From Promethearchaeota archaeon (GTDB lineage Archaea > Asgardarchaeota > Lokiarchaeia > Sigyniarchaeales > SOKP01), in assembly GCA_048941015.1 (NCBI GenBank), contig JBHLNZ010000010.1, forward strand, positions 11,162-75,161: a stretch of 64,000 bases of DNA. Direction: 5' to 3'. Within the stretch, counting starts at the first letter, position 1; every line of letters starts with the position of its first letter. The position numbers were made by a program, and so were the translations under genes. The notes under the pieces were generated by a model. That model had not been told where the DNA came from and searched no databases. It saw only the letters and a list, made by a program, of their open reading frames with translations. Below, piece by piece: positions 1 to 64,000 of the stretch.

Positions 1-1067
1 GATTCGTATGATGCTAAAACTATTTCCAAACTAGCCCTTCCATCATATATAGTTGGTATCCATTCCTTAGGAAATCCAACGTCCTCATTTGAACGATTTA
101 GAACTTGATTTATAAAACTTCGAACCTCTCGAGCATAAGGAAGGTTCCAACGATCCTTAGGGAAACTAATTTCGATTTCCTGGACTTTACTTGTTTTTGT
201 TCTACTAAAACGTTTTTTTATCGTCATAGGTTTTAAGAATCCCTCAAATGGGACATCAAAAAAGTATGTTCCTTCTGTTCCATGAATTCTGCCTAATTCC
301 TCCCCATAAAAACTACCAAAAAATGCTTCAGAACGCTCAAACACTGCAATAACTTCACTTTCTTTAAATGACAATAGAACAGTAGAATGATCTTCATTAA
401 CTCTGCTCTTATGGATCTTTCTTATTTGTGCACTTACACTCTTTACTTCTCCAAACCACCATCTAAATAAATCAAAATAGTGCGGTCCGTGATCCAAAAG
501 ATCTCCTCCTCCGCATCTATCACTTGTCAATCTCCATAGTCCCGCTTCTTCTATTATATCCTTTCTCGGATTTGGCCCAAGATCAGGCATATAATGATAC
601 CAAGAAATTGAAGCATGAAAAATATCACCTATTTCCTTTTCAATAATTCTTTTCTTGAGGAATTGGAATCCTAAATCGAATCTTTTCTGTGTTGCCGTTT
701 GAAAAATTATATTATTTTTCTCAACATCTTTAATCATTTTATCAATTTCTTCTAAATTTAACCCAATAGGCTTCTCACATAAAATATGCTTTCCATTTTC
801 TGCTGCTTTTATCACCTGCTCAGCATGAGCCCAATGAGGAGAACAAATGCTCACTGCTTCAATATTTGGATCTTCTAATAAATCTTGTGGATCAAGATAC
901 GTTTTTGGAACATTATAATGCTTTTGTGCTAGTTTAAGATGAGATTCGAGGGGATCAGAAACTGCTACTATCTCTGCGAGTGGAGATTTGTAATATGTTG
1001 GTAAATGACCATTATTTGCAACAGTTCCGCATCCTATAACGCCAACTTTTAGCTTATTATTGGGCAA
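1..1067 (-). CDS. Gfo/Idh/MocA family NAD(P)-dependent oxidoreductase (3' end runs off window; absent from ORF track)
   Basis: Manual translation of the minus strand from TTG at 1067: MPNNKLKVGVIGCGTVANNGHLP...AVSICSPHWAHAEQVIKAAENGKHILCEKP...GGGDLLDHGPHYFD...PTIYDGRASLEIVLASYE. Rossmann GxGxxA and CEKP motifs present. Confidence 0.9.
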   Translation of the reverse strand, partial: MPNNKLKVGVIGCGTVANNGHLPTYYKSPLAEIVAVSDPLESHLKLAQKHYNVPKTYLDPQDLLEDPNIEAVSICSPHWAHAEQVIKAAENGKHILCEKPIGLNLEEIDKMIKDVEKNNIIFQTATQKRFDLGFQFLKKRIIEKEIGDIFHASISWYHYMPDLGPNPRKDIIEEAGLWRLTSDRCGGGDLLDHGPHYFDLFRWWFGEVKSVSAQIRKIHKSRVNEDHSTVLLSFKESEVIAVFERSEAFFGSFYGEELGRIHGTEGTYFFDVPFEGFLKPMTIKKRFSRTKTSKVQEIEISFPKDRWNLPYAREVRSFINQVLNRSNEDVGFPKEWIPTIYDGRASLEIVLASYE

Positions 1068-1192
1068 TAATTTTAACCTAAATTAAATAAAATTATTATT
1101 ATAGATTTTATAAAATTGGAATTTCTTTAAAAATTTAGGTTTAGTACTAATTTAATTATAAGCTTAAATAAAGCTCTTTTTTTTTATGCAAT

Positions 1193-1546
1193 TCAATTAG
1201 AAATTTTTACAAGATGATTAGGTGTGAGAATTAGATACTGATCTCCTAGCCTAGCCATAGATCCTCCATTATCTCTTAAAAATAATTTTAAATCTTCAAT
1301 TCCTCTTTTTAGTTTAGTCACATCTATATTTCGGAGTATTTCTTTTGCATTAATTATTAAAATATTTCGATTTAACAATTCCTTTTTAATATCTTCAATC
1401 TGTTCAAGAGAAGAAAAATCGTATTTTTTAATCATAAAACTCTGTTTAAGAGCAGAAAATTCTCTCGAAAATCCCATTGTTTCTTCTGGAGAACTCATTA
1501 GATCATAATCAACTTTTTTCCAAAATCTTGTCACTTTTGTGATCAC
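1193..1546 (-). CDS. sepF: Cell division protein SepF (archaeal type)
   Basis: C-terminal pattern ELLNRNILIIN...KRGIEDLK...GGSMARLGDQYLILTP matches the archaeal SepF core. Confidence 0.75.
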   Translation of the reverse strand: MITKVTRFWKKVDYDLMSSPEETMGFSREFSALKQSFMIKKYDFSSLEQIEDIKKELLNRNILIINAKEILRNIDVTKLKRGIEDLKLFLRDNGGSMARLGDQYLILTPNHLVKISN

Positions 1547-1890
1547 TACTTCATTTTATACTTAAATTTTCTCAAACACTTACGTTTATAAATTATCTAG
1601 ATTCATATTTAAGTAAGAAAGTTATCGAGATGTCTATTTTTCTACTATAGGTGTATTATGTAGAAAATATAAAAGCGTTTTTTTCGAGATTTTTATATTT
1701 TTCTTATATCGCTATTTTTGGAAGTATAATATCAATCTTTCCACTTTAAACATTATATTATGCATGTAATATCTTCTTATAAATATCCTATAATAACTCA
1801 AAATTTAATTTTGTCTCGAGTTTAAAAATTATTAATATAGATAAATCATATTAATGATCATCTGAAAATTAATACAAAAATCGAATTAAA

Positions 1891-2352
1891 ATGAGCGAAG
1901 AAAAAGTTATTGTTGCAAATAAAGGCTTAGTTCGGGCAGAGTTTAACTTTTGGGTTGGTCTTTATATGGATAAATTTTATGATGGACTTGAAAATAAGAA
2001 AATTGTTGGAAATAAATGCCCGAAATGTGGTGATGTATTTGTTCCACCAAGAAAAATCTGTGGGAAATGTAATGTTGTTATACCATTTGATAATAACTGG
2101 TTGGATTTACCAGATACTGGTACGCTTGTAAACTATACCATAACTTCCTATAGAGTTAATGATAGGAGTGATAGAAAAGCAAAACCTCAGATAATCGGTA
2201 TGATAAAAATCGATGGAAGCAATACAGGAATAATATATAGAATATTAGATATAGATTCTAGCGAAGTAAACACAGGAATGAAAGTAAAAATTGAATGGAA
2301 TGAAAAAACAAAAGGAGATCCTTCTGATATCAAGGGCTTCGTTAAGGTGTAA
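1891..2352 (+). CDS. DUF35 Zn-ribbon/OB-fold acyl-CoA-binding protein
   Basis: CPKCG..FVPPRKICGKC zinc ribbon followed by OB fold (GTLVNYT...GMKVKIEW). Confidence 0.9.
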   Translation: MSEEKVIVANKGLVRAEFNFWVGLYMDKFYDGLENKKIVGNKCPKCGDVFVPPRKICGKCNVVIPFDNNWLDLPDTGTLVNYTITSYRVNDRSDRKAKPQIIGMIKIDGSNTGIIYRILDIDSSEVNTGMKVKIEWNEKTKGDPSDIKGFVKV

Positions 2353-2367
2353 AGGGTGGTATACTAA

Positions 2368-3510
2368 ATGGAAAAAGTAGGAATTGTTGGATATAATCAA
2401 GTCAAATTGTATTCAGACGCAAATTATGGTCGATATGAGATGATTTTTGAGGCTGTGAGAGGTGCTATTGATAGTGCAGGCTTGAAAAAGAAAGATATTA
2501 CAACAGTAATATCATGTACTAACGATTATTATGATGGACGTACTATTTCAAATTGTTTTACTGTTGAAGTTGGTGGAGGATATCTAGCAGATGAGAGTAA
2601 AGTCGAGATGGATGGAGCTCACGGAGTGCTTTATGGTTTAATGAGAATTTTGTCTGGAAATCATAAACTTGCCGTAGTCTGGGGTGGAAGCATGGCGTCA
2701 TGTTTTCCGTATCATACTACAAGACTCTACGAGACTGATCCAACTTGGGAAAGACCAAATGCTTATGTGAATGATATAACAGCTGCAGGCTTTCAGATGA
2801 GAGCTTATATGGAAAAATATGGAGTTAGTACTGAAGATATCGCCAAAATAGCTGTAAAAAATAGAAAAAACGCTTCAAAAAATCCTTTAGCTTTAGAAGA
2901 AGCTCAAAATCCAAATATAACGATTAAAGATGTATTGGAGTCAGATATTTATGCTGCTCCTGTTACAGAATTAATGGTAGCTCAGCCTTGTGATGGAGTT
3001 GCTGCTTTATTACTAGCACCAGAGAAACATGCATTAAAAATAACTGATAAACCCGTTTGGATTACTGGGGTAGGATGGAATCAAGATACATACTATCTCG
3101 GAGATCGAGATCTTTCTGGCTCTAAATCAATGGAATTAGCTGGTAAAATGGCTTTTGACGCTGCAGGGATTAAAAGTCCTAAAGATGAAATTCATGTAGC
3201 AGAACTTTTTGAAGCTTATGCACATGAAGAACTTATTTTTTCAGAGGCTTTAGGCTTAGCGGAAAAGGGAAAAGGTGCAGATCTTAGCTCTGAGATTGAT
3301 GGTAAATTGCCGATTAATCCTTCAGGTGGTGCTATTAGCGGTAATCCTCCCTGTGCCACTGGTTTGATTAGGATAATTGAGGCTGCTAAGCAACTTAGAG
3401 GCGAGGCTGGTAAATATCAGGTCAAAGATGCCAAGAGAGCGATAGCTTCGGGGCAAATAGGAATGTGTGCTCAAAATAATATATTATATGTTTTAGAAGG
3501 AGGTGCATAA
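2368..3510 (+). CDS. SCP2-type thiolase-like protein, Ltp4-like
   Basis: Thiolase fold (DGVAAL, INPSGG); DYYDGR..S and ESKVEMDGA replace the acylated Cys motif, as in actinobacterial Ltp4. Confidence 0.8.
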   Translation: MEKVGIVGYNQVKLYSDANYGRYEMIFEAVRGAIDSAGLKKKDITTVISCTNDYYDGRTISNCFTVEVGGGYLADESKVEMDGAHGVLYGLMRILSGNHKLAVVWGGSMASCFPYHTTRLYETDPTWERPNAYVNDITAAGFQMRAYMEKYGVSTEDIAKIAVKNRKNASKNPLALEEAQNPNITIKDVLESDIYAAPVTELMVAQPCDGVAALLLAPEKHALKITDKPVWITGVGWNQDTYYLGDRDLSGSKSMELAGKMAFDAAGIKSPKDEIHVAELFEAYAHEELIFSEALGLAEKGKGADLSSEIDGKLPINPSGGAISGNPPCATGLIRIIEAAKQLRGEAGKYQVKDAKRAIASGQIGMCAQNNILYVLEGGA

Positions 3511-3512
3511 AA

Positions 3513-4760
3513 ATGGGGAGACAAGTCGCAATAGTATCGGCTGGATTTAGTGAGCACGCTTCAAAACGTTCTGATGTTAACATGGGAGAACTCGTTAGTG
3601 AAGCAATAGAAGATTGTTTAAAAAAGGTACCTAGTCTTGAACTTAAGGATATAGATGCTTATGTTAATGGAAATATGCCTGCTTTTGAAGGCTCAAATAT
3701 TCCTGAATTATGGATAACAGATTGGATGGGTGCGAGAAATAAACCCCTTATGAGAATCACAACGGGAGGAACTACAGGAGGATCAGTAGCCATCGCAGGA
3801 TATTACACGGTAACTGCAGGTTTGCCAGGAATTGATACGGTTTTGGCAGTTGCTTTTGAACAACAATCTCAAGGGGATACTAGTGTTGGTCTTGCAAGTG
3901 TTGCGTATGGAGAAATTTCAATCCTTAATACTATGGGAGCAACTTACGATCATCTAACTCGTTTATTATCGGGTGGTGCTGCTATTGGAGCAGCTGCTTA
4001 TCAAGCAACAACATATATGAATAAAACAAATATAACTGAAGAAGATTTAGCAAGAGTAGTCGTACAAAATAGACACAATGCTGCTAAAACATGGTGGGCA
4101 CATTTAAAAATGCCAGATCTTACCATAGAACAGGTGCTTGACACTCCATACATTCAATACCCTTTAAGATATGGAATGGTCTGTCCAGCATCGGATGGCG
4201 CATGCGCAATGTTATTTACAACAGAAGAAAAAGCTAAAGATATGTGCGACATTCCGGTATATGTTAATGGAGTAGCAAGTGTTGCTAATGAATCTGCCAT
4301 ACTTGGATATGATGGAAGTGGATCAGCTCAAATTGATCCTTCTATGCAATTGGGGGCGATGAGATCATCTGAATTAGCATATAGTCAAGCAGGAATATCG
4401 TTTCCAAGAAAGGAAATTGATTATGCTGAGGTGTATTCTCCATTTCCTAATCAGGAGTTAATGTGGGTTGAAAAATTAGGTTTATTTGAGGAAGCTACAG
4501 CACCTGAAATGTATGAAACAGGTGTTACAGCAGTAAATGGAGATTTACCAGTAAATTGCTCCGGTGGAGTAAATTCCACTAATGCTATAGGGGCATCTGC
4601 AATGGAAAGACCTGCCGTAGCAGCATTACAGATTATGGGAAAAGCTAGTAATCAAGTTCCAAAGACTGTACATGCTTCAATAGGAAGCGGATGGGGAGGA
4701 TCACTTAATTTTATCACTTTGATGGTTATGGCTGATGAGCCCCAAAGAAAATGGAGGTGA
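3513..4760 (+). CDS. SCP2-type thiolase-like protein, Ltp3-like
   Basis: KRSDVNMGELVSEAI, FEG..IPELW..DWMGARNKPLMRI.TGGTTGGS, CPASDGACA, EVYSPF resemble Ltp3; preceded by GGAGGT SD. Confidence 0.8.
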   Translation: MGRQVAIVSAGFSEHASKRSDVNMGELVSEAIEDCLKKVPSLELKDIDAYVNGNMPAFEGSNIPELWITDWMGARNKPLMRITTGGTTGGSVAIAGYYTVTAGLPGIDTVLAVAFEQQSQGDTSVGLASVAYGEISILNTMGATYDHLTRLLSGGAAIGAAAYQATTYMNKTNITEEDLARVVVQNRHNAAKTWWAHLKMPDLTIEQVLDTPYIQYPLRYGMVCPASDGACAMLFTTEEKAKDMCDIPVYVNGVASVANESAILGYDGSGSAQIDPSMQLGAMRSSELAYSQAGISFPRKEIDYAEVYSPFPNQELMWVEKLGLFEEATAPEMYETGVTAVNGDLPVNCSGGVNSTNAIGASAMERPAVAALQIMGKASNQVPKTVHASIGSGWGGSLNFITLMVMADEPQRKWR

Positions 4761-4766
4761 GATTAA

Positions 4767-5294
4767 ATGTCAAAAATAACACAAAGAAAACATTTAGATT
4801 ATGTAAAAAAGGAATATGTTAAGACTCGAACTATGCCTGCAAATTGGTATTTGTCAAGCTACAAATACAAATTCAATGTTACTCATTTGAAACCTTTTAT
4901 GGATAAATTAAAAGAGAAAAAATTAGTCGCAAATCAATGTTCAGGCTGTAATCGCGTATTTTTTCCACCACGGCTAGTATGTGGGCAATGTTTTGTAGTT
5001 CCAGATAAATGGGTTGATATAAGAGATACTGCATCCGTTGCTACTTATGCAATTGCTTTTTTAAAAGATGAAAATGGAGTAGTTCAAGAGAGACCAATGG
5101 TCCTTGTTCATCATGATGGAGCTGATACTTGTAGTATAGCTGAATTACGTGAAGATATAGAAGTAAAAGATACCTATGTTGGAATGCCTATTAAAGCACA
5201 TTGGAAAGAAACGCCTGAAGGTGGACTGATGGATATTGAATATTATGAAGTAATAGAAGATAAATCGAAAGATATGAAAAAAGAAAAAAAATAA
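4767..5294 (+). CDS. DUF35 Zn-ribbon/OB-fold protein
   Basis: CSGCNRVFFPPRLVCGQC plus OB fold; GGAGGTGA SD overlaps the upstream stop. Confidence 0.9.
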   Translation: MSKITQRKHLDYVKKEYVKTRTMPANWYLSSYKYKFNVTHLKPFMDKLKEKKLVANQCSGCNRVFFPPRLVCGQCFVVPDKWVDIRDTASVATYAIAFLKDENGVVQERPMVLVHHDGADTCSIAELREDIEVKDTYVGMPIKAHWKETPEGGLMDIEYYEVIEDKSKDMKKEKK

Positions 5295-5317
5295 TCTCTT
5301 TTTTTTTTTAATTTTTT
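5295..5317. terminator. Oligo-T tract between convergent genes (archaeal intrinsic terminator-like)
   Basis: Long T run directly after the stop of the DUF35/thiolase operon. Confidence 0.45.
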
Positions 5318-6970
5318 TTATGAAAATATTATTCCCTCAAATGGAGTTAACTTAATTTTTCCGCTATAATCATTAAGCTCTAATGTTTTTCTATTAGGCA
5401 ACGTAGAAAAGAGTAATTCTGGTTTTTCTTTAGGTAAATCAATTATTAATTCTTTTTTTGTAAAATTTAAATAAATAGTTAATTCCTGATCCTTATATAA
5501 TCTTTGATAAGTTAGACAATTTTTCTTATTTTCTTCAGGTTCTATAAATTTGAATTGACCTTCCTGTAAAGAAATATTCTGCTTTCTTAGCTTTATTAAT
5601 CTTTTATAGCAATTAAGTAAGGACTCTGGATTCTTTTGTTCTTTCATTACATTGATTTTTTCATAAGAATCTGAAACTCTTAACCACGTTTTAGCCTCAA
5701 CGTTAGATGAAAATCCCGCGTTTTGTTCACTATTCCATTGCATTGGTGTTCTGCATCTGTCTCGGGATAATGAAATACCAAAGATTTTAGCTAAAAACGG
5801 TATTGGAAATTTAGAATATTTTTTAGTTAAAGGATCTTGACTCTCTTTTATTTTAAAACTGACATTAGGCATTCCAATCTCTTCTCCATAATAGATAAAA
5901 GGAACCCCTCTTAGGGTTAACTGTAACGTAGCAAGTATTTTTGCCTTTCGAAAATCATTTTTAATTAACGAGATATACCTGTCGCGATCATGATTCCCAT
6001 ATACATATGTAGGAGTATATGGAAATGGTAATGTATTTTCTATTCTAGAAATTACTCTTTTATATTTTTTAAAATTAAAATGAGCAGAAGAAAATTCAAA
6101 TAAAAAACACATATGCAGTCCATTGTTGTTGGGACCATAGTAACGCCGTAATTGTTCTATTATTCCAAAAACTTCACCTACAAGAAATCTTTCTGGTTCG
6201 TACTCATCCATTATTTTTCTCAATTCTAATGTAAAATCGAAGGTTTCTGGGAGATTTAAATTATATTTATGTTTCTGAAATAGGGAAGCATTTTTTTTTT
6301 CAGAATATAATGCCCAACTAAAAGGATTATTTCTTAAATCTTTATCTTCATAAATCGCGTGTAAAATATCCAATCGAAATCCATCTATTCCTTTATCTAA
6401 CCAAAATCGTATAGTATTAAACATTTCTTCTTTAACTTCAGGATTTCTATAATTTAAATCAGGTTGGAAGGGCAAAAATCCAAAGTAAACCCATTGATTA
6501 GTATTTTCGTAATACTTCCAAGCTTTCCCCCCAATGATTGCGTTCCAATTGTTTGGAGGTTTTTTTCCATCAAGATTCTTACCATCTCTCCATATATACC
6601 AATCTCGTTTAGGATTACTTTTACTTGATGCCGATTCAATAAACCATGGATGTTCATCAGAAGTATGATTAAGGACTAAATCCAAGACTATTTTCATATT
6701 CCTATTGTGTATTTCATTAAGGAGATTGTCAAAATCCTGCAGTGTTCCATATTCTGGTGAAATGTCACGAAAATCTTTAACATCATATCCATGATCTTTC
6801 TGCGGAGATTTAAAGAAGGGACTAAACCATATTGTTTCCACACCAAGTTCTTCTAAATAATCTAATTTTTGAATAATTCCTTGAAGGTCTCCTATACCAT
6901 TTCCAGTACTATCTTTGAACGAACGAGGATAAATTTGATAAACTACTGTTTTTTGCCACCATTTATGCAT
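5318..6970 (-). CDS. GH13 alpha-glucosidase / oligo-1,6-glucosidase
   Basis: WWQKTVVYQIYPRSF, DLVLNHTSDEH, QPDLN, DGFRLD, VGE, NHDRDR motifs. Confidence 0.95.
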   Translation of the reverse strand: MHKWWQKTVVYQIYPRSFKDSTGNGIGDLQGIIQKLDYLEELGVETIWFSPFFKSPQKDHGYDVKDFRDISPEYGTLQDFDNLLNEIHNRNMKIVLDLVLNHTSDEHPWFIESASSKSNPKRDWYIWRDGKNLDGKKPPNNWNAIIGGKAWKYYENTNQWVYFGFLPFQPDLNYRNPEVKEEMFNTIRFWLDKGIDGFRLDILHAIYEDKDLRNNPFSWALYSEKKNASLFQKHKYNLNLPETFDFTLELRKIMDEYEPERFLVGEVFGIIEQLRRYYGPNNNGLHMCFLFEFSSAHFNFKKYKRVISRIENTLPFPYTPTYVYGNHDRDRYISLIKNDFRKAKILATLQLTLRGVPFIYYGEEIGMPNVSFKIKESQDPLTKKYSKFPIPFLAKIFGISLSRDRCRTPMQWNSEQNAGFSSNVEAKTWLRVSDSYEKINVMKEQKNPESLLNCYKRLIKLRKQNISLQEGQFKFIEPEENKKNCLTYQRLYKDQELTIYLNFTKKELIIDLPKEKPELLFSTLPNRKTLELNDYSGKIKLTPFEGIIFS

Positions 6971-7072
6971 AATTGAATCACTTTTGAAAGTATTATATTC
7001 TTAAATTATAATTGATCATTTTTAGAAATTTTTAGAAAACTATAAATTTCTATACAAACCTATTTTTAAAAT

Positions 7073-7606
7073 ATGGAATCAAAAGGTTCAGATTTGATTG
7101 AGCTAATCAAATCACGTAAAAGTATTAGAAACTTCGTATATAAAAAGATTGATAATGAAACTATCAGAGAAATAATAGAATGTGCTCGTTGGGCTCCTTC
7201 AGGTCAAAATAATCAACCTTGGAAGGTTTGTATTGTATCTCATCCTACAGTTAAGCGAATGATTGCTGAGCAAACTAAAGATGGAGGTATTATTGAAAGT
7301 GCTTATGTGAATTTCGTTATTTTCTTAGATCTCGAAAGAAGTTATGACCGTGTAAAAGATATTTCTGCAATGGGCGCATTTATTCAAAACATCCTTTTAG
7401 CTGTGCATGCTAAAGGCTTGGGTGCTGTTTGGATCGGAGAAATCTTAAAAAATAAAGATCATGTGAATGAAATCTTTAAATATCCTACTGATAAGTTTGA
7501 ACTAATTTGTGTTATAGCTGTAGGCATAATTGATGAACCTTTAGAAGAAAAGAGGGAAAAGGAGCGAGAAAGGAAACCGATCGATGATTTTATTGATTGG
7601 TTTTAA
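7073..7606 (+). CDS. Nitroreductase family protein
   Basis: RKSIRNF, WAPSGQNNQPW, GLGAVWIG. Confidence 0.93.
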   Translation: MESKGSDLIELIKSRKSIRNFVYKKIDNETIREIIECARWAPSGQNNQPWKVCIVSHPTVKRMIAEQTKDGGIIESAYVNFVIFLDLERSYDRVKDISAMGAFIQNILLAVHAKGLGAVWIGEILKNKDHVNEIFKYPTDKFELICVIAVGIIDEPLEEKREKERERKPIDDFIDWF

Positions 7607-7650
7607 TTTACTAACTAAAATAAGTTCATCTGATACTTCTTATTAGAATA

Positions 7651-8370
7651 TTACTTTAAGCTTGTCTTTTCTAATTCTTGCTTTTTCAATGCCTTAAACT
7701 CAGTTGCAAAAAATTCGTTCCCATAATGTGAAAATAAGCATGCCGCAGGATTATGAGGAGACGATCTATCTTTTGCAATTAAAGTAGTAAATGGCGCTTT
7801 AGAAAGATGAGTAAATGTTATATCATGTCCTACACATAAACCAATAATAATATTCAGATCTGTTTTATGATAATTTAAAATTAAAGCCTGTGCTGCTGGA
7901 TTACATGTTATCCAACCTATTTTATAACCTGTTTTAGAAAACATAGTAAACTCCTCAGGTACTCCAACTTCAGTCTTCTTAACGCTTCCTGTTTTACAAC
8001 ATATAGATAATACTTCAAAACCATATTTTTCTAAAATCTCAGCAATTTTTTTTGTTTCTTGAAGCATCCCCACACAAAATGCTAATCCTAATCGTTTATA
8101 TCCCATCCCTTTTGCATATTCTACAGTGTCTTTTAGCCGTGGCCAATGAATATATCCCTTAGCTTCGACAGTTGAAGCAACTCCTGTTGACAATTTAATA
8201 AATTCATCAGTTTGATACAAATTTTTAGCTTCTTTCTCAATTTGAGGACTTATTTTCATAGGACAGTTATCTAAAATCTTACTTGCCCTTCCCACAGCAC
8301 AGTAATTAATGCTATTACATTTATGGCAAGTTGGGAATTGTTTATTTTCGTTCTCGATTAACTCATTCAT
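7651..8370 (-). CDS. DUF1847 putative metal-binding protein
   Basis: GLAFCVG, SICCKTG, CNPAAQA, GLCVGHD, TTLIAKDR..HNP. Confidence 0.88.
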   Translation of the reverse strand: MNELIENENKQFPTCHKCNSINYCAVGRASKILDNCPMKISPQIEKEAKNLYQTDEFIKLSTGVASTVEAKGYIHWPRLKDTVEYAKGMGYKRLGLAFCVGMLQETKKIAEILEKYGFEVLSICCKTGSVKKTEVGVPEEFTMFSKTGYKIGWITCNPAAQALILNYHKTDLNIIIGLCVGHDITFTHLSKAPFTTLIAKDRSSPHNPAACLFSHYGNEFFATEFKALKKQELEKTSLK

Positions 8371-8546
8371 AGCTGATTCCTACTTCACTCTTTAATTATA
8401 ATGTTAATGTAATATTGTTTATTCTTATTAATAAAATATAATTTTAGTCTGACAAAATTCTAGAAAGATGATTACACATAAAGTAAGAAATAAATTATGG
8501 ATTTAATTTAAATACTTAAAATCTATATGAATTTATTGGAAAATTT

Positions 8547-9806
8547 ATGAACCAGAATGAACATTTTACTTACGATTTTCGTTCTATGATTAATATTCTC
8601 ATGTTAAACAGTCTAGGTTTCTTTTTTCTTGACTTCCTAATATATTATTTTACAAGTCAGATTTTGAATGCATCTGGTTTACAAGTTGGCTTAATTTTTT
8701 CACTAAATGTATTCGGTAACATCTTAAGTTCCACATTTACAGGGATTATAACCGATAAAGTTAAATCGAAAACAAAATTGATATTAATTGGCTCATTCGG
8801 GCGAGGTATAGCCTATTTTATATTTTATTTCGCTCTTTTCTATAACTCATTGCCTGGTATTTATATTGGACACTTTTTTTTAGGATTTTTTGTAGGATTT
8901 TTTTGGATTCCCTTTAATACTCTAATTGCCCAAAAATCCCATAAAAATCATAGAAGTCAAGCTTTTGGAAGGAAAGAAGCCGCAGTTGGCAGAGGTTTAT
9001 TGATCGGTTCAATTTTTGGATTTATTATTTTTAATTTCACTATTAGTTTTACTAATAATCCCATAATTGTATATTCTGCAATTCCAGTTTTTGGAATTGC
9101 TAATTTCTTTGCTGGGATAAAACTTATTCGAGAAGTAGATGAATCTATTAAAATTTCTGAAGACAATTCTCAAAATGACATGACTAAACAAGCTTTGAAG
9201 GATACTTTTGCTAGAAGAATGATTTTTGGCTTAATTTTTATTTCAATCGTACTGCTCTTAGCTAATATAAATGGCTCTCTTTCAAGACCTTTTCTAAATT
9301 TCTATTTATTAGAAGTTATTACAAACGATCCATGGTTAGCTTCCATAGCATATTTACCTGCAGGAATCATTTCAATGCTTATAGCACCTAAGTTAGGTAA
9401 ATTTGTTGATAGCATTAGACCTGAGCTTGGAATTTCCATAGCAAGTATTTTTGGTGCAATAACAACTTGGTTTTTAATTAATACTAATAATTACATAATA
9501 TTTTCCATTTTATTAACATTAGATATAACTATTGTTCAAACTGCTAACTTAGTAGTCCAAAATCTGCTTAGTAGAATAACATTAACACATAGAGGAAAGA
9601 TTTTTAGTGGATTTCAGTTATTTATGGGGATTGGAAGTGTTATTGGCCCAATGATGGGAGGATTAGCATGGGATTATCTTTCAATCACAGCGCCATTTAT
9701 AATATCTATAATCGTAGAATTATGTTTAATACCATTTTATATAATTGCTGTGTTATTTATTAAACCAGTATTAAAGGAAGCTTACCACGAAAAAAAGAAT
9801 GGGTAG
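8547..9806 (+). CDS. MFS transporter
   Basis: About 12 hydrophobic segments; GIITDKVKSK motif-A-like loop. Confidence 0.85.
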   Translation: MNQNEHFTYDFRSMINILMLNSLGFFFLDFLIYYFTSQILNASGLQVGLIFSLNVFGNILSSTFTGIITDKVKSKTKLILIGSFGRGIAYFIFYFALFYNSLPGIYIGHFFLGFFVGFFWIPFNTLIAQKSHKNHRSQAFGRKEAAVGRGLLIGSIFGFIIFNFTISFTNNPIIVYSAIPVFGIANFFAGIKLIREVDESIKISEDNSQNDMTKQALKDTFARRMIFGLIFISIVLLLANINGSLSRPFLNFYLLEVITNDPWLASIAYLPAGIISMLIAPKLGKFVDSIRPELGISIASIFGAITTWFLINTNNYIIFSILLTLDITIVQTANLVVQNLLSRITLTHRGKIFSGFQLFMGIGSVIGPMMGGLAWDYLSITAPFIISIIVELCLIPFYIIAVLFIKPVLKEAYHEKKNG

Positions 9807-9823
9807 AAAGAATTTCCCTTTTA

Positions 9824-11269
9824 TTATTGAATTACACTTTCCTTATTATTATTAGAAGTTAGTTCTATTCCTCTTTGCTTTAATATTTCTGAAATTCTCT
9901 CAACATCTTTATTAATCCAAATTGCTGCAAGTAGCCAAAGGAATCCACCAATAATTCCAATACTCATTGTTAATAACACAGTAATCTGATAATTACCACT
10001 GAAAAAAGCTAATAAAAATCCTGCTAATATATTACCAGAACCACTTCCTATTAATTCTAAAAATTGGTTTGTGGAACTTATAAATCCTTGAGCTTCAGGT
10101 AAGTTGATTGCTTGTAGAATGGGAGGTTGATTAATATTCCATAATCCCATAACACCACGACCAATAAAAATAAAAAGTCCAGCAATCCAAACTATTGGCA
10201 TCGAAAATACAACAAGCAAATTTAAACCTTCTTCATTTGAGATATAAGGAAAGGGTAAAAAGAAAATAACTATAAAGAAAAGAAATGTTGTAATAGCAGA
10301 AAAGAAAATCATATAAACTCGATTCCTTAGATTTTTCTTTGCCAATTTATCGGAAATTTTAGCAAATGCTAAAGAGCCAAATAAACCTCCTGGTAATCCA
10401 AACAAAATCATCATAATGCTCACTGCGAAGGGTGAAAAATTCACCTCCGACTGAATATAGGCAATTACTAAGAAGTCTGGTATGGATATCAAAATTGTTG
10501 TAAACAGACCTTCAATAAAGGCAATAAAGTTAGTAGGTTTTAAAATTGTAGATTTAAAAGACTGATAATTTAGCTTATAATCATATTTTATTTCAGCATT
10601 AACTAAAATACCTTTTAATTCTTCATGAGTAGCGGCTCTTTTCGGTTCAATACCTTTTATAAAGATTAATACTCCAAAAATTATCGCAATTATCCCTAAA
10701 AACCAAAAATATTCCCTCCAAAAATAATTCTGAAATAAAAAAGCGGATAATACCATCCCGAGAATTTGGAATAGTTGAAAGAAAGCCTGTAAAAGTCCAA
10801 AAAATTGTGAACGGTCTTTTTCCTCAGTTCTATCATTTGCATAAGAATTTATTATAGGCCAATTACCCCCAGATGCAAAACTTCGGAGTGAGGTTAAAAT
10901 TACAAACAAAATCCAAGTTGTATTACCTAATCCATCCGGAACAAAACCATTAAAAAAAAGCCCTATTCCGAAAATCGTTTGACTGAACGCCATTAACTTA
11001 ATACGAGAGAATCTATCTGCTAGAATACCAAAAAGAATCCCAGAAAGAGCCATAGCATACATTGAAATTCCAGCCAAAAACCCAATTTCATAAGAATGAA
11101 AACCTTCTCCAGGCCACATGATATTTGATATTATTAAGACATTTATGAAAATTGTACTAATAGTAAATGCAAAAGAATTATAAACTAAGAAACTTGGCCA
11201 TAGTTTCTTTAATAAGAGTTTAAAACCAACCTTCTCTTCTATAGACTTAATTCCATTATCTAAGCTCAT
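9824..11269 (-). CDS. MFS transporter
   Basis: GILADRFSR motif A; about 12 TM segments. Confidence 0.88.
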   Translation of the reverse strand: MSLDNGIKSIEEKVGFKLLLKKLWPSFLVYNSFAFTISTIFINVLIISNIMWPGEGFHSYEIGFLAGISMYAMALSGILFGILADRFSRIKLMAFSQTIFGIGLFFNGFVPDGLGNTTWILFVILTSLRSFASGGNWPIINSYANDRTEEKDRSQFFGLLQAFFQLFQILGMVLSAFLFQNYFWREYFWFLGIIAIIFGVLIFIKGIEPKRAATHEELKGILVNAEIKYDYKLNYQSFKSTILKPTNFIAFIEGLFTTILISIPDFLVIAYIQSEVNFSPFAVSIMMILFGLPGGLFGSLAFAKISDKLAKKNLRNRVYMIFFSAITTFLFFIVIFFLPFPYISNEEGLNLLVVFSMPIVWIAGLFIFIGRGVMGLWNINQPPILQAINLPEAQGFISSTNQFLELIGSGSGNILAGFLLAFFSGNYQITVLLTMSIGIIGGFLWLLAAIWINKDVERISEILKQRGIELTSNNNKESVIQ

Positions 11270-11332
11270 TATAGGTTTTCTAAAAGTAGAATAATTTTAA
11301 TACTTTAGGAGTCCAATTATTAAAAATCTAAT

Positions 11333-11980
11333 TTATCGCCAAAAATGTATAAAATTTGAAAAGATTGGACCAATCCAATAGTAAAAATCAACCCACCATA
11401 TATAAGTTAACCCAAGATATAATAATGCGTACAGAAATCCAAAAAAGAAACCAAATAAGACATCTGTTGGAAAGTGAACTCCTAAAATAACTCTAGAGAG
11501 TGCCATAATAATGTCTAAGCCAATAAATATTAATAATATAGCCCAACTGTTAAAAAAATAAGCAAAAATAAATCCAAAAAATAGTAGAAAAGTGACATGA
11601 CCAGAAGGGAATGATTTTTGCTCTGAATCTGACATAATATATGGTATCCTAATATAGTCATCATGCTTAGTGACTCCATGTTTTTGAAGGGTAATGAAGG
11701 GGCGATTTCTTCTGATAATTTTGTAGCGAATTAAAATATGTATTATTATTGATTGATCAAAACCGCCTGTAAAAAGGACAAGGAGATAATAGTCTTTTGT
11801 AATATATCCATAAATGAACCAAATAATCCAAACTAAACCCCAAAAATATAAACTGCCAAAGAAACTATAAATCTTGGCGAAAGTCTTAGTTTTTCTCGAA
11901 AAATCGCTCTTATATAAATTAAGAAATGTTTTATGATCCCATTTTTCAAGCTTTTCAATATATTCCGACAATACCGACAT
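11333..11980 (-). CDS. PAP2 family membrane phosphatase
   Basis: K..IRRNRP, SFPSGH, SRVILGVHFPTD. Confidence 0.93.
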   Translation of the reverse strand: MSVLSEYIEKLEKWDHKTFLNLYKSDFSRKTKTFAKIYSFFGSLYFWGLVWIIWFIYGYITKDYYLLVLFTGGFDQSIIIHILIRYKIIRRNRPFITLQKHGVTKHDDYIRIPYIMSDSEQKSFPSGHVTFLLFFGFIFAYFFNSWAILLIFIGLDIIMALSRVILGVHFPTDVLFGFFFGFLYALLYLGLTYIWWVDFYYWIGPIFSNFIHFWR

Positions 11981-12312
11981 AAATTCAAATAAGAGCAGGA
12001 TTTGGATAAATTGTATATGTTTGCATTTATAAACGTTTTCACACTTTTCCTACTACAATTTTTAAAAATCTTTAAGAATATAATTAGTATTATTTTGAAA
12101 ATGGAACCCAATTCATAAATTTCATAAATAATTTTAATCAATAAGACTAAATCCTGTTTAGCTTTTTAATATAGGTTTAATAGCGATGAAATTAAACAAC
12201 ATTTAGTAAATTTTTTTGTTTGATCTACTTATCAATTGTTGAACCTACATAGATTTAAATATGATTCACAATATAAAAATCACAAGCAAAAATAATTTTT
12301 TTTCAAAAAAAG

Positions 12313-12822
12313 GTGTATAAAGTGTATAATGGATTCTCAGAAGAAAGTCTGAAACGAATTGCGAAACAAAAAGTTAATTTTAGGTTATCTGTGAAAATTC
12401 ACGTTGGTGTTTACGTAATTGTCTCATTATTACTTCTTACAATCAATTTACTTTTTACTCCAACATTTTTATGGATATTATATCCATTTTTCGGTTGGCT
12501 GATTGGCGTAGCAATGCATTGCGTTTCCTATATAGTCTACGCGAGAGGTGTTTTTCCTATGGCTAAGAGAGGTGTTATTTTCCATTTAACGGCATATATT
12601 TTTACGATATCTTTCTTATTTATCATAAATTACTTTACCCTTCCGACATTCTACTGGGTACTATTTCCAGGAATTTTTTGGGGAGCTGCTTTGATTCTTC
12701 ATATTATTGCTTACTTTGTATACTATCGGGGTAAGGTTGATGAGGAAGGAGAAGGTAAATCGCGGAGAGAGAGAGCAATAGAAAAAGAATTAGAGAAAAT
12801 GAAAAAAAAAATGGAGAAATAA
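12313..12822 (+). CDS. Tandem 2TM-domain membrane protein
   Basis: Two repeats of H..Y......L..IN.....W..[YF]P..W...L..H, then a charged tail. Confidence 0.8.
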   Translation: MYKVYNGFSEESLKRIAKQKVNFRLSVKIHVGVYVIVSLLLLTINLLFTPTFLWILYPFFGWLIGVAMHCVSYIVYARGVFPMAKRGVIFHLTAYIFTISFLFIINYFTLPTFYWVLFPGIFWGAALILHIIAYFVYYRGKVDEEGEGKSRRERAIEKELEKMKKKMEK

Positions 12823-12846
12823 AAAATTATTCGGTGATACTCATAG

Positions 12847-13473
12847 ATGTGGCTAGGCAAATTTTTAGATCTAGAAGAAGATATGAATGAAATAAGAAAA
12901 AATATTGAAAAGGAGATCTTCAAAAATATTAAAAAAAGTAAGTTAACACCATTAGAGTTTACTATCATTGAGACTATTTTTAATTATCAACAAATTTCAG
13001 GTTATGATTTGATTCGGGTTCTTAATGAACATTTTGCGGGAACCTGGGAAGCACAATCTGGTACAATTTATCCAATTTTGTCCAAATTAAAAAGAGATGG
13101 ATTTTTAAAAATAAAGCAAGTTAAAAGTCCTATTGGTCCAATAAAGAAAGTTTATAACCTCACCGAAGCAGGAGAAGAGTTGTTAAAAGTTAAAGTAAAT
13201 AAAAACTTTCATGACCAACTAAAATTCGTCGAAAACTTTTTAACTGAATTATCTTCTGTCTATATTCATTCTCTTCCTCATGAAGAAAAAGAAATTAATC
13301 TCAAAGATGTTCAAGATTTAGTAAAGCAGACATTAGAAAATGTAATTGCTACATTGCCATCAACTGTAGAATTTAAGGTAATCTGTCCTCAATGTGGAAC
13401 TGAATTAGAGCGTAAAGATGCTCAATTTTGCCAAAACTGTGGAACAGCCTTGTATTCTTCTAATGAACCTTAA
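12847..13473 (+). CDS. PadR family transcriptional regulator with C-terminal zinc ribbon
   Basis: SGYDL, GTIYPILSKL, KKVYNLTEAG; C-terminal CPQC...CQNC. Confidence 0.9.
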   Translation: MWLGKFLDLEEDMNEIRKNIEKEIFKNIKKSKLTPLEFTIIETIFNYQQISGYDLIRVLNEHFAGTWEAQSGTIYPILSKLKRDGFLKIKQVKSPIGPIKKVYNLTEAGEELLKVKVNKNFHDQLKFVENFLTELSSVYIHSLPHEEKEINLKDVQDLVKQTLENVIATLPSTVEFKVICPQCGTELERKDAQFCQNCGTALYSSNEP

Positions 13474-13524
13474 ATTTGAAATATAAATTAAAAAAGTAAA
13501 AATAAAAATTTTATTTTTTTATTT

Positions 13525-14796
13525 TCATTCAATATCTATTCCATATTTTTTAAAAATCTTGGTTAATTCTTCACCAGCTAAAAGCTTCATAATATCTCCC
13601 ATTGGAGCTAATACTTCATCTTTAGAAGTCTGTCTATTTTGACTTATCCTCCCCTCCTTCACTTCAAAAGCAGTTTGACTCCAAGAACTTTCATCATTAA
13701 ACGTAAACCAAATATCCTTATATGCTCCTTCTTGCCCTCCGTCTCTCGCTAACGGCTTTTCCTCAATAGAAACCTCAGGATCTTGAAGATAACACCAATC
13801 TAAAATTACCCATTCTAATTTTCGCTCAGAATCGGGTCTATCAGCAAGATAAATACAATAGGCATGGCCTCCAAGTTCAGAGTCAGAGGGTGCAAAAATA
13901 GGGTCAGCCATAACTTGAGCTGCGCATACTTTAACCCGCCAAGAGGGAATTCCTGCATTTATGAGCAAACTTGCGATGAGTATTGCTCCATCTTCACAGT
14001 CTCCAATTTCTGATTGAATTGCTTCGAATGGAAATTGCCAAAATTCAGGACAATCTTCTGTTTCATCATCATATTTATACTTGAGGAAGTTGCAGACGAA
14101 ATTTTGTATCATGTGTGCAGTTTCATTGGGTGTATCCCTTCTTAGGCCAACTTGAGTGATAACATGCCATAGGATAGCATCATCCTTTTTTAAAAAAGTC
14201 TTAACATCAGCATCGATTTGCTTTTTGTATGATTCACCTCTCAATGCTCTGCCCGTATAAATTATTGGTGCTTTTTCCCATTTATTTTCCCAGTATTCTG
14301 GGCCATATTCACCATAATCTTTTTCAAAAACTTCAATGGGTTTATAGTCTGGTATTTTTGGTATCTCTGGAGTTGGAACAGGTTCTTCTTCTGGTGTTGT
14401 CTTTTTTGGTACTCCTGTTAGTTCTTTTGCTTTATTGATCCAGCTTTCAACATTTTTTATAGCGGGAATTTTAGATAATACATTTGGTCGTTCGCTTTTA
14501 AGTTGCTTTAATCTTTCTAAAATACTTTTTGGATTCCTCCGAGCAAATTCTTTAACTGAATCGACGCCGATTAAGTTTAGAGCGTTTGCTATTTTCGGAT
14601 CAACTCCTTGAATTCTCATTAAATCAGCATGCTCTTGCCAAGTATCAAGTGTTCTAACAGAAACCCCTATACTTCGCGCTAACTTTTGAATCTGATATGC
14701 TGTTAATGGCAGTAAATCTTCAACTTCTCTAATTCCTGCTTTCGATAGAAGTTTCGCATGTTTTTCTTCCAAACCAATAATATCAGTTAACTTCAA
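13525..14796 (-). CDS. DUF4332 (HhH-like) domain fused to a transglutaminase-like Cys protease domain
   Basis: N-terminal LTDIIGL..L.KAGI..VEDL / ADLMRIQGV...GVDSVKEFARRNP; Pro-rich linker; GDCEDGAIL, GHAY, VILD triad. Confidence 0.75.
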   Translation of the reverse strand: MKLTDIIGLEEKHAKLLSKAGIREVEDLLPLTAYQIQKLARSIGVSVRTLDTWQEHADLMRIQGVDPKIANALNLIGVDSVKEFARRNPKSILERLKQLKSERPNVLSKIPAIKNVESWINKAKELTGVPKKTTPEEEPVPTPEIPKIPDYKPIEVFEKDYGEYGPEYWENKWEKAPIIYTGRALRGESYKKQIDADVKTFLKKDDAILWHVITQVGLRRDTPNETAHMIQNFVCNFLKYKYDDETEDCPEFWQFPFEAIQSEIGDCEDGAILIASLLINAGIPSWRVKVCAAQVMADPIFAPSDSELGGHAYCIYLADRPDSERKLEWVILDWCYLQDPEVSIEEKPLARDGGQEGAYKDIWFTFNDESSWSQTAFEVKEGRISQNRQTSKDEVLAPMGDIMKLLAGEELTKIFKKYGIDIE

Positions 14797-14920
14797 ATTA
14801 TTTACTCCTTAAGATATTTCATCAATTAAAATGAATTAGATTAGTAATAATATTTGCATCCTATTTAATAACTTTTTTCTAAAAATAGGAGAATAAAGGA
14901 ATTGCTAAGTTGTTTTTTAA

Positions 14921-15376
14921 TTATTTTTGCGCTCTCTTCTTTTTTCTTACTAAGATAATATAATACACTAATACACCTAAAAATGCCCAAAAAAAGAATG
15001 AAATTATCCAACCTATGATCAAATCGAGGCTAAGAACTCCAAATACAAAAGAAAAGCAAGCAGCATACTCCAAGACAATATATGGAATATGTTGGCTCAA
15101 TTTCGATCGAAAATCAATTTTGAATACTCTATCAAGTAAGAATTCTACCATTAAATAACTTAAAATCAAGACAAGATAAATAAAAAATTTCAAATCTTTT
15201 CCAACTATCAAGAAGTTTATTAAAATGACAGATATTGGTACCATGAGGAAAGCTAGTATTATTCCAAAGATTAATACAGTTCTCGTCTTATCATTAGCCA
15301 TCAAAATTAATGCACTAATCATTGATACGAAAAAAATGAAACCTGAAATAATAAACATCCATTCAAACAAATCCAT
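14921..15376 (-). CDS. Hypothetical membrane protein
   Basis: 151 aa with about 5 hydrophobic helices. Confidence 0.7.
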   Translation of the reverse strand: MDLFEWMFIISGFIFFVSMISALILMANDKTRTVLIFGIILAFLMVPISVILINFLIVGKDLKFFIYLVLILSYLMVEFLLDRVFKIDFRSKLSQHIPYIVLEYAACFSFVFGVLSLDLIIGWIISFFFWAFLGVLVYYIILVRKKKRAQK

Positions 15377-15492
15377 ATTAGACTCGCCACAAGTCTAGTT
15401 TAAACTAGTTAAATTTAGCAATATTACATCCTTTTTAAATATTTAATCAAAAAAAGCGATATAAGTGTTATATGCGTTCAAATTCCCTTAAA

Positions 15493-16314
15493 TTAAGTAA
15501 CATCAACATGTGATTCAATACGGGCAATTAATTCGTTAATTCTGCTATAATCGTCTATAGTTATTGTTATTGCATCATTAGGGCATGTTCTTTCGCATCG
15601 TCCGCATCCTACACACTCTGTTTGATCGATAAATGCTTTTTGATCAACCATTTTCATTGCATTATAAATACAAACTTTAAAACATTCCCCACAACCAGTA
15701 CATATTCCTTTGTCTACTTCTAATTCAACACCTTCCATCCTCTGTAAAAATTTTAGTGCAGATGACCCGTATTTCATAGCACTCAAAATGCAACAACATG
15801 AACAACAATGGCAGAGCGACATAAACCGGCCTTCGTCAGGTAAAGCTTCATATTTTACTGAGTCAGGGCGAAGTCGACCTAAATGAGGAACTAATCCATT
15901 TTCATAAGCTAGTCGTTCTCGTTCTAATGCTTCTTCTACAGTCGCAACATGAGCATTAGGCCATCTTGAAAGGTTTATTCTTTTTGTAGCTTCACCTAAC
16001 CATGTACATCCCAGATGCACATCATGATTTTGGCAATTATTGGCTAAACGACATCCACAATCCATCAATACGATATGACTTGCTCTTTTAATAAAATGCT
16101 CTGTTACAATTAAAGGTAATACTTTATCTTCATAGCTTCCTAAAGATACATTTATAGGGATTGGAGAGCCATTCGAATTTTTCATGTCAAAGAATCTTTT
16201 CGCAAAGAATTTTATAATGGGAACTTTTGTTAGCTTTATAAACTTTTTATAACGATTTGCACGAGGAGTATTTATTTCAATAGGTTTTAAATCAATAGCT
16301 TGAGATTTTTTCAT
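15493..16314 (-). CDS. 4Fe-4S dicluster protein with Cys-rich N-terminal domain
   Basis: CGCR..C...C, CHCCSCCC and two CxxCxxCxxxC motifs; the ATG at 16314 (MKKSQ) is a more plausible start than 16371. Confidence 0.85.
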   Translation of the reverse strand: MKKSQAIDLKPIEINTPRANRYKKFIKLTKVPIIKFFAKRFFDMKNSNGSPIPINVSLGSYEDKVLPLIVTEHFIKRASHIVLMDCGCRLANNCQNHDVHLGCTWLGEATKRINLSRWPNAHVATVEEALERERLAYENGLVPHLGRLRPDSVKYEALPDEGRFMSLCHCCSCCCILSAMKYGSSALKFLQRMEGVELEVDKGICTGCGECFKVCIYNAMKMVDQKAFIDQTECVGCGRCERTCPNDAITITIDDYSRINELIARIESHVDVT

Positions 16315-16421
16315 ATTAAATTTCCTTATTTTACATATTCTACCACTTAAATTATATTTATGCGATAACACTATTTAAATTTAAATATAGAAAAGAGAAG
16401 TTATAAAAAGAAATTTAATCA

Positions 16422-17513
16422 TTAAATAGTTAATTTTTTTTCTAGAGTATGACGGTCTTCTTTAAGAATTATTAGTCTATTATCATCAAGTCTAATATTC
16501 AATCCCCTTTTATTAATAAAATCTATTATTGCGTATTTAATTTCAGAAAAAGTAAACTCTAATTCAGGTTCTTTATATTTAATATAACCAACGACATCTT
16601 TTAGCAACACTGAGGTAGCTATCATAGAAAAGGTGTTTAGTGCAATATCAATTATATTGTTTAAATTTGATTTCATATCAACCTTTCTTTTAGCTTCAAG
16701 AATTTTTTCTTTAAGTTTTCTTATATTTTTAAATTTGTCGTTAATTCCTAAACATCTATTACAAGAATCTAAAGCAAATTTATACTCTCTTGCTATGTAA
16801 TAGGCTTCTGCTAAACTCTTCCAAAGCGTGCAATCTTTAATTTGGTTGTCGACTAAATAATTATAAATCTTGTTAAGATTACCATATGGTATGTCATATT
16901 TCCAATCGATTTTTAAAGATTCTGCAAAAAGTTTAGTTGCCTTTTCATATTCATTCTTATTGAAGTAAGTCCATCCTAAATTATTATATGCAATTTTACT
17001 AGGCTCGAATTTCAATGCTTTTTCATATGCATCTATTGCTTTTTCGTATTCTCCAATATCATTAAATGCTAAGCCGATATCAATCCAGTTTCCTGGATTT
17101 ACGGGATCTAATTCTAAAGCTTTTTCTAGCACTTCTATAATTTTATGGTATTCTTTTTTATCATTTAATATTTTGATTAAATTAATAAGAGCTAATTCAT
17201 AAACCGGATCGATTTCTAAAGCTTTTGTGTACCTTTTGGCAGCTTCATCTAATTCTCCTTTGCATTCTAATGCATAACCAATATTATTTAATGCTAATTT
17301 TGATTTAGGATCAATTTCTAATACTTTTTCATACCATTTTATAGCTTTGTCATATTCTTCTTTGTAGCGATAAGATAAACCAATTCTTATCATGGCATCA
17401 GTATTATCTGGTTTAATGCTTAATGCTCGTTTAAATGAATCTATAGCTTGATCGTATTGACCTCTTTCGTGGAACAACTTCCCTTTCTCAATCCAATCTT
17501 TTGCTTTACTCAT
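16422..17513 (-). CDS. TPR repeat protein with C-terminal winged-helix-like domain
   Basis: About 7 34-aa TPR units (A...Y.KALEIDP); non-TPR C-terminal ~70 aa. Confidence 0.88.
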   Translation of the reverse strand: MSKAKDWIEKGKLFHERGQYDQAIDSFKRALSIKPDNTDAMIRIGLSYRYKEEYDKAIKWYEKVLEIDPKSKLALNNIGYALECKGELDEAAKRYTKALEIDPVYELALINLIKILNDKKEYHKIIEVLEKALELDPVNPGNWIDIGLAFNDIGEYEKAIDAYEKALKFEPSKIAYNNLGWTYFNKNEYEKATKLFAESLKIDWKYDIPYGNLNKIYNYLVDNQIKDCTLWKSLAEAYYIAREYKFALDSCNRCLGINDKFKNIRKLKEKILEAKRKVDMKSNLNNIIDIALNTFSMIATSVLLKDVVGYIKYKEPELEFTFSEIKYAIIDFINKRGLNIRLDDNRLIILKEDRHTLEKKLTI

Positions 17514-17667
17514 AAATTTTCTTCACTTTATTATATTAATATCCACAATATAAAATTAGGGTTTTATAATTAATATTTCACTATTATAGATTCTAATCTT
17601 ATTAGCATCACGGATCTACTGGACAAAAATATATAAAAGATTTTAGGATTTAAAAAAAAATAAAGAG

Positions 17668-17816
17668 TGGCGGGGGGGAGAGTTCCAATGTTAGGGGCAA
17701 TCCCTATCAATTTTGAACTCCCGAAGGCCTTTGCCACTGGATCTTAAGTCCAGCACCTATATTCGGTCTTGACCCATTTTAAGACACGACCATTGACCAG
17801 ACTCGGTAACCCCGCC
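17668..17816 (-). tRNA. tRNA-Leu (anticodon UAA) with two non-canonical introns
   Basis: Acceptor GGCGGGG/CCCCGCC-A; anticodon arm CTGGA-CTTAAGA-TCCAG; long variable arm; T-stem GGGAG/CTCCC. Removing 34 nt (about 17759-17792) and 30 nt (17682-17711) gives a normal 85-nt Leu tRNA; CCA not encoded. Confidence 0.92.
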
Positions 17817-18128
17817 ATAAATTAGGCGTGATATTCAAATTCGTAATTCAACCTTAAGGAACGATTTTTTTAATCTCTTAGGTTTTATTAGTAATATTGA
17901 AAAATTTTAGTTTTAATTTAAATTTTTACCTTGACTTTTGGACTTCTATGATTAATAATTGTATCAATGGAACAATAATTTGATTTAAAGCTTAATTATA
18001 TTATTGTAAAGTCAATAGTTAAATAGAAAAGATATTATAAAAAAAATAAATATAATTATAATAAAAAGATATTAAAATTATAGCTAAAGAAAAAATAACC
18101 ATATAAAATAATTTTAGAGGTTGTAAAC

Positions 18129-18506
18129 TTGCCTGTTGGAATACTAGTAATTCGCTGGGATAACGAGATCGGACCAATTAATGAAGGATTTTATCCAGAA
18201 ACTTTGAAAATTACAAATAATCTACTCACACAAGTGTATTCTTCACATAGATACCAGAGTCTAAAGCCAGGTTTCGCCTCAATTTCATTAAAAAACAATA
18301 AAGTAGTTTCTTTTTTTTCAGGAGTAGGATCAGACTACATTAGTGTTGAGAATTATGTTGTCGCTCTTTTACTTCGTCGAGATGAAAAACCAAATAAATA
18401 TCGTGAAATATTAAAAGTAATAGCTGCAGAAATTCTAGATAAAATTCAAGATGGTAAGTTTAAAAAGGTTTTGCCTGACTTATATCGGGATTTAGCAAAA
18501 ATATAA
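18129..18506 (+). CDS. Small uDENN/longin-like domain protein
   Basis: GILVIRWDNEIGP...YP N-terminal motif, beta-beta-alpha-beta-beta-beta-alpha-alpha pattern, YVVALLL strand; TTG start after GAGGT SD. Confidence 0.6.
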   Translation: MPVGILVIRWDNEIGPINEGFYPETLKITNNLLTQVYSSHRYQSLKPGFASISLKNNKVVSFFSGVGSDYISVENYVVALLLRRDEKPNKYREILKVIAAEILDKIQDGKFKKVLPDLYRDLAKI

Positions 18507-18528
18507 TTTGATATAATAAATGAAAAAA

Positions 18529-19566
18529 TTAAGAGACCTCTACTTTTTTTACTGTAATCTTACCTTGTTCATCAATATCTAAAAGATCAGCAGCCTGTAA
18601 TTTTTGAACAATCTTTTTTACTAATACAATAGGCGAACCAAGAGCTTTTCTTAGATCTTCTAATGTCATAGATCCTACTTTCTCAAGAATGAGAAAAGCC
18701 TTAAATTGAGGTTCCTGTTCCATTAGGGATGTGAGCTTGTTGTAATACGTAATTTTTCTTATATTTTCTTCTTGAAATTTTTGATATTCCTCCATTCTCT
18801 CCTGCAATTTTCTTAATTCTTCTTCGGCAATCCTTTTTTGATCACGATATTTTTCAACTTTGTTTACTAATTCGTCATATCTATCCCGAATTTCTTGGAA
18901 GCGTGATTTTAAATCTTTTGCTTCAGAAGTAGCTTCAGTGGAAGACAATTTAGTGTCCATTAAAAAGGAATCTAATTCTGCTATTTTAGCAGTCAAGTCT
19001 TTTTTTTCTTCAAAGTGCTCTTTTCGAATTTTTTCTATCTCAATTTTCCATTTTTGGTCCATTTCAGATAACATTTTTACTTGTTCCTCTTGTAATTTAT
19101 CTGTGAACGTTTGAATTTCTCGAACTTTATTTTCTAAATTCTTAATAGATTCATTTTTTAAGACTATACTTGAATTCTTCTCAGCTAATTCTGCTTTTAA
19201 GTTTCCTATTGCTTCATATGCATCTTCAACTTTTCGTTGAGTAGGAAAAATTTGTCTTTTAACTAAATCTAATTCTTTTCTAGCTTCAGCAGTATCCCCT
19301 TTAGCAAATTCTAATGCCTGTTCTTTTTCATTAATTATAGCTCTTTGAGAACCTACTAATTCTTTCAATTCTAAAACATCCTCGGGAATATCATACATTC
19401 TAGCAATTTTAATTTTTTGTTCTTCAATAATAATTTCTTGCTCTCTAATATCTCCTTTCTGTTTTTCAATCGTTTCTCTTAATCTGTCAATTTTATTTTG
19501 AAGCTCAGCTTTTTCTTTCTCATGAGATTCAATCCCTTCAATCATATCTTTAATATTTTTAGACAT
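18529..19566 (-). CDS. Long coiled-coil protein with C-terminal winged helix-turn-helix
   Basis: About 280 aa of E/K-rich heptads, then FKAFLILEKVGSMTLEDLRKALG....VKKIVQKLQAADLL. Confidence 0.75.
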   Translation of the reverse strand: MSKNIKDMIEGIESHEKEKAELQNKIDRLRETIEKQKGDIREQEIIIEEQKIKIARMYDIPEDVLELKELVGSQRAIINEKEQALEFAKGDTAEARKELDLVKRQIFPTQRKVEDAYEAIGNLKAELAEKNSSIVLKNESIKNLENKVREIQTFTDKLQEEQVKMLSEMDQKWKIEIEKIRKEHFEEKKDLTAKIAELDSFLMDTKLSSTEATSEAKDLKSRFQEIRDRYDELVNKVEKYRDQKRIAEEELRKLQERMEEYQKFQEENIRKITYYNKLTSLMEQEPQFKAFLILEKVGSMTLEDLRKALGSPIVLVKKIVQKLQAADLLDIDEQGKITVKKVEVS

Positions 19567-19728
19567 CTTAACTATTTCCTCAATAGTATTTAAATGAAAA
19601 ATCGAGTTTTATCTAATAATTAAAAAATTTATTACTTATTAAGCTATAATATTTAATAGAGAGAAAATAGATTTAATTTAAATATTTATCGAATTGATAA
19701 ACAATAATCATCGATGAGGTAAAGAAAA

Positions 19729-20301
19729 ATTTCTGTATATTATTTTAAGTCCGATCAAATAAATGCCTTTATCCTTCTTTCATTTGAGTATTTAAAAGAT
19801 AAGAATAAATTAACTTTAAAAGAGTTAAATATTTTCAAAAATGAAAAGGAAACTTTGGATTACATTAGAAGTAATAAACTTAATTTAATCTCTAAGGAAA
19901 ATTCTTTTGAAATTGATACTCTTACTCAAATTGAAAACTTATTATTAAATTATTTTCAAGGTAAAAAACTAAACTTGTTTGCCGAAATCAAAAAAATGCA
20001 GATTAAATTAGATATTGAAGCTAAATTTAAAACTGAATTTACTCAAAAAGTAATTAATACATTACTTGACTTAAAACCGGGAGAAATTACTACATATTAT
20101 GAGATTGGAAATAAAATCAATTCTAAAGCATATCGAGCTATAGGAAATGTATGCAAATCAAATCCATTTCCTCTAATAATCCCCTGTCATCGCGTTTTAA
20201 GAAAAAACGGAGAGATTGGGGGTTTTATGGGTAAATCGGATAAAACTTGGGAGACAAATCTCAAAAAAAAATTATTAAAAATAGAAGGATACAAAGTATA
20301 G
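19729..20301 (+). CDS. ogt: Methylated-DNA--protein-cysteine methyltransferase
   Basis: TYYEIG, YRAIGN, IIPCHRV active site; the frame is open back to an ATT at 19729 behind a GAGGT SD (track start is 19855). Confidence 0.9.
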   Translation: MSVYYFKSDQINAFILLSFEYLKDKNKLTLKELNIFKNEKETLDYIRSNKLNLISKENSFEIDTLTQIENLLLNYFQGKKLNLFAEIKKMQIKLDIEAKFKTEFTQKVINTLLDLKPGEITTYYEIGNKINSKAYRAIGNVCKSNPFPLIIPCHRVLRKNGEIGGFMGKSDKTWETNLKKKLLKIEGYKV

Positions 20302-20359
20302 AAATCAGTAATATATTAACCGAAATTAATATATTAATTTACATCTTTTATTTAATATT

Positions 20360-21562
20360 ATGGTAGAAATATCTCCACTCAAACCCTATATTCCATTAAA
20401 TCCAGAAGAGTTTTGTACGAATCCTTATGATGTAATCAGTAAAGAGGAAGAAATAATATTAAAGAAGAATCCAAAATCATTAATTCACCTTATTTTACCT
20501 GATGGAGAAGGCAATGAAATATACGAAAATGCCAAAAAAGCATATGAGAATCTTAAAAAGGATAGGGTAATTAAGAAAGAAGCAAGACCAAGTATATTTG
20601 TATATCGTCAGCAATCAACTCAATTTAGCCATGAAGGACTCATAATTGGAGTAGCTCTTCAGGATTATGAAAATGGAAATATTGTAAAGCACGAACATAC
20701 CCGTAAAAAACCTCTTAAAGACAGAACAAATCATATAATCGCTACAAAAGTAGCTGCAGGATTAGTATGGACTGTTTTTCAAAGTAATAAAAAAATCAAA
20801 AATATAATTAAACTAATTAAAAAGAATGATCCTTTATTCAAATTCAAAAAATATGGATATGAACACTTACTATGGCAAGAAACTAATCCTAAAATAATTG
20901 AAAAATTAACAAAGTTATTTAGAAATGAGAATTTATATATTGCTGATGGTCATCATAGAGCAGCAAGTGCAGCTGAATATAGAAAAATCCAAATGGAAAA
21001 ATATGATAAAAATAATAAAATCAAAGCTCCTTGGCAATATTTATTATCATATGTAGCTTCTGATGATCAAGTTCGTATATTAGCTTATAACCGTGTGATT
21101 AAAAAGCTACCATTAGATGAAAAAGAATTCTTAATTGAATTAAACAAGATTTTTGAAGTTAAACCTATGGAACAGGCTTTTAATCCAGAAAGGAAAAATG
21201 AAATCGCTATTTGTTTAAAGGGAAAATGGTATCAGCTTATAGTTAAGAATAAGAAATTCGAATCTATACGAGAATCTTTAGATGTTGCCATTATTCAAGA
21301 AAAAGTTTTAGAATCAATTTTGGGTATCTCTGATCCACGTTCTGATGAAAATATCTTTTTTGTTGGAGCTATTCAAAATCCAAAAGAAATGGAGAAATAT
21401 ATAACAGAAAAAGGGAATGATTTATTTATTAACCTTTATCCTGTTAATATAAAAGATTTAGAAGCGATCGCCGACTTAGGAGGAGTAATGCCTCCAAAAT
21501 CAACTTGGTTTGATCCTAAAGTATTATCTGGTTTAGTTCTTCATGATCTGAACGGAGATTGA
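20360..21562 (+). CDS. DUF1015 family protein (ParB/Srx-like fold)
   Basis: PYDVI, KHEHT, YIADGHHRAASA, MPPKSTWFDPKVLSGL. Confidence 0.92.
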   Translation: MVEISPLKPYIPLNPEEFCTNPYDVISKEEEIILKKNPKSLIHLILPDGEGNEIYENAKKAYENLKKDRVIKKEARPSIFVYRQQSTQFSHEGLIIGVALQDYENGNIVKHEHTRKKPLKDRTNHIIATKVAAGLVWTVFQSNKKIKNIIKLIKKNDPLFKFKKYGYEHLLWQETNPKIIEKLTKLFRNENLYIADGHHRAASAAEYRKIQMEKYDKNNKIKAPWQYLLSYVASDDQVRILAYNRVIKKLPLDEKEFLIELNKIFEVKPMEQAFNPERKNEIAICLKGKWYQLIVKNKKFESIRESLDVAIIQEKVLESILGISDPRSDENIFFVGAIQNPKEMEKYITEKGNDLFINLYPVNIKDLEAIADLGGVMPPKSTWFDPKVLSGLVLHDLNGD

Positions 21563-21571
21563 TTCAAATAG

Positions 21572-22504
21572 TCAGTTCTTTTTTAAAAAATTCACTATTT
21601 TTTCAGCAACCATAATCGCCGCTTCTACTTGATTTTCTTTTGATTGACTCGCGATGTGGGGAGTTAAAATTAGATTTTCTTCGAATTTCCATAAATCTTC
21701 ATCATCGAGTGGTTCCCTTTTATAAACATCTATAGCGGCTCCTCCTATTTTTTTACTTTTAAGTGCATCTAATAATGCTTTTTCATCAATTAGTTGACCC
21801 CTTGCGGTATTAATTATGATTGCATTTTCTTTCATAAGTCCTATTCTCTCTTCATTAATAAGATTTTCCGTTTGAGGTGTAGATGGTAAGTGTAAAGATA
21901 TAATTTCCGCAGTTTTTAAAAGATCTTCAACGGTAGAATAAATTTTACACCCCATATTTTTCGCTTCTTCTATTGCTGGAGGACCAGCACTAAATCTGGA
22001 ATATACTCCAACATCCATTCCAAGAGCTATTGCTCTTTTAGCTAATGCTTTAGCAATGTTTCCAAACCCAATTAAACCCAATATTTTTCCATTTAATGTA
22101 TAACCTAAATACTGACTTTTATTCCACTCTCCCCGATGCATAGTTTTATCTGCAACCGAGATACATCTAGCCAAAGAAAGCATTAATCCTAATGCAAACT
22201 CTGCTACAGTAATTGCAGGTGCTTCTGGGGTATTAACTACTTCAATATTCATTTCTTTAGCTTTTTGAAGATCTATATTATCAAGACCCACTCCTGCTCG
22301 TCCTATTACTTTAAGGTTTTTAGCATTTTCTAATACTTCAGCTGTTAATTTAGTTCTGGATCTCACAACTATTCCATCATAATTTTCAATATCTTTCTTT
22401 AATTCTTCATTAGTAATTGAAAACTTTTTCACTACTTCAAAACCGTTCTTATGAAAAATTTCTATTCCTTCATCTTGAAGTTTGTCACTAATTAAGATTT
22501 TCAT
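21572..22504 (-). CDS. serA: D-3-phosphoglycerate dehydrogenase-like 2-hydroxyacid dehydrogenase (no ACT domain)
   Basis: VRSRTK, RAGVGLDNID, GFGNIA, INTARG, LTPHIAS; downstream of a class V aminotransferase. Confidence 0.8.
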   Translation of the reverse strand: MKILISDKLQDEGIEIFHKNGFEVVKKFSITNEELKKDIENYDGIVVRSRTKLTAEVLENAKNLKVIGRAGVGLDNIDLQKAKEMNIEVVNTPEAPAITVAEFALGLMLSLARCISVADKTMHRGEWNKSQYLGYTLNGKILGLIGFGNIAKALAKRAIALGMDVGVYSRFSAGPPAIEEAKNMGCKIYSTVEDLLKTAEIISLHLPSTPQTENLINEERIGLMKENAIIINTARGQLIDEKALLDALKSKKIGGAAIDVYKREPLDDEDLWKFEENLILTPHIASQSKENQVEAAIMVAEKIVNFLKKN

Positions 22505-22657
22505 TTTGCATCATTATTATTTGATATGAGATTTATGAATAATATTTTAGATGAATGCTTAAAATAATTTTTTATTATTCATTAGATTGTTAATTTCTAA
22601 TAATTACAATATAAAAGATTAAAAAAAAGAAAAATAATAATCTTGTTTTAAATTTCT

Positions 22658-23782
22658 CTATTTCATTTCTGAAATAATTTTAGCTAACACTTCTAACATT
22701 TCATTGAGTTCTTCTATAGTTATCTCTCCCATATGACCAATTCGAAATGTCTTGTTTCTAAGATCTCCATAACCATTCACAATTTTATACCCCTTTTCCA
22801 TAAGGGTTGAAACCATTTTACCAATATCTATGTTAAGAGAATTTTTAATAGTAGATACCGTATTGGATTCATACCCTTTTTCTGAAAACATTTCTAAACC
22901 CTTACGCTTAGCCCACTCTCTTGTGCGGGTTCCTAATTCAATATGCCTTTTAAATCTATTGTCTAAACCTTCTTCATTTAAGATATATTCTAATTGATAT
23001 GCCAAAGCTCTAATCTGTGGAATTGGGGGCGTATTTGGAGTCTCATGTGTTTTATTTTTTTTCAATAATTCAACAAAATCTAGATAATATCCCCTATTTT
23101 TAACTATATTCGCTTTTTCTATTGCTGCTTGTGAAATTGAACAAACTGCTAGACCTGGAGGGATTGTAAAACATTTTTGTACTGAGGCTAAGCATACATC
23201 TATACCAAGTTTATCAACTTCGACTTTTACTCCTGCCATAGAAGAAGTTGCATCAACACAAACCAAAGCTCCATAATCTTTAACAATTGGAATGAGTTCA
23301 TCGATAGGGTTATAAACTCCCGTTGAAGTTTCATTTGCTTGAATAAATACAACAGAAAAGGTATCCTTATTTAATATATTTTTAATAAATTCGGGAGTTA
23401 TCGCTTTACCCCATTCTACCCCTTCTTTAGTAGAATTTTTTCCATTAGTCAAACCAATTTTATACCAACGATCCCCAAAAGCTCCAATAGATAAAAATAA
23501 ACCTTTTTCATCTTCAGTTAATAAGTTCCTTACACACGCTTCCATTATACCAGTAGCACTAGATGTAAAAATTAAGCATTCATTATTAGTATAGAGAAGT
23601 TTTTTAAGACCCTCCTCAACGAGCTGATGCATTTCTCTGTAGGGTTTAGATCTATGAGTATCGTTTGGTTTTGCCATTTCATTTAAGATTCTTTCTGGTA
23701 CATATACAGGTCCGGGAGTAAATAATTTGAGTTGAGACCCTTTCTCTTTATTAAAATGAATTTCAGCCATATTATCATCCAT
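22658..23782 (-). CDS. Class V PLP aminotransferase (AGAT/SPAT family; probable archaeal phosphoserine aminotransferase)
   Basis: LFTPGP, NETSTG, VDATSS, SVQKCF (PLP Lys), FRIGHMG. Confidence 0.9.
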   Translation of the reverse strand: MDDNMAEIHFNKEKGSQLKLFTPGPVYVPERILNEMAKPNDTHRSKPYREMHQLVEEGLKKLLYTNNECLIFTSSATGIMEACVRNLLTEDEKGLFLSIGAFGDRWYKIGLTNGKNSTKEGVEWGKAITPEFIKNILNKDTFSVVFIQANETSTGVYNPIDELIPIVKDYGALVCVDATSSMAGVKVEVDKLGIDVCLASVQKCFTIPPGLAVCSISQAAIEKANIVKNRGYYLDFVELLKKNKTHETPNTPPIPQIRALAYQLEYILNEEGLDNRFKRHIELGTRTREWAKRKGLEMFSEKGYESNTVSTIKNSLNIDIGKMVSTLMEKGYKIVNGYGDLRNKTFRIGHMGEITIEELNEMLEVLAKIISEMK

Positions 23783-23926
23783 TAATTAATTGTATGTAAA
23801 TATATTAAACCTAAAAATTTAAACATTGATAATAATTTTCTAATAATCTATTTATTTTTAATAATCTTAATTTTTTTTATAAACATTCTTTTTAGAATAT
23901 TTAAAGAATCCAATAGTTGATTTAAA

Positions 23927-25318
23927 TTGACGGATTATGATGCAATAATCATTGGAAGTGGTATTGGTGGTACTGCAGTTGGATTACTATTAGCGTCAAA
24001 TAAATTTAAGATCCTTCTTTTAGAAAAAAATGATTTCGTAGGAGGTCGTTGTAGTAGTTATGAAAAAGAAGGGTTTAAAGTAGATGTAGGAGTTCATTCA
24101 TTTGCTAGATCGGATAAAGGACCGTTGCATAAAATATTAAAAATGACTGGCATGGAACAAGCAATCAGTTGGGAAACTATTAAAAGTGGTGATCCTCGTT
24201 GGTATTATAAAGGAAACTTTTATCAATTTCCAAAAGATTTAAGAAAACTTTTACCGGGTAAAGATTATTCAGATATTCTAAGATTAATTAGTGAGGCAAC
24301 AAGGATAAGGAATACAAATGAATTGGATGCTATTGATCTTAAATCATGGTTAAACCAATTTACAGATAATACCTTAATACATTCTTATTTTAATATCATT
24401 TCACAATTATATTTTGTTATTCCTTATAATTTAGTATCCACCGGAGAATTTCTTAGATGCCTCGGTTCATTAAATAAGTATCAAAGTATTGGATATCCAA
24501 AAGGAGGTTGCATTGCTATTCCTATGGCATATATCCAAGGAATAAAAAAATATGAAGGGGTTGTAGAAACAGGAACAACTGTTAACAAAATAATTATAGA
24601 TGAAAATCTAGTTCAAGGTGTTGAACTAGATAATGGAAAGTCAATTTATTCAAATATAGTTATTTCAAATTCGGGATTTAAACATACAATAAACGATTTG
24701 GTTGGAAAGACGTATTTTAAAGAGGGCTTTCTTAAAAAGGTTGATGAATATAAATATTCCTTTAGTGCTATAACTTTTAAGCTTGCATTAAAAAAGCCAA
24801 TAACATCGCATAAAATCATTATTTCATTTGTCTCAGAAAATCCTGAAGAAAGATTTAAAAATTTAATTAATGGACAAGTCCCTGATGAAATTGACTTCTT
24901 TATTCCAGTACCTTCCAACTACGATCCAGATGTAGCCCCAAAAGGAAAACAATTGATTATTGCCGGTACAGTAGTTCCAAAAGAAAGTTTTCAAAAAAAT
25001 AAGGATTTATGGATTAAAAATTCGATAAATACATTAGAAAAAATATTCCCAAAATTGTCAGATCATTTACTTTGGTATGATATTACAACACCAATTGACT
25101 TAGAACGTATGTATGGAAAGGAAGGATCTGTAGTTGGAATTTGTCAAAATACTAACCAGACAGGGAGCAATAGGCCCCCAATCTCATTACCGATTAAAGG
25201 ATTATATATGGTAGGTGGAGATGCTGGTGGGTGGGGTATAGGTACTGAACTTGCAGCAAAAAGTGCTCTCGAATGTTCAGAAATCATATTGCAAAAACGC
25301 AACAAAAATTTAGAATAA
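23927..25318 (+). CDS. Phytoene desaturase (CrtI)-family FAD oxidoreductase
   Basis: IIGSGIGG, LEKNDFVGG, DVG, YPKGG, APKGK, TPID, LYMVG. Confidence 0.85.
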   Translation: MTDYDAIIIGSGIGGTAVGLLLASNKFKILLLEKNDFVGGRCSSYEKEGFKVDVGVHSFARSDKGPLHKILKMTGMEQAISWETIKSGDPRWYYKGNFYQFPKDLRKLLPGKDYSDILRLISEATRIRNTNELDAIDLKSWLNQFTDNTLIHSYFNIISQLYFVIPYNLVSTGEFLRCLGSLNKYQSIGYPKGGCIAIPMAYIQGIKKYEGVVETGTTVNKIIIDENLVQGVELDNGKSIYSNIVISNSGFKHTINDLVGKTYFKEGFLKKVDEYKYSFSAITFKLALKKPITSHKIIISFVSENPEERFKNLINGQVPDEIDFFIPVPSNYDPDVAPKGKQLIIAGTVVPKESFQKNKDLWIKNSINTLEKIFPKLSDHLLWYDITTPIDLERMYGKEGSVVGICQNTNQTGSNRPPISLPIKGLYMVGGDAGGWGIGTELAAKSALECSEIILQKRNKNLE

Positions 25319-25330
25319 GTATAGAATGAA

Positions 25331-25993
25331 CTAAATTTTTCCTATTCTTAGACTATCTTCAAACTCTTCCAGGATATCTTCTTCATTATTTAGAATATTA
25401 AAAACAACCTTAAAATTCTTAAGATTTTTGAGAGATAATTTATATTCGCTCAAATATAAAGCTGATCTGAAAATTGCATTTAGAAATATCGTTGTAAATA
25501 AGGAAATCATATTAAAAATATAATATTCTTCTGCAAACATAAAAGCTATTGAAGCAGCTCCTAAGGTAATAATACCTACTATAATGTTTATTATACGATA
25601 ATTGTAATTGTAATTTTTAATCAAAATTCCTTTCATTATAGCTGCAATCCCAATGAAAGTAACAGGGATCGCAATGAAATAAATTATATAACTTGGAGAA
25701 AGCCGGGATTGATAAAATAATAGATTAATAATAAATAATGAAAATAAAATTGAAGCTACTCCAATAATACTAAAGATTATTTTTCTGATAAAATCTAAAT
25801 CTAATTTGAATAAACCTTCAGTAAGTTTTATTATTCCATAAATTAATAAACTAAAAATTGGATAAACTATAAGAGCCATTAAAGCAATAAGTTGGTTAAT
25901 TATTACCAATATCACAAGCATGAGCAACAATAATATGCTGATTATATCATCAACAATTATTTTCTGTCGATTTCTTGAATCTCTTGGTCTCAT
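25331..25993 (-). CDS. Membrane protein (HdeD/DUF308-like)
   Basis: Six TM helices with internal helix-pair repeats. Confidence 0.55.
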   Translation of the reverse strand: MRPRDSRNRQKIIVDDIISILLLLMLVILVIINQLIALMALIVYPIFSLLIYGIIKLTEGLFKLDLDFIRKIIFSIIGVASILFSLFIINLLFYQSRLSPSYIIYFIAIPVTFIGIAAIMKGILIKNYNYNYRIINIIVGIITLGAASIAFMFAEEYYIFNMISLFTTIFLNAIFRSALYLSEYKLSLKNLKNFKVVFNILNNEEDILEEFEDSLRIGKI

Positions 25994-26102
25994 TTAAAAT
26001 CACTTTTATGCAATGTTCATCTTAAATTAATATTATTATGACAAATAAATTTATTAAGTATTTTATTTCTGCTTGTTTCTTTTTTCTTCTTGTATAATTC
26101 TA

Positions 26103-27110
26103 TTAAAATAGAAATTGTGTACCAACACTCGCGTTTAAAGCTAATAAATTTTCATTTTTAGTTTCATTTATCATATTTCCAAACTTTTCTCCGCTGCAGT
26201 GAATCGGAAATAAATATAATGGTCTATTATAAGTTTGAAATTGAGTTAAAAAATCAATAGTTTCGGTCATTCTTTCATCTGAAGCGCTTACCATGTGAAA
26301 GCCTCCTATAATATGACTAATCGGTTTATTAGTAAGTTTTTTTACATAGTTTAAGGTGTTAATAATTCCAGAATGGCAGCATCCGTTTAACAGGATCACT
26401 CTATCTTCTAATTCGATTATTAAACACTTATCATCAATAATTTTATCATATTTTATGACATTTTCTTGAAGGAACATGAAATTGCTGAAATCTTCATATT
26501 TATTATTTCTCGGAATCTCACCGCTAGCTACTATTTTTAATCCTTCAATATTTAATACTTCGTAAGCTTCCTTTGAAAAAACTACATTTCCATTTAATTC
26601 TTCAACTTTTCTTATATCAATTGGTGCTTGATTTACAATTTTAGATGAAGACAAAAGTATTTCTAAATCTTCTCGGGTTTTTCCGATTAAATCTTTCACT
26701 TTGACATCCTGAGACCGTATAAAAAATCTTTCAAGTAGTGCATTTTCATGGCATATTATTGGTATATTCTTTCCTATCCTTCTTAAAATTTCATATAATC
26801 CCCGAGAATGATCGTAATGCCAATGTGAAAGTATTATAATATCAGTATCATTTAAATCTATTTTCCTAACATCTAGATTATGTGAAAAAGTAGAATTTGG
26901 TCCTCCTGTATCAAAAATTATTTTTTTAATGGGACTATCGGTTTTATTATTTTCATAAACATTTATGAAAAATCCTAAACCATGTTCTGCTATTGATTGA
27001 GTCGCGAAAATTCGATTCAAATCGATAAATTCTAATCCATATTCTTTCTTGAATTGTTGAAAAGGAAGAACAACATTATTAGCTAATAATAAGATTTCTA
27101 ATTTAACCAT
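26103..27110 (-). CDS. MBL-fold metallo-hydrolase
   Basis: AEHGLG, FDTG, SHWHYDH, GCCHSG, IGGFH, HCSG. Confidence 0.9.
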   Translation of the reverse strand: MVKLEILLLANNVVLPFQQFKKEYGLEFIDLNRIFATQSIAEHGLGFFINVYENNKTDSPIKKIIFDTGGPNSTFSHNLDVRKIDLNDTDIIILSHWHYDHSRGLYEILRRIGKNIPIICHENALLERFFIRSQDVKVKDLIGKTREDLEILLSSSKIVNQAPIDIRKVEELNGNVVFSKEAYEVLNIEGLKIVASGEIPRNNKYEDFSNFMFLQENVIKYDKIIDDKCLIIELEDRVILLNGCCHSGIINTLNYVKKLTNKPISHIIGGFHMVSASDERMTETIDFLTQFQTYNRPLYLFPIHCSGEKFGNMINETKNENLLALNASVGTQFLF

Positions 27111-27128
27111 AATTGAATTTCATCTTAA

Positions 27129-28061
27129 TTAAATAAATAATATGATATAATTACCTACAATTATTAAGATTACTGCTAACAAAAATCTTTTTCTGAATTT
27201 CTCTTTTAATAATATAATTGAAAAAATCTGCTGCACCATAGGGGTGTTTACAGTAAATGTAGAGGTTAATACTAACCCATTTATCTCTGCAGCTTTATAA
27301 AATAAAGAATCGGCAAAACCCAAAGAGAGTGACCCTGCAATACCTATATAAAAGTAGAATTTTAGGTTATTCCTACTTTCCTTCTTAAAACCTGAATAAT
27401 ATTCTTTCTTAAAGATTCCTACAACTAAAAAAATAGTAGTACCAAATATTACCCTTATGAAATTAGTGATAAACACATCGGAAGCAATAATTCTTGCTTG
27501 ATTAAAAGAAACAATAGCTAAAGCCCAAAAGAAAGCGGTGCCAATTGCTAGTAATACTCCTGGAATTAAACTTTCTACTAATTTTTCTTCACCATCAATA
27601 TTTGCCTCCTTTACTGGTTTGTCTTTAGTGCTTAAAATAAAAACACTTGATAAAATTAAAAGTCCCCCTATTAATAAAACGGGAGTAACTTGTTCTCCAA
27701 AATAAATAAAAGCAAAGGGATAAACAAAAACTAGACTTAATTGAGTTAAAGGATAAGATCTTGAAGCATCTATCTTTTTTAATGATAAAAAATATAATAG
27801 GTCTCCAAAAGTGACTGAAAACCCAGAAATAAAACAGGCTATTAAATAATTAAATAATTCCTGATTGTTTAGAGAAGAGAATATTAGATAATTTCCGAAA
27901 ATTAATGATAGAATGAACGTTGAAAGTGAGACAATAATAATTCTAAATAGTAAACTTGCTTTTGGCTGCGTTTTGCCTAGTCCGAATTTATAGACTAATG
28001 AAGCTAAACCCCAAGTAAATAATGCATCAAGAGTAAATAGATATCCAATTAATTCTGGCAT
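27129..28061 (-). CDS. DMT/EamA family transporter
   Basis: Two 5-TM repeats, with GE / LKEK motifs. Confidence 0.88.
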   Translation of the reverse strand: MPELIGYLFTLDALFTWGLASLVYKFGLGKTQPKASLLFRIIIVSLSTFILSLIFGNYLIFSSLNNQELFNYLIACFISGFSVTFGDLLYFLSLKKIDASRSYPLTQLSLVFVYPFAFIYFGEQVTPVLLIGGLLILSSVFILSTKDKPVKEANIDGEEKLVESLIPGVLLAIGTAFFWALAIVSFNQARIIASDVFITNFIRVIFGTTIFLVVGIFKKEYYSGFKKESRNNLKFYFYIGIAGSLSLGFADSLFYKAAEINGLVLTSTFTVNTPMVQQIFSIILLKEKFRKRFLLAVILIIVGNYIILFI

Positions 28062-28115
28062 TAAAATAAAATTATTATTTATAACTTTAAAAGTATTTTA
28101 AATGAAGTTATTTAA

Positions 28116-28727
28116 TTATCTTCTTAAATAAAGGAGATATGAAGCAATAACTAAAATCCAAATTATAATACCAAATGTCATTATCCATTCTAATATAGGG
28201 TTCCAAGTAAATAAAAAGATTAAAATAAAACTAGCTTCAGTAAAACCAATATAAGCATGAATTGTTAAGAAGTTTTTATTTCTTAGAATTATAATATTAA
28301 AGAGAAGGAAATATATTAGACCTGTTATAAAGGATATTGAAGCAAAATTTCCGTGTAAAATTATTAATAATTGATTTCCTTCAACCGAAGGGAAAATACC
28401 AATCAACATAAAAAAAAAACATGAAGTAATGGCACTTATAATTGCTGCCTTTCTAAGATATTCATTTGGATTACCTTCTTTAATAACTCTACCAAGATAT
28501 AAATAAAATATCAATGCAAATAATCCTGATAATATTGTACCTACATTAAAAAAAATACCACCAGGGCCAATTCCTAATTTGCTTATCATTAAAGCTATAT
28601 TGTATTCTGGAAAAAACATTAAAGCTAAGAAATCGCCTAATAACCCTACAATAACAGATAGAATTCCAAAAATTGCCCCTGGAATGATATCAAATATTTT
28701 GTTTAATGAATCATTGAAACTAACCAT
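28116..28727 (-). CDS. DUF998-like membrane protein
   Basis: Y.....ISKLG....FFN, IGIFP, H..FA, EW. Confidence 0.75.
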   Translation of the reverse strand: MVSFNDSLNKIFDIIPGAIFGILSVIVGLLGDFLALMFFPEYNIALMISKLGIGPGGIFFNVGTILSGLFALIFYLYLGRVIKEGNPNEYLRKAAIISAITSCFFFMLIGIFPSVEGNQLLIILHGNFASISFITGLIYFLLFNIIILRNKNFLTIHAYIGFTEASFILIFLFTWNPILEWIMTFGIIIWILVIASYLLYLRR

Positions 28728-28839
28728 GAAAAGTCAAATTTAATAATATTTCAAGATACTTAAACGATTCTATCAATATTATTTTATTGGAAATTCAATA
28801 TAAAATTGCCAAAAAAAAAAAAATAAAAATTTTTTTTAT

Positions 28840-29160
28840 TTATTCTGGGAATGGTGGGTGTGGTATGTACATTTCAACTTTTTGCCATTCAACAATCGAT
28901 TCAAGTTTTTTTTCTAATTTTTGGTAATCTGGATCCAAATAGCTTTTAGTCAATAATTTCTCCATTTTTGCCATACTATCCCATTCTCTTTCAACTATTA
29001 AAGTATCATTATTATATGCACCCATCAAACTTCGGAAACGTTTCTTTGGGGGGAAACCTAAATTTGCTTCAATTTCATCAAATCTCTTATCAATTTCATC
29101 TAAATCATTCCACTTTCCAGGATAAATCTTTTGAATTAATCTTAAGATTACTTTTACCAT
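28840..29160 (-). CDS. Small dimeric alpha+beta barrel (NIPSNAP-like) protein
   Basis: I.PGKW, TLIVEREWDSMA pattern. Confidence 0.55.
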   Translation of the reverse strand: MVKVILRLIQKIYPGKWNDLDEIDKRFDEIEANLGFPPKKRFRSLMGAYNNDTLIVEREWDSMAKMEKLLTKSYLDPDYQKLEKKLESIVEWQKVEMYIPHPPFPE

Positions 29161-29276
29161 TAAATTTCACCTCAAATTAATTATTGATGTAAATAGGTAT
29201 TTTACAGAAATGTTAATATTTTATTTAATTTTTACTATTTTTAAAAAAAATATTAAAAAAAGAAAAGCAAAAGAAT

Positions 29277-30452
29277 TTAATTTTCTCTAACTTTGGCTAG
29301 AAACTCTTTTGAAGGTGCCTGGTTAAATAAAAACATATCAACGACTTGTTGGCTAAATAACTCATCTTTTTCTGTTAATTCAAACATTTTAGAAAGATTC
29401 TGTCCCATATTTTCGAAGAAGAAATCAATCATTGGTAGTCTCATCTTAAAATTCCTAATAATTTTTTTAATATTTGGATAATTTTTGTAATTTTTTAAAG
29501 CTTTAGAACTAAAATCTTCTATTTCTAGTGCATTAATAGCTGTTTCTGCTGCTGCTTGTCCAGATACAATGCTAGGATGGATTCCTTCACCACTTATTGG
29601 TGAGACGAAACCGGCAGCATCACCTATAAGCATAATATTATCTCCATATAAAGCTTTGTCCACTACCCCTCTAGCAGGTAAAGGAAAACCTGCTTCCCAA
29701 ATTACATTGTATCTCTCTTGAGGAAGAAAGTTCCTTATAAAGGGATTTTTCAAGAATTCATTGAAGATTTTATTAATATCATAGCCTAAATTATCTTCCT
29801 GCCAAGTGCCACAACCAACATTAAATCTTTGCTCATCTAATGGAAATAACCAACTATATCCTTTAAAAGATTTATAAAATATTGACATTGTTTCTTTATC
29901 TATATAATTTTTTCCCTCCATTATTGCACATTTACATACGCCAATATCTTCTATTTTCCATTTATCTCGTAGTCCCGATTTGTTTGCTAATTTAGAACTC
30001 ATACCATCTGCTACTATGAAAATTTTACCAAAATATTCCTTTATTCCCGAAGGACTTCTTGTTTTTATCCCAACTTTTTGTTTATTTTTTGTTATAAAAT
30101 CATATGAAACATTTTTGTCAAAAAGAATTGCTCCTGCATCTACAGCTACGTCCTGAAGAAAATTATCAAATTCGAGGCGATCCACCACAATTGAAGATTC
30201 TCTTATCCCTTTCCATGAATATGTGAATTTATGAAAATCAGCAGAATACATGGTCATTCCTGTTATTGGAGGATATTTTGATTTAGACAGCTGAGGATAA
30301 TATTTAAATATTCGCGAGCTTACAGCACCGCCGCAAGGTTTCCGCCAATCTCTATTCTTTTCTAATAATGCAACTTTATAACCAGCTTTAGCAATAACTT
30401 CAGCAGCTTTAGAACCAGCTGGTCCAGCTCCAGATATTACTACATCATACAT
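29277..30452 (-). CDS. Geranylgeranyl reductase family protein
   Basis: GAGPAG, KPCGG, ADG, YSWLFP, GDAAG.VSP.SGEGI. Confidence 0.92.
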   Translation of the reverse strand: MYDVVISGAGPAGSKAAEVIAKAGYKVALLEKNRDWRKPCGGAVSSRIFKYYPQLSKSKYPPITGMTMYSADFHKFTYSWKGIRESSIVVDRLEFDNFLQDVAVDAGAILFDKNVSYDFITKNKQKVGIKTRSPSGIKEYFGKIFIVADGMSSKLANKSGLRDKWKIEDIGVCKCAIMEGKNYIDKETMSIFYKSFKGYSWLFPLDEQRFNVGCGTWQEDNLGYDINKIFNEFLKNPFIRNFLPQERYNVIWEAGFPLPARGVVDKALYGDNIMLIGDAAGFVSPISGEGIHPSIVSGQAAAETAINALEIEDFSSKALKNYKNYPNIKKIIRNFKMRLPMIDFFFENMGQNLSKMFELTEKDELFSQQVVDMFLFNQAPSKEFLAKVREN

Positions 30453-30542
30453 TTTATATCATTTTAATTTAAATTCAATAATCTTCATTATTTGCTTTAT
30501 TTATAATATCTCTTTTAAAATAAACATTCATTATTAAAAATT

Positions 30543-32033
30543 ATGGTTATTGTTACCACGAATAGGGGAAAAATTAAGGGAGTTCAAGCAAAAAATCATC
30601 AATTTTTCTTAGGGATTCCTTATGCGAAACCTCCTGTAGGTGATTTACGATTTCGAGAACCACAACCTATGGATTCATGGAACGAAATTAAGCATACATC
30701 AAAATTTGGACCAATATCATATCAAAATCAAGTCGATAGCCCACCTATTAATCAAGAGCAAAGCGAGGATTGTCTTTATCTCAATATATGGACACCTAAA
30801 GCTGACAATGAAAATAGACCAGTAATGTTTTGGATACATGGTGGTGGTTTCCTCATAGGAAGTAGTTCAAGGCCAAGACTAAACGGTGCAAGATTAGCAG
30901 CTTATGGTGATGTCATTGTCGTAAATTTTAATTACCGTTTAGGAGTTTTAGGTTTTCTTAATTTACCGAGTACTCCCCCCAATATAGGAATCCTTGATCA
31001 AATTGCAGCATTAAGATGGGTTAAGGAAAATATCGAAAAATTTGGAGGTAATCCCACTAATATTACTATTTTTGGTGAATCTGCTGGTGCTATGTCCGTA
31101 GCAATTTTACTTGCTATTCCTTCTGCTAAAGGATTGTTTCATAAAGCAATTATGGAAAGTGGGGCTGCAAATCCGAGAGATTTCGAAGCAGAACGAGCGA
31201 AGGAGGGAGCAGAAGAATTTATGTCAAAATTAAAACTTGAAAATGGAAATATTAACGTTCTAAGAGAAATTCCAGTTAGTAGAATAATAAGAGTACAGAA
31301 AAAAATATGCGGAACCATGTTGGATCCTAGAATTAATCCATTTAGACCTTTTATTGATGGAAATGTAATTCCAGAGCAACCCCTCGAAATTTTCCGAAAA
31401 GGAAAAGCGAATTCTGTTCCATTAATTATTGGATATAATAATGAAGAATTAGGAGCTATATCAGACGTTCTAAATCAGGCAAATAAATTAAAAAGAAAAG
31501 TAATTTTAAGATATATTAGAGCACATATTAAGAAGAGAAACATTTCTAAAGAAAATCTTAATAGACTAATTGAAGTATATAAGAAACAAATGGAATTAAG
31601 ATATCCAAATAACCCTTTCAAATATTGGAGTGCCATACTTTCCGATTCTATGTTTAGGATTCCCATTATTCGTCAAATCGAGGCACAATGTAAACATCAA
31701 AAAGATATTTACTCCTATATTTTTCACTACGAATCGCCAAAATATGGGTATGCACTTCATACTTTTGAACTGCCTTTCGTATTTAATACTTTAGATACGG
31801 TAGATATGATGGAGGGAGCAATAGAGTTGAATGAAGAAACAGAGAAATTATCTAATTTGATAATGGATACTTGGGTAAATTTCGCTCGAAATGGTGATCC
31901 AAACCATCAAAGCTTACCGGAATGGCCGCCATATGATATAAAGAGGCGAGCTACAATGATGTTAGGTTTAAATCCCGTGGTCGAAAATGCACCTCTAGAT
32001 GCCTTGCGAGAGATTTGGGATGGAATTATATAA
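30543..32033 (+). CDS. Type-B carboxylesterase (p-nitrobenzyl esterase-like)
   Basis: GIPYAKPP, EDCLYLN, HGGG, GESAG, ALHTFEL. Confidence 0.95.
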   Translation: MVIVTTNRGKIKGVQAKNHQFFLGIPYAKPPVGDLRFREPQPMDSWNEIKHTSKFGPISYQNQVDSPPINQEQSEDCLYLNIWTPKADNENRPVMFWIHGGGFLIGSSSRPRLNGARLAAYGDVIVVNFNYRLGVLGFLNLPSTPPNIGILDQIAALRWVKENIEKFGGNPTNITIFGESAGAMSVAILLAIPSAKGLFHKAIMESGAANPRDFEAERAKEGAEEFMSKLKLENGNINVLREIPVSRIIRVQKKICGTMLDPRINPFRPFIDGNVIPEQPLEIFRKGKANSVPLIIGYNNEELGAISDVLNQANKLKRKVILRYIRAHIKKRNISKENLNRLIEVYKKQMELRYPNNPFKYWSAILSDSMFRIPIIRQIEAQCKHQKDIYSYIFHYESPKYGYALHTFELPFVFNTLDTVDMMEGAIELNEETEKLSNLIMDTWVNFARNGDPNHQSLPEWPPYDIKRRATMMLGLNPVVENAPLDALREIWDGII

Positions 32034-32038
32034 TAAAT

Positions 32039-33196
32039 CTAATTTCCATCTGAGTTAATAACATCCCAAACTGCTTGAGCAAGACTTTCACCTCTCGGTT
32101 CATCAAACAATCTCATTTTATTCATAGCATAACTAATACTTAATTTTTTCTCAAGATCCATTATACAATAAGAACCTCCTAGGCCGCTCCAATAGAAACT
32201 ACGTGGACCTTGTAGATAAATATCATGTGAAAGACCAAAACCTAGTCCCCAAGACTTTGGCTGACGGAAAATAACTATATCTCTACCATGTATTTGTTCT
32301 TTTATAGCATTTTCTATTGTTGGGAAAGATAGAATCCGCTTATTATCAAGCTGACCACCACATGCAATTACAGCACCCACTTTTGCTATCGATCTTGCAT
32401 TACCATGTCCATTAGAAGCTGGGATCTCAGCAGCACGCCAGTTTGGACTATTAAAATCTTTATTTAATAACACCGGATTAAACATGACTTTAAACGTTGT
32501 TTTAAAAAATAGTTTAAATAGAAACATCTTAAATTTTGATACAGAATCATCTGGTGGAATTATTTCAGCAACCCTAGACTGATCTTCTTCAGATAAGCCA
32601 ATGTGAAAATCTATATTTAGAGGTTGAGCTACTTCTTCCATAAAAAAAGTACCTACTGATTTCCCTGTAACTCGGCGAATTATTTCACCTAAGAGATACC
32701 CAAAAGTTATTGAGTGATACCCGCTTCTTGATCCTGGTTTCCACCAAGGCTTTTGAGATGCTAATAAATCAACAATTTGATTCCAATCATACAAAACATC
32801 AATATTGATCTCTTTATCGAAACCAGGTAAACCTGCGGTATGGCTTAGTAAATAACGAACTGGCAATTCTTTTTTTCCTGCTTGTGCAAATTCAGGCCAA
32901 TAATTTGCTACTGGCGCATCTAAATCAATTAATCCTTTATCCACAAGAATATGAACACATAATGCTGTCATAACTTTAGTTGTTGAAAAAACGTTCACTA
33001 TTGTATCTTCTTGCCATGGTTGAGTTTGAGCTGCATCTGTAAAACCGCTCCATAAATCAACTACCATTTTTCCTTCCAACATTACTGCAAAAGAAGCACC
33101 AATTTCTAAACCTAATTGAAAATTCTTAGCAAAAGTTTCTTTTACTTTCTCAAACCGATCATCACAATATCCATGAATCTTCATGTTATTTTTCAT
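32039..33196 (-). CDS. Serine hydrolase, beta-lactamase class C / EstB-like esterase
   Basis: FSTTK (SxxK), LLSHTAG, GYH, WSGLGG. Confidence 0.93.
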   Translation of the reverse strand: MKNNMKIHGYCDDRFEKVKETFAKNFQLGLEIGASFAVMLEGKMVVDLWSGFTDAAQTQPWQEDTIVNVFSTTKVMTALCVHILVDKGLIDLDAPVANYWPEFAQAGKKELPVRYLLSHTAGLPGFDKEINIDVLYDWNQIVDLLASQKPWWKPGSRSGYHSITFGYLLGEIIRRVTGKSVGTFFMEEVAQPLNIDFHIGLSEEDQSRVAEIIPPDDSVSKFKMFLFKLFFKTTFKVMFNPVLLNKDFNSPNWRAAEIPASNGHGNARSIAKVGAVIACGGQLDNKRILSFPTIENAIKEQIHGRDIVIFRQPKSWGLGFGLSHDIYLQGPRSFYWSGLGGSYCIMDLEKKLSISYAMNKMRLFDEPRGESLAQAVWDVINSDGN

Positions 33197-33320
33197 GACA
33201 TTATTTAACTTTTAACGCTAAATAAATATTTTTACTGTTTTCTACATACCTGTCTAAATCTTTAGAACCTTTATATAGGTTTAAAGAGAATCTATAATTA
33301 ATCAATTTTATTGCAAAAGA

Positions 33321-34691
33321 TTGAATCTTATGGAAAGTAAAATTGAAGCAAAATTAAGTCGACGCAATTTATGGGGTTATGCTATTGGAGCTATTCCTAA
33401 TGGGCTTCTAACACTCATTTTCACTCTTAAATATATTGAATATTTCTATGAAAAGCTTCAATTAAACCCAATATTATTCATAATTGGCCAAATTATTTAT
33501 CTGGTGATTAATGCCCTTAATGATCCATTATTAGGGCAATTATCTGATCGGACTAATCCTATGAAATGGGGGAGTAGAAGAAAGATATATATTAAATATG
33601 GAGCTCCAATATGGGCATTAGCTTTCATGCTAGTTTGGATACCATGGAGTTTTAATAACCAAATTATTATCTTTCTACATTTTATCATTAGTATTTGCCT
33701 ATTTGATACTATGCTAACATTAGTTGTTCTTGTATGGTTAGCTTTATTGCCTGAAATGACATCAGATTTGGATGAGCGAAATAAAGGCAATTTTCTTGCC
33801 CTTATTCTCGGTGCGATAGTAATTTTACCCACATTCCTAATTGTTGGAGGAATGGATCCTACTTCTTTAGAATTTCGTGTTTTTATGTTAATTATTGCTA
33901 TATTTTCTACAATTCTCTTATTATTAACTGCTTATCTTTGTCAAGAAAGCCCTGAATTCCGCAAGGATGAAGGTCTTCCACTAGGGAAAGCAGTAAAGGA
34001 AACATTAAAACTAAGATCTTTTCAGCTTTATATGGGATACATTGTCTGTGATGCTTTCATTGGATCAATCGGATTGAGTTACTTATTTGTATACCTACTG
34101 ATTTTAGGTGAGGGAGGTTTACTTTATTACTTTATTATCTTATTTTTCCTAGGCTACGGTTCAAACTTTTTATGTATGAAATTAAGACCAAAATGGGGGA
34201 TGCATAAGATAATATTAAGGTTTGGAGCAATTAAGATAATTGGTACATTCATTTTTTTCATATTATTGCTTTTTATCGATGTTCAGTGGTTTGTCATAAC
34301 AGGTTTTGCTATTTTAACCTTTTTTGGAGGTTATACGATATTTAATACGCCTCTCCTATATTTATCGATAGATGAAGATGAATTAAACAATAAGTCTCGC
34401 AGAGAAGGCATGTTTTTTGGTATAGATGCGTTGATCCATAAACCTACTCAGAGTATAGGTCCGATAGTTGCCACGATCATTTTAGAAGCGTTTAACTATG
34501 TCAAAGATTCTGATATTCAACCTGATTCAGCTTATTTAGGAATAAAAATACTCATGTTATTAGTTCCTGTTATAGTAAGTGCTATTGGGCTTATTTTTAT
34601 CTACTTTTATCCAATTCATGGAGAAAAGCTAGATAAAATGCGAGAACAATTAAAAATTCTACATGAAGAAAAACAAAAAAGAATAGAATAA
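33321..34691 (+). CDS. GPH (MelB-like) glycoside:cation symporter
   Basis: NALNDPLLGQLSDRT, ALLPEMT...ER, RREGMFFG. Confidence 0.9.
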   Translation: MNLMESKIEAKLSRRNLWGYAIGAIPNGLLTLIFTLKYIEYFYEKLQLNPILFIIGQIIYLVINALNDPLLGQLSDRTNPMKWGSRRKIYIKYGAPIWALAFMLVWIPWSFNNQIIIFLHFIISICLFDTMLTLVVLVWLALLPEMTSDLDERNKGNFLALILGAIVILPTFLIVGGMDPTSLEFRVFMLIIAIFSTILLLLTAYLCQESPEFRKDEGLPLGKAVKETLKLRSFQLYMGYIVCDAFIGSIGLSYLFVYLLILGEGGLLYYFIILFFLGYGSNFLCMKLRPKWGMHKIILRFGAIKIIGTFIFFILLLFIDVQWFVITGFAILTFFGGYTIFNTPLLYLSIDEDELNNKSRREGMFFGIDALIHKPTQSIGPIVATIILEAFNYVKDSDIQPDSAYLGIKILMLLVPVIVSAIGLIFIYFYPIHGEKLDKMREQLKILHEEKQKRIE

Positions 34692-34744
34692 TTTTTTTTA
34701 AAATTTTATTTTATAATGAATACAAGTAAAATTAGGGATAAATC

Positions 34745-37444
34745 ATGATAAATCCTCCTTATGATTTGAAATGTGAATATCTTGTTAATCCGATTGGAAT
34801 CGATATTAAAAATCCAAGATTTTCATGGATTCTTGGCCATCAAGAAAGGAATCAATATCAATCTGCCTATCAGGTTATAGTTTCATCAGAAAGTTCATTA
34901 TTATTATCTGAAGTAGGGGATATGTGGGATAGTGGGAGAATAGTTTCGGAACAGAATTTTAATATTCCATATAAAGGAAAACCATTAAAAAGTGATTCAA
35001 ATTATTACTGGAAGGTAAAATGGTGGGATAAAAATAATATCGAGAGTGATTACAGTAAGCCAAGTACGTTCGGTACAGTATTATTAAATAATTCTGAATG
35101 GAAAGCAAAATGGATTAGTAAAACGGAATTTATTGATGTAAAAACAAGAAAATTATATCAGTATAAATCAGGAAAAAGAAATTTGGCAGGTAGAATAAGA
35201 GAATATCATGCATTATATCTAAGGAAAGAATTCATTCTCAAAAAACCAGTTAAGTCAGCAAAAATATATATCTGCGGATTAGGTTATTACGAACTTAGAC
35301 TCAATGGAAATAAGGTTGGAGATCGAATTCTAGACCCAGCACAAACTGATTACAATAAAGTTGCGCTCTATTCTACTTATGATATAACTACTAATTTGAA
35401 AAGCAAAAATGCTATAGGAATTATATTAGGAAATGGGCGCTGTGTTGAATTATGGGGTTATGACTTTCCAAAAGTAATTGCGCAAGTTCATATTCATTAC
35501 GAAGATGGAAGCACTCAAATGATATACACAGATGAAAGTTGGAAACTATCCAATGGACCAATACAAGAAAATGGCATTTACTTTGGTGAAAAATACGATG
35601 CTCGATTAGAAATACCAGTATGGGATAAGCCAGATTATAAAGACTCTGAATGGGATTTTGCGGCAGAGGTTTCAGGATATACTTTATCTTCCCAGATGAT
35701 GCAACCTATTAAAATTTCAAAACTACTTAAGCCTCAAAAACTATATAGTCCCAAACCAGGAATATACGTTTATGATTTTGAGCAGAACTTTTCTGGTTAT
35801 GTTCGTTTAAAAGTGCGTGGACCGCGAGGATGTGAAGTTACATTAAAATTTGCTGAAATAGTCCATGATGATGGAACCATCAATACAGCAACTAATGGAA
35901 ATGCTCCATCAACAGACATCTATATTTTAAAAGGGGAAAGAGAGGAAATTTTTGAGCCGCATTTCACTTATCATGGATTTCGATATGTCGAATTAACTGG
36001 ATTTCCGGGAGTACCATCTTTAGATAATTTAGAAGGAATTTTTATTCACAGCAATGTTTCTAAAGTAGGAGATTTCTTTTGTTCAAATCATTTAATTAAT
36101 AAAATCCACACTAATATCCTTTGGGGTCAATTAAGTAATTTAATGAGCATACCTACAGATTGTCCTCAGAGAGATGAGAGAATGGGATGGATGGGTGATG
36201 CACAACTTGCTATTGAGGAAGCTATTTTTAATTTTGATATGGTACGTTTTTACAGTAAATATCTAAATGATATTAAAATATGTCAAAAACAAGATGGTTC
36301 AATATCTGACGTAGTTCCACCTTATTGGAAACTTTATCCTGCAGATCCTGCCTGGGGATCTGCTTATATTACAATCGCATGGTATCTATATTGGTATTAT
36401 AACGATCTTCGTATACTCGAAGAGAATTATGAAGGAATGAAAAATTATATTGAATTTCTTATTTCAAAATCAGAAAATAACTTATTTCTAATGGGAAAAT
36501 TTGGTGATTGGTGTCCCCCATGTTCCATAGTTTCAAGGACAACTCCAATAGAACTGACTTCTTCTTGGTATTTTTATCATGACACTTTCTATTTGTCAAA
36601 AATTGCAGAAATTCTTGGAAAAAAAGAAGATAACGAACTTTATAAAAGTAAAGCCGAAGAGATTAAAAATGCATTCAATGAAAAATTCTTAAAGGTTTCT
36701 TATGAAACAACAAAATTATCTCCCGTAGATCGATCCGTGGGTCAAACATCGAATATTTTACCCCTCTATTTAAACATGGTTCCTAATAAAAAGAAAAAGA
36801 AAGTATTATCTATTTTAGTTAATGCTATTAGAGAAGATTTTGATTATCATTTCGATACAGGGATTTTAGGAACAAGGTATATATTTGATACTTTGTCTGA
36901 AAATGGTTTTCCAGAAGCTGTTTACAAAATGATTAAACAAAAAAGCTTTCCGGGATATGGATATATGATACTAGAAGGTGCAACTACTCTTTGGGAACGA
37001 TGGGAAAAACTTGAAGGAGGAGGAATGAATTCCCATAATCACATAATGCTCGGTTCTGTAGATGCATGGTTTTATAAAACTCTTGCAGGTATTACTTCAA
37101 TACAACCTGGATGGAAAAAAGTAAGAATAAAACCGTATATACCTGATGATATGGATTATGCTAGTGGATCAACAACTACAATTTTAGGGATAATTTATAG
37201 CAGTTGGGAAAAGTTAAATAATAAAATAAAAATGACTATAAAAATACCCGTTGGATGCTCAGCTGACGTTTGGATACCAATTGAGGGAAAGAATATTATC
37301 ATTAAAGAAAATGATGATATAATTTGGAAACCTGATAGAGAAAGCGAATCTAAAAACCAAGTAAAGTTCTTAAATCTTGAAGAGAAACATATTGTATTTA
37401 ATATCGGTTCTGGATATTATGAATTCCTAATAGAAAAGTTTTAA
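34745..37444 (+). CDS. GH78 alpha-L-rhamnosidase
   Basis: DFEQNFSG, FTYHGFRY, PTDCPQRDERMGWMGD, GATTLWERW, SHNH; no signal peptide. Confidence 0.95.
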   Translation: MINPPYDLKCEYLVNPIGIDIKNPRFSWILGHQERNQYQSAYQVIVSSESSLLLSEVGDMWDSGRIVSEQNFNIPYKGKPLKSDSNYYWKVKWWDKNNIESDYSKPSTFGTVLLNNSEWKAKWISKTEFIDVKTRKLYQYKSGKRNLAGRIREYHALYLRKEFILKKPVKSAKIYICGLGYYELRLNGNKVGDRILDPAQTDYNKVALYSTYDITTNLKSKNAIGIILGNGRCVELWGYDFPKVIAQVHIHYEDGSTQMIYTDESWKLSNGPIQENGIYFGEKYDARLEIPVWDKPDYKDSEWDFAAEVSGYTLSSQMMQPIKISKLLKPQKLYSPKPGIYVYDFEQNFSGYVRLKVRGPRGCEVTLKFAEIVHDDGTINTATNGNAPSTDIYILKGEREEIFEPHFTYHGFRYVELTGFPGVPSLDNLEGIFIHSNVSKVGDFFCSNHLINKIHTNILWGQLSNLMSIPTDCPQRDERMGWMGDAQLAIEEAIFNFDMVRFYSKYLNDIKICQKQDGSISDVVPPYWKLYPADPAWGSAYITIAWYLYWYYNDLRILEENYEGMKNYIEFLISKSENNLFLMGKFGDWCPPCSIVSRTTPIELTSSWYFYHDTFYLSKIAEILGKKEDNELYKSKAEEIKNAFNEKFLKVSYETTKLSPVDRSVGQTSNILPLYLNMVPNKKKKKVLSILVNAIREDFDYHFDTGILGTRYIFDTLSENGFPEAVYKMIKQKSFPGYGYMILEGATTLWERWEKLEGGGMNSHNHIMLGSVDAWFYKTLAGITSIQPGWKKVRIKPYIPDDMDYASGSTTTILGIIYSSWEKLNNKIKMTIKIPVGCSADVWIPIEGKNIIIKENDDIIWKPDRESESKNQVKFLNLEEKHIVFNIGSGYYEFLIEKF

Positions 37445-37478
37445 ATAAGTTAAATTTAGAATTTTATTCTTTACTTTT

Positions 37479-38867
37479 TTATTCACTATTAGGTATTGGA
37501 GTTATTTTAAAAGAATATGCACTCGAATCAAAAAGATCTTTGGGTATTTCAAGAATTAGATTATTATCAACTTGAGACCATTTGATTGGATTATTATAAC
37601 CCAATAATTGAATTTCTGAATTGGGATTAATTTTTAATGATTTAATTACAACTTTTTTTCCTTTTGATTTATTTAATAATATTACGAAAAGAGAATTCTT
37701 AGTTTTAGTAAATTTCACATCAATATTATCAAAAGTTTTTTTTTCAGCTTTAATCCAAGGTCTTGTACCATAGATTGCTTCTCCATTAATCTCCAGCCAT
37801 TTACCTAATCCTAAAATTGCTTTTTTCTGAAGCTCTGGAATTGAACCATCCGCCTTAGGACCAATATTAAGCAACAGATTACCATTTTTGCTTACGATGT
37901 CGATAAACATCTTGATAAGTTCGTCAATTTTCAAATAATGTTCCTCTGTCTCAAATTTATTAAAGCCATAGGAGTTTCCTATTCCTCGATTTGCTTCCCA
38001 CTTTTTAGTCATTATTTTATCAAAAATTTCATATTCAGGAGTAAGAAAATCCCAGAAATGAACTTTAGGAAAATTTTCACCTTTTTTTTTGTATTGAATC
38101 CATCTGTCATTAATAATTCCTTCAGGAATTTTATTATAGTAATAAGCGAAAATCTCATATGCATTTGTAGGTACATATCCTATATCATTCCACAAAATTT
38201 TAGGCTCATATTTATCAATGAGCTCATACCAATGATTATTAGCATATTCAATATATTCGGAAGTTCGGACGCCATTTTCAATAAAACTAGTATTATCTCT
38301 AATAGGTTCTGGGTTAAAAGACCAATCTAATAATCCTGAATAATACACACCAAATTTCATTCCAAGAATTCTAACTTCTTTAGAAAGTTCTCCTATAATA
38401 TCCCTACTAGCGTGATAGTTTTTCTTTTTTGGATTTTTAAAATTGCTAGGCCATAAAAGAAAACCATCATGATGTTTGGTAACGAGAACAACATATTTAG
38501 CGCCAGCTTTTTTAAATAATTGTGCCCACTCTTTTGGATTCCAATTTTTAATCTCTTTATTAAAAATTGGTACAAAATCGTCATAAGTGAACTCTTTACC
38601 ATAGTTCTCATAATGATATGTTTCTGTAGGACTACCTGGGATTCTAAGGGAATTTAAATACCACTCTGCATAAGGATTATTCTTAAAATGTTCTTCGGGA
38701 CCTCTACTTTCAGATTCAATTAAATTTAAACCAGTCACAGCAAATGCTGGAACAGAATATAGACCCCAATGAATGAAGATTCCAAACTTGGCATCATGAA
38801 ACCAATTTGGAACTTCATGTTTTTTTATCAATTTCCTTGTTGGCTCAAATCTCATTACCTTCACCAA
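37479..38867 (-). CDS. GH29 alpha-L-fucosidase
   Basis: WFHDAKFGIFIHWG.YSVPA, TKHHDGF, LWND, NGNLLLNIGP. Confidence 0.95.
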   Translation of the reverse strand: MVKVMRFEPTRKLIKKHEVPNWFHDAKFGIFIHWGLYSVPAFAVTGLNLIESESRGPEEHFKNNPYAEWYLNSLRIPGSPTETYHYENYGKEFTYDDFVPIFNKEIKNWNPKEWAQLFKKAGAKYVVLVTKHHDGFLLWPSNFKNPKKKNYHASRDIIGELSKEVRILGMKFGVYYSGLLDWSFNPEPIRDNTSFIENGVRTSEYIEYANNHWYELIDKYEPKILWNDIGYVPTNAYEIFAYYYNKIPEGIINDRWIQYKKKGENFPKVHFWDFLTPEYEIFDKIMTKKWEANRGIGNSYGFNKFETEEHYLKIDELIKMFIDIVSKNGNLLLNIGPKADGSIPELQKKAILGLGKWLEINGEAIYGTRPWIKAEKKTFDNIDVKFTKTKNSLFVILLNKSKGKKVVIKSLKINPNSEIQLLGYNNPIKWSQVDNNLILEIPKDLFDSSAYSFKITPIPNSE

Positions 38868-39475
38868 TCAGAAAAAGACTTTTCTTTTGAAAAATCTCTC
38901 TTCAAGGGTTTGCCCGTCATTAAGGTAAGATATCTAATGTAAGCAGATTGTTCAGCGCCTGTTACGTATTGTAACGCATCCTCTAGAGTCATTCCTTTAG
39001 CGAAGATTCCATGTCCTCTCACTACCACAAAAGGGTAATTCTTAAGCATTTTAGGTACTTCTTTTGATGTGTAAAATGCCCCTGCTGGTATTTCAACGTC
39101 AATAATTGGAATTTTTTTATATAATGCAAAACCTTCAGCATCTATACAAGTAATTTCATCCTCAATCAACGAAAGTGCGACACAAAATGGATTATGAGCG
39201 TGAATTACTGCCATGGCATCTGTTTCTAAATAAATAGCCCTGTGAACGCCAAGTTCAGTACTGGCAATAAGAGAACTCGAATCTTCTTCCTTTAATTCGC
39301 AAATTACTAAATCTTCTGGCTCTAATTCTCCAAGCATCGCTGCTCTCCTTTTAATAATTATCTTCCCTCCACTTCGAATGGAGATATTTCCTGAATGAGA
39401 AGTATTGTAACCATGTCTAACTAAATGCTTTCCAATTTTTCTAAACATTTTATATATTGATTCTTCAATAACCAT
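38861..39475 (-). CDS. Class II aldolase (fuculose/rhamnulose-1-phosphate aldolase family)
   Basis: SGNIS, ASTE..H, HAH, RGHG. Confidence 0.9.
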   Translation of the reverse strand: MVIEESIYKMFRKIGKHLVRHGYNTSHSGNISIRSGGKIIIKRRAAMLGELEPEDLVICELKEEDSSSLIASTELGVHRAIYLETDAMAVIHAHNPFCVALSLIEDEITCIDAEGFALYKKIPIIDVEIPAGAFYTSKEVPKMLKNYPFVVVRGHGIFAKGMTLEDALQYVTGAEQSAYIRYLTLMTGKPLKRDFSKEKSFSDW

Positions 39476-39492
39476 TTTCTTTAACCTTTTTT

Positions 39493-41289
39493 TTAAATAT
39501 TAAATTCAATATCAAGCTTTTCTAATAACTCTGGTTTAGGAATTCCTTTCTCGTCCCATTGCCTTACAAAATAATATTGATCTAACATTGGTTCTAATGA
39601 AACGACATATCCTTTTGAAAATCCCTCCTTTAGAGGCTCGCTAATAAATCTTAGTGGTAAATTATCATCCTCTCTTTTAAACCCTTCTCGAATGTTAAAA
39701 ATCCTCTCAAGATTATATATTCGTTCTCCAATTTCAAGAAGTTTTATTACATCATATTCAATTCCAGTTATTGCTTTTAAAAACCGAGCATAATAATCAA
39801 GTCCTAAAGCCCAACCCGCGAATGCACATATTACCAAACTATCTTCAATTGCTTTCTGATTTTGTTTTAAAACTAGTAAATCAGGTTTTCCTGCGGTAGT
39901 AAATCTGTCTATTTTTTTTGGAGTAGCAAAGATTTCTAGTGAAGCCATATATCCAGTAAGATGACAGCCTCCTCGATTTGAGGTCGCATATCCTAATGCA
40001 TGTCCAAAAACTCCTCTTGGATCATATGCTGGAAGTTCTAATCCTTTTACATGCATCGCAACTTCATTATGATTATATCGATTAGCAAGCGATCTTGCCC
40101 CCTGACTAATTTCAGCCCCAGTTCCTTCCATTTCAGCAATTTTTATTATTAATTTCTTTAATATATTATTATTTCCAAATTTGAGGGAATTATCATTTAA
40201 AAACCCTTTTTCTTGTAATTCCATTGCACATGAAATACTAACACCACAAGAAATCGTATCGATTCCAAATTTATTACATAAATAATTTGCTTGAGTTATA
40301 GAGATTAAATCATATATTCCTAGATTTGGACCGAGAGCCCAAACAGATTCATATTCAGGGCCTTTACCGTTCATTTCACCCGCTTTCGTTAACCTTCCAC
40401 ACCTAATCGGACAAGCATAACATCCTTCTTGCTCTTGAGTTAACCGTTTATTTATTTCTTCTCCACTTACTTGAGCCGCTCTCTCATCATAACCTTTTTG
40501 AAAGTTATTAATAGGAAACATACCCAAAGTATTAATTACATTAACTAAAGCTGAAGTACCAAATTTCGGTAGGGAAGAACGTGTAATAGGGACAACTTTA
40601 ATTTTATCCTGAGCAACTTTTACATATTTTTTTAAAAGTTCTTGGTTATGCACTTCAAACTTAATACTCCCTCCCTTTATAACAATAGCTTTAAGGTTCT
40701 TAGAACCCATAACTGCTCCAACTCCGCCTCTACCAAATGCTCTATATGCATCATTCATTATTGAAGCAATTTTTACTAAATTTTCACCAGCTGGACCAAT
40801 CATTAGAGCATGAATATTCTTACCTTCAATTTCCTCCAATTGATGAAGTGTATCCTCTGTATTAAGACCCCATAATTTCGAGGCTTCCCGTATTATGGGT
40901 TCTTTTCCACCCTCAATTAAGATATATGCTGGCTCTTTTAAAGCGCCCTCTAATAAAATTCCATCATAACCACATTTTTTCATAAAAACTCCAAAAGATC
41001 CACCAGAATTTGAATAAAAAATACCATTTGTAAGTGGAGATTTAGTTACTAAAGAAAATCGACCATTAGTTGGAACAATAGTTCCGCCAAATGGTCCTGT
41101 TGAAAAAATCAACAAGTTTTTTGGATCTAATGGATCTGAGTTTACTGGAAGTCTTGTTGATAATAGTTTTACTCCTAAACCTCTTCCTCCGATAAAATCT
41201 TCTAATATTTTTTCATGTATAGGAAATTCACTGAATTTCTCATTATTTAAATTTATTTCGAGAATTTTATTATTTAGCCCTTTCATCAT
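39493..41289 (-). CDS. aor: Aldehyde:ferredoxin oxidoreductase (W/Mo-pterin, AOR family)
   Basis: GGRGLG, KSPLT, GRGGVGAVMGSKNLKA, CYACPIRC, PEYE, YDPR, RGGCH. Confidence 0.93.
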   Translation of the reverse strand: MMKGLNNKILEINLNNEKFSEFPIHEKILEDFIGGRGLGVKLLSTRLPVNSDPLDPKNLLIFSTGPFGGTIVPTNGRFSLVTKSPLTNGIFYSNSGGSFGVFMKKCGYDGILLEGALKEPAYILIEGGKEPIIREASKLWGLNTEDTLHQLEEIEGKNIHALMIGPAGENLVKIASIMNDAYRAFGRGGVGAVMGSKNLKAIVIKGGSIKFEVHNQELLKKYVKVAQDKIKVVPITRSSLPKFGTSALVNVINTLGMFPINNFQKGYDERAAQVSGEEINKRLTQEQEGCYACPIRCGRLTKAGEMNGKGPEYESVWALGPNLGIYDLISITQANYLCNKFGIDTISCGVSISCAMELQEKGFLNDNSLKFGNNNILKKLIIKIAEMEGTGAEISQGARSLANRYNHNEVAMHVKGLELPAYDPRGVFGHALGYATSNRGGCHLTGYMASLEIFATPKKIDRFTTAGKPDLLVLKQNQKAIEDSLVICAFAGWALGLDYYARFLKAITGIEYDVIKLLEIGERIYNLERIFNIREGFKREDDNLPLRFISEPLKEGFSKGYVVSLEPMLDQYYFVRQWDEKGIPKPELLEKLDIEFNI

Positions 41290-42572
41290 TAAGTCCTTTT
41301 TTGTAGAATTTCTTTCTCATATTCTTCTACGTTTTTGATCCAATCTTTTCCAACTGGTACATCATTTTTATGACAATAAAAGTCCCAAATTGCCCCAAAT
41401 GGCAGAGTCTTAAGTTCTTCTAGTAGTGCTAATCTCTGGAAGTATTTACCACCAACTTCGTAGTCCCTTAGAAGTTCCCAAGGTTGCAGCAATGCGTATA
41501 ATATACTTTTTAATGTAGACCTTGCACCAATAACCCATGCTGCAATTCGATTGATAGAAGCATCGAAGTAGTCTAATCCTATAAAAATTTTATCTAATGC
41601 TTGACTTCGAATTACTTCTTCAGCAATTTGAATTATATCATCATTTTGAATAACTACATGATCAGAATCCCAATGTAGCCCTCTACTAACATGAAGTAAA
41701 ATTCCTTTGATGAAAGGTAAAATTGCGGAGATTTTATCTCCAACAGACTCAGTAGGATGAAAATGTCCTGAGTCAAGAGTTAACATTAGATTATTTTTTA
41801 CTGCATAACTTAAGTAGAAATCATGACTTCCTACTACATAAGCTTCACTTCCAATACCAAATAACTTTCCTTCTAATGAATCTTGTATATAATTTGGATT
41901 TACTTTTTGTTCAAAAATAGTATCCAGAGAATCCTTTAATAATTTCCTATGTCCAGCACGATCTACGGGAATGTCTTTTGAACCATCAGGAATCCAAATA
42001 TTGTGAATCACAATATCGTTCAAATTTTTTCCTATTTCAACACTAATCTCACGACATTTTTTTATGTGTTCTATCCAGAAGTTACGGATTTCAGTAGATT
42101 TGCTACTTAAAGTAAATCCTGAATTCGCTTTTGGATGAGAAAACAAAGTAGAATTAAAGTCTAATCCTAAATCTTCCCCTTTTGCCCAATCTATCCATTT
42201 TTGAAAATGTTCTATCTTAATTTCATCTCTATCTATGAGTCTGCCTCCAAAATCCCCATAAATAGCGTGTAAGCTAACCCGATGTTTACCTGGTACTAAA
42301 GAAATTGCTTTTTTAAGATCCACCTGAAGCTCTTTAATAGTTCTTGGCTTCCCAGGGTAGCTTCCCGTAGGTATTATACCTGCTCCTGCTAGACAGGAAT
42401 CTAAACTCTCAAACCCTCTGACATCATCTCCTTGCCAACAGTGAATAGACAGAGGGATGCTATTTAAAATCTCTAATACCTTATCTGTGTTAACTCCAAG
42501 CTCGATATAAATCTCTTTTGCCGACTTATAAGCATTTATTACTTTTTCTTTAGTTGCATTAATTATAATCAC
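41289..42572 (-). CDS. rhaA: L-rhamnose isomerase
   Basis: SIHCWQGDDV.GFE, IWIPDGSKD, EGKLFGIGSEAY, DSGHFHPTE, HVSRG.HWDSDH, GLDYFDASINR. Confidence 0.95.
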   Translation of the reverse strand: MIIINATKEKVINAYKSAKEIYIELGVNTDKVLEILNSIPLSIHCWQGDDVRGFESLDSCLAGAGIIPTGSYPGKPRTIKELQVDLKKAISLVPGKHRVSLHAIYGDFGGRLIDRDEIKIEHFQKWIDWAKGEDLGLDFNSTLFSHPKANSGFTLSSKSTEIRNFWIEHIKKCREISVEIGKNLNDIVIHNIWIPDGSKDIPVDRAGHRKLLKDSLDTIFEQKVNPNYIQDSLEGKLFGIGSEAYVVGSHDFYLSYAVKNNLMLTLDSGHFHPTESVGDKISAILPFIKGILLHVSRGLHWDSDHVVIQNDDIIQIAEEVIRSQALDKIFIGLDYFDASINRIAAWVIGARSTLKSILYALLQPWELLRDYEVGGKYFQRLALLEELKTLPFGAIWDFYCHKNDVPVGKDWIKNVEEYEKEILQKRT

Positions 42573-42668
42573 TTTTTATTTTAGTATCATATATCTAATG
42601 TAAAACAATAATTATAATAATAAATTAGAGTGATTTCTAAAAATTGAAAATTCTTAGAAAAATAATAA

Positions 42669-43109
42669 TCAAAATATTTCAATAAAACCTTCATCACCGT
42701 TTACTCTAACCATTGTTCCATTCTCGATTTCTTTTAAATTAGAGAGATTTATTTGATCAACGATGGGAAATTTTTGACCATAGAAAATTTCTGCAATAAT
42801 AGCACCCGAACTCATTAAAGGTTCACCAATTTCGCATACTATAGCTTTAGGTCCCACATTTCGAACTATCGTCTCTAATAGCACAAATCCTAAAGTAGTA
42901 GTTCCTATAGGGTATGGAAAAATTAATATTTTTCCTGTAACATCTTTTTTATACAATTCATGAGTTCTGTCAGCAACTTTTAATCTCCTACTTTTTTGTA
43001 CTAAAGGTATAGTGAACGCAGCACTAATACTAAAAGGTTGCTTAGTTATTAACGCTTCACCTTCAACAATTCCTTTACTAAGGCTTCTTCCTTTTATAAT
43101 TTTAGTCAT
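42669..43109 (-). CDS. Aconitase X small (swivel) subunit, DUF126
   Basis: G.VEGEAL, H.LY..DVTGKILIFP..IGTTT, GAIIA; overlaps the large subunit. Confidence 0.85.
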   Translation of the reverse strand: MTKIIKGRSLSKGIVEGEALITKQPFSISAAFTIPLVQKSRRLKVADRTHELYKKDVTGKILIFPYPIGTTTLGFVLLETIVRNVGPKAIVCEIGEPLMSSGAIIAEIFYGQKFPIVDQINLSNLKEIENGTMVRVNGDEGFIEIF

Positions 43110-44310
43110 TTTTCATACCCTCCGTTGCTATCTTTATGCAATCATCAATATTTCTATAGGTAGCATTACTATAAAAGCAAGTTTTAGCAGAATTAGTTGT
43201 TAATGGACGTGGTAAAGTAGTAAGAAGTGGACATAATGAAGTTAATTTTGCTCCAGATTTCTTTAAAATTTCATTATATTGAGAATTGATAATTTTTCTC
43301 TTACTCACTTCATTTGTACAAATCCATAAATTCATCTCCTTCATAATCTTTTTTCCTTTTAGCTTATTTAATAAATCTATTACTTCTTCTTCACTTAATT
43401 GGGGACATCCAGTTGTAATACTAACTGGTGGTTGTGTCCAATTAGTGCTATATTTTTCTCTTACTTCTTTGAGATCGTTATTATCAATTTCAATAATTTC
43501 TCCTGGTTTGTCACCCTGAAACGCACTTTTAAGATCTCTAGCTTCAGGAGTCATGCCAATTACATGAATCAGAGCAACAGCGCCAGTTGCAGCGGATGCT
43601 GCTCCTAAATTTTTTAAATTATCAGTAGTAATGTTTTTAAAACCATCTATGACTGGAATTTTATTACCTGCGATTTCTCCTATTCGTAATCCAATTGAAG
43701 TTAAATTGAAATTATCAGAATAGTCAATATCAGGAGAAATTTTAAACAATAATTCACCTTTCCTATTCTCATCTATATGTAATCCATTATAAGGAGTCTT
43801 ACCAGTGATAGCACATGCTAAATCTAAAAGACCACCTTCACGATTAGATCTTGCTCCCAAAATAGAGTTTAAATAAATAACTGCTGAGGACTCAGACCAT
43901 GCACAGTGATCACCTAATTTTGGTTTATTATCCAGAAAATAAGGAGTACAAGTAAATCCATGGACACCTATTTTTGTTAGATCTTCCATTAACTGATCAT
44001 GTAATTGAAATAATGGTATAATTGTTTTAAGTTCTTCAGCATAATCAAAATCAAGAATCGGATCTGCTGTGGTTCTTACTTTGACTTTCAGTCCTGCTTC
44101 TGCTATTTGGTGTAATACTTCAGCAGCAGCATTAACAAAATTTAAACCAAAATTCAAAACTGTGTGAGCGGAAACAATTTCAATTAATTTCTCTGCCCCA
44201 TAAGAATCTCCTAATCTAACAACTAATTTCAATAATTTTGAGAGTGTTTCACCTTTTTCGCCGTTTAAAATCGATTCTTCTTCTTTTGTTAAGAAAATTT
44301 CTTTCACCAA
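43102..44310 (-). CDS. Aconitase X catalytic subunit, DUF521
   Basis: TCTPY, WSESSA..Y.NSILGARSNREG, GCPQLS, TNSAK. Confidence 0.9.
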   Translation of the reverse strand: MVKEIFLTKEEESILNGEKGETLSKLLKLVVRLGDSYGAEKLIEIVSAHTVLNFGLNFVNAAAEVLHQIAEAGLKVKVRTTADPILDFDYAEELKTIIPLFQLHDQLMEDLTKIGVHGFTCTPYFLDNKPKLGDHCAWSESSAVIYLNSILGARSNREGGLLDLACAITGKTPYNGLHIDENRKGELLFKISPDIDYSDNFNLTSIGLRIGEIAGNKIPVIDGFKNITTDNLKNLGAASAATGAVALIHVIGMTPEARDLKSAFQGDKPGEIIEIDNNDLKEVREKYSTNWTQPPVSITTGCPQLSEEEVIDLLNKLKGKKIMKEMNLWICTNEVSKRKIINSQYNEILKKSGAKLTSLCPLLTTLPRPLTTNSAKTCFYSNATYRNIDDCIKIATEGMKND

Positions 44311-44481
44311 ATTAGAATAATAGTAATATAATATTATTTGATAAGCTTATAATTAAAATGATCCAAAAAGCATTGAATAATAACCTCTAATATAATAAAG
44401 GATATTTCAATTAATTCATATAATCTCCTTCATTCAAAAGTTTAAATTAAAATTAATTCTTAACTTGATATTTGAAAAGAA

Positions 44482-45537
44482 ATGGAAATTAAATACAATA
44501 TTGGCTCATATAAATTTGAAGTAAATCAATTCTTTCCGGAAGATTTGTTTTACAAAATTACGGATATTAGAATTTCTAATATTCAAGATATTTTACAACG
44601 TGAATATAATAATCGAATCAGAAGAAAATTACCCTGGAATGCAAATCTAGTTATAATCGCCGCTGATCATCCTGCTAGAAGAGTCACTAAAGTAGGGTCT
44701 AATGAATTAGCAATGGGTAATAGACAAGAATACTTAGGCAGAATAATTCGTGTTCTCATGCTTGATCAGGTCGATGGCATTATGGCAACGCCAGATATAA
44801 TGGATGATTTGATAATCTGCAATTATATATTCAAAAAAAGTGGTGGCAGAAGTTTCATTGACAATAAGATTCTAATAGGTAGTACTAATAGAGGTGGGCT
44901 TTTTGGTTCTCCTTATGAAATGTATGATCCCGTTACAGCTTATAATATTGATGATATAAAACATAATGAATTAGATGGTGCTAAGATGATGATTAGGATT
45001 GATTTAAATTCAAAATTTGCTAAATATAGTCAAAAAACTTTAAAAATCTGTTCAAATCTAGTAAGAAAATGTAATGAATATGGAATTCCTTCTTTCATTG
45101 AAGCTTTACCTGTAGAATACACAGATAAAGGAATCTATAAAATAAGTAAGAGTAGTATCGAACTAATTAAAACAGTGGGCATTGTAACCGCTTTAGGAGG
45201 CAGTTCAGCAAATATTTGGCTTAAGGTTCCTTATGTTAATAATTTTGAAGCAGTAGCTAAAAGTACAACCTTTCCTATATTAATTCTAGGAGGAGAAAGC
45301 CACGAAAATCCTTTTCAGTTCTTAAAAAATATAAAAACTGCTCTTTCATCAGGAGAAAATATTAAAGGATGTTTAGCTGGTAGAAATATTCTATATCCTG
45401 GTGATGATGACCCAAGAGCAGTATCATTAGGGGTTTCTAATATTATCCATCATTCCTATAGTGTAGAAGAAGCTATTGCAACCATTGCTCAAAATCGTGG
45501 AAAAGAGATGGAATTTTTGACATCTAAAATGATATAA
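44482..45537 (+). CDS. Cgl0159-like class I (beta/alpha)8 aldolase
   Basis: IAADHPAR, VDGIMATPD, NRGGL.G, DGAKMM, LGGSSA.IWLKVP. Confidence 0.75.
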   Translation: MEIKYNIGSYKFEVNQFFPEDLFYKITDIRISNIQDILQREYNNRIRRKLPWNANLVIIAADHPARRVTKVGSNELAMGNRQEYLGRIIRVLMLDQVDGIMATPDIMDDLIICNYIFKKSGGRSFIDNKILIGSTNRGGLFGSPYEMYDPVTAYNIDDIKHNELDGAKMMIRIDLNSKFAKYSQKTLKICSNLVRKCNEYGIPSFIEALPVEYTDKGIYKISKSSIELIKTVGIVTALGGSSANIWLKVPYVNNFEAVAKSTTFPILILGGESHENPFQFLKNIKTALSSGENIKGCLAGRNILYPGDDDPRAVSLGVSNIIHHSYSVEEAIATIAQNRGKEMEFLTSKMI

Positions 45538-45660
45538 ACTCCATATTTACCCATAATTAAAATTATAGAATTATGCATTTTCTCTTCTTATTAAACAATT
45601 TCGAATAATTTATAGAAAATTACAAGAAAATTATTAAAATATTAGTTCTTTAAAGAAATT

Positions 45661-46356
45661 ATGAGAAAAGAAGATTTATTAAAGCCTTCTGAATCTAATT
45701 TTATTAAGAATTCTGATATCTCTATTAAGGATTCGAATGAAATCCCTACAGGAACGTTTAAATCAGGTACTACAACTGTTGGATTGGTCTGCAAGGATGC
45801 TGTTATTTTAGGAACAGATAAAAGAGCTACAATGGCTTACTTTATAGCTAGCAAAACAGCTGAAAAATTACATAAAATTCAAGATCATCTTTATATGACT
45901 ATAGCAGGGTCTGTAGCAGATGCTCAATATCTTATTGATGTTTTACGTGCTGAAACTATGCTTTATCAATTAAAAGAAGAGAAAAAGATTAAAGTGAAAA
46001 GTGCCGGAAAACTATTAGCTAACATATTATATCAGAATAAAATGTTTCCTTACGAAGTTGGACTAATTTTAGGCGGAGTTACAGAAGAAGAAGGGCCCTT
46101 ATTATTAGACATTGCGGCTTATGGCTCAATTTTACCTGAGAAATTTTGCGCTGTTGGTAGTGGACAAAACTTTTCTTATGGCGTATTAGAGGCAAAATAT
46201 AAAGATGGTTTAAGTATTGAAGAGGGTAAAGATATTATAAAAAAGGCTATTTCATCTTCAATAATCCGCGATATGGCCAGTGGCAATGGTATAGATATAG
46301 CTGTAGTTAAACAAGATGGTCCCGCAGAAAGGGAATTTATTCCTATAAAAGAATAA
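45661..46356 (+). CDS. psmB: Proteasome subunit beta
   Basis: KSG|TTTVG, DKRAT, AGSVADAQ, GSG, RD.ASG. Confidence 0.96.
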   Translation: MRKEDLLKPSESNFIKNSDISIKDSNEIPTGTFKSGTTTVGLVCKDAVILGTDKRATMAYFIASKTAEKLHKIQDHLYMTIAGSVADAQYLIDVLRAETMLYQLKEEKKIKVKSAGKLLANILYQNKMFPYEVGLILGGVTEEEGPLLLDIAAYGSILPEKFCAVGSGQNFSYGVLEAKYKDGLSIEEGKDIIKKAISSSIIRDMASGNGIDIAVVKQDGPAEREFIPIKE

Positions 46357-46589
46357 GAAGCAACATCATTTTTATTCACACTTCTATTTTTAGTTCTTAT
46401 CCAGAATTTTAAATATTACCAAAGGATAAACTTTAAATAAATGGATTTAGAAATCTTTATAAGAATAACATATCTTTATAAAAATAAATTATATATTATA
46501 AAGTTAGATTAGTTATCTCGTTAAAAACGAAGACTTTCGTTCAATACTACTAAATATACACATAAATTGTAACTTGGAGATTCATCAAA

Positions 46590-47321
46590 ATGAGCTATAG
46601 TATTATAGTAGATCTCTCTCACAAAGAAAAGATAGAAGAATTCCCCGATTTCGCATTAGATGAAGAAGATTATGAAGTCGATTATATAGATAAGAATGAA
46701 GGTCCTATCGATTTTGAAATGCTTGAAGACTATGATATCTTATTTATTGGAAATATTCAAGCTACTCAAAATGGAAAAGATGATAAGTTTACTAAGGAAG
46801 AATTATTAGCAATCAAAAAGTTTATCGGAGAAGGTGGAGGCTTATTCTTAACCAGTGGAGATGGCGGGGACAGAGATGTACCAATGAAACTTGGTTCTAT
46901 TAGAGTATTATATAAAATAACTGGTGTACGGAAATTTTGGAATGGAATTATTCAAGAATCAACTTCAAATTTTCTTGTTAATCGAGATAATGTTTTAATT
47001 AATGAATTTTATGCTCATCCTATTACCGATGGAATTACAGCATTAGTCCTCCCTAACTGCACTTTTTTTACAATCACAGAAGAGGATATTGAAGATATCA
47101 TTGTGACCTCTGAAAAAGCAGAATTTAAATACTATTTTGATAATGATACTGGTGCAATTGGTCCTGTACCTATATGTGTAGTTTCTGAATTTTTTAATGG
47201 ACGATGTGTTACAGTTGGATCATCAGATTGGTTAATTGAAGATAGCGATTATGGTTTGGATGCTGAAGATAATTTGAAATTTCTGACAAATATTTTGGAA
47301 TGGTTGTCTTTCGAAACCTAA
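46590..47321 (+). CDS. Stand-alone GIFT/DUF4350-like (GATase-like fold) protein
   Basis: IIVDLSHKE, YDILFI, FTKEELLAIKKFIGEGGGL, HPITDG, GRCVTVGSSD, DNLKFLTNILEWL. Confidence 0.65.
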   Translation: MSYSIIVDLSHKEKIEEFPDFALDEEDYEVDYIDKNEGPIDFEMLEDYDILFIGNIQATQNGKDDKFTKEELLAIKKFIGEGGGLFLTSGDGGDRDVPMKLGSIRVLYKITGVRKFWNGIIQESTSNFLVNRDNVLINEFYAHPITDGITALVLPNCTFFTITEEDIEDIIVTSEKAEFKYYFDNDTGAIGPVPICVVSEFFNGRCVTVGSSDWLIEDSDYGLDAEDNLKFLTNILEWLSFET

Positions 47322-47360
47322 ATCAATATTGATATTAATTTTAGTGTCATATTTTATACT

Positions 47361-48473
47361 ATGGTATTTAAAGTTCTTCGTCCAGATTCTTATAGTGTCT
47401 GGAAAGATGAAGAAATCCTTAAACGGTTTCACAGATATAGAAGTATTATAGATAATAAAGAAATTGCTAGATTTCAATTAGCTAAAACGATCGAATGTGA
47501 TTTTAATCCCCATGATAATATAGAAAACCTTGAAGAACTTTTGAGAAGTAAATCTTTGGAATTTAAAGAATTGATTAAATATAAAACTGAAAAGTTGAAA
47601 AATCGAAAAATATATTCTAAGAATTACATTAATTTAGCAGAACATCTAGCTAAAAAGTATCTAGAAAATTGTATTTTTTGTGAAAGAAAATGCCAGATTA
47701 ATAGAATCGATGGAGAAAAAGGTTTTTGTTTGATTTCGAAAGACTCTTATGTATCATCTGCATTCTTACATATGGGTGAAGAAGCCCCTCTTATTCCAAG
47801 TGGTACTATTTTTTTCCAAGGATGCAATTTTGGATGTGTCTTCTGTCAGAATTATGATATCTCTCAAACTTGGAAAGGCAAGAGAGAGTTAGATGATGTT
47901 GCGCAAAAGATTGACCCAAAACAATTGGCAACCTTAGCAGATAAATTAGTAGACAAAGGGGCAATAAATATTAATTATGTAGGAGGCGATCCTATCCCAA
48001 ATATTCATACGATAATAGGGAGTCTCAATTATCAACAATCAAATATTTGCCAGTTATGGAATTCTAATTTTTACTTGACTGATAAGGCACTTTCATTAAT
48101 CATTGATTTAATGGATTTTTGGTTACCCGATTTTAAGTACGGAAATAATCAATGCGCTGAGAAATATTCTGGAATAAAAAATTATTTCGATTTTGTATCT
48201 CGAAATCATAAACGAATTCATAATGAGGGAAGTGGTGAAATCATTATTCGACATCTCGTAATGCCTGACCATATTGAATGTTGTAGTAAACCTATTTTAA
48301 ATTTTATTGCAAACGAGGTTCCAAACTGTGTAGTTAATATAATGTCTCAATTCCGGCCACAATTTAAGACTTCTCAGTATCCTGAGATAAATAGAAGGCC
48401 TACAATCGCAGAAATGCACTTAGTAAAAAATTACGCTGAAGAATTAGGAATCCTCTGGAAACCTGTTTCTTAA
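47361..48473 (+). CDS. pflX: Radical SAM protein, PflX family
   Basis: C.FCERKC, HMGEE, SGTIFF.GCNFGCVFCQN, DFKYGN, RHLVMP.H..CC. Confidence 0.88.
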   Translation: MVFKVLRPDSYSVWKDEEILKRFHRYRSIIDNKEIARFQLAKTIECDFNPHDNIENLEELLRSKSLEFKELIKYKTEKLKNRKIYSKNYINLAEHLAKKYLENCIFCERKCQINRIDGEKGFCLISKDSYVSSAFLHMGEEAPLIPSGTIFFQGCNFGCVFCQNYDISQTWKGKRELDDVAQKIDPKQLATLADKLVDKGAININYVGGDPIPNIHTIIGSLNYQQSNICQLWNSNFYLTDKALSLIIDLMDFWLPDFKYGNNQCAEKYSGIKNYFDFVSRNHKRIHNEGSGEIIIRHLVMPDHIECCSKPILNFIANEVPNCVVNIMSQFRPQFKTSQYPEINRRPTIAEMHLVKNYAEELGILWKPVS

Positions 48474-48477
48474 TGAT

Positions 48478-48798
48478 TTATTTATTTATCCTGAGATCTT
48501 TAATCTCTAATAAACTAAAATCCTTATTAAATACGAATTTATCCTTGTAATGCTCAGTATATAAATCATCCATTTCTGGAGTGTGTAAGAATTCTGTTTC
48601 TGTATATATTTCATAAATACAAATTACTTCATAGTTGATTCTCTCTTGATCCACTAATTTCTTTATTTCATTTATTTTGAACTTAGCTAATGTTCTATAA
48701 TATAAATGATCAGTTCCCTTCCTTGCATGCTCTCCTAAATTCCTTAACTTATAAATCTCCTCTTTGATAATTTGCTTAAATTTCTCACGATTTTCCAT
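48478..48798 (-). CDS. Hypothetical protein
   Basis: 106-aa ORF with plausible composition, filling an intergenic gap. Confidence 0.6.
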   Translation of the reverse strand: MENREKFKQIIKEEIYKLRNLGEHARKGTDHLYYRTLAKFKINEIKKLVDQERINYEVICIYEIYTETEFLHTPEMDDLYTEHYKDKFVFNKDFSLLEIKDLRINK

Positions 48799-48842
48799 AA
48801 TTATTTTAGCTTAAGAAGTCGCCTTTTAATTTTAAAAATAAT

Positions 48843-49477
48843 TTAATTTCTTGTTCTATATCTATTAATCGCAATATATAGAGATCCTATAATTATCCCT
48901 ACTATTAACAAGAAAGAAACACTTATTAGATATCTTAAAATACCGAGGCTTTCAATATCTAAAAAAGGGTATAAGTAATCCCCTGTAAATATTCCATTTA
49001 TTAACGAAAACAATAAATAACCTATTGGATAAATAATCCAATAAAGAAAATATTTCCATTTATATCTGAACTGATTTTCCGTAAATAGCCAATCCACTAT
49101 AAAAGCAATTGGGGCACATAATGCAAGATAAGATTACTGAATGCAGCCCATCCTGTAGGGTGATAAAAAATCTGTAATAGGATTGCAAAGAAGACAAATG
49201 TTGTGGTAATATAGAGAGTAAATGCTCCCTTCAAAGATCCCATAATTTTCTTAAGATAATCTGGTTTATTATACCAAATAATTGCTAATGTAAACCATAT
49301 AGAAACTAATAAATTCGTCTGCATGGTATAATATTTAAAGTTCAATAACCAAACGAGAGGCATCCCCGAAGTTATTGTATTGATGAAAAATCCAACTACT
49401 ATTGTAAACCAGCTTAAAGTAACGATAATTATTCTATATAATAGAACTATTTTGTTTGAAATAATCATTTTTTTCAT
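48843..49477 (-). pseudogene. Pr6Pr / FAR-17a-AIG1-like membrane protein split by a 1-nt frameshift
   Basis: YYTMQTN...LH in the upstream ORF and DW...YP..Y...YPFLD in the downstream ORF; one extra C in the CCCC run (49111-49114) fuses them into HYVPPIAFIVDW. Confidence 0.75.
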
Positions 49478-49673
49478 CTTAAAAGACCTTAATTAATTGA
49501 TGATTATAGTCTTAAATAAGATTCTTAAATAAAAATTATTTCTTTTTGAGGATTTTAATATATCATTTCCAATGCTTCTAAAACTATACAGAAAAATCTA
49601 AAAGGAATTAAATATTTCAGAATTTAACTGTCTACTAAATATAATAAATTAATTTCATTGATGGAATTGAATA

Positions 49674-50786
49674 TTGATGAGCCTTAAGTTAGAAGATGTA
49701 AAAGGGCTTGGTAAAAAAGCCGAAGATCTAAGGAAAGTAGGAATTGATTCTGTAGAAAAGTTAGCAAACACAAAAGTCGATGATCTACTTAAAATAAAAG
49801 GTATTGGAAAAGCTTCTGCTGATAAATTCATAACAAGTGCTAAGGAGTTAATTAGTGGAGGATCAATTGAGCCCAAGAAGTTATCAGAATCAGCTGCATT
49901 AGCAGAAGAAGATAAAAAAGGTAAAGAGGAACTTAAAAGGTTAGAAGAAAAAAGAAAGAAATTAGAAGGAAAAAAAGTTGAGAATGATGATTTTGTTTTG
50001 GTTAAAATAACTGGCAAAACTCAACGTGGCACAATTTTCCGTGTTTCTTCTGAAGAAGATGCTAAAAAAGCAGGTATATATGATGATCAAAAAGCAAAAC
50101 AAGGCTATTACACTCCAGAGTTTGTAATTGTTGGTAAACCAGGTTTTTTAAATGAGGGATTAACAGAAACTTTACAAGATATGAATTATTTTGAAAAAAA
50201 ATCAGTAAGAGTTCCTCCTTCAAAAGCGTTTGGTAGAAGAGATCCTCAGAAAATTGAAAGAATTGGTATTGCTAAATTTAGAAAATTAAATGATGGTAAA
50301 AATCCTGAAATTGGACAAGAATTCATCAAGAAGGGGACTGGTCAAAGAGGAGTAGTTACAAACATCTTACAAGGAAGAGTAATAGTTGATTATAATCATC
50401 CATTAGCTGGGCAATCAATCGATTATAACTTAGAAGTAGTAGAAAAAATAGAAGAATTCGATGAAAAAATAGAATATTTTATGATTTCAAAGGGTATTCC
50501 AAAAGAAAATGTAAAGGATTTTAAGATTAATTACAATAAGGATAATAAATTATTGGAAATCACTATACCTAAGATGTTCCTTTTTCAGAATTTAACATAT
50601 ATAAAGTTTGGGTTAGCTTTAGACTTGCAAACTCATATGAGTGATGAAATAAATGATGTTAAGTTTATAGAGATCTATGAAAAAATGCCAATCCCTGAAA
50701 GCCCAGCTGACTCTGTTAACCAAAAAGTTGAAGAATTCAATATAGAGCAAGAAGAGAACACTGGAAAGGAGAAAAATAAAAATTAA
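49674..50786 (+). CDS. slyD: Long archaeal FKBP-type PPIase with an extra N-terminal helix-hairpin-helix domain
   Basis: N-terminal LEDVKGLG...LLKIKGIG; core VPPSKAFGRRDP, VDYNHPLAG. Confidence 0.88.
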   Translation: MMSLKLEDVKGLGKKAEDLRKVGIDSVEKLANTKVDDLLKIKGIGKASADKFITSAKELISGGSIEPKKLSESAALAEEDKKGKEELKRLEEKRKKLEGKKVENDDFVLVKITGKTQRGTIFRVSSEEDAKKAGIYDDQKAKQGYYTPEFVIVGKPGFLNEGLTETLQDMNYFEKKSVRVPPSKAFGRRDPQKIERIGIAKFRKLNDGKNPEIGQEFIKKGTGQRGVVTNILQGRVIVDYNHPLAGQSIDYNLEVVEKIEEFDEKIEYFMISKGIPKENVKDFKINYNKDNKLLEITIPKMFLFQNLTYIKFGLALDLQTHMSDEINDVKFIEIYEKMPIPESPADSVNQKVEEFNIEQEENTGKEKNKN

Positions 50787-50810
50787 AATTTTAAGGAAAT
50801 TTATGTAATA

Positions 50811-51821
50811 TTATTCAGTTCTGAATTTAGATATAAGCTCTTCTTTTTTAATTTTCTTTTGATCTTTGAATTCTGATTTTTTTTTTTCGTAATCAGCTTT
50901 TTTCCGTTGAAATTCTAATCTTTTCTTTAAAGCTTTCTCTTTTTTAGTATGTTTCTTTTTTAAATATGCTTTTTTAGTCTTTTTAAATTCTTTTTTGGCT
51001 TTCTTATATTCTTTTTTCTTTTTTTTATATTTTTCATACTTCTTTTTTATTTCTCTTCGAAGATTTGGGCTAATTTTTTCTATTCCTAAAGCATTTAATT
51101 GTTTTTTAAAATTATCAAATGACTCAAATCTAATTACTATAATTCCTAACTCTCGAGCAGGAATGAGATTTCTAATTTTGTCATCAATAAATACACACTT
51201 TTTTGGTTTTGTATCTAATTTGTTTAACACATATTTGTATTTTTCTATATCTGGTTTTATCATTCCAAGTTCATTTGAAAGGAATACATTATCAAACATG
51301 TCATAGAATCCTCTTAAATCATTCGACTTAGCGTGAATATCATGAGTATTTGACATTAAACTAACAGTATATCCCGCATTATGTAAGCGTTCAATAATTT
51401 CTGCCATATCGGATGAAATATGTGTTACTTTTGTATAAAGATTAAACCAAAGCTCAATATAATAAGCCACATTCATTCTTTTTGGAGGTAAAGCCCCATT
51501 TTTCTTTTGATAGGGATAATAGTATTTTTCAAAAATTTTTTCTAAAAATTCATTAGAAGAAATAATACCAGAACTTAATCTTCGTTTTAATTTTCTAAGA
51601 TAAGGTTCAGTAAGAATATCAGGAATTTTAATTTTTAAATCATGTTCTAATATGGCGAAAAGATTCTTGAGAACAAAAGTCTTTTCAATTAGAACCCCTC
51701 CAAAATCGAATATAAAGTGTTTGATCTTATAAAGTTTCACTTTTTGTTTTTTAAAGACTTTATTCTCCTTTTTATCAATTTTTTTTGCTTTATATTTCTG
51801 ATCGTTCATTATTAATATCAA
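50811..51821 (-). CDS. HAD-superfamily phosphatase (YihX-like) with Lys-rich C-terminal tail
   Basis: FDFGGV, MSNT, KPD, FIDD..RN; last ~80 aa very Lys-rich. Confidence 0.9.
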   Translation of the reverse strand: MILIMNDQKYKAKKIDKKENKVFKKQKVKLYKIKHFIFDFGGVLIEKTFVLKNLFAILEHDLKIKIPDILTEPYLRKLKRRLSSGIISSNEFLEKIFEKYYYPYQKKNGALPPKRMNVAYYIELWFNLYTKVTHISSDMAEIIERLHNAGYTVSLMSNTHDIHAKSNDLRGFYDMFDNVFLSNELGMIKPDIEKYKYVLNKLDTKPKKCVFIDDKIRNLIPARELGIIVIRFESFDNFKKQLNALGIEKISPNLRREIKKKYEKYKKKKKEYKKAKKEFKKTKKAYLKKKHTKKEKALKKRLEFQRKKADYEKKKSEFKDQKKIKKEELISKFRTE

Positions 51822-52606
51822 ATTTTAATTTTTATATCTTGAAATTTCTCTAAAATTAAATTACATACTTTAGATACAGGATCTCCCTCGCATTTCCAAT
51901 TTGAAAATTCAGGAAAAGATCCAGAATCTACAATGTATAACCTATTCGTTGATTCTTCTTTAACAATATCTAAGTGACCAAATAATAAATTATAATTACT
52001 TTTCCATTTGGTTAAGATTTCTTTAATTTCATTAGAAAAATTGATCTTTTTCACTTCAGCATGCTCATTCATTAAAGGTTTTTTTTCACATACACAGAAT
52101 TCATCACTAATAAAGTAAGCCAAATAATGTTTGCCAAAAATGAATTTTTCTAAGAAAAGAATACCATTATCAATATCTTTAAGATCTTCTTTAGTTTTGA
52201 TAACCTTAACGCCTCTGCTTCCCGATCCCATAATAGGTTTTAAAATTAGAGGATAATCTGAGGATTTAACTTGACTTATTATTGTATCAATAGTGCCTAA
52301 AAAAGTCTTAGGGACTAGAAATCCTGCTTTTTTTGCTAAATGTTTTGACTCAATTCTGTTTTTATTTTTAAATGAAATTTCTGTATTTGGAATAACTGGT
52401 ATTTTATTTGCTTCTAAAAAATAACCTGCGTATAAATAAAACATTTTTTTAGATTTGAGAATGAAAAAGTCATTTTCTAAAAGGTTTTCATCGATGTTCG
52501 AATTATCAGCACTATAAATTTTTACATCCATTCCTTTACTTTCATAATATTTCTTCATTTTGCCTGTAAAGTGTGTTTTTCTCTTAGATAGGATTCCAAT
52601 TTTCAT
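51818..52606 (-). CDS. ATP-grasp protein, degenerate ITPK1/RimK-like
   Basis: PLILKPIMGSGSRGV, FLEKFI, FGHLDIV, IVDSGSFPEF. Confidence 0.8.
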   Translation of the reverse strand: MKIGILSKRKTHFTGKMKKYYESKGMDVKIYSADNSNIDENLLENDFFILKSKKMFYLYAGYFLEANKIPVIPNTEISFKNKNRIESKHLAKKAGFLVPKTFLGTIDTIISQVKSSDYPLILKPIMGSGSRGVKVIKTKEDLKDIDNGILFLEKFIFGKHYLAYFISDEFCVCEKKPLMNEHAEVKKINFSNEIKEILTKWKSNYNLLFGHLDIVKEESTNRLYIVDSGSFPEFSNWKCEGDPVSKVCNLILEKFQDIKIKI

Positions 52607-52619
52607 TTTGATTTCTCAT

Positions 52620-53438
52620 TTAGTTCTTTGCTTGATTAATTAAATAATCGCCTACTATTTTGGGACCATTTTTAATATAATTAAAATTGGGGGATGAATT
52701 AATATCTGTTAAATAAAAATTTCCTTTCTTATCTTGAAGAAAATCAATAGATGCAATTTTTAGATCAATACATTCTATTGCTTTCGAGGTTATTTCCCTT
52801 AATTCTGGAGTTTCATCAATTCTTTTCCGTGATTTCATCTTATTTGGATTTACTAAAATTGGTATTTGTTTATAAAAAAGAAATTCATTACCTATAACAT
52901 AGACTTTATATTCCCATTTACTTTTTATAAATTCTTGATAATAGAGATATTTATAATGCTCTTTTCCTCCTATTGCTTCATTTATAGCTCGTTCATCAGT
53001 TACTGCTAAATTTCCATTTTTCTTTTCAATTTTTGGTTTGAAACTATAATTTTTTTGATCAACAACATTTTTGATAATATAATCATGAAAAGGAGGTAAA
53101 ACACCTAAGGGGGTAATTGAAAAATTAGGAACAAGAATTCCAGCCCTCCTTAATAATGTGCTATTCAGAAATCTATTAAATGCCAACCAAATACTTTTTG
53201 AAGAGTTTATAACAGGAATAGAAGTATTTCTCTCAATTTGTTTTACTAACCCTAGGATTAAATCTCCTTTAGCTTTAACAAAAAAGATATCTTCATCGAA
53301 ATTTGTATCTGATAAGTCTAAAAGGTAATCTTCTTCTACATACAGATTTAAATCTACTTTCGATTTAATGTATTTTAGAAATTCAGTGACCTTTCTTTCT
53401 AAATGGTATTTATCTATGATAAGGCCAATTTTTATCAA
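52620..53438 (-). CDS. ATP-grasp protein, ITPK1-like inositol phosphate kinase candidate
   Basis: YQEFI, EYKVYVIG, IASIDFL, LTDINSSPNF. Confidence 0.75.
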   Translation of the reverse strand: MIKIGLIIDKYHLERKVTEFLKYIKSKVDLNLYVEEDYLLDLSDTNFDEDIFFVKAKGDLILGLVKQIERNTSIPVINSSKSIWLAFNRFLNSTLLRRAGILVPNFSITPLGVLPPFHDYIIKNVVDQKNYSFKPKIEKKNGNLAVTDERAINEAIGGKEHYKYLYYQEFIKSKWEYKVYVIGNEFLFYKQIPILVNPNKMKSRKRIDETPELREITSKAIECIDLKIASIDFLQDKKGNFYLTDINSSPNFNYIKNGPKIVGDYLINQAKN

Positions 53439-53811
53439 GTATTATACCTTGCTGTAAATTTTTTCTATAATATAATCTTTCTAAATTTTTTTCACAATCT
53501 TTACTTAGTTGAAATGAATATAAAATATTTATTTTAAATAAACAAAAGAAATAAATTAAATTTTAATGAATTATATTTCTTTCTGAATTTCTTCTAAGGT
53601 CAATCAAGAGAATAAAGCTAACAAAAATAAATTTTCACATAAATTTTTAGAATTAAACTAACTTTTCTATGTTCTCTTTTATTCATTATAAAACTATTAT
53701 AAAATACTCAAGAAAACTCTGGGATTCAATCTATAAATAACAACTGATATAATCAATACATTTATATATTATGGTTTGTATTTTAACATTCAAAATAATG
53801 GGGTTTTTTAA

Positions 53812-54723
53812 ATGGCTAATAACATTAAGAGAATATACATTGGAGCCATTTGTAATAGAGATCTTGAAGTGTTAGAAAAAATTAAAACCCTATTGTTAAA
53901 AAATTATAATATTACAGTAATCAATTTATTAAAGAAAGATACTTATACTTTTGATTTAGAGTATTTTAAAAAGAAGGTGAGAAAGTATCCAATTTCATTT
54001 TTAATTCTGAAATTGACTACAGATAAATCGAATGAGCAGATATACAATGCAATTATTAAATACGCTCCTAATGTTCCTGTTTTAAATAGTATAAAATCTG
54101 TAAAAACTTGCGAGAGTAGAACAGAAACTTTTAAATTAATTAATAAAACTTGTAAAAATCTTAAAACACCTTCCACCTATCCTTCAATAGAAGATGCTCT
54201 TGAAGCAAGTAAGAATGGAAAGAAAATAATTATAAAACTAGACGCTCATAATATACCTGGTTTACCGAAAAATGATAGGATCATAGGAATAGCTCGTTCT
54301 TCGGAAGATTTCAATGAATTAGTTAGAAACCATAAAGGAAATACACTTTTTTTACAAGATTATCTCGGTAGTTTTGATATAATATATAAAATATATGTAA
54401 TTGGAAGATGGATTGTATCAATCACTTCACATAATCGATTAGATTTGAATGATAATTTGACTCCCTTAGAACTCATACATATCAGAATCCCAGTTGATAA
54501 AGACTTGAAAAGGAGAATAAAAAGATTAGGTCGAAAATTAAATATGTCAGTATTTGGTGTAGATTATATTTTAACTGAAGATGGTCCCTATATAATAGAT
54601 GTTAATGATTTTCCAAGCTTTAGAAGCATACCAGAAGGAGCTAGTCTAATTTCTGATCACATCTATAATTTGATTAACTTACGAGAACAATTTATAAAAA
54701 TTTCAGTAGGAATAAAAAGTTAA
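53812..54723 (+). CDS. ATP-grasp protein, ITPK1-like inositol phosphate kinase candidate
   Basis: FLQDYL, IYKIYVIG, VFGVDYI, IIDVNDFPSF. Confidence 0.8.
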   Translation: MANNIKRIYIGAICNRDLEVLEKIKTLLLKNYNITVINLLKKDTYTFDLEYFKKKVRKYPISFLILKLTTDKSNEQIYNAIIKYAPNVPVLNSIKSVKTCESRTETFKLINKTCKNLKTPSTYPSIEDALEASKNGKKIIIKLDAHNIPGLPKNDRIIGIARSSEDFNELVRNHKGNTLFLQDYLGSFDIIYKIYVIGRWIVSITSHNRLDLNDNLTPLELIHIRIPVDKDLKRRIKRLGRKLNMSVFGVDYILTEDGPYIIDVNDFPSFRSIPEGASLISDHIYNLINLREQFIKISVGIKS

Positions 54724-54724
54724 A

Positions 54725-55816
54725 TTATCTCTCTCTTTTACCTTCTATAAATTCAACTAATCTATCTTTTGCTAGTTGGTCCTCTAATTGTTCTGGAGGA
54801 TGCTTATTAAAAAAGGAGCATGCTGATTGAAGAACCCCTCCAATTTGGCGATCTTTCGCAATTTTAGATACCCTTATAGAATCTGTAATAATACCCGCAG
54901 AATTATTTCCATCCTCTACAAACATCGTTATATCTATTCTAACCGGAGCTCCCCCAAAAATCCTCCCTTCAAGTCTCATATATGCTTCTTTTTGATTTTT
55001 TAAGAATGGAATGTAATCTACAGCAGATATTTGACAATCAATATTTTCTTTATTTTGAAGATTAGCGATTACTGCTTCTGTTTTAGACTGTCGTTTACCT
55101 TCTTCATATACTAGAGAACCATTTGGTTTTGATGTTAAAAGATTGCAGAAATCTGATGACCCTCCCCAGTCTAATTGTAAGGTACGGTCTAGTATAGCTC
55201 CACGCATTGGAAATAGGTTAGTTAATGATCGATGTATAATCGTTGCGCCTATCTGTGATTTTACATCATCACCTATTAAAGAAAGTTTCATCTTTTCAGC
55301 TTTCATGACAATTTCTGGATCTTTAGCGACATGTGAAGGCATTCCATTGATTACACATGCACCAGCATCAAGTGCAGCATTAGCATAAAATTTTACAGCT
55401 TTATGACAGCCGGTTGGAAGTAAAATAACAGCAACATCAACTCCACGAGCATTAATCTCATTACTAGTTTCAGATATTTCTTGATTTTCATCAACAGGCA
55501 CAATATTTTTTATATTACTATCTAAACCATCCAAGATAGGACCTTTAATAACAGGAGCATTTAGATATTCAGGTTCAAAGAGTTTCATATTACAATTGGG
55601 TTCTGCAAAAATAGCTTTACTTAAATCTTTTCCAACTTTATTTGCATTTACATCTATTCCAAGAACAAAATTAATATCATTTATGCTATATTGCGTAATT
55701 TCTGATAAAATCCCTATAATTTTGTGGGGATTTTTCTTATAATTTTCTACTCCTTGAACCAAAGCACTCGCAACATCACCAACTCCTATAAGAGCAACAT
55801 TAATTTTATTCGCCAT
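54725..55816 (-). CDS. ino1: myo-inositol-1(3)-phosphate synthase (minus strand; the track labels it +)
   Basis: Reverse complement of 55816 downward reads ATG GCG AAT AAA ATT (MANKI); motifs GDDVKSQIGAT, SKT, K.AY, ED..NSAG, F.KHPP. Confidence 0.9.
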   Translation of the reverse strand: MANKINVALIGVGDVASALVQGVENYKKNPHKIIGILSEITQYSINDINFVLGIDVNANKVGKDLSKAIFAEPNCNMKLFEPEYLNAPVIKGPILDGLDSNIKNIVPVDENQEISETSNEINARGVDVAVILLPTGCHKAVKFYANAALDAGACVINGMPSHVAKDPEIVMKAEKMKLSLIGDDVKSQIGATIIHRSLTNLFPMRGAILDRTLQLDWGGSSDFCNLLTSKPNGSLVYEEGKRQSKTEAVIANLQNKENIDCQISAVDYIPFLKNQKEAYMRLEGRIFGGAPVRIDITMFVEDGNNSAGIITDSIRVSKIAKDRQIGGVLQSACSFFNKHPPEQLEDQLAKDRLVEFIEGKRER

Positions 55817-56036
55817 GATATTTTTTATAATAAAATTATAATATTTAAATGCTCTCAATAAGGATTATCTGAACCTAATTTCTGTTTTATCTACAGATTA
55901 TTTAAAAATAGCATTAAAAAGGAAATTAAATTCGTAACAATTATTATTTTTCTATAAAATTATAAAGAAAATATTCTAATCTTTTTTAATCATAAAATGC
56001 TTTTTAAAATCAGTATTAATAAATGGATTATTTAAC

Positions 56037-58853
56037 ATGAAAGTAGAAGATAAAAAGATATTCTTTATTCTTTCTCCCCATATCAATTATTATCATTCTT
56101 ATAGAGGGGATTCGAGAGGTGTTTCCGGTTTTGGCAAGGATATACAAATGATGAGTGATATTCTCGACGAATTGGATAAAATTGAAGACAAAAATTTCAG
56201 ATTTAAGGATATGAGAATAACCTGGGATTATGGTGATACATTTTGGTCGATTCAACTTCAGAAAGAATACCAACAAGATGTCCTAGATAGAGTTATTGAA
56301 AGGTGTAAGAATGGTAAGGATGAGGTATTAATAGGATCTTGGGGAAATTGTGCTGCCTCAATTCTAGATACTGAAGAATATATACAACAACATAATTGGT
56401 TTTTGGAAAATTCAATGGGTATTGGAGTTAATCAATTATTTCCTGGAAGAGTTGCTCCTTATATCAGAACTCAAGAAACTATGTTTAGCCAGGGTATGAT
56501 AGAGCTATTTAATAAATTAGGTATTGAAGGAATAGGTATTTATTATTCAAGATATGGATTTGACGCAGCTCGTCCCTTTATCAACCCACGATTATCTTTA
56601 AATCAATGCTATGGTTTAACAAAATTTAAATCAACCATCTCAGAGGCTAGGTGCTTAATGATACCTATGTATGCATTTGGAGATGTACTAGATTTCTACT
56701 CAATAAAGAGATGGTTTGAATTTATTAGGAAAAAGCAAGTTTCTGGCGAAATAAGTGGTCATGCCTTAATTTTTCTTAATTTTGATATGGACTATGGTGG
56801 ATGGGTAGGAATGAAATTACCTAAAATCGCCCAATGGATGCCTAATTCCAGAGGGTTATTGGAATTTGCTGAAGCAGTAGATAAATATGAATATGTTGAA
56901 TTTGGAAATTTATTAGATGTAATACCAAAGTTAGAAGTGCAGGGGGAAGTTTATTTAAGGGAAGATGTAGCTGATGGCATGTGGAATGGATACTATAATT
57001 GGGCTCAGAAGTATAATAACACTCAATTTTGGACTATAGCACAGCGAGCAAGATGGATGAAATCTATATCAGATACCTTGATGTCAGTATCTCTGGTTAA
57101 AGATTCGGTAGATAATGTAAACAATTATTTACGAAAGGATGACGATTCTGAAGAAACTTATATCAAAAATAAAATATTATTTGCTTCCACTACAAACTTC
57201 GGAATGGCAATGCCCTTCCTACATCACCATAGGCGGAAAACTGCAATAAGTTATGTTTTGAGGGCTTTTTCAGCAGCAATAAATGCTGTTGATTTGGCAG
57301 TGCAAGAAGCTGTGCAAAAATTAAAGAATGATTATAAAGACATTGACTCATTTATAATAATTACACCTATTCTAAATAGAGGAATGTCAGAAAAAGAAAC
57401 TATTTCAATTAAATCTCCAATCCTAATTCGATCTGAACTTCCATCCAAATTTTTAGATAAGTTAGGATTCCAAAACAATAATTTTAATTTAATAAATCCA
57501 CTTTCAAATAAAATTATAACAAACTTTGCTATATACCAAAATCAATTAAATTCCGATATTATATTAGAAGCTTTAATACCCTCCGCTGAGTTTGATCAAA
57601 GTGATTACCAAACTCTTGTTCTTTCAATTAAACCCGAAGAATCTTCTCTGAAAGAAAAACCAGAAGAATTATCTGCTACGAAAAGATCGATAAAAAATCA
57701 ATTTATAGATTTAAAAGTCAATGATAATGGGAAAATAAGTTCATTTAAATTTAATGATGTCGAATTTGCTTGTCCAAATTTCTTAAATACTGCAGTTACT
57801 TTTGGAAAAGAAATATATTCTAAAAATAACGAAGTAGAAATCTTGAGAGATGGATCTGATGGATTTTCAGCTTCCATTAAAATTAAAGGCGAGTTTGAAG
57901 TAATTAAAAATTATAAGGTAAAATTTGAAAAGATTCTCACTTCATATACTGGATTACCCCATTTATTTATACGAGTTTTAATGAATATACCAGATATTAG
58001 AGGTGGAGCAACAATTAGGAGAGGAGGAGATGGGTCAACTTATTTTGTTGAAGAAAAATATGATAGTAGATGGCAAGAAATCATGCCATGTGAAATTCGT
58101 CCTAATTTAATTGGACTTGAAAAACCATTAAAGGTTTGGAAAAGAAACTTTCTTGGAGTTGTTGATTATTTTAATCTTGATATGAAAGAGGTTGATCCTA
58201 AAAACGCAGATATCGATTGCCTGGTTGCTAATATATCAGATGGTTGGATGGGTTTGTCAGATCGCGAAAAAGGATTAATTGTTGGCTTTAATTCTCTTGA
58301 GGGAGCAAATTTTGCTTTTTCTCCAATTAAGGTTAAAGATAAGGGTTTTAAAGATATTAAAATTAAAGGTCAACAGGTTAGAATTAATCCTTTTGGAACA
58401 TATTATGGTAAAATTTTTCACTATTGGACAGAGGGAAATGGTCATGCTCAAAAAGTTACTAAAAACCTTATTGAAACCAATTATTCCACTGCCCCTACAT
58501 TCAGTGGAAAAGTAATATCGTTTGAATTATCCATATCACCATATATTGGAAATTCTCCACCAGAATCTATTCAATCCTTTGCTAACCACTTTTCTATGAT
58601 GCCTTTAATTCTAATGGGAACTAGTAAAGATGGTATTCTCCATAATAATTATACAAAATATATTGAATTAGCAGAAAAATTGAAAGAAGAATACCAAGTA
58701 CAAGATCTAATGAAATTGTCTTACATTGAGTGGGTTCGAAAAATTAATGAAAATTTTGATACATCAGCACTAGAAACTTCCTCAATTAAAAAGTCAGGAA
58801 TTCCTATAAGTGTGATTTTAAGGATGTTGATTGATGGAATAAAGGGCAGATGA
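56037..58853 (+). CDS. Large GH38/GH57-like glycoside hydrolase
   Basis: N-terminal SPHINYYHSYRGD metal-site-like motif, RTQET, NFDMD; C-terminal beta-supersandwich-like region (IKNQFIDLKV); family uncertain. Confidence 0.55.
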   Translation: MKVEDKKIFFILSPHINYYHSYRGDSRGVSGFGKDIQMMSDILDELDKIEDKNFRFKDMRITWDYGDTFWSIQLQKEYQQDVLDRVIERCKNGKDEVLIGSWGNCAASILDTEEYIQQHNWFLENSMGIGVNQLFPGRVAPYIRTQETMFSQGMIELFNKLGIEGIGIYYSRYGFDAARPFINPRLSLNQCYGLTKFKSTISEARCLMIPMYAFGDVLDFYSIKRWFEFIRKKQVSGEISGHALIFLNFDMDYGGWVGMKLPKIAQWMPNSRGLLEFAEAVDKYEYVEFGNLLDVIPKLEVQGEVYLREDVADGMWNGYYNWAQKYNNTQFWTIAQRARWMKSISDTLMSVSLVKDSVDNVNNYLRKDDDSEETYIKNKILFASTTNFGMAMPFLHHHRRKTAISYVLRAFSAAINAVDLAVQEAVQKLKNDYKDIDSFIIITPILNRGMSEKETISIKSPILIRSELPSKFLDKLGFQNNNFNLINPLSNKIITNFAIYQNQLNSDIILEALIPSAEFDQSDYQTLVLSIKPEESSLKEKPEELSATKRSIKNQFIDLKVNDNGKISSFKFNDVEFACPNFLNTAVTFGKEIYSKNNEVEILRDGSDGFSASIKIKGEFEVIKNYKVKFEKILTSYTGLPHLFIRVLMNIPDIRGGATIRRGGDGSTYFVEEKYDSRWQEIMPCEIRPNLIGLEKPLKVWKRNFLGVVDYFNLDMKEVDPKNADIDCLVANISDGWMGLSDREKGLIVGFNSLEGANFAFSPIKVKDKGFKDIKIKGQQVRINPFGTYYGKIFHYWTEGNGHAQKVTKNLIETNYSTAPTFSGKVISFELSISPYIGNSPPESIQSFANHFSMMPLILMGTSKDGILHNNYTKYIELAEKLKEEYQVQDLMKLSYIEWVRKINENFDTSALETSSIKKSGIPISVILRMLIDGIKGR

Positions 58854-58888
58854 CAATAAAAAATTAAAATTTATTTGGTGGTCTTAAG

Positions 58889-59902
58889 TTGAATGAAAAA
58901 ATGAGAACATTAATTTTTCCAGAAGCGTGGATTGTTAAACTTATAGAAGTTGAAGTTCCTAAACCAAAACCAGATGAAGTATTAGCTCAGATCATCTCTG
59001 TGGGAATTTGTGGAAGTGATATAGGAATATTTGAAGGTGATCACTGGATAATTGCCCATGAACCAGGAGGACATGGGCATGAAACAGGAGCTATTGCTGT
59101 TGAGGTAGGTAAAAACGTTGAAGGAATAAATGTAGGAGATCATTTAGCACGAATGGGACAAGGTTATGCTGAATATTCGACTTATGTAAATGTTGTTGGC
59201 CATGGTAAAGATGAATTATCTGGGGCATTACCGATAGTCAGAAATGATCTTACCATGGATGATATTTCTTTCGCTGATGCAGTAGGATGTGCAATCAACT
59301 GCTATGAAAGAGCTGAATTCGAGAGAATTGATGGAGATAAAACGGCAATTGTACTAGGATTAGGACCGATTGGGCTCATTTTAACTCAAATTCTACTGAA
59401 CAATGGCATAAAAGTTGCAGCTTCAGAATCATATCATCATAAAAGAGATTTAGCACAAAAATGGGGAGCAGAGGTTTTTGATCCCAATGAATATTCACGA
59501 CCCACTCATGGAAATTATAGTGTTGTGGATGAAATTAGAAAAGAGTTTGGTAACGCTCATGCTGTATTTGAAATGGTTGGTCATAATGATACTTTACTTA
59601 ATGCAGTGGATTTAGTAAAATCTGGACATCGTGTTATAGTTTTTGGTGCCCAAAAAATGCAATATATTCCGTATGTAAACTGTAGGAAAAAAGGAGTAGA
59701 GCTAGTTTATCCCGAAGCAATGGTTAACTCTAAAGCAGACAAAGATTACTGGGATGAAGCTCTTGATTTAATTGCCAGTAAAAAACTTGATTTAAATAGT
59801 TTAATAACTAAAAGAATAACTTTAGAAGAAGCAGTAGACGCATTCAATTATTATGATCGTGAAAAATGGATTAAAATTATAGTTGAGCCTCAGAAAAAAT
59901 AA
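58889..59902 (+). CDS. Zn-dependent (MDR) polyol/sugar dehydrogenase
   Basis: GICGSD, GHE, GLGPIG; lacks the structural-Zn four-Cys lobe. Confidence 0.88.
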   Translation: MNEKMRTLIFPEAWIVKLIEVEVPKPKPDEVLAQIISVGICGSDIGIFEGDHWIIAHEPGGHGHETGAIAVEVGKNVEGINVGDHLARMGQGYAEYSTYVNVVGHGKDELSGALPIVRNDLTMDDISFADAVGCAINCYERAEFERIDGDKTAIVLGLGPIGLILTQILLNNGIKVAASESYHHKRDLAQKWGAEVFDPNEYSRPTHGNYSVVDEIRKEFGNAHAVFEMVGHNDTLLNAVDLVKSGHRVIVFGAQKMQYIPYVNCRKKGVELVYPEAMVNSKADKDYWDEALDLIASKKLDLNSLITKRITLEEAVDAFNYYDREKWIKIIVEPQKK

Positions 59903-59917
59903 AAAAAAAAGAATTTT

Positions 59918-61201
59918 TTAAACTTTTTTTAGAGTTTCTTTAACTATAAGAAAGAAAGGTATTGAAATAATGAAAAATATAGCAGCAATTACAAAAATCC
60001 ATTGCAAACCAAGAATCTCTGCAGCCAAACCTCCTGCAAATGCGCCTAAAACCTGAGATATTGTATAAACAATATTAAATATTCCATAAAATTGTCCTCT
60101 TTTGTTAATAGGCAATGTATCCTGTGCCCAGGCGTTAATAATAGTATCTAGACCAAGTAAACCAACTAAAATGAAAGGTAATAATACTACGAATAAAATA
60201 TAATTAAAAGTAGCTCCACTTCCTGCAAAGATCACTGAACAATATGCGATACTAATAATTACTATGATTAAAGGCAAAAATCTTTTTCGTCCGAATTTAT
60301 CAGCAAGTTTTCCTAAGTAGATTACAATGGGAAAAAGTAAAATGAATCCAACTGCAACAGCAATTAATAATTCTAGAGTGGATAAACCTTGATCAAAAAT
60401 GAAGATGAACAAAAAGGGCATTACTGATGCGATTCCTGATTGAAATACTGTAGCTGCAAGAGTGATTTTATAAAATTCTTTTTGATTTTTGATATCGCTT
60501 AGATTAAAAGTCTCCTTCAATTCTGTAATGAATTTCTTCTTGGGAGGTAATTCTGAAGTTGATTTTTCTTTTATAAAAGTAAATCCAATTATTCCACAAA
60601 CGGCAAAAAATAAACCTCCAATAGTAAGTAGAATAAAATGTCCTTCTTGTGGAATAATTGTTCCCCCACCTGGACCAGGAACACCGAATAATTCATTACC
60701 AAGCAAGAAAAAAGCAAGTGCTATAATTAATCCAAGGTATGAAACTGCTTGTATGATACCATTAGCACGCCCCCTATGTTCTAAATCTACTAAGTCTGGA
60801 ATAATTGCACGCTCTGCGGAAGAATAAGCATTAGAAGTGACACCAATAAGTACAACATCGATAATAACACAGAGGATGTAGCTATTAGATAAACCATAGA
60901 AAATCATTCCGAGTCCCGCTAAAATTCCAAAAAGGAAAAATGGTCTTCTCCTACCAAATTTCGATCTTGTATTATCACTTATTATTCCCCAGACAAAATT
61001 CATAATTAATCCTACCACTGCAGATAAAGCAACCATTACAGAAATATAGATTTCGGAAAGGTTTAGAACATGGTCTAAGTATGTATTAAAGAAATTTTGC
61101 TCGAAAAAGAAAAATACACGATCTGCTGCCCAAAGGATTCCAATGATAATTACCTGTATTAATAAAAAACGACTAAATTTTTTTCTTTCCAATTTAATCA
61201 C
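59918..61201 (-). CDS. MFS sugar/glycoside transporter (minus strand; the track labels it +)
   Basis: Reverse complement from 61201 reads GTG ATT AAA TTG GAA; WGIISDNTRSKFGRRRPF, GKLADKFGRK. Confidence 0.9.
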   Translation of the reverse strand: MIKLERKKFSRFLLIQVIIIGILWAADRVFFFFEQNFFNTYLDHVLNLSEIYISVMVALSAVVGLIMNFVWGIISDNTRSKFGRRRPFFLFGILAGLGMIFYGLSNSYILCVIIDVVLIGVTSNAYSSAERAIIPDLVDLEHRGRANGIIQAVSYLGLIIALAFFLLGNELFGVPGPGGGTIIPQEGHFILLTIGGLFFAVCGIIGFTFIKEKSTSELPPKKKFITELKETFNLSDIKNQKEFYKITLAATVFQSGIASVMPFLFIFIFDQGLSTLELLIAVAVGFILLFPIVIYLGKLADKFGRKRFLPLIIVIISIAYCSVIFAGSGATFNYILFVVLLPFILVGLLGLDTIINAWAQDTLPINKRGQFYGIFNIVYTISQVLGAFAGGLAAEILGLQWIFVIAAIFFIISIPFFLIVKETLKKV

Positions 61202-61356
61202 CTAAATTCTAGTTAAAATAGAATCTTATGAAGTATTAGAACCAATAATTTTTAAGAATAACCATTTATTTAACAAGATTGTAATCTTAATTTAGTTGTA
61301 AAATTTGAATATTAGAAATACTAACGATTATATAGAAAGTATTTTTTTGATTTAGC

Positions 61357-62250
61357 ATGAGTAAAAAAGTAGTGTTTTCAGCACGACAAAATCATGAAAT
61401 TATCAATGCTATAGTTAATAATCTATCAAAAGCGAGAGGTATTGATCTTTTTATTCATGATCCTACAAAACATTTTTTTTATCTATCTAATGTACCTAAG
61501 CAAATTCAGGAGGCAGATTTAATTTTAGTAAAAGTGAGAAATGAATGTTCTGTTGACCTTTTACATTATGCAAAAATAAATAATATCCCGACTTTGCACG
61601 ATGTTGATACCGTTTTGATGTGTAAAAATAAAGTTGCACTAGATTATGCCTTGAGAAAAGTTTTTAAAGAAAATTCTAATGATTTAAAAAATTTTTCATT
61701 ACCTAAGGCATGGACTCAAAACCTAAAATATAATAAAGATTTCGACAGCTGGGCTAAAGCTAAGCTACCGATTGTTATAAAGAGCCATTATCAGCATGAT
61801 AAGTGGAATCGATTTACATTTTTAGTTAGAAAATTAGATGAGATTATCACTTTTCGTAAAATGTATGAAAAGTTTTTAACTTATGATGTGTATATTCAAA
61901 AATTCATCGATTGTGATGGAATTGAAAGAAAAGTATATGTGGTAGGGGATAAAGTTTTTGGAATTCAGAGAGAAAACCCAATATATCTTTTTATGAGAGA
62001 AAATCTAAGTAAGATTAAAGTAAATACTATAGAGAGAAATGAATTCAGAATAACGGATGAAATTAAAAGATTAGCAAAAATTTTATCAAAAGGATTAAAT
62101 CTGAAAATTTTTGGATTTGATTTAATCAAACCTATCGAACAGCATCGTTTTTATTTGGTTGATTTAAATGATTTCCCTGGTTTTAGAGGCATAAATAACA
62201 TAGAAAAGATACTTTCAGATTATTTAAAGAATTTTATTTTAAATTCTTAA
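61357..62250 (+). CDS. ATP-grasp protein, ITPK1-like inositol phosphate kinase candidate
   Basis: PIVIK, YIQKFI, RKVYVVG, IFGFDLI, LVDLNDFPGF. Confidence 0.82.
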   Translation: MSKKVVFSARQNHEIINAIVNNLSKARGIDLFIHDPTKHFFYLSNVPKQIQEADLILVKVRNECSVDLLHYAKINNIPTLHDVDTVLMCKNKVALDYALRKVFKENSNDLKNFSLPKAWTQNLKYNKDFDSWAKAKLPIVIKSHYQHDKWNRFTFLVRKLDEIITFRKMYEKFLTYDVYIQKFIDCDGIERKVYVVGDKVFGIQRENPIYLFMRENLSKIKVNTIERNEFRITDEIKRLAKILSKGLNLKIFGFDLIKPIEQHRFYLVDLNDFPGFRGINNIEKILSDYLKNFILNS

Positions 62251-62258
62251 GCCTAAAT

Positions 62259-63110
62259 CTATAAAAGAAATACAGGGACAATAATAATAAAAGATATTAC
62301 TCCATAGAGTATGCAAAAATAGCCAAATCCAACTTTTTTTGCTATCTTGAGTAGGAATTCCATAGAGAGATAGCCTACAATGAAACTAATTACTGTAATT
62401 AATAGTATAATCAAAGGATGAATCATTCCGAATATAGATCCTTCTCCAAAAATGATATCAACTCCAATGGAAGCTAGTGCAACTGGAACTGATATTAGAA
62501 AACTTAACTTTAAAGCATTATTTTGCTCATAATTTTCTAACATTATTGCTGAAATAGTAAATCCTGACCGAGAAACTCCAGGTAAAATCGCGGCTCCTTG
62601 AAATAATCCCGTTATTAGAGAATCTTTTTTCAATTGATTTTTATTGATATTTAAAACGGTTTTTGTACCAAATTTCTTTCTAAATTTAAGTATAAATATT
62701 CCAGTTATGATTAGAAATCCGGAAATAATTAAAGTAATAAGATCTCCATGAGAGGCTGTAAAAACTCCTAAGATAATAATTCGAAAAATAAAATATAAAG
62801 GTAAAGCTACGATAGCAGTACCAACTGTGGCATAAATTATCCAGTTCCTATTCCTAATTGCCATCTCGTCACTTTTAAATTTCTGTGGAGCTAAAGCTTT
62901 AATAATATTAACATATTCGCTTCTAAATTTTAAAAGTACTGCAAATGTTGTACCTAAGTGCAACCAGATACTAAGGCTAAATGCTACTTCTGAAGAGATT
63001 CCAAAAAAATTAATAGCAACGATCATGACTTGTCCAGAAGAGGAAATTGGTAACCATTCTACTAAACCTTGTAATATAGCGATAATAACATATTCAATCA
63101 TATTATTCAC
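62259..63110 (-). CDS. uppP: Undecaprenyl/polyprenyl-diphosphate phosphatase (BacA family)
   Basis: LQGLVEWLPISSSG, LHLGT, PGVSRSG, SFL.S.P. Confidence 0.93.
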   Translation of the reverse strand: MNNMIEYVIIAILQGLVEWLPISSSGQVMIVAINFFGISSEVAFSLSIWLHLGTTFAVLLKFRSEYVNIIKALAPQKFKSDEMAIRNRNWIIYATVGTAIVALPLYFIFRIIILGVFTASHGDLITLIISGFLIITGIFILKFRKKFGTKTVLNINKNQLKKDSLITGLFQGAAILPGVSRSGFTISAIMLENYEQNNALKLSFLISVPVALASIGVDIIFGEGSIFGMIHPLIILLITVISFIVGYLSMEFLLKIAKKVGFGYFCILYGVISFIIIVPVFLL

Positions 63111-63592
63111 TCATACTTTCTAAGTCCTTTAATTATGCATTTATGAATTTGATCTCTTGCCACTCGAAAACCTTCTAATCCCTTCATTGAAGGATCTTTT
63201 ATATCTCCTTTTTCTCCCGCAAATTCTTTTAAAGTGAAAATATCTCGACTATTAGCCTCCATATACTTTAATACGTCTCTTTTATGTTTCTCAGTTAATG
63301 TAAGAATTAGATCAGCTCTATTTATTAATTCAGGATGTTTCTTTAAATCTATTGATAAACTATTATCAGATAACGTGATTCCAACTTCTTTCATAGCTAA
63401 CTTAGCATCCATCGAGATTAACATTCCTTCTCTTGCATGAGTGGCAATTCCACCGGAGTAAATATTTATGTTTAAAGCAGCTTTTGAAAAAATCTCTTTT
63501 AGAAATCCTACTGTCATTGGACTTCTTGCTGTATTAACGCTACAAACAACTAAGATATTCTTATACGGAAAATTGGAGTAGATTTTCGTCAT
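63107..63592 (-). CDS. Low-molecular-weight protein phosphatase family (LMW-PTP/YwlE/ArsC)
   Basis: VCSVNTARSPM P-loop (CX5R), ADLILT, DIKDP. Confidence 0.88.
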   Translation of the reverse strand: MTKIYSNFPYKNILVVCSVNTARSPMTVGFLKEIFSKAALNINIYSGGIATHAREGMLISMDAKLAMKEVGITLSDNSLSIDLKKHPELINRADLILTLTEKHKRDVLKYMEANSRDIFTLKEFAGEKGDIKDPSMKGLEGFRVARDQIHKCIIKGLRKYE

Positions 63593-63694
63593 ATAAATGA
63601 TAATTTTTAATTAAATTTTACTAATAATTTTCTAAATGAAAATAAATTTTAAAACCTTCAATAAAAAAAGCAAATTGAATTTAAAAAATAGAAT

Positions 63695-64000
63695 TCATAA
63701 AAAACTCTCTTTTGTTACAAAATTAATTCCCTTATCTTGCATATTTTTTAAAGAATTCGAGATATTCCCTGGAGGGATATCAATACCTTTAGTCAAATCC
63801 ACTATAAAGTATACCTCAAAACCAAGATCAATCCCATCCATAGCAGTATAATACCCACAATAGTCTAATGCTAATCCGCAAATGAATATTCTATTAATAT
63901 TTAATGATCTCAAATAGCCTGCTAAACCAGTTTCAGATCTTTTATCATTTTCAATAAATCCTGAATAGCTATCAATCTCAGGATTATAACCTTTTCGAAT
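63695..64000 (-). CDS. pncA: Nicotinamidase/pyrazinamidase (5' end outside window)
   Basis: Frame reads IRKGYNPEIDSYSGF...TGLAGYL...CGLALDYC..YTAMD. Confidence 0.9.
   Translation of the reverse strand: MRKGYNPEIDSYSGFIENDKRSETGLAGYLRSLNINRIFICGLALDYCGYYTAMDGIDLGFEVYFIVDLTKGIDIPPGNISNSLKNMQDKGINFVTKESFL

Follow-up and report, generated by a model that had tools for sequence, protein, structure and literature searches.

Gene Organization of the Locus

The window, a stretch of 64,000 nucleotides from a Lokiarchaeal genome (contig JBHLNZ010000010.1, assembly GCA_048941015.1), carries at 50811-63110 ten open reading frames (ORFs), four of which encode ATP-grasp proteins, here called AG1 to AG4. 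AG2 (52620-53438, reverse strand), a compact ATP-grasp protein of 272 aa with a kinase-type signature, heads an operon that continues with AG1 (51818-52606, reverse strand; Pfam ATP-grasp_3, 25.9 bits) and ends with a HAD-IA (YihX-like) phosphatase (50811-51821, reverse strand; PF00702). A divergent, AT-rich intergenic region of 373 bp (53439-53811), defined from coordinates and sequence and presumed to hold promoters, separates AG2 from AG3 (53812-54723, forward strand), an ITPK1-family ATP-grasp protein. AG3 is convergent with the gene for myo-inositol-3-phosphate synthase (MIPS/Ino1; 54725-55858, reverse strand), the two stop codons lying 1 nt apart. Beyond MIPS are genes for a 938-aa protein without a Pfam family (56037-58853, forward strand), a Zn-dependent medium-chain dehydrogenase (58889-59902, forward strand; Pfam matches ADH_zinc_N and ADH_N), an MFS transporter (59918-61201, reverse strand; MFS_1, 162.7 bits), the second ITPK1-family protein AG4 (61357-62250, forward strand) and, convergent with AG4, a UppP/BacA polyprenyl-diphosphate phosphatase (62259-63110, reverse strand; PF02673, 160 bits).

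An ORF check reproduced the coordinates, motifs and spacings given in the original prediction for the four ATP-grasp ORFs, MIPS and HAD, and the tight operon it described is real: HAD and AG1 overlap by 4 nt, and AG1 and AG2 are 13 nt apart. It was also right that the locus lacks a CDP-alcohol transferase or nucleotidyltransferase, none being present in the ten ORFs scanned; four CDP-alcohol transferases are encoded on other contigs of the genome.

MIPS is present as a single copy in the genome, and its translation probably starts from the ATG codon at 55816. It matches PF01658 with 74.5 bits (cut-off 27), while NAD_binding_5 (24.3 bits, cut-off 25) falls slightly below threshold and TIGR03450 (291 bits) lies under the equivalog cut-off of 638. 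Given that the MIPS genes of relatives that have AG4 alone score 107-123 bits against PF01658, the protein encoded here is of a divergent type.

AG3 and AG4 are ITPK1-Family Proteins

AG4 (55.4 bits) and AG3 (29.1 bits) both exceed the Pfam gathering cut-off of 23 bits for PF05770 (Ins134_P3_kin), and they are the only PF05770 matches genome-wide. AG3 carries the motifs QDYLGSFDIIYKIYVIG and DVNDFPSF; its best PDB sequence matches are to human ITPK1, with K193, D251, D263 and N265 aligned to catalytic residues. AG4 carries QKFIDCDGIERKVYVVG and DLNDFPGF, and has the ITPK1 residues K192, D255, D269 and N271; K192, R205 and D269-L-N271 align to maize ITPK1, and an Arg aligned with R212 of the maize and human enzymes is retained. 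The Lys and D...D-x-N of both proteins align with human and maize ITPK1, and these residues are invariant across the orthologue alignments of AG2, AG3 and AG4. By sequence, the nearest solved structures for AG3 and AG4 are ITPK1s; the A4 profile matches only ITPK1, ITPK4 and PPIP5K among solved structures, and the UniRef label for the Loki's Castle AG4 orthologue is that of an inositol 1,3,4-trisphosphate kinase-type protein. As judged from sequence, AG3 and AG4 are true ITPK1-family proteins, and of all the proteins encoded in the locus AG4 comes closest to ITPK1. By Pfam, the proposal that all four ATP-grasp proteins are ITPK1-like holds for AG3 and AG4 and fails for AG2 and AG1, neither of which matches PF05770 at E<=0.01.

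The eukaryotic ITPK1 proteins (PF05770; human 2QB5/2ODT, Entamoeba 1Z2N, maize 7TN5) share with the archaeal ones the ATP-grasp fold, the strand Lys in Q-x-[FY]-[IL]...K-[VI]-Y-V-[VI]-G (human K199), the D...D-x-N metal ligands (human D281, D295, N297) followed by F-P-[GS]-[FY], and the absence of a Gly-rich loop. However, only the C-terminal half of the archaeal proteins aligns significantly, they are shorter (297-303 aa), and the loop standing in for the Gly-rich one carries different basic residues.

AG2, AG1 and the HAD Phosphatase

AG2 carries the motifs QEFIKSKWEYKVYVIG and DINSSPNF, with a signature of K178 (in YKVYVIG), D232 and D245-I-N247; alignment A2 contains neither a Gly-rich loop nor the RimK R-x-N-x-x-x-GG. 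The motifs thus confirm that AG2, AG3 and AG4 have the Lys/D-x-N of ITPK1 and not the Arg/E-x-N of RimK, and none of the four RimK/LysX marks considered (Arg in the D-x-R strand, E-x-N, Gly-rich loop, R-x-N-x-x-x-GG) was found in any of the three. The best scores against NCBIfam ligase models (AG1 38.9, AG2 52.7, AG3 26.6 and AG4 42.5 bits) are below the cut-offs (rimK_fam 143.4, LysX 275.6, MptN 350 bits). The single Pfam match of AG2 above cut-off is to RimK, at 22.3 bits against a threshold of 21; hhalign pairs AG2 with AG4 at 97.1% over 244 columns.

Among 74 relatives chosen by similarity to AG2, D-x-N is paired with Lys in 33 and with Arg in none, and E-x-N with Arg in 36 and with Lys in five; kinship inflates this association. 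In a phylogenetic tree AG2 falls in a clade supported at SH-aLRT 99 and separate from the E-x-N/Arg clade, and its closest non-orthologues match PF05770 alone, weakly. Searches against solved structures find LysX/ArgX/RimK ligases nearer in sequence than ITPK1 to both AG2 and AG1, and the fold ranking for AG2 runs from ArgX/LysX (Z 23.4) through PPIP5K2 (21.0) to ZmITPK1 (20.1), the folds ranked being those of the AG1 and AG2 models. AG2 is a member of a separate, uncharacterised family of compact ATP-grasp proteins, and its signature points to the kinase class.

AG1 retains the Gly-rich loop (GSGSRG; invariant residues were taken from alignment A1), the only one of the four RimK/LysX marks found in it. 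The catalytic Lys/Arg and metal-binding Asn are missing: a Leu takes the place of the Lys, and D227-S-G229 stands where D-x-N would be. Neither of the ITPK1-type motifs quoted in the original prediction is present. The AF2 model (pLDDT 92.6) is closest in fold to LysX/ArgX (Z 25.1), and no ITPK1 is among its top 50 structural matches; lacking the Lys and the Asn, and with this fold, AG1 was rejected as an ITPK1-like protein. Its hhalign match to AG2 is 95.9% over 247 columns, and AG1 probably partners AG2 in a non-canonical or non-catalytic role. The LysX/ArgX and RimK ligases (5K2M, 3VPB, 4IWX) resemble AG1 and AG2 in length (about 270 aa) and overall fold, superposing on the models with Z 22-25 and rmsd 2.6-3.4 over some 250 residues. 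They differ in that AG2 has Lys and D-x-N in place of Arg and E-x-N and is without the Gly-rich loop and W-R-x-N-x-x-x-GG, whereas AG1 has the Gly-rich loop and is without the Arg/Lys and Asn.

HAD matches PF00702 with 56.4 bits (cut-off 26.4), and its translation probably begins with the ATG at residue 5. Its best NCBIfam matches, TIGR02247 and glucose-1-phosphatase, are both under their cut-offs (59 against 295 bits for the glucose-1-phosphatase equivalog). Motifs D39-F-G-G-V, S157/N158, K189 and D213/D214 are invariant in 14/14 orthologues, consistent with a HAD-IA phosphatase whose motifs are intact. It shares the HAD core, Ser/Asn motif II, Lys motif III and DD motif IV with the E. coli YihX-type sugar-phosphate phosphatases, whose motif I is D-x-G-x-V, with no second Asp, as in the HAD here. 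Unlike them, it has a Lys-rich C-terminal tail of about 90 residues, conserved in all 14 orthologues.

Conservation of the Cluster

The original prediction of a MIPS gene clustered with ITPK1-family ATP-grasp genes was borne out, and the clustering is beyond chance, since the locus holds both PF05770 matches of the genome as well as its single MIPS, the sole in-genome relatives of AG2 (E<=1e-5) are AG4 and AG1, and 20 related genomes show the same gene order. AG1, AG2 and AG3 are present in 20/20 related loci from four genera, MIPS in 19/20 and HAD in 12/20 (missing from eight); AG1 follows AG2 in every case, L044 and L047 included. The AG2-AG1 pair adjoins MIPS in three lineages, at 100%, 43% and 34% identity to AG2. 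At 43% the order is AG3-like / AG2-like, AG1-like, MIPS, and at 34% MIPS, AG2-like and AG1-like genes are head to tail on the same strand. We could not find MIPS near the more distant members of the AG2 family.

Linkage to ino1 is therefore kept in relatives for the AG1-AG2-AG3-MIPS block, and the objection that it might be lost there fails for that block. It does not extend to AG4: no MIPS lies within 10 kb of that gene in ten further genomes, taken from four other genera and one of a neighbouring family. UppP adjoins AG4 even where MIPS is absent; AG4-UppP is a separate conserved block, merely juxtaposed to the MIPS block here.

The genes between the two blocks are variable passengers and not part of the core. 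The 938-aa gene is full-length in 4/20 related loci, with one further fragment, and the dehydrogenase, which travels with it, in 3/20, also with one fragment; the best NCBIfam matches of the latter (IolM-like, threonine dehydrogenase) are far under their cut-offs. The MFS transporter is found in 11/20 loci, and adjoins AG4 in other genera too. As a lead, language-model features only suggest that the 938-aa protein is GH57/GH38-like. AG2, AG1 and HAD are conserved members of the cluster.

Discussion

The central idea of the original prediction is not novel: a 2019 paper already put it forward, along with a partial test of function (Desfougeres et al., PNAS, PMC6900528). That paper bears out the prediction's mention of ITPK1 homologues in Lokiarchaeota: the main text reports four in Lokiarchaeum (LcIKA-D), in pairs flanking IPS genes, an arrangement held to imply a lipid-independent Glc6P -> Ins3P -> InsPn route, and partial rescue of InsP6 in yeast plc1-delta by one of them, LcIKC (PMC6900528). 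The locus described here is the Lokiarchaeal cluster of MIPS and ITPK1-type kinases known since then. It resembles the published one in lineage, pathway idea and gene order, which is the same on Loki's Castle contigs (HAD-AG1-AG2 / AG3-MIPS / AG4-UppP). We infer that LcIKA-D, as presented in the main text, correspond to the AG3/AG4 types; AG3 is probably the orthologue type of LcIKC, and its R156, invariant in the orthologue alignment, matches the Arg156 described for LcIKC (PMC6900528). By contrast, the main text of that paper contains neither the AG2-AG1 pair nor the HAD phosphatase, and Lokiarchaeum has two MIPS where the present genome has one (PMC6900528).

Several readings of the cluster may be weighed. 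AG2 and AG1 could be carboxylate-amine ligases of the RimK/LysX type, with only AG3 and AG4 acting as kinases; AG2-AG1-HAD would in that case synthesize or alter a compound derived from inositol or bound to a carrier, for instance a conjugate with an amino acid, and HAD would strip off the phosphate that remains from Ins3P. The nearest solved relatives are indeed LysX/ArgX and RimK (Z 25.1 for AG1 and 23.4 for AG2, against at most 20.1 for ITPK1), the best NCBIfam matches are MptN and rimK_fam (39-53 bits), and AG1 keeps the classical Gly-rich loop. Yet those scores are far under the 143-350-bit cut-offs, AG2 has none of the ligase-type signatures looked at and sits outside the E-x-N/Arg clade, AG1 is without the Asn and Lys/Arg that a ligase needs too, and no gene for a LysW-like carrier protein was found among the ORFs scanned in the locus; we consider this reading unlikely.

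It is less probable still that the synteny is lineage-specific, with local duplicates acting on unrelated substrates in no common pathway and MIPS serving archaetidylinositol lipid only. PF05770 genes are essentially confined to one family (36/40 genomes, against 1/160 elsewhere in the phylum sample), AG4 keeps UppP and not MIPS in other genera, and MIPS, as the only copy in the genome, must supply lipid synthesis as well. But adjacency of MIPS, AG2 and AG1 outlasts rearrangement at 43% and 34% AG2 identity, genes overlap or sit within 13 nt of each other, and in yeast one of the Lokiarchaeum homologues is active toward inositol phosphates (PMC6900528). We give slightly less credence again to AG2 being PPIP5K-like, phosphorylating a phosphate group in a cluster that makes inositol pyrophosphates or a related phospho-anhydride. 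The AG2 model does match PPIP5K2 (Z 21.0) slightly better than ITPK1 (Z 20.1), but a gap of less than 1 counts as a tie; the Pfam RimK model that matches AG2 presumably covers PPIP5K kinase domains too. Against this, the search for an IPK1-type or IPK-type kinase as a possible source of InsP5/InsP6 gave nothing (PF03770 is absent), and searches against solved structures gave no sequence-level match of AG2 to PPIP5K.

We favor, with a probability of roughly 0.6, the reading that the cluster represents, in this genome, the soluble inositol-phosphate locus of Lokiarchaea, with the following pathway. MIPS, from the established function of its family, would convert glucose-6-phosphate to inositol-3-phosphate, and AG3 and AG4 would carry out the onward, ATP-dependent phosphorylation of the inositol monophosphate, an activity suggested by the published partial InsP6 rescue with one Lokiarchaeum homologue (PMC6900528). 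No description of AG2, the kinase-like ATP-grasp protein, of its degenerate partner AG1 or of HAD was found in the literature searched, and these three, as conserved genes of the cluster, are apparently its new part. They would be co-transcribed, divergently from AG3. The dedicated eraser role given to HAD in the original prediction, and its sharing-out of phosphorylation steps between the paralogues, are conjectural. AG2 most likely phosphorylates inositol or an inositol phosphate, AG1, with its ATP-binding elements kept, most likely partners AG2 either without catalysis of its own or in an atypical way, and HAD may take off phosphate, either trimming isomers or recycling them to inositol.

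Organization and Conservation of the Cluster

Ten open reading frames lie within positions 50811-63110 of the window, with family assignments made from Pfam and NCBIfam. A HAD hydrolase (50811-51821) and the ATP-grasp genes AG1 (51818-52606) and AG2 (52620-53438) occupy the minus strand; these are followed by a third ATP-grasp gene, AG3 (53812-54723, plus strand), the inositol-phosphate synthase gene MIPS (54725-55858, minus strand), a gene whose 938-aa product falls in no Pfam family (56037-58853, plus strand), a Zn-dehydrogenase gene (58889-59902, plus strand), an MFS transporter gene (59918-61201, minus strand), the fourth ATP-grasp gene AG4 (61357-62250, plus strand) and UppP/BacA (62259-63110, minus strand). 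The ORF coordinates and the sequence confirm what the original prediction had observed of the ATP-grasp ORFs, MIPS, HAD, motifs and spacings: the gap between AG2 and AG1 is 13 nt, AG1 shares 4 nt with HAD, and AG3 and MIPS are convergent with one base between their stops. The motifs it quoted are seen in AG2, AG3 and AG4, and none of them in AG1. A gene for an FKBP protein that bears an N-terminal helix-hairpin-helix domain (49674-50786) adjoins HAD upstream, and does likewise on a Loki's Castle metagenome contig (L053:105-1232). A promoter and terminator scan found fewer sites than in shuffled sequence; its consensus is bacterial and uninformative for an archaeon.

The host assembly (3.59 Mb in 144 contigs, 95% complete), which the names given to orthologues put in the Lokiarchaeota/Promethearchaeota, contains two matches to the Pfam ITPK1 model PF05770 (Ins134_P3_kin), both in the cluster, which also carries the sole MIPS of the genome; the relatives of AG2 in this genome at E<=1e-5 are AG4 and AG1 only. 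Given these restrictions, and an order shared by 20 relatives that represent four genera of the host family, the cluster is beyond chance. That order is (HAD)-AG1-AG2, AG3-MIPS, then (938-aa, dehydrogenase) (MFS) AG4-UppP, with brackets for variable members: AG1-AG2-AG3 are present in all 20 related loci, MIPS in 19, AG4 in 16, HAD in 12 and a full-length 938-aa gene in four. Among 40 other sampled genomes of the host family, 27 (from genera g1, g2, g6 and g7) were found to have an AG2 orthologue, at 57-77% identity; none of the genomes sampled from other families has one. PF05770 itself was found in 36/40 genomes of the host family and 1/3 of the neighbouring family, and in 0/157 genomes sampled from 25 other families.

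Ten further genomes, nine from four other genera of the host family and one from the neighbouring family, have an AG4 orthologue with no AG1, AG2, AG3 or MIPS within 10 kb; the cluster is therefore made of two separate blocks, AG1-AG2-AG3-MIPS with or without HAD, and AG4-UppP with or without the MFS, dehydrogenase and 938-aa genes, which are juxtaposed in the host. UppP adjoins AG4 in six of these ten genomes, some of which also have the MFS, dehydrogenase or 938-aa gene there, and the AG4-UppP adjacency is better conserved than AG4-MIPS. The convergent arrangement of AG4 and UppP (61357-63110; loci L056-L065) recurs from genus to genus, including where MIPS and AG1-AG3 are missing. The 938-aa and Zn-dehydrogenase genes (56037-59902) form a variable insert that moves together, the pair also lying beside AG4 in another genus (L064). 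Language-model features, the sole source of this assignment, liken the 938-aa protein to GH57/GH38-type glycoside hydrolases. An identity of the dehydrogenase as inosose dehydrogenase was rejected (its IolM score of 86.6 bits, where the cut-off is 450, ties with threonine dehydrogenase).

The MIPS of the cluster is of a divergent type, scoring 74.5-77.5 bits with PF01658 as against 107-123 for the best-scoring MIPS of the relatives that have AG4 only. In four of five such genomes checked, MIPS lies on other contigs, with Pfam scores above that of the cluster MIPS. As the only MIPS found in the host genome, the cluster enzyme must also supply inositol for lipids; elsewhere in the genome are two genes of the IMPase family and four for CDP-alcohol transferases, and no member of the IPK family (PF03770) was found in this 95% complete assembly.

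ITPK1 Homologues and the Published Lokiarchaeum Case

Both AG3 and AG4 score over the Pfam ITPK1 cut-off, and sequence comparison with solved structures ranks the ITPK1s (human, plant and potato) closest to them. Both proteins align with these in the strand Lys and in the metal ligands D...D-x-N, AG4 has in addition an Arg equivalent to R212, and the profile matches of AG4 among solved structures are ITPK1, ITPK4 and PPIP5K only. We accept AG3 and AG4 as members of the ITPK1 family and as putative kinases.

The core of the original prediction, a cluster of MIPS with ITPK1-type kinases, was right, though already published. The main text of Desfougeres et al. (2019; PMC6900528) identifies four ITPK1 homologues (LcIKA-D) in Lokiarchaeum, with two pairs of them flanking two inositol-phosphate synthase (IPS) genes, and proposes from this arrangement that the original substrate of ITPK1 was inositol or InsP1; LcIKC partially restored InsP6 in yeast plc1-delta. 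That case, as described there, comprises ITPK1 homologues adjoining IPS in one Lokiarchaeum assembly, and the point is made again in a review of 2021 and a preprint of 2026. Exactly the cluster of the host is present on Loki's Castle metagenome contigs, where MIPS is directly flanked by AG3-type and AG4-type genes, and the invariant R156 of AG3 fits the "Arg156" of LcIKC in that main text; the gene order on these contigs and this residue suggest that LcIKA-D are of the AG3 and AG4 types, as far as the main text describes them. One of the Loki's Castle copies of the AG3-type gene (L052:3425-4311) is called as two pieces of 183 and 106 aa, and so may contain a frameshift or be wrongly assembled.

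The AG2-AG1 Pair and the HAD Phosphatase

A search of 1.84 billion representatives placed AG2 in a wider family of compact ATP-grasps of 245-285 aa, in which N78, K123, K178, D245 and N247 are near-invariant. Whether these are relatives of the RimK/LysX ligases or of ITPK1 is left undecided by Pfam, which assigned ten of 33 family members to RimK and ten to Ins134_P3_kin; the nearest non-orthologues of AG2 match Ins134_P3_kin only, and weakly. A Foldseek search with the AG2 model gave LysX, RimK, ITPK1, PPIP5K and synapsin much the same score (all near E 1e-14). Among solved proteins ArgX/LysX come closest by sequence and fold (Z 23.4), followed by RimK, PPIP5K2 (21.0) and maize ITPK1 (20.1), so that the fold leans to the ligases. 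The active site shows no such leaning: in AG2 Lys takes the place of the RimK/LysX Arg and D-x-N that of their E-x-N, and both their Gly-rich loop and R-x-N-x-x-x-GG are missing. In 74 relatives, a sample drawn by similarity to AG2, covariation of the two signature residues is nearly perfect (D/K 33, D/R 0, E/K 5, E/R 36), and a tree of this AG2-similar sample, with a weak backbone, unites the E/R proteins (SH-aLRT 96) and puts AG2 in a separate clade with D/K proteins (support 99). Profile comparison of AG2, at full length, with AG4 gave 97.1% over 244 columns. We conclude that AG2 probably works like an ITPK1-type kinase, yet lies outside PF05770.

AG1 always follows AG2, to which it is related (profile comparison 95.9%, 247 columns). 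The Lys that binds ATP, a classical loop (GSGSRG) and two acidic ligands of the metal are retained in it, while Leu takes the Lys/Arg position and Gly replaces the Asn, both changes being kept in 19 orthologues. Its model (pLDDT 92.6) is nearest to LysX/ArgX (Z 25), and ITPK1 is absent from the top 50 structure matches. The simplest reading is that AG1 is a putative non-catalytic or atypical partner of AG2. No fused AG2-AG1 proteins were found among the best 150 representatives, and the long matches P0219, P0183, P0227 and P0234 have one ATP-grasp domain each.

A link of the pair to inositol is independently supported by two more distant lineages, where it also adjoins MIPS but in other arrangements. 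Contig L044 (AG2-like protein of 43% identity) carries a TIM-barrel gene and an AG3-like gene, then AG2-like, AG1-like and MIPS genes; on contig L047 (34% identity) MIPS, AG2-like and AG1-like genes run head to tail on one strand. Persistence of the adjacency between the pair and MIPS through divergence and rearrangement argues for function. No MIPS was found near the more distant family members P0129, P0135 and P0146. On L044 (6117-7759) the AG3-like gene is co-directional with the TIM-barrel gene (AP_endonuc_2, xylose-isomerase-like), with a 4-nt overlap; the AP_endonuc_2 family takes in the inosose-handling enzymes IolE and IolI. Another member of the AG2 family, P0126, is followed by a 248-aa gene and is divergent from an NTP_transferase gene; inositol-phosphate cytidylyltransferases belong to the NTP_transferase family, as do sugar nucleotidyltransferases.

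HAD is a HAD-IA protein closest to YihX-type sugar phosphatases, with all motif residues conserved in 14/14 orthologues. Its Lys-rich C-terminal tail (50811-51080; KKEYKKAKKEYKKAKKEYLKK-like, ~90 residues) keeps its length and pattern in all 14 aligned orthologues and is thus under selection rather than a chance stretch of low complexity. From its operon position, HAD is a candidate inositol-phosphate phosphatase.

Implications

The proposal of four ITPK1-like kinases plus an eraser is over-stated: by Pfam it holds for AG3 and AG4, whereas AG2 falls outside PF05770 and AG1 lacks the Lys and Asn. Two things appear to be new, the AG2-AG1(-HAD) module with its conservation and the AG2 family, which is uncharacterised; nothing on the pair or on HAD was found in the literature searched, PMC6900528 being covered by its main text. 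We would give a chance of about one in four to a fuller reading, in which AG2-AG1 would be a new prokaryotic two-protein inositol (poly-/pyro-)phosphate kinase, with a catalytic and a degenerate ATP-binding subunit and a genetic tie to MIPS that several lineages share; with the two ITPK1 paralogues and HAD, whose poly-Lys tail would bind a polyanionic substrate, it would make up a complete pre-eukaryotic writer/eraser system for soluble inositol phosphates.

The cluster is now seen conserved across four genera, beyond the one published Lokiarchaeum assembly, and the tightest linkage to MIPS is that of AG3 and the undescribed AG2-AG1 pair, often with the phosphatase, and not that of the most ITPK1-like gene. 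It offers a small defined set of proteins for reconstitution starting at glucose-6-phosphate. The AG2 family represents candidate new small-molecule ATP-grasp kinases between the RimK/LysX ligases and ITPK1, and the finding bears on a question of eukaryogenesis, namely whether there was inositol-polyphosphate signalling before eukaryotes.
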